Positions 1 through 32,000 of a stretch of 32,000 nucleotides of DNA are shown in pieces. Position numbers and translations under genes: made by a program. A model generated the notes under the pieces. That model saw only the letters and a program-made list of their open reading frames with translations, made no database searches and was not told where the DNA came from. The DNA is from an uncultured archaeon (GTDB taxonomy: Archaea > Asgardarchaeota > Lokiarchaeia > Sigyniarchaeales > Promethearchaeaceae), in assembly GCA_964426185.1 (NCBI GenBank), contig CAYRPF010000001.1, positions 62,328-94,327 of the forward strand. The letters run 5' to 3'. The stretch's first letter is position 1. The number at the start of each line of letters is the position of its first letter.

Positions 1-109
1 GGTGTCTATGCTTTCTTGTCAATATTGTGGTTTTTGATAAGTTTATGGATTTTTTTTATCAGGAAAAATAATAAAAATTAACAAAATAAAAAATAAGGCA
101 GAAAAATAT

Positions 110-1006
110 CTAAGCATTTCTGTAATTGAACTTCTTAACTTCTTCTAAGAGTACCACTGGATTATCGGTAAAAATTCCATCCACCTGCCAGTGAAGAAGC
201 CGTTGCATAGTCTTTCGGTCATTTATAGTCCAAACTTGAATCGCTATGCCAACATGGTGAGCAAACGCAATAAATTTTGGAGTAATCAAACGAACAATGT
301 AATATACCTCTGGAATTTGCAGCGCAAAATATGGCAATTCATTCTTAAAATACGTAAGTTGACGTTGTTTGAAACTAATCATTTCTGCTGAAAAATCGGT
401 AGATTTCTCGAAATTTCTCTTGGCAAATTTCTTAGCCTTCCTCCAAAATGAAAACACCTCCCTCGGTCCTGCAGAAGTTGCTATTTCGGGAGCTACTTTC
501 CTAAAAGCATTCACTTGAGCTTGATGAAAAGAGCCAACCATTACTCGTTCAGTGGCATTTAATTCTTGTAATTTCTGGGCTAAAAGCACTGGAGCTTTCT
601 TAATTTTATCCTTTATATCGATATTGAATCTGACATTGGGGAAAAGGGGAATTATTTCCTCGATAGCATGGATTTTCAATCCTTTGCCGCGAAAAGGGAA
701 CGTTTTTTCTCCATTTTTTTCTTGTGAAAATCTATATCCTGCATCCAGTTTTTTTAGCTCTTCTAAAGTATAATCTGAAACTTTGCCCGTGCCGTTTGTG
801 GTTCGATCCAACATGTTATCATGAAAGAAAACAAAATGCCCATCTTTTGTTAAATGAACATCGGTTTCTATGCAATCCACGCCAGCATTATATGCATCTT
901 CAAATGCGGGAAGTGTATTTTCGGGAATTAATGCACTTACACCGCGATGAGCCATTATCAGCGGGCGAGTATTTCTAATAAAAGGATGTTGGCTGTATTT
1001 CCACAT
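110..1006 (-). CDS. Glycerophosphodiester phosphodiesterase (GDPD/UgpQ family)
   Basis: AHRG, PENTLPAF, ETDVH..DG..HD..LDRTT, VWTIN and GIFTDNP motifs. Start moved to the ATG at 1006 (MWKYSQ) because the longer ORF overlaps the upstream gene. Confidence 0.92.
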   Translation of the reverse strand: MWKYSQHPFIRNTRPLIMAHRGVSALIPENTLPAFEDAYNAGVDCIETDVHLTKDGHFVFFHDNMLDRTTNGTGKVSDYTLEELKKLDAGYRFSQEKNGEKTFPFRGKGLKIHAIEEIIPLFPNVRFNIDIKDKIKKAPVLLAQKLQELNATERVMVGSFHQAQVNAFRKVAPEIATSAGPREVFSFWRKAKKFAKRNFEKSTDFSAEMISFKQRQLTYFKNELPYFALQIPEVYYIVRLITPKFIAFAHHVGIAIQVWTINDRKTMQRLLHWQVDGIFTDNPVVLLEEVKKFNYRNA

Positions 1007-1088
1007 TATGATAAGGAAATTATTATGATTCAAATTTCTTTTCTTTCTAACCCCTCCCTCTAGAAATGTTTGATATATCGTGCTTAAA

Positions 1089-1778
1089 TTAACTGGATGC
1101 CATAATTGAATCCATTTCTTGAAAATGTTTTGCCGTAGAGATTGCATCAATTGGTGGAACATAAAATGTTTCGTCTATTTCCTTTATCGAGCTGGATAAA
1201 TGTGCGGGTTTGGTTGTTTGAACGATTTCAGAGGGTTTTAATACTGAGCCGCAAAAAATTTGTTTAATTTCTTTTTGATAATCATTTTTCAAATTTCCCG
1301 TATCAGGTGCTTTGTAATTTAAAATTTTCAGGGGAGATCTTGGCGGTCCTTGGCGGGGTGTAGAAGAACTTGGCGGGGGCGTTAAGCCAACCGTTGGAGT
1401 TCCTGAAGGAACCATACCATAAATTTGCGGTTTCTGTAATGATTGTTTCAATAATGATTTTAAATACTGATTCTCCGCTTCCACCATAGTATCTAATTTC
1501 TGTTTAAGTTGATCATATTTCTGTTTAAGTTGATCATACTTCTCTTGAGTTAACAAGAGAAAATTTATCGTATAATTAAAGGAAATGGGTGAATTAGCAG
1601 ATAATAACAAGGATTTGCGCATTGCCCTCAGTTTTTTATAAACGGAATGAGAAACTCGTATGCTATGGAATGAAAAGGAGGTATTCTGCTTTTCCTTAGG
1701 AGGTGGAGATGAACTGAGTAATTTTTTTTGGATTAATGCCATAGCCGAATTAAATCGAAACATTCTTTTATTTTTCAT
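1089..1778 (-). CDS. Hypothetical protein: putative ribbon-helix-helix N-domain, coiled coil, Pro-rich linker, WH2-like segment
   Basis: 229-aa ORF with SIRVSHSVYKKLRAMR...SFNYTINFLL, (KYDQLKQ)x2, TPPPSSSTPRQGPPRSP and LKNDYQKEIKQIFCGSVLKP. Exact start uncertain. Confidence 0.6.
   Translation of the reverse strand: MKNKRMFRFNSAMALIQKKLLSSSPPPKEKQNTSFSFHSIRVSHSVYKKLRAMRKSLLLSANSPISFNYTINFLLLTQEKYDQLKQKYDQLKQKLDTMVEAENQYLKSLLKQSLQKPQIYGMVPSGTPTVGLTPPPSSSTPRQGPPRSPLKILNYKAPDTGNLKNDYQKEIKQIFCGSVLKPSEIVQTTKPAHLSSSIKEIDETFYVPPIDAISTAKHFQEMDSIMASS
1497..1538. repeat. Perfect 21-bp tandem duplication (2 copies) encoding one coiled-coil heptad
   Basis: tttctgtttaagttgatcata at 1497-1517 and 1518-1538. 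Confidence 0.95.
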
Positions 1779-2101
1779 GACCCAACGCGTTTTTTGGAAA
1801 ATGAATTTGTTTGCAAAATTGAAAAAACACCTCAGATATTTCTTAAAAAGATTTTCTTCTGGATGTTAGAGTCTTACAAGCATAGTTAGGATTATTGCGC
1901 AAAATTAATCAAATACATAGGTTGAATAAGATTTATCGGGAATATTTCAATTTTGCATTGACTAATATATATGTTTTCGGATGGTAAATTAATGTAATGA
2001 TTATAACATAGGATTAATTTATAAAATCTATGAAATAATTCTTTTTTTTTGCATTAACGCAAATATTCTTAGATTTAATCTCATGATAAGAGATTATTTT
2101 G

Positions 2102-2176
2102 ATTTTGCATTATTTGCAAAATTAAGAAAAGTTTAAATATATTAATTAGCTTATATTTTTTTGTAAGTTATTACAA
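2102..2176 (+). promoter_or_regulatory. Putative BRE/TATA promoter flanked by two inverted repeats
   Basis: ATTTTGCA-ttatt-TGCAAAAT (2102-2122), purine-rich AAGAAAAG then TTTAAATA (2132-2139), and TTGTAA-gtta-TTACAA (2161-2176). Confidence 0.5.
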
Positions 2177-2300
2177 GGGGCTTTTTTTTACTAACGCATC
2201 ATTCAGAAGCGATCGGATGAATTTCAGGAATTCTGCGGTACAACGAATCTTCTATATCTCAATTATGTTAAGATAAATTAACTAGGGGTCTTTAGGAAAA

Positions 2301-3722
2301 ATGGTTGAACAACTCATTCAAACACCAATAATGTCCACACTCGTCTACCGAGAAAAGTTGGACAAAATTACTTCAGTACTAAAATCACTGGCAAATGAAA
2401 AGCGGATAGACATTCTCATCTTGCTTGATGCCCAATCACCCATGGATTTTCAGTATATTAAGGATTCGTTGCAAATATCTAAAACGGCTTTAGCCAATCA
2501 CTTGAATATTTTAGAAAAAGAACATCTCATTCAGCGCGTGGCTCGTGGCGTGTATGAGATCACCTTAAAAGGTTCAACATTTTTGAGCTTAAACGCTTCA
2601 TTGGTCTTAGATATCGAGAAAAATTATGGAAGATACCATCAATCAAGTAGTTCGATTCATCGAGATAGATTTCATCAATATCACTCAATATCTTCTATTC
2701 AGGATAGCAATCCATATCTAAATTCAACACATTTTGAGATCATACCTGGAGATAATTCTTTTATTAGCGGATTAATCGCCATATGTGAAAGTAACGGCTT
2801 ACAAATAGATGGCGTCCTACTTTCAGCAGTAATCGGAATGTGCTTTATTAATTGCATATCTATCGAACAGGCTAACGTGTTTCATCAATATCAAAATGTA
2901 GTAAAACTTGATTTGTGCAGGAACTTGGAGTATATTGGGTTAAAATTTCTTACCTATTATGAAGAACGAGCTTTTCCATACTTATCCGAGGACTTTACTT
3001 TGGATGATTTTTCCAGAGCCAAGATTATTTTCAAGTTGATTAGGGAAGAATTAGATAAAACCCAAGGCCCACTCATGATATTTGGTATGAAAACCAACGG
3101 ATTTTCTTTAGTAATGGGTACTGAAGGAAATAATTACATTATCGGACAACTTGAACCTGGAAAAAAAATTTCCTACGTTAAATCTCGATTCGATGATTTT
3201 GATCGAATACCCTTCTTATGTGTAATTATTCCCAAGGAATTTGCAGTTAAATCTGGGAAAATTAAAATTGAATATTCAAAGATCTTCAATAATGCAGTTA
3301 AGCTAGCTTCCGGTGATTTTGAGGTTTCAGATGGCGAATACAATGGTGTTGCAATTTATAATGCATTTCAGTTGTTAATTAAGGAAATGGTAATATATGA
3401 TTCATCGCTGCAGAAAGAAAAGATGAGCCAATTTCGATCTCTAATTAAATACTACTTAGTTATGAAAAGTAACGCAACAATTTTTCTTCAAAATTTAGTA
3501 ACCGAGTTTCATCGAACTTCTCAAGAATTTCTAATTTCTTCAGCGGCTCAATTGTATCATAAAATTGCCGAGAACTTTCAAATTTTGTGGGAAGTGCTAG
3601 GGAATTTTCAAAAAGATACAAACGAATTTGATTTCGATCATTATAAGCAACTATTAGAAGATTCAAAAGAGCTCGAATTGAAAGCAATCAAATTCTTGAA
3701 AGATTGCACCTATTATTGGTAA
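2301..3722 (+). CDS. ArsR-type winged-helix regulator with large C-terminal (BtrH-like?) domain
   Basis: LKSLANEKRIDILILL...ISKTALANHLNILEKEHLIQR..RGVYEITLKG is an ArsR wHTH. The ~330-aa C-terminal domain is only tentatively assigned. Confidence 0.75.
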   Translation: MVEQLIQTPIMSTLVYREKLDKITSVLKSLANEKRIDILILLDAQSPMDFQYIKDSLQISKTALANHLNILEKEHLIQRVARGVYEITLKGSTFLSLNASLVLDIEKNYGRYHQSSSSIHRDRFHQYHSISSIQDSNPYLNSTHFEIIPGDNSFISGLIAICESNGLQIDGVLLSAVIGMCFINCISIEQANVFHQYQNVVKLDLCRNLEYIGLKFLTYYEERAFPYLSEDFTLDDFSRAKIIFKLIREELDKTQGPLMIFGMKTNGFSLVMGTEGNNYIIGQLEPGKKISYVKSRFDDFDRIPFLCVIIPKEFAVKSGKIKIEYSKIFNNAVKLASGDFEVSDGEYNGVAIYNAFQLLIKEMVIYDSSLQKEKMSQFRSLIKYYLVMKSNATIFLQNLVTEFHRTSQEFLISSAAQLYHKIAENFQILWEVLGNFQKDTNEFDFDHYKQLLEDSKELELKAIKFLKDCTYYW

Positions 3723-3850
3723 AAGAATTCTATGGAGGAAAATTGCGATTTTTTCTTATTTTTTTTACGCTTTTGTAAAGATGAACCAAAATAAATCAAA
3801 ACCGAAGTATTTTTTTTTGCAGCTTACAAAATAAAAATGAGGAGATTTAA

Positions 3851-4501
3851 GTGGAGGAAAAATCGATAAAAACCCATGAAATTTCAGAATCTACAGCACC
3901 ACAACCCTCCTCCTTAGATTCAAACTCAAATTCATCTTTATCTGAAGTAATTATTGTAAAAGATCCAGAATTAATGAATCTATTAAATCAAGAAGATATC
4001 CGGAAAATTCGCATGGGTTTAATTACCGGGGAAAAAACCTTTGAAGAACTTAGGAATGTCACTGGATTAAAAGATGATCCTCTTAAATCTTTACTTTTTA
4101 CTTTATTATCTAAAAATATCATTTTCTCTGAAGAAAAAACATTTCTTGATTCACAAACAACAAATATTTTTTATTATCTAAAAGCTAAAAAGTTCGTGTA
4201 TCAACAGAAGGAAAAACAAATATTTACCAATCCAGGTGTCATGGTTCATCTCGGCCATGAAAAAAAGCGACAATTGCTAAATTTAATGCAGTCTCAAGGT
4301 TGTACCATCATGGAATTGAGTAAGAAGATCAATATGAATCCTGGAACGGTCAAACGCCATTTATCTGATTTGATTCATACCCATTTGGTGACAATTGAAA
4401 AAGAAGAATTTAATGAACGTCGTATTTTACTGAAATATTATATCGTCGTGGCAAAAAAGATAATATTTCATTATGAATGGCCCTCTTCAAATTTTAAGTA
4501 A
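3851..4501 (+). CDS. Tandem winged-helix (ArsR-like) transcriptional regulator
   Basis: Two similar halves, each ending YY.(K/V)AKK(F/I). The second half has TIMELSKKINMNPGTVKRHLSDL. Confidence 0.8.
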   Translation: MEEKSIKTHEISESTAPQPSSLDSNSNSSLSEVIIVKDPELMNLLNQEDIRKIRMGLITGEKTFEELRNVTGLKDDPLKSLLFTLLSKNIIFSEEKTFLDSQTTNIFYYLKAKKFVYQQKEKQIFTNPGVMVHLGHEKKRQLLNLMQSQGCTIMELSKKINMNPGTVKRHLSDLIHTHLVTIEKEEFNERRILLKYYIVVAKKIIFHYEWPSSNFK

Positions 4502-5348
4502 GGAAAATTCTGAGAATTAACGAGTTAATTTTTAGTGAGTGTAATAAATCATATTGCCGAATTAAATAACTATACAAACTTTTGGAATAAGCTAAATAAC
4601 GATTCGCCTCAGGAAGTTTCTCCTTGATTATGTTATGCAGCTGAACCGTTATCATCACCAAAATGCGCTGCAAAATATCTTCTTCTAAATTATTGGGATT
4701 AAGATTTACAATATTCCACCCTAACTCATTATATTCCATTTTTCTTAATTCGGGATAGTCTTGGAATTCAGGCATATCTTGGAAATCTTGTAAAATATCT
4801 TCTATTTGCTTGTGAACTTGCTCAATTTCTTCGGGATTGAGAATTAAATAATAGTTGCTTAAAATTTCTGTCATTTGATTAAATATTTGCTGGAAAATTC
4901 CCAGCATATCAAACATTCTAGCTGTTCCTCCTGAAATGATTCTTTCTGCTTGTTTCCATTGGTCATGAAGTTCATCAATTACTTCGGCAAAATCGGCAAA
5001 ACGGCCTTGATCGATTAGGGTTTCTTCAAGTTCGTATGGTGTGATTTTATATTTATCCATAAACATTTGATATATTACTTCAAGACGTGATTTCATAATT
5101 TCGGGATTTTTATCTTTATCCCCAGCAGCAATTAAAAGTAAATCATTATTTGGATGATTTGAGTAGACCCAACTTAAACCAGCCATTAATATGGAGGAAA
5201 TACCATGAGATTGAAGTTCTACCTCCGAGAAAGAATTCAAAGCGGTCAATAATCCTGAAACTAAATCTGAATCTAGTTTCAACTCAGAATAACTCCGGTA
5301 AAAAAGTGCCGTTGAGTTGAACTTATTTATTATCCAGATGTAGTTCAT
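4494..5348 (-). CDS. Longin-like domain protein with helical C-terminus
   Basis: YIWIIN...LFYRSY....DSDLVSGLLTALNSF.......ISSILM is the Asgard longin/roadblock-type pattern. Start set at MNYIW (5348). Confidence 0.72.
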   Translation of the reverse strand: MNYIWIINKFNSTALFYRSYSELKLDSDLVSGLLTALNSFSEVELQSHGISSILMAGLSWVYSNHPNNDLLLIAAGDKDKNPEIMKSRLEVIYQMFMDKYKITPYELEETLIDQGRFADFAEVIDELHDQWKQAERIISGGTARMFDMLGIFQQIFNQMTEILSNYYLILNPEEIEQVHKQIEDILQDFQDMPEFQDYPELRKMEYNELGWNIVNLNPNNLEEDILQRILVMITVQLHNIIKEKLPEANRYLAYSKSLYSYLIRQYDLLHSLKINSLILRIFLT

Positions 5349-5606
5349 TGGAATTCTCCTCTGTAACAATTTTAAATTTTAATTGAATAATACATGAATT
5401 TTGATATTAAAGAATTTATTGTTGCATACCATACTAATTGCTCGAGTACATCTTTATATTGCATGGCAAAGACGTGAGGCAAATGCATCCCTAATTTTTT
5501 CCAGTTTTCGGAGATCTGTGTAAATCTTGATCTTTTTATTGGAAAGTTTCCATTTAATAAAGTAAAAATAGTTTTAACCGTTAAAGATCTATAGGTAACT
5601 AACACC

Positions 5607-6212
5607 ATGAAGCATAAAAAGAATCCGCGTTTAATTTATAAAATCGTGCTGGCAGGAGATGGTGGAGTAGGTAAAACCACACTTTTGCGTTCAAAACTCG
5701 CCAAACGTTTTATTCCAGTTGAAAAAATAACTATTGGGATAGATTTTGATTGTTATCAAATCACTAACTATGTTGATGAAGATGTTGATTTGCTCTGTTA
5801 TGATTTGGGGGCTCAGAAAAGATTTCATTTCATTCACTCTATTTTTATACCCGGTTCTAAAGCAGCTGTTGTAATCTATGATTTAACCCGCCCCGAAACC
5901 GTTGATAATCTGCCTTATTGGATTAATCTGGTGCAAACTGAGTATGAGTCTATTCCAATTGTGTTAGCAGGTTCAAAAAGGGATTTGGTCGATCGTAAAA
6001 CTATGAATGCGGTGAACGAGAAAATTGGAGCGATACTAAGCATATTACCATCCTATACGAATATTGTTGATCATGTAATGTATTCTGCCCATTCTTTAGG
6101 GGAATGCAATCAAGTTTTCATGGAAGTCCAAAAATTAGCAGTAACTTGGAAAAATCAAATGCTGGCTCCTTCAATTGGTTCTATCGATCGCTTGCAACCC
6201 ACTTCTTCCTAA
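5607..6212 (+). CDS. Ras-superfamily (Rab-like) small GTPase
   Basis: G1 GDGGVGKT, G2 TIGIDF, G3 DLGAQ, G4 SKRD, G5 SAH. No C-terminal prenylation cysteines. Confidence 0.9.
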   Translation: MKHKKNPRLIYKIVLAGDGGVGKTTLLRSKLAKRFIPVEKITIGIDFDCYQITNYVDEDVDLLCYDLGAQKRFHFIHSIFIPGSKAAVVIYDLTRPETVDNLPYWINLVQTEYESIPIVLAGSKRDLVDRKTMNAVNEKIGAILSILPSYTNIVDHVMYSAHSLGECNQVFMEVQKLAVTWKNQMLAPSIGSIDRLQPTSS

Positions 6213-6280
6213 ACCAGGTTTTTTTATCTTTTTCTCCTTTATAATCGTAAATTCCATTAATGATCTCCTAATAGATCAGC

Positions 6281-7714
6281 TTGAGAATTTTGATTGATGT
6301 GTGTTTGTTTAATTGGGAAACGGAATTAGATAACCCTCAGCGTCGCAGTATTTTCATGCAGTCCGCAAGATACCGAAATGGCATATTGGATTATGTTGAT
6401 TTACCTCTTAGAGAACCTCCCACCGGGCTAATGCTTTTGGCTGCAGTGTTAGAATCAAAGGGGTATTCCGTGGAAATTGTAGATGCTACTTTATTGGAAA
6501 ATGTTGATGATTTTTTAGAAAATAACTTGCAGAAATTTCGAGTGATAGGATTCACGGGATTAACAAATACGTTTCCCTTCATTGAGAAAATTATTCAAAG
6601 AACTAATCAAATTAACCCGGAAATTTACATAATTCTGGGTGGTCCGCATGCTTCATTCCAATATGAAGAAATCTTGCAATCTTTACCCGAAGTGGACTTA
6701 ATTTGTATCGGAGAGGCGGAAAACACATTTCCTTGGGTAGTTGAGCGCCTACTCCATCGTCCCGCCATTGATTTTCTATATGATGCTCAAAGTGAGTCTT
6801 TGGAACACACCTTTAAATCCCGTAATCAAATTAATGCAATTTTGACTGCTACAGATGATATTCTTGCTGGTGTGGCTTATCGAAATGCCCAATCAGAGAT
6901 TATTTATACTGGTTTTCCTCTTACACCAGAACTTATCACCCTTCCTCTTCCCGCTAGGCATTTAATATCCAGAATTTATTCTGTGGCTGATATTTTGGTA
7001 AATAGAGGTTGCCCCAATAGATGCAGTTTCTGTTCGAGAACCAGATTATTTCCTAAAATGCGTTTAAGATCATTAGAATCGGTATTAGAAGAATTGGATT
7101 ATGTGCTTTCATGCGGAAACTATCGATTTATTAATTTTTATGATAACATCAACATAAAAACGGCATATTTTGAACGTTTTCTCAAAGAGTTAATTGCCCG
7201 CCCACATATGCTTCCTTGGGGTGCCGAATTACGATCAGATGTTATTAGTTTAGAGCAAGCTGATTTATTAAAACAAGCAAATTGCCAAGTAGTGGCAACT
7301 GGGATAGAATCGGCATCTGATATCGTGTTAAAGACCAATTTTAAATTTCAAAATCTGAAAGCAGTCCGGAATGGAATTGAAAATTTAAAAAGTGCTGAAA
7401 TTGCGGTTCAAGCGTATTTTGTCATTGGATTACCTGGAGATACTCCCCAAGAATTTGCCAAAACGTTATCCTTTTTAGAATCTCTTCCGTTGCAGCCCGG
7501 AGTGGATAAAGTTAATTTTTTTGTAGCGACTCCCTATCCCGGTTGTGATCTACGGATGAATCCCGAAAAATATCATATATCATTATTAGATAAGCCTTAT
7601 ACTACATATAATTGCCGGGAAATTCAGCTAACGACTGATAATTTGGGAGTATCTGATATCAAAAAAATGATTAAGCAAGCAAAACAGCTAAAAAAGAAAT
7701 TGGGTTTAAATTAA
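6281..7714 (+). CDS. Cobalamin-binding radical SAM protein
   Basis: PPTGLMLLAAVL, GGPHAS (B12-binding domain), RGCPNRCSFC (CxxxCxxC), GIESAS, GLPGDT, PYPGC. Confidence 0.9.
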   Translation: MRILIDVCLFNWETELDNPQRRSIFMQSARYRNGILDYVDLPLREPPTGLMLLAAVLESKGYSVEIVDATLLENVDDFLENNLQKFRVIGFTGLTNTFPFIEKIIQRTNQINPEIYIILGGPHASFQYEEILQSLPEVDLICIGEAENTFPWVVERLLHRPAIDFLYDAQSESLEHTFKSRNQINAILTATDDILAGVAYRNAQSEIIYTGFPLTPELITLPLPARHLISRIYSVADILVNRGCPNRCSFCSRTRLFPKMRLRSLESVLEELDYVLSCGNYRFINFYDNINIKTAYFERFLKELIARPHMLPWGAELRSDVISLEQADLLKQANCQVVATGIESASDIVLKTNFKFQNLKAVRNGIENLKSAEIAVQAYFVIGLPGDTPQEFAKTLSFLESLPLQPGVDKVNFFVATPYPGCDLRMNPEKYHISLLDKPYTTYNCREIQLTTDNLGVSDIKKMIKQAKQLKKKLGLN

Positions 7715-8134
7715 GCTACGTGCATCTTTTTGCAACTGCTGATAGAAATTATGGGCTTTAGAAATTAATTCTTCATTCGGTGAAATTTGGTCAAAATTCA
7801 AAGGAAATTGCGTTCTAAATTGTTGAACATGCGACTTTAAAAACAAATCTCGTTTTTCTTGAGGTATTTGATAAAAATCGCGATGAGAATCAAATCCCAA
7901 TTCATTGAAATCCATTAATGTACTATTTAAATGGCTGGTCCAAGGAATTTTTAAAATGAATCCGCTTTTCCACACGATTTCTTCAATATTTTCTTCTTGA
8001 TCTCTGGATAATTCTGAATCTTGATATATTTCTAAACTGCGTAGTATTCGTCGTAATCGCTCGATGTGATAATAGTACTCATAGGGATCCAGATTATCTA
8101 TGGCGATTTTATGCTCTACAACTTCCATTTCCAT
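7706..8134 (-). CDS. Hypothetical protein
   Basis: 142-aa ORF filling the gap between neighbours; no recognised motif. Confidence 0.6.
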   Translation of the reverse strand: MEMEVVEHKIAIDNLDPYEYYYHIERLRRILRSLEIYQDSELSRDQEENIEEIVWKSGFILKIPWTSHLNSTLMDFNELGFDSHRDFYQIPQEKRDLFLKSHVQQFRTQFPLNFDQISPNEELISKAHNFYQQLQKDARSLI

Positions 8135-8221
8135 TATATTTCACTAACATACAAAAAATTCTAAAAATATTTAAAGTATTTGTCATATAATATTCCAATA
8201 AGGAATATATGATGATCAACA

Positions 8222-8770
8222 ATGGAAATTCCAAAATTATCGAATATACGCCTTTTTCGGAAGCAAATTGGCTGGACTCAGAAACAGCTTGCTGATGCAG
8301 TGAATGTTGGACAATCTTATATCGCTAAAATCGAAGCTGGGAAACAAGATCCTTCCTATTCCGTTTTAAGCCGTATTTTTGAAGTCATTCGAGAAGAGAT
8401 GCAAAGACAGGAAAAATCACCGATTATAGTAAAGAGTGTAGCTACTCCTTGGGAAAATCTGCGTTATGTATCTCCTAAGGATACGCTTGGGGATGTAAAA
8501 TCGATCATAGGAGATGTTGATCAAATTCCAGTTATCGAGAAACCAAGACGTTGTGTGGGAAGCATCAGTTCTCGATTGTTAATTCGGCTGCTCTCGAATA
8601 ACACCCCTGAATCAACACAAGTCAAAGATTTTATGGAGCCTCCCCTTCCCACATTTAGTGAAACCACTTCAATTAAACAGATTAGAGATGTACTTCGTTA
8701 TATTGATGCAGCTTTGATTGTAGATAAAGATCAAATCTGTGGAATTGTCACGCGTTCTGATGTTTTTTAA
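8222..8770 (+). CDS. XRE/Cro-type HTH + CBS-pair transcriptional regulator
   Basis: RKQIGWTQKQLADAVNVGQSYIAKIEAGKQDPS followed by CBS motifs QIPVIE..VGSIS and GIVTRSDV. Confidence 0.9.
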   Translation: MEIPKLSNIRLFRKQIGWTQKQLADAVNVGQSYIAKIEAGKQDPSYSVLSRIFEVIREEMQRQEKSPIIVKSVATPWENLRYVSPKDTLGDVKSIIGDVDQIPVIEKPRRCVGSISSRLLIRLLSNNTPESTQVKDFMEPPLPTFSETTSIKQIRDVLRYIDAALIVDKDQICGIVTRSDVF

Positions 8771-11700
8771 AATTTTTTCCTTTCTTGGACACTCCAGCGA
8801 TTTTGGAAGAAATTTTCCAAGGTAGTTAGGTTTTCTATTGGATTGGGTAAATTTATGAAGATTTTAGGTTTATTTATTTTTTTCTTTAACTCTGGAAGAA
8901 TGACATCTTGAAGATTTTTGCGATCATCATTCAATTTATTTTCTGAGATACTACGCCAAATAATCGCAATTTCTTTCACTTCTTCTCCCAAATTCATCTT
9001 TCCCTTTAACAGATAGTATTGAATATTTTTCAGTGCTTGCTGGTCTCTTTGAACGGATCGGATCCCCAAATTCCAGAGAAAGGTTTCGATTAAATCGATA
9101 TTCTTCAATGATGAAACTCTGGAATTATAGGTATATAAGGAATATTTCAGGCTTTTTTTCTCTTGAGATGGAATTTTCGGGCTGAATTGAATGTTTTCTT
9201 TGGTATTTTGGAGTCTATAATGCCAAGGATAATGGGGCTTGTTCTGAGATTTATTCTGGGATTTATTCTGAATATTTTGAATGATTGAGTTTTCTAAATT
9301 ATACAAGTCAAAATCCGAAAGATAATTGTTGTTTGCTGAAGTAATTTGAGTGAAATCTCTGGAATAAAACTGTGTATTCAAAATAGTATCGTCAAATTGT
9401 TCTAAAGTTAAATATTGAATTATTTTAGATATTTTTCCCTTTTTAGGTGCAACTGGTTTGCCTTCATTCCAAATTTGAGAATAGATCAATTTTTTAATCC
9501 TAGGCAGAATCACCCGTGTGCACAGATCACTTGATTCCACCAAGATAAACTTACGGTTACCTTGATCTTTTAAATTAAGATTAAAAACTGCTTGAGCCGT
9601 CGTTCCAGAACCTGCAAACGGGTCGAATATTATCCCAGATTTGGGAGAACCTATCCTAATACATTTTTCAATCAGAGCCACTGGTTTAGGGTGATCAAAT
9701 ATTGGCTTTTGGAAAAGCTGTCGAATATCAATGGTTCCTGCTTCAGTACGCACCTCTGGGTCGCTCCAGATTGTTTTTGCTTTTGAAGAATGTTTTCGAT
9801 GTTTTTCATATATATTCCAGCCTCCATTTCGTTTCTGGCGGGCCACTAAATCACTTTCAACAGGATTCTTGGGATTTAGATGTTTAATTGCTTTATTTTT
9901 GGACCATCGCCAGCAATCATCAATATTCTTACTTGTTCGAGGTAAAACTGCAATTGTATGAGATTTAGTCGGTTCTAAAGAAACTGCACAAAAACCATCA
10001 GAATCTTGGGTTTGAGGATCTACATAAAATGGATAGAATAAATTTGGGCGATTTGTCCGATTAAATTTTGGATTCCGGTTCCTTAATTCTCGGATGGTAT
10101 ATTTACCTTGTTTATCTTTATAGATCGTTCCATTAGGATCGGCCGGGATTTCAAAGAACTTGGCTTGTTTTCCCTTTATGGAACCAACGATGATGTATTC
10201 GTGCGTTTTTGCCAAGGGTAAATAATCTCTGCCTCCCTTGTTAATTTGAACCACAATAGGACCAAATAATGTCGATTTGCTCCATTTTTCTCTAATTCGC
10301 AAATCGAGTTTTGAGTATTCGTTATCATCAATGGAAATAAAAAAGTTAAGATTCTCGGAGCCAAGTTGGGGAAAATAATCTAAAATTTCATCTATCATGT
10401 GAATCCAATCTGATTCATGATGAACATCGTGATAGGTAAATTCTTGCCCTCCTGTATTATAAGGGGGGTCGGTGTAGATGCAATCAATTTGATGAGCAAA
10501 TTTCGGCATTAAAAAGGGGAGTGCCTTGCGATTATCGCTTTGAATAATCCATCCCACAGTGTAAGACTCTATTTGAGATATAGTTGACAACAGATTTTTT
10601 GTGAATTTATCTGAGAAATGGCGCGTATCTATCATTAAATTTGAATTGTTCTTGAGAATTTCATGCGAGAGAGAATCTGTAGAGATAGAATTTATAGAAA
10701 TTGGATCGGTAAAAATTGGAGTAATTTCAATTAAATCAGGGAAAAGTTCCTTCCATTCAGCAACTTGAGCACGATTGCATAATATTTCAAGATAAAAGGA
10801 TTCGGGAACAAGATCAAGTGAGATACAATAATGATTTTCTAAAATCAAAGGAGGTTTATTGTAAATCTTCCAAATCAAAGCGTTTGTCATGGAAATCACT
10901 GGATAAATCGACGCGATGAATTTATCTAATTTAGGATTCAAAACGCCTTTGCACTTGAAAACCCAGTCAAAATCTTTGAATTCGGAAAAATCACCTATAT
11001 ATTCCCCTATCTTTCCATACATAAAATGGGCAAATTGAGACGGTGTAATTTTTTGGGGATTGAGAATGTAAACTGAAAATGTTGATTCTTTAGTAAAGAT
11101 GGTTAAATGTTGAAGAAGGACTCTGTTTAAATCTTTTTTTTGCGTTACTTCCACAATTCCTGAGTTTTGAATAAATTCTGACCATTTTTCCACAATTTCT
11201 TTAGTAATTTGAAATTGGAAATGAGATCCACGAATTTTTCCCTTTCTATTTTGTTCAAGGGGAATTAAGTTAAGAATAAGCAAAAATGTGTTTTTCTCTT
11301 CAATATAATGAAATGCATGTTGATCTGGCAGTTGGAAATAATATTTTTGTCGCTGTGTGCGATCATTTTGATTTAAATCTCCTGCAACCTTATCTAAAAT
11401 AATTGCAAAATGAAAACTCATCCAAGAAAAGCGGTAATTGTAAAATTTTTTATGAAAATGAACTGAACCTAATTCTTTTTGCGGCCAAACTAAGGAAACT
11501 CTTGCATTATTCTGCGGTGGATCAAATTTACTAAAGAAATTACTCCAGAAAAAAGGATTCTTATGAATTTTGAAAGATTCAATATAAATATCCTGAAAAA
11601 ATTTTTGAAATGAAGGATTTGTCTTAATTTTCAACTTATTTGGCTGAATAAATAATTTTTCCTGGGATAATTCCTTTAATGGCGAGTGTTCTAAATTTTG

Positions 11701-11793
11701 GGAAAGAATCTGGAGAAATAGTCTCGAAAAATAAAAAAAACCTCCAATTGGTGCATAATCATCGAAAAATTTTCCTATTTCCATGCAAAACAC
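8767..11793 (-). CDS. Large type III Mod-like beta-class adenine DNA methyltransferase
   Basis: IYTDPPYNTG (motif IV) precedes HPKPVALI and DPFAGSGTTAQA (motif I). Also FISIDDNE and IDLIETF. Start uncertain. Confidence 0.85.
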   Translation of the reverse strand: MFCMEIGKFFDDYAPIGGFFYFSRLFLQILSQNLEHSPLKELSQEKLFIQPNKLKIKTNPSFQKFFQDIYIESFKIHKNPFFWSNFFSKFDPPQNNARVSLVWPQKELGSVHFHKKFYNYRFSWMSFHFAIILDKVAGDLNQNDRTQRQKYYFQLPDQHAFHYIEEKNTFLLILNLIPLEQNRKGKIRGSHFQFQITKEIVEKWSEFIQNSGIVEVTQKKDLNRVLLQHLTIFTKESTFSVYILNPQKITPSQFAHFMYGKIGEYIGDFSEFKDFDWVFKCKGVLNPKLDKFIASIYPVISMTNALIWKIYNKPPLILENHYCISLDLVPESFYLEILCNRAQVAEWKELFPDLIEITPIFTDPISINSISTDSLSHEILKNNSNLMIDTRHFSDKFTKNLLSTISQIESYTVGWIIQSDNRKALPFLMPKFAHQIDCIYTDPPYNTGGQEFTYHDVHHESDWIHMIDEILDYFPQLGSENLNFFISIDDNEYSKLDLRIREKWSKSTLFGPIVVQINKGGRDYLPLAKTHEYIIVGSIKGKQAKFFEIPADPNGTIYKDKQGKYTIRELRNRNPKFNRTNRPNLFYPFYVDPQTQDSDGFCAVSLEPTKSHTIAVLPRTSKNIDDCWRWSKNKAIKHLNPKNPVESDLVARQKRNGGWNIYEKHRKHSSKAKTIWSDPEVRTEAGTIDIRQLFQKPIFDHPKPVALIEKCIRIGSPKSGIIFDPFAGSGTTAQAVFNLNLKDQGNRKFILVESSDLCTRVILPRIKKLIYSQIWNEGKPVAPKKGKISKIIQYLTLEQFDDTILNTQFYSRDFTQITSANNNYLSDFDLYNLENSIIQNIQNKSQNKSQNKPHYPWHYRLQNTKENIQFSPKIPSQEKKSLKYSLYTYNSRVSSLKNIDLIETFLWNLGIRSVQRDQQALKNIQYYLLKGKMNLGEEVKEIAIIWRSISENKLNDDRKNLQDVILPELKKKINKPKIFINLPNPIENLTTLENFFQNRWSVQERKKF

Positions 11794-11837
11794 TTTAAAT
11801 AATAGGGGAAAAAAGGTCGTTAAGAAAGAAATTGCTT

Positions 11838-12128
11838 TTAGTTCGGCGAAATTACAATTTCCATAGACGATACATTTGAACTCTTTCCATCATCGTTTGT
11901 GAGGTGTTCCGTGGAAATGCGAATGTCCTTGTATTTAGCAGAGGGGAAAAACTTATTTATCAAAATTTCTGCAACATCTACCGCATGAGAAATTGCACGT
12001 CCACGGGCTTTAATTGTGCATTCTGTTCCTCGATTTAAAATTACCATTGCTGCCATAACATAATTCATAGTTGGCCGTTTTCCAATGAAAACCGAATTGT
12101 CCGATGTTTTATCATTATTATTTTGCAT
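11838..12128 (-). CDS. albA: DNA/RNA-binding protein Alba
   Basis: VFIGKRPTMNYV, IKARGRAISHAVDVAE, NVSSMEIVI. Start set at MQNNN (12128). Confidence 0.95.
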   Translation of the reverse strand: MQNNNDKTSDNSVFIGKRPTMNYVMAAMVILNRGTECTIKARGRAISHAVDVAEILINKFFPSAKYKDIRISTEHLTNDDGKSSNVSSMEIVISPN

Positions 12129-12286
12129 AGTCTTGTCACTGTAGTTGTTCAACGTAGAAACGATGTTATCGAATTTTGAAAACATCCAATTAAGAACCAA
12201 TAATTAAATTGGATGTCTATCACAAAGGTAGAAAGCGAGATAAAAAAGGTTTACTGGTGCGAATCATCATTAACAATTTGATGAAG

Positions 12287-13066
12287 TTAATAATAGGGAG
12301 ATGTGTCATCATTTATAATTTGTTGAAGTTTTGCGTAAACTTGGTCTACTCCTTCATTAAATTTAGCTGAAACGGGGAGTAATTCTGAAGTTGCGCCAAA
12401 ATTAATGAATGCTTTTCCCAGTGCAATTGTATATTCTCGGAAGATGCCATGTTCCAGCATTTCAATTGCATCCATTAACGCCAGATCGTCTTCCATCCAA
12501 TTCAAGATTCTCTCTAACTTTTCTGGACTTAGGAGGTCTTTTTTGGTCAATAAGTTTAATTGGGGAAGATTTGCAAATCGGAACTGAACCGAAGCAGATA
12601 ATAATAGGGTAGAAATCACTCCATTTGGTGTTCCGCACAATAAGCTATCATAGCAAAATATAATAGAACGTTGAATAGAACCAAATCCAAGAGCGTTGGC
12701 AATCATTGGGCCTGTATTTCGAAAGGAAAAAAGTTCCATCTGACCCGGAGTATCCACTAAAATAATGTCGGGATCGTTATACTGGTTGATTTCATATTTT
12801 AAATCTTCAACATAATCCACCATTCTGTCTGTTGCTTCAATCATTGCTCCGTTTGGGCCCAAACCCGTTTCTTCAATAACTTGGTTAACCGTAATATAAT
12901 CTTGAATGTCTATATTGGGCTGATACGGAAGTTTTTGAACCGCTGGATCCAGATTAATGGTAATTAGAGAGATTTCTGGATTGTATGTCCCAATATAGTC
13001 TTGGAGGGCTTTCGTTAAGGTTGTTTTTCCACTTCCTGCCGGACCAATTATGTAAAATATATGCAT
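12287..13066 (-). CDS. GPN-loop GTPase
   Basis: GPAGSGKTT, INLDPA, GLGPNGA, DTPGQMELF, TKKD, PVSA. Confidence 0.93.
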   Translation of the reverse strand: MHIFYIIGPAGSGKTTLTKALQDYIGTYNPEISLITINLDPAVQKLPYQPNIDIQDYITVNQVIEETGLGPNGAMIEATDRMVDYVEDLKYEINQYNDPDIILVDTPGQMELFSFRNTGPMIANALGFGSIQRSIIFCYDSLLCGTPNGVISTLLLSASVQFRFANLPQLNLLTKKDLLSPEKLERILNWMEDDLALMDAIEMLEHGIFREYTIALGKAFINFGATSELLPVSAKFNEGVDQVYAKLQQIINDDTSPYY

Positions 13067-13134
13067 TTGTTTCGATTTATAAAATATTGCAGCCCAAAAG
13101 AATATTTCGACTATAATATAATGAAAAGGTATTC

Positions 13135-13629
13135 CTAAGCTACTGGGAGATAAAAACGTCTGACGAGAGAATTCACATAGAGTTGGACAATTTCATAACT
13201 TTGAATTTTCATTACCAAGGTTTGGGCGTCTAGATGAGTGATGATAATCTTAGGGCTAATTGATAAGATAAATTTTTCGGAAATCTTTTTAACTTCAGCG
13301 GGGACACCAGCCACAACCTTAATCTCCACTTCGATCCCTTCAAGGGGAAATTTATGCTTGGGGATAAAAAAAGATTGGAAGAAATCCATTTTATCCATCA
13401 AAGGCTTAGGAATTTCATCCAACATCTCCAACTTTATTGGGGATGCCCGAATCTTAAAAGCTTCAATATCTCGGAAAATAAATAGAAAACCATTGTCAGT
13501 TCCTTCACAATACTGCATGGAGTTCATGTGCTTTTCAAAATATTGATTAAGATAATGAAGAATTTGATCCGAATTGATAAAAATATACTGTAAAAAATCG
13601 GTGATTTGGAGAACGATGCGACTGGACAT
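13135..13629 (-). CDS. Hypothetical protein
   Basis: 164-aa ORF co-oriented with the GPN GTPase and alba; no recognised motif. Confidence 0.6.
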   Translation of the reverse strand: MSSRIVLQITDFLQYIFINSDQILHYLNQYFEKHMNSMQYCEGTDNGFLFIFRDIEAFKIRASPIKLEMLDEIPKPLMDKMDFFQSFFIPKHKFPLEGIEVEIKVVAGVPAEVKKISEKFILSISPKIIITHLDAQTLVMKIQSYEIVQLYVNSLVRRFYLPVA

Positions 13630-13831
13630 AAATTATATTGTTAGTATGCCTTACTAAAAAAGAATTGCTATTACAGATAACAAGCAGTTTATTTTTTCTA
13701 AAGATGAGCTTGAACTTTCATGTGGGCAAAAATTTCTAAATTTCTGATGTTATTTGTAAAATTGAATGCAAAATTTTATTATAGGAATAAGGCACTTATT
13801 GGTAAATACTTGAAAAGAAATTATTCGGAAA

Positions 13832-15181
13832 GTGATCCATATGACTTCGCTAAAAAAATCCCGTTATCGTTTTTCCAAAGCAGAATTAGATGAGTTATTA
13901 TTTAATTACAATCAAATTCCCAGTGTTTTACCCCATAATAAACCCAAATCGGTGCGAATTTGGGATGAAACTCTTCGAGACGGAGAACAAACACCAGGTG
14001 TTTTTTTAACATTGGAAGAAAAGCAAAAAATCGCACAATTTATGGATGAAATCGGAGTAGCGAAAATTGCCGTGGGATTTCCCGCAGTTTCTACACAAGA
14101 ATTAGAAATCGTCAAAACAATCAAATCAATGGGATTAAATCATGCGCAAGTGTTGGGAATATCACGTCCAAGAAATTCCGATATTGATGCCTGTTTGAAA
14201 GCAGATTTGGATGAGATTGTTCTATTTATGCCCATAAGTGATCTCCATTTAAAAATAATGAAAATCACCCAAGATGAACAATTTCGTATTATTGATGGGG
14301 CCTTTGAATATGCCAAATCTCACGGTCTTAAAGCCAATTGGGTTTTTGAGGATGGTTCCCGAGCCCATCCAGATCACTTATTAAGAATCGGTCAGTTAGT
14401 TTTGGATCATCATGCTGCCAGTATGATTTTAGGTGATACGGTTGGAGTTTTACAACCCGAATCAACCGTTTATTTGATGAATCTGCTTCAATCCAACCTC
14501 AAATGGAATAATGCTCCAACCGAATTAGGAATTCATACACATAACGATTTTGGGCAAGCTGTCGCCAATACATGTGCAGCGGTTTATCATGGAGCGACCC
14601 TTCCGCATGTGTGTGTAAACGGATATGGTGAAAGGGCTGGTAATGCCGCATTCGAGGAAGTAGTTATGAATTTAGAAGAAATGGGAGTTGATACAGGTAT
14701 AAAGCTCGAAAAGCTCACTGAATTGTCGCATTTGGTGGAGAAAATATTCGCTCTGCCTTTGTCAGCACACAAACCAATTGTAGGAAGTAATGCTTTCAGT
14801 CATGAGAGCGGTCTCCATATCAATGCCCTGCTATCTCATCCTGCTACCTACGAACCGATAAATCCTGCATGGGTTGGTCAAGAACGGCGTTTATATCTGG
14901 GAAAATTCTCTGGATCGAGTGCTATTGTTAATGCTTTGGAAACCAAATTGAAATTAAGCGATTTACAAATTCCTCGTGAAGTTATTTATAAAATTGTGCA
15001 AGATGTAAAAGACCTACAACAGCAATCTTCTAAAGAGGAAAAAATGAAACTTTTTCTTCAAACCAAGCAATTAGTCGAAAAAATGCGAGCAGGAATAAAT
15101 GATAGCGAATTTTTCCGAATTGCCAAAAAACATGCCGCTAAATACCTAAAAAATACTTGGGCGGATGAAGATCAAGAATAA
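13832..15181 (+). CDS. DRE-TIM acetyl-CoA condensing enzyme (homocitrate / 2-isopropylmalate synthase family)
   Basis: DETLRDGEQTPG, HTHNDFGQAVAN, GYGERAGNAA, AFSHESGLH. No evident LeuA regulatory domain. Start may be the ATG at 13841. Confidence 0.9.
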   Translation: MIHMTSLKKSRYRFSKAELDELLFNYNQIPSVLPHNKPKSVRIWDETLRDGEQTPGVFLTLEEKQKIAQFMDEIGVAKIAVGFPAVSTQELEIVKTIKSMGLNHAQVLGISRPRNSDIDACLKADLDEIVLFMPISDLHLKIMKITQDEQFRIIDGAFEYAKSHGLKANWVFEDGSRAHPDHLLRIGQLVLDHHAASMILGDTVGVLQPESTVYLMNLLQSNLKWNNAPTELGIHTHNDFGQAVANTCAAVYHGATLPHVCVNGYGERAGNAAFEEVVMNLEEMGVDTGIKLEKLTELSHLVEKIFALPLSAHKPIVGSNAFSHESGLHINALLSHPATYEPINPAWVGQERRLYLGKFSGSSAIVNALETKLKLSDLQIPREVIYKIVQDVKDLQQQSSKEEKMKLFLQTKQLVEKMRAGINDSEFFRIAKKHAAKYLKNTWADEDQE

Positions 15182-15384
15182 AATGATTTAGAAAAAAAAA
15201 CCTAATTCGTTCACAAATTGTAGCTTTTAATAAGGGAAAAATTCCGAATATTTTTAGGAAAATGATAACCTATTTAAACGAGGAAATAAGAAACTCTATG
15301 CAAATTTATTTCATCGAGATAGATATATAGATAATCATTTTTTAGACGAAAAATGTGCAATAATTCAAGAATGGGGTAGATGGT

Positions 15385-16812
15385 ATGAAGACAATTTATG
15401 CTCGCTTTGGTTTGGCGGAATATGAGAAATATCATCCTTTAACTAAAGATATTATTATTAAAACTTTTGGCGCCCCTGATAAAGAAATTAAACACGAGCA
15501 ATATTCAGTTCAAATGATATATGAAGATGAAGGTTTGCAATTCTATCATCTCGAGACTAATAAAGATTCTATTTCTGATAAAACTCAGCCCCCTGCAATT
15601 ATTACTTGTGGTTTTTCTATTCCTTTTGAAGGAAAAACTGAAGAAGGAATTATCCTAAATAAAAGCACCATGCGAGATGTAATTCGAATTTTTGGAGAAG
15701 AAACATGGTTAACAACCGATCAATCTCCATATTTTTGGATCCAAGAATCTGGGCTTTCATTTTATGTTAAGAAGGGAGATCTTGCAGAAGAATTTCCTTT
15801 TCAAAAAGATAAACAACTTGATAAAAAAATCATTCGAATTACCGTACCGTTAGTGTATCGAGAAGAAGAAGTTGCAATAAATGAAGAAGGTCAAATCATA
15901 CGAACTATCGATGAATATTGTATTGATGGTACCTTGCATGATCCAATAATCGACGAGGAACACGCAGAAGAAGTTTGCAGCAAATGTGGAATCATTTTGC
16001 GGGATCGAATGATCTCAATGGAATATAGTGGGGAAAGGGCATTTTCCAAAGCAGAACGTGAACGAAGACAAACTCACGGCAGTCCAGTTAATCCTTTAAT
16101 TCCCGATCTTCAAATGGCTACTATGATTGACAAGCATGCATCAATGCCTGAAAATTTGCGAAAAGCCGTTAAATGGGACAGTCGATATTCTTGGAAACAG
16201 AGAAATATGATTCAAGCAACTTCTGAGATAAAACGCATAGGGGAATTGCTTAACCTTCCTCAGCACGTGAAAATTTATGCCATTAAACTGTATCGTCAAG
16301 CTTTTTCCTTGGGCTTGTTGAAAGGACGAAGTATTAGGGCAATGGTCGCGGCTTCTATATACTATGCTTGTGGGGCTGAAAAAATACCTCGTACTTTACA
16401 AAATATCGTTAAGGTTTCCGATTCTACGTTTCATCAAATTACTAAATGCTATCAGTCTTTAATAAAAGAGTTAAATTTACCGAGTCCGTCAATTAGCCCA
16501 AAGAATTTATTGTCATCTTATGTTTCTCTTCTTCATCTTCCCCATAATGTAGAGATAAATGCTGGACGAATATTAGATCGTTATGAAAAGATTTATTCAC
16601 TATCTGGGAAAGATCCCAAAGGTCTCGTTGCAGCAGCGCTTTATATTGCCAGTCAATTAAATAAAATAAAGATTTCTCAGACAAAAATCTCTCGAACAGT
16701 TGGTATTACTGAGGTGACCCTTAGAAACAGATTACGTGAAATGCAAAAGTTTGTAAAGAGTAAGAAACGCAAGAAAACTTCAGAAAAAGTTTCAAAAAAA
16801 GGGGATAAATAA
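15385..16812 (+). CDS. tfb: Transcription initiation factor IIB (TFB) with ~170-aa N-terminal extra domain
   Basis: Zn ribbon ..VCSKCGIIL, B-reader-like ERAFS, cyclin repeats KGRSIRAMVAASIYYAC..PRTL and GKDPKGLVAAALYIA..ITEVTLRNR. Confidence 0.9.
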   Translation: MKTIYARFGLAEYEKYHPLTKDIIIKTFGAPDKEIKHEQYSVQMIYEDEGLQFYHLETNKDSISDKTQPPAIITCGFSIPFEGKTEEGIILNKSTMRDVIRIFGEETWLTTDQSPYFWIQESGLSFYVKKGDLAEEFPFQKDKQLDKKIIRITVPLVYREEEVAINEEGQIIRTIDEYCIDGTLHDPIIDEEHAEEVCSKCGIILRDRMISMEYSGERAFSKAERERRQTHGSPVNPLIPDLQMATMIDKHASMPENLRKAVKWDSRYSWKQRNMIQATSEIKRIGELLNLPQHVKIYAIKLYRQAFSLGLLKGRSIRAMVAASIYYACGAEKIPRTLQNIVKVSDSTFHQITKCYQSLIKELNLPSPSISPKNLLSSYVSLLHLPHNVEINAGRILDRYEKIYSLSGKDPKGLVAAALYIASQLNKIKISQTKISRTVGITEVTLRNRLREMQKFVKSKKRKKTSEKVSKKGDK

Positions 16813-16842
16813 ATATTGGTGAGTTTGTTAATTTATCAAATG

Positions 16843-17097
16843 TTATTGCTCAAAACCAATAAATACTATAGAATCTCCACGTAAAACTAGTTTATTGAAG
16901 TTTTCTGTTTTTTCCAATAAGTTTTCTTCATTTTCTGGGTCACGTTCAAAATATTTGTAGGTTACGTCTTCGAGCAAGACATTTAAGTGGGCATTAAACG
17001 ATTTTAAGATGCCGATAAATGTTTTGCTCCGTTTGCATTTGATGGTTATCCGTTTTCCAAGGGATTCTCCTAAAGTTTGAATTGGATCATGAGGCAT
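16843..17097 (-). CDS. Sm-like (LSm/SmAP) RNA-binding protein
   Basis: Sm1 GILKSFNAHLNVLLEDV and Sm2 LVLRGDSIVFI. Confidence 0.9.
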   Translation of the reverse strand: MPHDPIQTLGESLGKRITIKCKRSKTFIGILKSFNAHLNVLLEDVTYKYFERDPENEENLLEKTENFNKLVLRGDSIVFIGFEQ

Positions 17098-17182
17098 AGT
17101 GAACTATTTCCTTTTAATTAAATCGTATATACACAAAATAAAGTACATTTTTCCATAAAAATTCTTCTTAATCAAAAAATTT

Positions 17183-18451
17183 TCACCACATTTTTTGACG
17201 ATAACCACATTTTGGACATTCAATCTCAGCACCTTGCGGTGGGAACGAATTTAAAATATTTTGACAGCTAACACAATTCAAATCTACTAATTTATATGTT
17301 TCTGGCAGAAATTTGCGATTAATCAGGTGCTTTTGAAAATCTATAACCAAATTGTGAATAAGAGTTGATACTAAATCTTTATTTTTACTAGCCACATACA
17401 AGGCGAAGAATCCATTTTTGATTTGAGGTATTGCCAGAATTTGTAAAGATTCATTGTCTTTGGTTATTGAACCCAAATAGAACCACATAGGAGCGGGATT
17501 ATCGTTTTTTATGATACTCATAAAGTGATATATCTCTAAAATTTCTTCAAAAATTTTCATGATATCATGTTCACATTTGAGATCGGGGCAACCTACGCCT
17601 TGCATTCTTTTGAAAAACTCAGGATTTCGCATTATCGACTTTATTAAGTTAATGTCTCCTTTTAAAGGTGTAATTTCAGGAATATTGAAATCGACATTGA
17701 TTTCTTCCATTCTGATCAATCGCATCGTAAGATTATTATTTCTAAATTGGAAAAATCCTCGAATGGAAAATTTACGATCATGAATGTCAGAAACGTATAA
17801 TCTAAGTGTTTTTGCCGATTTTGCAGGGAGATCGTTAATACCAATGATGATTTCACCGGAGTTATCTTCATACGAATATTCATTAAATTGAGGTCTAATG
17901 GTTAATCCCTCATCATATTTTAAACGGAGTTTTCCTTCAGTAGCAGGAAAATCGGAATTATTTTGTATGCCAATTAAGATAACCGTTCTAATCCCAATTA
18001 TTTTTACATTCAATTCAACTGTGATTAAATCTTTTTGATCAATTTCCCGATGTTTAGATGTCACAATTTCCATAGGTTGAGTCTTTTTTTCTGCCATTTC
18101 CGCCATTAAAGATTTTAAATTTTCAACCCTAGGAGTTTCTTTTTGAGTTATACCTAATACTTCAAATTGTTCTAAATCCCAATCCAGTATATCTTCTAAC
18201 GTCAGATTTTTTTTTTGGATTTCATCCATTGAAAATTGTAGATAAGTTCTACCGTCTGGATAATGCTTAATTTTACCAAATACCTTGTTATCGTTGTATA
18301 AACGGATTATCACTTCTCGAACTTGAAAATCGTCTAGTGAAAATTCAGATTTAATTTTATTTATATCTAGTTTATCATTATTGAGCATTTTTTTTACAAT
18401 GAAAGTTGTAATTTTTTGTAAATCGAAATTTTTGTTAATTTGGCCGCTCAA
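17183..18451 (-). CDS. Hypothetical protein: wHTH/PCI-like N-terminus, adaptin/COP appendage-like domains, C-terminal Zn ribbon
   Basis: 422-aa ORF (TTG start). Beta-rich IQNNSDFP...DLPAKSAKT region, alpha/beta region ending LYVASKNKDLVSTLIHNL, then CVSC...CPKC. Confidence 0.6.
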   Translation of the reverse strand: MSGQINKNFDLQKITTFIVKKMLNNDKLDINKIKSEFSLDDFQVREVIIRLYNDNKVFGKIKHYPDGRTYLQFSMDEIQKKNLTLEDILDWDLEQFEVLGITQKETPRVENLKSLMAEMAEKKTQPMEIVTSKHREIDQKDLITVELNVKIIGIRTVILIGIQNNSDFPATEGKLRLKYDEGLTIRPQFNEYSYEDNSGEIIIGINDLPAKSAKTLRLYVSDIHDRKFSIRGFFQFRNNNLTMRLIRMEEINVDFNIPEITPLKGDINLIKSIMRNPEFFKRMQGVGCPDLKCEHDIMKIFEEILEIYHFMSIIKNDNPAPMWFYLGSITKDNESLQILAIPQIKNGFFALYVASKNKDLVSTLIHNLVIDFQKHLINRKFLPETYKLVDLNCVSCQNILNSFPPQGAEIECPKCGYRQKMW

Positions 18452-18568
18452 AAAAGTTCCCCTTTTTTAATTTATTTATACAAAAAAGTATTCCCTTCCT
18501 CCTTATTACTTTTGCTCTTTGGAAACGAAAAATTTTTTTAGACGTTATGTTTAATTGTACATATCGAC

Positions 18569-19015
18569 ATGACTCAAATTGGAATTGTTAAAGCAGTAAA
18601 TATCAGCCGTAAAAAAGGTGAAATTAAAGAAAACATCCATACTTGCAAAGTTAATATGCAAGGATTGGAAAATGATGCTCATTCAGGCGATTGGCATAGA
18701 CAAATTTCCTTATTGGCTGAAGAAAGTATTGATAAAATTCGCCATTTAAGTAATTCAATCACTTATGGTTCGTTTGCAGAAAACATAACCTCACAAGGAA
18801 TTCGATTACATGAACTACCTATCGGAAGCTTTTTTAAAATCAATGATGTCGTTTTAGAACTAACACAAATCGGAAAAAAATGTCATAACGATTGTGCGAT
18901 CATGCAACAAGTGGGGAAATGCGTTATGCCTACTGAAGGTGTTTTTGCTAAGGTCATTCATCCTGGAACGATCTCAGAAGGGGATGAAATTCGTGTTATT
19001 TTGCCTAATGAATAA
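18569..19015 (+). CDS. MOSC domain protein
   Basis: GLENDAH..WHRQISLL, GSFAENI, LELTQIGKKCH..C...GKCVMPTEGVF. Confidence 0.92.
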   Translation: MTQIGIVKAVNISRKKGEIKENIHTCKVNMQGLENDAHSGDWHRQISLLAEESIDKIRHLSNSITYGSFAENITSQGIRLHELPIGSFFKINDVVLELTQIGKKCHNDCAIMQQVGKCVMPTEGVFAKVIHPGTISEGDEIRVILPNE

Positions 19016-19032
19016 TTTAATGGTGATTCTCA

Positions 19033-19932
19033 ATTTCTTCCTTAAAATTAGTAGATAGATTTCACCGTGAGATCAAGCGTTTTCGAGTTTCAATTACATC
19101 AGAATGTAATTTAAACTGCCCTTATTGCCATCACGAAGGAAATCCAAATCCAAATCCCCATCAATTTACTCCATTAGAGCAGCTGGTCCAATTAACCCCG
19201 ATAATTTCTAAATATAATATTTCCAGTATCAAGATAACCGGTGGAGAGCCGCTTTTGCATCCTAAGGTTGTGGAAATTGTCCGACTTTTTTCTCAAATTC
19301 CATCCGTAAATGATGTTTCCTTAACTTCTAATGGGATTTTTTTAAAAAAGTATGCTGTTGAACTAAAAAAGGCAGGGTTAAACCGAATTAATATTGGCTG
19401 TGATACAATTTACGATTCTACATATAAAAATCTTAATAGAATAAAAGATGGTCTTCTATTGGCTAAAAAGGTGGGAATTTCCCCAATTAAATTGAATATG
19501 GTCATCTTGAAAGATGTGAATGAAGATCAATTTGAACCATTACTCGCTTTTTGTGAAGAACATGGGTTTATTCTGCAAGTTATCGAACTGATTAACACAA
19601 ATAAGGCTTTTTTTACTAAATACCATTACGATTTAAGCTCATTAGAAAACAATATTGCTCAAAGAGCCAGTAAAGTCATCACACGAGATGTTCAAGATCG
19701 TAAACAATACACATTAGATTCTGGTGTTGTTGTCGAATTTGTAAATCCTGTGCATAATTCACGGTTCTGCGCAAAATGTAATACTTTACGCGTGACCAAT
19801 GATTTTCAATTCCAACCTTGTCTAAATCGCCAAGATAATCTTGTTCCTGTCGGAGAAGAAATTGAAGAGAGTTTAAAACTGGCGATTCAAAGGAGAGAGC
19901 CATTTAATGTCAGAAAAAAAAACAAAAAATAA
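19033..19932 (+). CDS. moaA: GTP 3',8-cyclase MoaA (5' end extends upstream of the ORF-track start)
   Basis: The same frame upstream of 19255 reads LVDRFHREIKRFRVSITSECNLNCPYCHHEG...KITGGEPLL. C-terminal FCAKCNTLRVT...PCL. Proposed start is ATT at 19033. Confidence 0.9.
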   Translation: MSSLKLVDRFHREIKRFRVSITSECNLNCPYCHHEGNPNPNPHQFTPLEQLVQLTPIISKYNISSIKITGGEPLLHPKVVEIVRLFSQIPSVNDVSLTSNGIFLKKYAVELKKAGLNRINIGCDTIYDSTYKNLNRIKDGLLLAKKVGISPIKLNMVILKDVNEDQFEPLLAFCEEHGFILQVIELINTNKAFFTKYHYDLSSLENNIAQRASKVITRDVQDRKQYTLDSGVVVEFVNPVHNSRFCAKCNTLRVTNDFQFQPCLNRQDNLVPVGEEIEESLKLAIQRREPFNVRKKNKK

Positions 19933-20404
19933 CTCTAAAAAAATCGTTAAAAATATATCTATGGTTGATATTAGTGCAAAACCGCCTATTAAGCGCGTTG
20001 CTGTAGCTGAAGGGGAAATTCATCTTCAACCGACCACGATTGAGGCCATTCAGAGTGGAAGGATTAAAAAAGGGGATCCACTCGCTGTTTCTCAAGTTGC
20101 AGCAATAAATGCCGTTAAAAATACTCCAACTCTAATTCCTTTATGTCACCAAATCCCGATAACAAAGATTTCATTTGAAATTAATGTTGAATCGGAAAAA
20201 ATAAAGGTTAGTGTTAAAGTTGAAACTATTGCCCAAACTGGCGTAGAGATGGAAGCATTAATCGGTGTAAGTGTTTTTCTGAATAATATTTGGGATATGA
20301 CCAAGTATTTAGAAAAAGATCCAAATGGACAATATCCCACCACTAAGATTTCTAATATTCGTGTAATTTCTAAGCAAAAAATACCTATTTCTAATACAAA
20401 ATAA
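19907..20404 (+). CDS. moaC: Cyclic pyranopterin monophosphate synthase MoaC
   Basis: MVDISAK, KKGDPL, LIPLCHQIPI, TGVEMEAL, IWDMTK. Confidence 0.95.
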   Translation: MSEKKTKNNSKKIVKNISMVDISAKPPIKRVAVAEGEIHLQPTTIEAIQSGRIKKGDPLAVSQVAAINAVKNTPTLIPLCHQIPITKISFEINVESEKIKVSVKVETIAQTGVEMEALIGVSVFLNNIWDMTKYLEKDPNGQYPTTKISNIRVISKQKIPISNTK

Positions 20405-20415
20405 TTTTAAAATAG

Positions 20416-21633
20416 ATGATAGACATGAGACCGCTAAAATCTTTGATCAGTTTGGAACAAGCCCATGAAATTTTATTCAATAACCTCAAAATTTGCGAAG
20501 AAACAGAAAGAATTCCACTTTTGGAATTATCTAATCGCGTTTCTGCTGAAGAAATCAAAGCAGAATTCAATGTACCTCCATTCAGAAGGGCTGCAATGGA
20601 TGGATATGCTGTTAAAGCAAGTTCCACTTTTCAAGCCACGGATTCAAATCCCATCTACTTGGAGTGTATTGAGGAAATTCATGCAGGAGATGTACCCACT
20701 AAGTCAATTGATGAAACACAGTGTATGGAAATTGCCACGGGTGCAATGCTTCCCGATAGTGCAGATTGTGTAGTCCCGGTTGAGTATACAAATCGAGAAA
20801 AGAATAAAATTGAGATTCTTAAGGGATTTGCACCTCACAGCAATGTATCTCAAGAAGGTGTTGACATTCATCGAGGTGAAATCGTCATTCCCCAGGAAGT
20901 TGTGTTTACTCCTGCTCGAATTGGTGTATTAGCTGCTTTGAACCGAAAAGATGCTTTAGTTTATCGTAAAGTGAAAGTTGCCGTAATCCCTACAGGAAGG
21001 GAAATTGCACCTTTAGGCTCTGAATTAAAACCGGGACAAGTTTATGACATAAATACATATACTTTAACCACTTTGATTGCTCAACACGGGGGCGAACCAG
21101 TAGTATACGATCTCGTAGAAGATTCATTTGAAGCTTTGGAATCAGTAATTCTAGATGCCGTAACAAAAACAGATATAGTGGTAATTGGTGGTGGTAGCTC
21201 CGTGGGAGAACGTGATATAAATGTGGATATTATTGAAAAACATGGAACGGTTCTATTTCATGGGATTCAAATTCGGCCTGGAAAACCAACTTTGTGTGGA
21301 AAGATTCAAGATATCATGATTTTAAATCTTCCGGGCTATCCAACTTCCTGCTTAACTAATGGATATATCAATCTTTTACCGGTATTGCGGAAAATGAGCC
21401 ATCTTCCACCTGTTACTAAAAGAAAAATTCAAGTAAAATTGGCTAAAAAAATCGTTTCTCGGTTAGGCCGGCATCAAATTTTCACTGTGATGGTTAATGA
21501 TGAATATGCTTTTCCTGCCTATAAAGAATCAGGGGCAATTACAAGCATGGCATTAGCTGATGGCTACATCGAAATCCCCGATAATTGTGATTTGATCGAT
21601 AAAAATGAAATTGTGGAAGTTACTCTCTTCTAA
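20416..21633 (+). CDS. moeA: Molybdopterin metal insertase MoeA
   Basis: PPFRRAAMDGYAV, IATGAMLP, GGSSVGERD, RPGKPT, LPGYPTS, ESGAITSM. Confidence 0.95.
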   Translation: MIDMRPLKSLISLEQAHEILFNNLKICEETERIPLLELSNRVSAEEIKAEFNVPPFRRAAMDGYAVKASSTFQATDSNPIYLECIEEIHAGDVPTKSIDETQCMEIATGAMLPDSADCVVPVEYTNREKNKIEILKGFAPHSNVSQEGVDIHRGEIVIPQEVVFTPARIGVLAALNRKDALVYRKVKVAVIPTGREIAPLGSELKPGQVYDINTYTLTTLIAQHGGEPVVYDLVEDSFEALESVILDAVTKTDIVVIGGGSSVGERDINVDIIEKHGTVLFHGIQIRPGKPTLCGKIQDIMILNLPGYPTSCLTNGYINLLPVLRKMSHLPPVTKRKIQVKLAKKIVSRLGRHQIFTVMVNDEYAFPAYKESGAITSMALADGYIEIPDNCDLIDKNEIVEVTLF

Positions 21634-21683
21634 TTTTTTTATTTTACAATTAAAAATTTTAACGAACAAAATTGGCTAATATC

Positions 21684-22220
21684 ATGAAAGAAGAAACGAA
21701 AAGTACAAAAAATCACCATCTTTCTAAGTTGCCTCTCCAAATTCGAGCTAAAGTTATTATGATGAGTGATTCTCTTACAGCTGTCTCTGAAAAGAAGCGG
21801 GAAAAATTCGATAAATCGGGTAAAATCGCCGAACAATTAATCAAAAATAATGAAATTGAATGGGTTGGGATGGAATACTGCAGCGATGACATTGATCCTT
21901 TGCATGAACTGTTAGAGTCATATATTAAAGAAAAAATTGAACTCATAATTACCATAGGAGGAACTGGGATTAGCCAGCGCGATATTACTATTGAAGCTGC
22001 ATCCCCCTTTATTGAAAAAGAGCTGCCTGGATTTGGTGAATTATTCCGGTATCAAACCTATAAGTCGGTGGGAACGGTTTCGATTATGACACGTGCTTTA
22101 GCTGGAATTCATGGGAAATCAGTTATTGTATGTTTACCTGGGTCTCCGAATGCAGTAGAATTGGGAATTAACCTTATTTTAAAAGAAATTCAGCACATTG
22201 CAAGTTTACTCCAAAAATGA
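21684..22220 (+). CDS. moaB: Molybdopterin adenylyltransferase MoaB/MogA family
   Basis: DKSG, TIGGTGISQRDITIEA, LPGFGELFR, TRALAG, LPGSPNAV. Confidence 0.9.
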   Translation: MKEETKSTKNHHLSKLPLQIRAKVIMMSDSLTAVSEKKREKFDKSGKIAEQLIKNNEIEWVGMEYCSDDIDPLHELLESYIKEKIELIITIGGTGISQRDITIEAASPFIEKELPGFGELFRYQTYKSVGTVSIMTRALAGIHGKSVIVCLPGSPNAVELGINLILKEIQHIASLLQK

Positions 22221-23188
22221 TTTTTATTCAAGAAATAAAATTGATAATAATGAAGAAAAACCAAAAAATTGCCTTATGGGGATTAAGCATCATCATTATT
22301 GCAACCTTTTCCTTTGGAGGATTTATCTACTTCAAACACCAATCCGAAAAGAAGATAATTTTAGCCACAACCACTTCCACCTATGATAGTGGTCTGCTAG
22401 ATTATTTACTACCAGTATTTGAAGAACAAAATGGAATAACCGTCGAAATTTTATCGGTTGGAACAGGTCAAGCTTTAAGTATTGGGCAATCCGGTGACGC
22501 AGATGTGTTGTTGGTTCATGCTCGCACAAGAGAAGATGAATTCATTGCTAATGAATATGGAATTCATCGAACTTGTGTAATGTACAACGATTTCATTCTG
22601 GTAGGACCTTCTTCTAATCCAGCACATATTCAAAATCAGAATTTAACTACAGCACTCAATAATTTAATTTCAGCAGGAGAAAATGGAACAATTTCATTCT
22701 ATTCTCGAGGTGATGGTTCAGGCACTCATTCCAAAGAATTAGCTTTATGGGATTCTGTCGGTTTTACTCCAAATGCATTTAACATGACATGGTATAAGGA
22801 AACTGGAGCAAGTATGGGTAGCACATTGATAATTACCAATGAAAACCAGGGATATACCTTAATAGACAGAGGAACATGGTTGGCTACCAAAGCAACTGTC
22901 GATCTTGTAGTAGTTCACGAGGGAGATCCGATTTTACTGAACCCCTATGGTGCTATTTTAATTAATCCTGAAATTCATTCTGGAATTAATTTTGAAATGG
23001 CACGGGAATTTGTTGCCTTTCTGGTTTCGGAGCAGGGCCAAACCTTGATAAATGAGTATAAAGTCAATGGAGAACAATTATTTCACGCGGATTTTGGAAA
23101 TTGCGACAAATTAACTGGTTGCAGTACTACTTCAACCGAAATTGAATATTGGACAAATTATAATGGAAATTTTACCGGTTTCGATTAA
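22217..23188 (+). CDS. tupA: Tungstate ABC transporter substrate-binding protein TupA
   Basis: ATTTSTYDSGLLD (TTTS signature), GTGQAL, DADVLLVH, SRGDGSGTH, LLNPY. N-terminal transmembrane anchor. Start may be 22250. Confidence 0.92.
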   Translation: MIFIQEIKLIIMKKNQKIALWGLSIIIIATFSFGGFIYFKHQSEKKIILATTTSTYDSGLLDYLLPVFEEQNGITVEILSVGTGQALSIGQSGDADVLLVHARTREDEFIANEYGIHRTCVMYNDFILVGPSSNPAHIQNQNLTTALNNLISAGENGTISFYSRGDGSGTHSKELALWDSVGFTPNAFNMTWYKETGASMGSTLIITNENQGYTLIDRGTWLATKATVDLVVVHEGDPILLNPYGAILINPEIHSGINFEMAREFVAFLVSEQGQTLINEYKVNGEQLFHADFGNCDKLTGCSTTSTEIEYWTNYNGNFTGFD

Positions 23189-23189
23189 A

Positions 23190-23882
23190 ATGAATCCAAT
23201 CCTAGTGGGTTTCTCTGAAGCCTTCAATTTACTTTTTTCTTTTGATGAAGAAATATGGAGTATCATATTTCTTTCTTTTCAAGTTTCAGGGATAGCAACA
23301 TTAATATCTGTCATTTTCGCGCTACCATTAGGATCTTACATGGGTCTTCAAGAATTTCGGTGGAAAAAGACCATTTCAACCATTATTAATACTTGTATGG
23401 GCTTTCCAACTGTAGTCTTGGGATTAATTGTTTTTTTATTATTATCAAAGAGCGGCCCTTTGGGAAATTTAGCACTTCTATATTCCCCTGTTGCTATGAT
23501 AATTGCCCAGATCTTGCTTACTTTTCCAATTATTTTAGGAACAACTAAAGCTGCAGTTGAGAGTGTGTCTTCTTCGGTAAAAGAATTATTGTTATCCTTA
23601 GGTTCAACTCGTTTTCAATTATGGAAATCTTTACTGTTAGAATCCCGGAAATCAACAATATCTGGGGTGATAATGGCATTTGGTCGGGCAATTTCTGAGG
23701 TTGGAGCTGTAATGATTGTAGGGGGGAATATTCGATGGTATACTCGAACTTTTACAACTGCTATTATTATGCAAACCCGAATGGGCGATTTTGGCATGGC
23801 TATTGCCCTAGGAATGATTCTTCTATTGTTAACATTTATCATTAATATATTTCTCACTCATTTACAAACGGAGGAAGCCTAA
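23190..23882 (+). CDS. tupB: Tungstate ABC transporter permease TupB
   Basis: Hydrophobic; GFPTVVLGL, GPLG, AFGRAISEVGAVMIVGGNI..TRTFTTAI. Confidence 0.92.
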   Translation: MNPILVGFSEAFNLLFSFDEEIWSIIFLSFQVSGIATLISVIFALPLGSYMGLQEFRWKKTISTIINTCMGFPTVVLGLIVFLLLSKSGPLGNLALLYSPVAMIIAQILLTFPIILGTTKAAVESVSSSVKELLLSLGSTRFQLWKSLLLESRKSTISGVIMAFGRAISEVGAVMIVGGNIRWYTRTFTTAIIMQTRMGDFGMAIALGMILLLLTFIINIFLTHLQTEEA

Positions 23883-25009
23883 TGGATGCAATTATTACCG
23901 ATACAAGTGAACAAAATTCTTTTTTAATTCGTTGTAAAGATCTTTCTGTGCATTATCGGCAACCTAATGGACATTTTACTCGAGTTTTATCCAATCTTTC
24001 TTTGGAAATCCGTCAAGGGGAAAATTTGGTTATTATTGGTCCAAACGGCGCGGGAAAAACCACTTTATTGAAAATAATTGGTTTACTCATTTCACCTACC
24101 AATGGAAATATATGGTTCAGAGAAAAACTGCTTGAGAAAATAAATGCTCGTGAACGGCTGCAAATTCGCCGTAAAATTGCTTTTGTTCATCAGAAACCAG
24201 TTGTGCTAAATACTACTGTAAAAAAAAATCTTGCATATCCATTACTTATTCGGAGATTCCCTAAAAAAAAAATTCAGCAGAAAGTTTCCCAAATGTTGAA
24301 ACTGCTTGAATTAAGTAAGTTTATCAATCATCCTGCCCGAAAATTGTCCGGAGGGGAGATGCAGCGCGTTGCTATCGGAATGAGTTTAATTTATGAACCT
24401 GAATTGATTCTATTTGATGAAAGTATGGCAAATCTGGATCCCAGCAATCAACATCTGATCGAGGGTTTAATGCAGAATTTATTAAACGATCAATCCAAAA
24501 CTTTGCTTATCACAACACACGATCCTATGGAAGCAATTAAATTTGGTGATCGGATTGCAGTGTTAAACCAAGGCAAAATTATACAAATAGATAAACCAGA
24601 ACGTATTTTTCTGGAGCCCAATGATGCCTTTACGGCTCAATTTGTTGGCTATGAAAACATTTTTGAAGGTTTCGGCGTTATTGATTCGGATACAGGAATC
24701 AATAATATTAAAATTAACGATATTACAATCGCGGCTTCAAAAGCCCGGGAAGGAAAGGTTAAAGTGTGTATTCGCCCTGAAAGCATCGTAATTTCGCATT
24801 ATCGCCCCAAAGAGATAAGTTTTCGTAATATTTTGAAGGGAAACATCATGAAATGCAACGATTTAGGAATAGTATTTCACGTTTTCGTATCTGTTTCTAC
24901 TGACGTTTTTTTGGTATCCATCACGCGCAATGCATGGAATACTTTACAGCTTTCTTTGGGAGAGCCCGTATTTATCAGCTTTAAAGCTACAGATGTGCAA
25001 ATACTATAA
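23882..25009 (+). CDS. tupC: Tungstate ABC transporter ATPase with C-terminal TOBE domains
   Basis: GPNGAGKT, LSGGEMQR, LFDE, TTHD; C-terminal IRPESI...SFRNILKG...SFKAT. Confidence 0.88.
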   Translation: MDAIITDTSEQNSFLIRCKDLSVHYRQPNGHFTRVLSNLSLEIRQGENLVIIGPNGAGKTTLLKIIGLLISPTNGNIWFREKLLEKINARERLQIRRKIAFVHQKPVVLNTTVKKNLAYPLLIRRFPKKKIQQKVSQMLKLLELSKFINHPARKLSGGEMQRVAIGMSLIYEPELILFDESMANLDPSNQHLIEGLMQNLLNDQSKTLLITTHDPMEAIKFGDRIAVLNQGKIIQIDKPERIFLEPNDAFTAQFVGYENIFEGFGVIDSDTGINNIKINDITIAASKAREGKVKVCIRPESIVISHYRPKEISFRNILKGNIMKCNDLGIVFHVFVSVSTDVFLVSITRNAWNTLQLSLGEPVFISFKATDVQIL

Positions 25010-25066
25010 ATTTCTAATATCTTTTCTCCGAAGAACTTTTATAATTTCCATGAATTCACTATACTG

Positions 25067-25720
25067 ATGGATTCACGAACCCTTCCTCCTTTTAATTCTT
25101 TAGTTCAACGGCTTTTTCACACCAAAACTATTGGACCTTCTTATAAACCCCCCCATATTCTTTACGTTCTTCATATAATAGGAGGGCAATCTCAAGGTGT
25201 TGGGCGTTACCGAATCAGAAAAGAAGTAGGATTGGGTGAAGGTTCAGTAAAAACCTTGTTAAATCGGCTCAAGGATGAAATGATAATTCGAGTTGAAGGT
25301 GCGCGCCAGAGAGGTCATGTTTTAACCCCAAAAGGCCGTGAACTTTATAATTATTTATCCCATATAATTTCCATTCCTCAATTTCTTCCAAATTTAGACA
25401 ACAAATATGTGATCGGTTATCATGCGGCATATTGCCTGCTCGATCCCCAGTATTTAGTTCCAAATTTCGGACAGCTTTCTGTGCCCCTAAGAGATGAAGC
25501 AATAAAAATAGGAGGAACGGGATGCAGCACTTTGGAATATAATGGAAATAGTTGGTTTTTTTTGAATTCTACTTCTTATATCTTAAATTTAGAATTGCAG
25601 CCGAGTCATGCTAAAAAAGTAAAAAAAGGTTCGATTCTGGTGATTGGAGGTGGGGAATCTCATAACAAGGCTGTTTTAGCCACCTTCGCTGCTTGTTTAC
25701 GCTTGATTAAATCCCTCTAA
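25067..25720 (+). CDS. Archaeal winged-helix protein (DUF4443-like)
   Basis: GRYRIRKEVGLGEGSVKTLLNRL...GHVLTPKG and RDEAIKIGGTG. Confidence 0.72.
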   Translation: MDSRTLPPFNSLVQRLFHTKTIGPSYKPPHILYVLHIIGGQSQGVGRYRIRKEVGLGEGSVKTLLNRLKDEMIIRVEGARQRGHVLTPKGRELYNYLSHIISIPQFLPNLDNKYVIGYHAAYCLLDPQYLVPNFGQLSVPLRDEAIKIGGTGCSTLEYNGNSWFFLNSTSYILNLELQPSHAKKVKKGSILVIGGGESHNKAVLATFAACLRLIKSL

Positions 25721-25741
25721 TTTTAAGTTAAATTTGGGATT

Positions 25742-26584
25742 TCACGACATAAGTTTAATTCGGGTTGAAAGTGATGGGAAGACCTCTAAATAGTTTGAGT
25801 AATACATTCTCTCCAGAAATTCTTCATCGATATTTTCCTCTTCAAATAATTCTATCGTATTGGCCAATCCAAAAAGTGAACTATCTTTATATCCTAAGGA
25901 AGAATTGAGTACGATCCGATCAGAGCGAGAATAACTCTTAAATATATTCAAAGCTTCCTCTGGACTTGTAGCTTGTTGCCCAACCGTAATACCTACCTTA
26001 ATATTAGGCTCATGAGTGCGTAGAACCAATTCTACGATTTCCAAATCACAGTGGTTGATAATTGCACTGGTAACTTTGGCTTTGGCCAATTCTTTCAAAA
26101 TTATAGAGGTTAATGCGACCTTATTCACACTAGGTGCTTCAACTACCACTGGCATATCATATTTGCTGGCTAAGGCTAACTGGCGTTTCATCTGCAAATA
26201 TTCTTCTTTTGTGCCGAATCCCATACCGATTTCGCCAATTCCTATGATCTTTTTCGTTTTGATATAGTCTTCTATATAATTTACAGCAGATTCTACTACT
26301 TTTGAACTAATATTACGAAAGGGCGGAATTCCTATTATTGGATGTAAACGCAAGGAGTATTTGGCATATCGCTTCACATCCACATCGCACATCCAGGTAA
26401 AAAAATCGTTAATAGATTCTGGTGAAGTCGGTGTAAAGGGAAAAATTAAGGTAGTAATTAAATCTCTAAATCCAATATGTCGAAACATCTTTAGGTCGCC
26501 CACAGTTCGATAAATGCTGTGAATGATATCAATACGTTGACCTGCGTATATTAAGTGTGATGATTTAGTAAGCATTTTTATCAT
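25742..26584 (-). CDS. TatD-like amidohydrolase-fold protein with degenerate metal ligands
   Basis: IIGIGEIG, QLALASKYDMPVVV, IINH, GITV, RIVLNS. Confidence 0.75.
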   Translation of the reverse strand: MIKMLTKSSHLIYAGQRIDIIHSIYRTVGDLKMFRHIGFRDLITTLIFPFTPTSPESINDFFTWMCDVDVKRYAKYSLRLHPIIGIPPFRNISSKVVESAVNYIEDYIKTKKIIGIGEIGMGFGTKEEYLQMKRQLALASKYDMPVVVEAPSVNKVALTSIILKELAKAKVTSAIINHCDLEIVELVLRTHEPNIKVGITVGQQATSPEEALNIFKSYSRSDRIVLNSSLGYKDSSLFGLANTIELFEEENIDEEFLERMYYSNYLEVFPSLSTRIKLMS

Positions 26585-26680
26585 GTTATTTTACCGCTTT
26601 TCATATAAAAAGATTCTCTTACGTGAATTTTTTAGGGATCCGAATGTATAATTAAATATTATCGAGAGGGTTTAAGTGAA

Positions 26681-27826
26681 ATGGAGCCAGAACCATTCGT
26701 CTTTCAAGGGAAGTTATCAGACTTTGAGAAGAAAATAGTTGAATTTCTGCTGGTGGATGCCCAGATGAATGGTGGTGATCCGAATGAGACCCTTATTTAT
26801 ATCTACATACTTTTGCATCGGAGATTAACCCAAGCACAATTGACCGAATTGACCAATTTTCCAAAAAGTAAAGTATCAAAAATTACTCAGCAACTCGTAG
26901 CTGAAGGCATTTTGAAGAAAGAATTCATACCTGGCACTCATACAAACGAATATATGCTCATACAACAGCCGTTTGAAATGAACTTTGTCCCCGTTGATCA
27001 AATTATCGAAAGTTTTAGAGAAATGTCAAAGTTCGTCGATGATACCATCAAAGAATTGCTGGAATTACCCGGAAAACATCGTAAAGATCGAAACTTACTG
27101 ATTTGGAGATTGTATGATTTCTCCCGATATACCCGTGGTTGCACCCAGATACTGAATTTTCAAAAGGAAAATTCTAACTTGCAAAAATTCGTATTCACAG
27201 ATAAGACTTATGAGTTAATCACTCCTGCTTTCCGAGAAGAAATGCGGGAATATTTGTTCAATTTAGATAAATCCAGCACTTATTTAATCGATTTTCAAGA
27301 TGAAGATATCCAGAAAATTGAAGCAAAGATTATAAAATTTCTACTTGATCACATCGTTAAAGAAGAAAAAGAATCCATCAGCCGTATCCTTGCTTACTTC
27401 ATCACACGAGGCAAATTAACTCAAAATTCCATTCAAAAATTAACAGATTTTTCCTCCGGCACCATTTCGCAAACTCTTCGCTATCTTTTAAAGGAAAAAA
27501 AAATTGATCAAATCCCTACTTCACGAATTGCTGGGAATGAATATTATTATACCCTGGAATCTATCAGTTTGATGCTTTTACATTACCATTCATCCGTATA
27601 TAAAGATTTAATCGCATGGAAACCTACTTTCGATGAGATTAAACTGCAATTAAATGAACATGGCAATGATCTTCTGTTTACTGATGGATATTTTTCCATC
27701 TATACAATTACCGATAAAATTCTAACCATCTTTTTCCCGAAATACGAGCAATACCTTTCTCAACATGAAAGACTGTTGGAGATCAATGAAAATGCTATTT
27801 TTAAAGAAGAAAAATCCATCTGTTGA
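26681..27826 (+). CDS. Duplicated winged-helix (GbsR/MarR/TrmB-like) regulator
   Basis: Two homologous halves: LTQAQLTELTNFPKSKVSKI and LTQNSIQKLTDFSSGTISQT. Confidence 0.8.
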   Translation: MEPEPFVFQGKLSDFEKKIVEFLLVDAQMNGGDPNETLIYIYILLHRRLTQAQLTELTNFPKSKVSKITQQLVAEGILKKEFIPGTHTNEYMLIQQPFEMNFVPVDQIIESFREMSKFVDDTIKELLELPGKHRKDRNLLIWRLYDFSRYTRGCTQILNFQKENSNLQKFVFTDKTYELITPAFREEMREYLFNLDKSSTYLIDFQDEDIQKIEAKIIKFLLDHIVKEEKESISRILAYFITRGKLTQNSIQKLTDFSSGTISQTLRYLLKEKKIDQIPTSRIAGNEYYYTLESISLMLLHYHSSVYKDLIAWKPTFDEIKLQLNEHGNDLLFTDGYFSIYTITDKILTIFFPKYEQYLSQHERLLEINENAIFKEEKSIC

Positions 27827-28167
27827 TGATTGGGGCGTAATTCCAGATTGGGAAATCAGTATACCCAAAAAATGGGTATCGAGAATATGAATATGGAAAA
27901 ATCTCGAAATAATTGCATAATCTATCTGATAGACCAGTCCTTACTAGTAAATCCACAAGTTTTCCATTTTATCGCAGAAAAATTATCCGAAAACAGCAAA
28001 TTATGCCAAAATATCGAAGAAATTCTTAGAAACTTAAAAATTCCCATCCAAAAAGGATAATATAAAATAAAGATATAAAGAAAATTATAAAGTAAAACCA
28101 AAATCTTTGATTTCATTAAGAAGATCAACTGAATTTCATAGATCGCTAAGCATATTGATTTATTCAG

Positions 28168-28174
28168 AAAAAAA
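28168..28174 (-). terminator. Oligo-T terminator candidate directly after the tRNA
   Basis: A7 run on + (T7 on -) abutting the CCA end. Confidence 0.45.

Positions 28175-32000: not shown

What the first reader, a model, noticed from the sequence alone, without database searches (positions are those of the whole stretch)
15385..15950. TFB fused to an extra N-terminal tandem-repeat domain and carrying an atypical Zn ribbon
Seen: about 170 aa precede the Zn ribbon in frame, with two similar units (LTKDIIIKTFGAPD...MIYEDEGLQFY and STMRDVIRIFGEET...WIQESGLSFY). The first Zn knuckle reads CIDGTLH instead of CxxC/H. Known: archaeal TFB is about 300 aa and begins near the Zn ribbon. Inference: the T-x-x-D-[VI]-x-x-x-FG pattern resembles BLIP-like/SmpA-OmlA/DUF4309 protein-interaction folds, so this could be an alternative TFB regulated through a built-in sensor or partner-binding module.
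Basis: partly seen in the sequence, partly recalled or inferred. Interest (0 to 1): 0.72.

Follow-up and report, generated by a model that had tools for sequence, protein, structure and literature searches.

The report
TFB with captured bacterial-type N-terminal domain
One family of Asgard archaea, including both cultured species, has a general transcription factor B fused at its front to a 160-residue domain otherwise found in secreted bacterial proteins, next to a remodelled zinc ribbon; this architecture did not turn up in the papers I could search and can be tested at the bench.

Summary
Window 15385-16812 (+) is one 475-codon ORF. It has a 160-residue N-terminal domain, a conserved linker, a zinc ribbon whose first knuckle reads C-x5-H instead of CxxC, a B-reader/B-linker and two cyclin repeats.

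The fusion is not an assembly or annotation artefact:
- At least 25 full-length homologues share it (56-79% identity).
- It occurs once per genome in 9 of 400 Asgard genomes, all in one family. These include Promethearchaeum syntrophicum MK-D1 and Ca. Lokiarchaeum ossiferum.
- It always lies in the same gene neighbourhood.
- The N-domain is under purifying selection (dN/dS about 0.2), and a Shine-Dalgarno motif precedes its start codon.

The N-domain folds confidently (pLDDT 90) into a tandem alpha/beta fold. The best structural matches are YfeY (Z 11.2) and YjgB/DUF4309 (Z 10.4), with BamE matching one half. It is clearly homologous (hhalign E 2e-47) to an uncurated family of about 180-residue, mostly signal-peptide-bearing bacterial proteins.

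A complex prediction (0.75, best control 0.01) puts the linker and first zinc knuckle against the domain, so the two probably form one rigid head. What the head does (partner binding or gating of polymerase docking) is inferred, not shown.

I rate it a new variant of a known kind, of moderate interest.

The parts
15385..16812 (+). Complete ORF of the long TFB paralogue (475 aa plus stop)
   Evidence: Pfam TFIIB repeats E 3.5e-36; 25 full-length homologues
15373..15377 (+). Shine-Dalgarno-like GGGGT, 7 nt before the ATG; the orthologues have GGAGG at the same place
15245..15310 (+). Intergenic block conserved in three genomes of the genus. It holds a T-run and a TATA-like TTTAAA (15274-15279) after an A-rich BRE-like stretch. 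Putative promoter and 5' UTR (inferred).
15385..15864 (+). N-terminal domain, residues 1-160: tandem alpha/beta units, YfeY/DUF4309/BamE-like fold
   Evidence: AF2 pLDDT 89.8, pTM 0.86; VIA Z 11.2 and 10.4; hhalign E 2e-47 to a bacterial family; dN/dS about 0.21
15433..15552 (+). Structural unit 1 (about residues 17-56: helix 21-28, strands 33-37, 41-46, 51-56)
15553..15594 (+). Inter-unit loop (about residues 57-70). Low pLDDT. Some homologues carry inserts of up to about 95 residues here.
15658..15771 (+). Structural unit 2 (about residues 92-129: helix 96-103, strands 116-121, 124-129)
15865..15918 (+). Conserved linker (residues 161-178, motif N-E-x-G...I-R). Residues 165-176 are predicted to pack as a strand on N-domain residues 107-114.
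   Evidence: pLDDT 80-89 in the full-length model
15919..16002 (+). Zinc ribbon, residues 179-206. Ligand candidates are C179, H185, C198 and C201. G182 replaces the canonical second Cys.
   Evidence: strands 187-190, 195-198, 204-206; Pfam Zn_Ribbon_TF only 13.6 bits against a cut-off of 29
16003..16194 (+). B-reader/B-linker region, residues 207-270, including a stretch around K-W-D-S-R-Y that is nearly invariant
   Evidence: aligns to human TFIIB residues 27-290
16195..16764 (+). Two cyclin-like repeats (residues 271-460) with the C-terminal HTH motif T-E-V-T-L-R-N-R
   Evidence: 1ais_B E 3.2e-34

Best explanation
This is a genuine, translated TFB paralogue specific to Promethearchaeaceae. 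It arose when a duplicate of a short CPxC-type TFB acquired, at its N-terminus, a domain of a family otherwise found in bacteria and mostly secreted there (YfeY/DUF4309/BamE-like tandem alpha/beta fold). At the same time the first zinc knuckle changed from CxxC to C-x5-H. The core keeps everything a TFB needs: B-reader, B-linker, two cyclin repeats and the BRE-reading HTH. I therefore expect it to bind TBP-DNA and recruit RNA polymerase. The N-domain is not a loose appendage. The conserved linker strand and the first knuckle are predicted to pack against it, giving one rigid head that must sit at the polymerase dock when the ribbon engages. My committed reading is that this head is an adaptor surface. 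It would contact a polymerase-proximal or regulatory partner, or be displaced from its own linker by one. Either way it would tune how this one paralogue, out of ten in the genome, recruits polymerase. Shown here: the gene, its architecture, conservation, fold class, bacterial kinship and restricted distribution. Predicted: the domain-linker-knuckle packing and zinc binding. Inferred: the adaptor or gating function.
For: The ORF and its domains are established. 25 full-length homologues cover 96-99% of the query. The N-domain was found in 9 of 400 Asgard genomes, all in one family (8 of 13 other genomes plus this one). There is one copy per genome; eight lie in an open frame of 456-510 aa and the ninth (261 aa) is cut by the end of its contig. 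The named genomes include MK-D1 and L. ossiferum. The flanking genes are the same in five further loci that span the gene (two more genomes of that family are cut by contig ends). dN/dS of the N-domain is 0.21 against congeners. A GGAGG motif lies before the N-domain start codon in the orthologues. By synteny, the MK-D1 orthologue is DSAG12_00098, annotated TFIIB, at RPKM 257, similar to its neighbours and to other TFBs (PMC7015854 Suppl. Table 3). Fold: pLDDT 89.8; YfeY Z 11.2 with 134 residues aligned and YjgB Z 10.4. Bacterial kinship: 330 HMM hits, hhalign probability 100% and E 2e-47, and 115 of 149 homologues have a hydrophobic N-terminus. The zinc ligand candidates are invariant. Complex prediction of the N-domain against residues 161-215 gave ipSAE 0.75 with best control 0.01. 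That mark was reached by 58 of 80 solved complexes and 2 of 110 mismatched pairs. The runs agree in at least 94% of contacts and the partner pLDDT is at least 75. The core aligns to P. woesei TFB and human TFIIB with the HTH conserved. The long clade is one branch (SH-aLRT 99), sister to short TFBs that include the genome's own C30 paralogue.
Against: There is no protein-level evidence. The MK-D1 RNA figure is per gene and does not show that the 5' part is translated. The N-domain evolves about four times faster than the core (dN 0.28 against 0.07). The long TFB was not found in three genera of the family, one of them represented by a 91%-complete genome. One genome (G011) holds three duplicates without the N-domain, so the core can exist without it. 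The packing prediction concerns two covalently joined neighbours and used my own alignments, so the calibration holds only roughly. No partner is identified. The full-length model has pTM 0.44, so nothing can be said about contacts with the cyclin core.
Confidence: 0.55

Rival explanations
1. The N-domain is only a structural cap. It stabilises a zinc ribbon that lost its second cysteine and has no sensing or partner-binding role.
For: The predicted interface includes knuckle residues 178-182. G182 replaces the canonical Cys and is invariant. Several invariant N-domain residues (S41, W108, T110, F139, P155) lie in that interface.
Against: The duplicates without the N-domain keep a degenerate knuckle and still persist. 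W108 and T110 are also conserved in the bacterial relatives, which have no TFB linker. Other conserved positions (T20, T85, E86, Y116, W118, R151) lie outside the predicted interface.
Confidence: 0.2
2. The protein is a decoy or repressor. It occupies TBP-DNA, but its ribbon is masked by the N-domain, so it blocks initiation instead of supporting it.
For: The first knuckle is atypical and predicted to be buried against the domain. Pfam's zinc-ribbon model scores below its cut-off.
Against: The B-reader/B-linker region, which only matters inside the polymerase cleft, is the most conserved part of the protein. It has the lowest dN (0.06).
Confidence: 0.1
3. The N-domain is a small-molecule or glycan sensor carried over from its extracytoplasmic bacterial relatives. 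It would couple a metabolite signal directly to initiation.
For: Its relatives are mostly secreted. In Bacillota, DUF4309 is fused to GH3 hexosaminidases. The domain has many conserved aromatic residues.
Against: No ligand is known for any member of the fold group. The bacterial family is also fused to ankyrin, PDZ and Ig-like modules, which fits protein binding better.
Confidence: 0.1
4. The fusion is an artefact: a missed stop, a chimeric join, or translation starting at the internal GTG at 15853.
For: None beyond the unusual length.
Against: The same fusion is seen in three closed genomes and many MAGs. The N-domain is under purifying selection. Residue 157 is not conserved as a start codon and has no SD motif upstream. 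A conserved SD motif precedes codon 1.
Confidence: 0.02

Closest known systems
Archaeal TFB / eukaryotic TFIIB (e.g. P. woesei TFB core 1AIS, human TFIIB)
   Same: It has two cyclin repeats, a C-terminal HTH, a B-reader/B-linker and an N-terminal ribbon with four ligand candidates. Human TFIIB also uses a Cys3His ribbon (C-x2-H; my own knowledge).
   Different: 178 residues precede the ribbon. The first knuckle is C-x5-H, with Gly at the canonical second-Cys position. The linker and knuckle are predicted to pack on the extra domain.
Alternative TFB paralogues (Sulfolobus TFB2/TFB3, haloarchaeal Tfb families)
   Same: It is one of several TFB paralogues in a genome (ten here). This is the usual archaeal route to regulation at the level of a general factor (PMC6101594, PMC2121645).
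   Different: To my knowledge, those paralogues differ by truncation or sequence divergence, not by gaining a folded N-terminal domain.
YfeY (2QZB), YjgB/DUF4309 (4YGT), DUF7738, BamE, BLIP
   Same: The same tandem alpha/beta fold class (Z 11.2, 10.4; BamE matches one half, Z 5.3). There are weak Pfam hits to DUF4309 and DUF7738.
   Different: There is no significant sequence match to any solved chain. Pfam scores are below the cut-offs. Those proteins are extracytoplasmic and bacterial, whereas this domain is cytoplasmic and fused to a transcription factor.
Uncurated bacterial family of about 180-residue signal-peptide or lipoprotein proteins (e.g. WP_265392532.1 of Leptospira kanakyensis)
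   Same: Clear homology over 146 columns (hhalign E 2e-47), with shared motifs such as H-x-x-Y-S, G-L-S-F-Y-Y and P-F-x-G-x-T.
   Different: The bacterial members are stand-alone and secreted, or fused to ankyrin, PDZ, Ig-like or Zn-ribbon-TM modules. None carries TFIIB repeats.
Brf1, Rrn7/TAF1B (eukaryotic TFIIB-like factors)
   Same: They are TFIIB-family factors specialised by added domains.
   Different: Their additions are C-terminal (my own knowledge). Here the addition is N-terminal, next to the polymerase-docking ribbon.

Membership tests
TFB/TFIIB | Two cyclin-like TFIIB repeats | tested here: met
   PF00382 E 3.5e-36, two stretches; 1ais_B E 3.2e-34
TFB/TFIIB | N-terminal zinc ribbon with four Cys/His ligands | tested here: inconclusive
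   C179-x5-H185...C198-x2-C201 are invariant and three strands are modelled. However, PF08271 scores only 13.6 bits against a cut-off of 29, the spacing is non-canonical, and zinc binding has not been measured.
TFB/TFIIB | B-reader and B-linker between ribbon and core | tested here: met
   Aligns to human TFIIB 27-290 and yeast Sua7 26-313; this is the most conserved region
TFB/TFIIB | BRE-recognising HTH at the end of the second repeat | tested here: met
   T-E-V-T-L-R-N-R aligns with T-E-V-T-V-R-N-R of P. woesei TFB
TFB/TFIIB | Supports promoter-dependent initiation with TBP and RNAP | not testable with these tools
   Needs in vitro transcription
DUF4309 (PF14172) | Score above the Pfam gathering threshold | tested here: not met
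   Only 5 of 21 members match, best E 5.7e-4, and the window protein does not match. The fold match to 4YGT is Z 10.4.
DUF7738 (PF24880) | Score above the Pfam gathering threshold | tested here: not met
   19.3 bits against a cut-off of 24.6
BLIP/BamE-like fold class | Tandem duplication of a helix-plus-antiparallel-sheet unit | tested here: met
   The model shows two such units. Full-length matches are YfeY and YjgB, and BamE and OsmE match one half. This rests on a predicted structure only.

The most novel reading that the evidence does not exclude
The N-domain keeps a peptide-binding edge (strand 107-111, with W108 and T110 also conserved in the bacterial relatives) that is occupied in cis by the TFB's own linker. 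A cellular or partner-derived peptide or protein would compete for this edge and release or re-orient the zinc ribbon. Polymerase recruitment by this paralogue would then be switched directly by a signal. That would make it a one-component, signal-gated general transcription factor, built from a domain captured from bacteria, in the closest cultured relatives of eukaryotes.
Probability: 0.15. Interest if true: 0.8.

Novelty: new variant of a known kind. Interest (0 to 1): 0.58.

Why it matters
TFB/TFIIB is the factor that docks RNA polymerase onto promoters, and its ribbon normally sits at the very N-terminus. A folded domain clamped onto that ribbon would lie at the polymerase dock. From there it could control recruitment or link it to other factors, which would be a way of regulating a general factor that, as far as I know, has not been described in archaea. 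The domain's relatives are bacterial and mostly secreted, so this is also a clear case of a bacterial-type module recruited into the core information machinery of an Asgard lineage. The gene is present and transcribed in MK-D1 and present in L. ossiferum, so the question can be tested at the bench. Two limits apply: the fusion is restricted to four genera of one family, and its function is still unknown.

Tried and rejected
- Sequence-level repeat: hhalign of the two halves gave only 13 columns, so I dropped any claim of a sequence repeat.
- Solved structures by sequence: a profile search with the N-domain found nothing meaningful (best E 0.54).
- TBP-like fold: Foldseek listed TBP chains only at E 0.23-0.34 and TM about 0.22. 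Rejected.
- Eukaryotic PHAF1: the Atlas gave TM 0.69. This is structure-only and I did not take it as kinship.
- Empty-site comparison: the neighbourhood is not syntenic in the genera that lack the gene, so no pre-fusion locus could be shown.
- Stand-alone copies: I looked for separate N-domain genes in the own genome and across the phylum and found none. The short hits P0121, P0162 and P0175 look like fragments.
- Variant extras: Pfam scans of the extra N-terminal extension of P0008 and of the inserts of P0019 and P0023 found nothing.
- Literature: five searches found no description of this fusion. Subscription-only papers are not covered.
- Model geometry: model coordinates are not exposed, so zinc-ligand distances could not be measured.

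Full report
**1. What is in the sequence**

Window 15385-16812 (+) is a single 475-codon ORF. Pfam finds two TFIIB cyclin repeats (E 3.5e-36). It gives only a sub-threshold match to the TFIIB zinc ribbon (13.6 bits against a cut-off of 29, residues 188-211) and a weak DUF7738 hit at residues 93-143.

- 178 residues precede the first zinc ligand candidate.
- The first knuckle is C-I-D-G-T-L-H (residues 179-185) and the second is C198-x2-C201.
- The in-frame GTG at 15853 encodes V157.
- At 34% GC the chance of 178 open codons is about 1.5e-6.

**2. The fusion is real and conserved**

A search of 5.8 billion proteins returned about 28 proteins of 416-576 aa that cover 82-99% of the query at 56-79% identity. 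They are followed by ordinary TFBs of about 300 aa that cover only the C-terminal 55-64%.

In the alignment of 25 long forms the N-terminal region is conserved throughout. Across a 400-genome sample of the phylum, the N-domain profile matches 9 genomes:
- All nine are in one family (8 of 13 other genomes plus this one).
- Each has exactly one copy.
- Eight copies lie in an open frame of 456-510 aa. The ninth (261 aa) is cut by the end of its contig.

A tenth genome has the orthologue truncated at a contig start. Named records include Promethearchaeum syntrophicum MK-D1 (NZ_CP042905.2) and Ca. Lokiarchaeum ossiferum Loki-B35 (CP104013.1). NCBI labels the closest homologue Ca. Harpocratesius sp.. 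NCBI places Harpocratesius and Promethearchaeum in Promethearchaeaceae.

The neighbourhood is the same in five further loci that span the gene (Pfam): Alba, GPN-loop GTPase, homocitrate/isopropylmalate-synthase-like gene, long TFB, then LSm and a 422-aa protein on the other strand.

Other points against an artefact or an internal start:
- Nei-Gojobori dN/dS of the N-domain against two congeners is 0.21, with dN 0.28-0.36. For the cyclin core dN is 0.07-0.10 and synonymous sites are saturated.
- The orthologues have GGAGG 8-10 nt before the N-domain start codon, and the window has GGGGT 7 nt before its ATG.
- Residue 157 is variable and has no SD motif upstream.

In the published MK-D1 expression table, the gene order Alba / COG1100 GTPase / isopropylmalate synthase / TFIIB / Sm-like identifies DSAG12_00098 as the orthologue. 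This assignment is by synteny. Its RPKM is 257, similar to its neighbours (256, 258, 177) and to two other TFBs (367, 305) (PMC7015854, Suppl. Table 3).

**3. The N-terminal domain**

With a 21-sequence alignment, AlphaFold2 gives pLDDT 89.8 and pTM 0.86. It shows two similar units: helix 21-28 with strands 33-56, and helix 96-103 with strands 116-129. A low-confidence loop (residues 57-70) joins them.

Structural matches:
- An exhaustive structural alignment against 48,161 PDB representatives ranks YfeY (2QZB, Z 11.2, 134 residues, rmsd 3.0) and YjgB/DUF4309 (4YGT, Z 10.4) first.
- Next come the N-terminal domains of two SCP proteins (Z 8.6 and 7.7).
- BamE and OsmE match one half (Z 5.3 and 4.1).
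- Foldseek agrees.
- The Atlas searches return bacterial DUF7738, DUF4309 and BamE-like clusters.

At the sequence level, 5 of 21 members touch DUF4309 and 4 touch DUF7738, all below the Pfam cut-offs. No solved chain matches.

An exhaustive HMM search of 1.84 billion representatives finds 330 proteins (156 at E below 1e-10). Only one full-length representative carries the TFB architecture, and a few short hits with the TFB-type N-domain look like fragments of it. The others are mostly proteins of about 180 residues in which the domain starts near residue 30-40. 115 of 149 have a hydrophobic N-terminus and 20 have a lipobox-like motif. One is a Leptospira protein. Others are fused to ankyrin repeats, PDZ, Ig-like domains, or a zinc ribbon plus a transmembrane segment.

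A profile-profile comparison of the TFB domain with 59 of these proteins gives probability 100%, E 2e-47 over 146 columns. That bacterial family is itself almost uncovered by Pfam. No second copy exists in the own genome, and none was found elsewhere in the phylum sample. The simplest history is that an ancestor of part of Promethearchaeaceae captured a bacterial-type domain. The donor is unresolved.

**4. The zinc ribbon and the linker**

C179, G182, H185, C198 and C201 are invariant in 21 homologues. Three of them have C-x6-H.

A gapless comparison with the genome's closest short paralogue (contig C30, knuckle C-P-E-C) places G182 at the canonical second Cys and H185 three residues further on. 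The full-length model shows the three ribbon strands, and the pLDDT of residues 161-200 is 70-89.

Between the domain and the ribbon lies a conserved N-E-x-G...I-R motif. I tested the N-domain against residues 161-215 in a controlled complex prediction:
- ipSAE was 0.75 and the best control 0.01.
- That mark was reached by 58 of 80 solved complexes and 2 of 110 mismatched pairs.
- The runs agree in at least 94% of contacts, and the partner pLDDT is at least 75.
- The calibration holds only roughly here, because I used my own alignments and the two chains are covalent neighbours in the real protein.

The predicted interface joins residues 165-176 and 178-182 to N-domain residues 37, 40-41, 43, 54, 73-74, 107-114, 117, 136-139, 153 and 155. 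Several of these are invariant. The prediction supports a rigid domain-linker-knuckle head but does not prove it.

**5. The TFB core and its origin**

The core aligns to P. woesei TFB (E 3.2e-34), with the HTH motif preserved, and to human and yeast TFIIB from the ribbon onward. The B-reader/B-linker is the most conserved part.

The genome holds ten TFB loci. In a maximum-likelihood tree of 64 cores the long forms sit on one branch (SH-aLRT 99, stem length 0.98). Their sisters are short CPxC TFBs, including the own C30 paralogue.

A few short proteins (P0030, P0031, P0035, P0047, P0056) fall in or beside the long clade. They have degenerate knuckles based on His. One genome (G011) holds the long form plus three such short copies. 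They are most simply later duplicates that lost the domain. Their branches are long, so their placement is uncertain.

Three genera of the family show only the short C30-type gene. One of these is represented by a 91%-complete genome.

**6. Mechanism**

Shown here: the architecture, conservation, fold class, bacterial kinship and restricted distribution. Predicted: the packing of linker and knuckle on the domain, and zinc binding.

Inferred: the ribbon binds the polymerase dock (established for TFB/TFIIB), so the head must sit there. It would act as an adaptor or gate for recruitment by this paralogue.

Rivals:
- a purely structural cap for a weakened ribbon;
- a decoy that blocks promoters, which is disfavoured by the strongly conserved B-reader;
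- a ligand sensor.

**7. Novelty**

Five literature searches found no description of this architecture. The MK-D1 table simply calls the gene TFIIB.

It is a new variant of a known kind. The family is known, but the domain combination and the remodelled knuckle are not. The scan's own notes hold only another first-reader note on the same stretch.

Noticed in passing
window 15245-15310: An intergenic block of about 65 nt is nearly identical in three genomes of the genus. It has a T-run, an A-rich stretch and TTTAAA. It is probably the terminator of the upstream gene plus the BRE/TATA of the TFB gene, which implies a 5' UTR of about 80 nt.
   Followed up: partly
window 11838-13066 (-): An Alba-family gene and a GPN-loop GTPase (PF03029) lie two genes upstream, in synteny conserved across the family. 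Eukaryotic GPN GTPases are RNA polymerase assembly factors (my own knowledge).
   Followed up: no
window 17183-18451 (-): A 422-aa protein with no Pfam family and a C-terminal CxxC...CxxC. It keeps its syntenic position next to LSm and the TFB but diverges quickly (28-66% identity across genera).
   Followed up: no
G011 (L059 and contigs C27, C107): One genome of the family holds three extra short paralogues of the long-TFB clade. L059, the only copy I read, lacks the N-domain and has lost the first-knuckle Cys; the open frames of the other two (361 and 368 aa) are too short to hold the N-domain.
   Followed up: partly
P0008; P0019, P0023, P0028: Some homologues add an 88-residue extension before the N-domain (P0008). 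Others carry an insert of about 95 residues in the inter-unit loop. Neither matches a Pfam family.
   Followed up: partly
G000 contigs C11, C127, C26 and C1:24667-25671: Five of the ten TFB paralogues share a C-C-x-[NS]-P first knuckle and form their own divergent group. The copy on C1 is interrupted by a run of N.
   Followed up: no
P0177, P0133, P0145 (bacterial relatives): The bacterial relatives of the N-domain occur in several other architectures: a zinc ribbon, a transmembrane segment and then the domain, or the domain followed by a weak TIR/SEFIR-like region. This suggests a reusable sensor or adaptor module.
   Followed up: partly
window 28178-28258 (-): The only Rfam match in the window at gathering threshold is a tRNA gene.
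   Followed up: no
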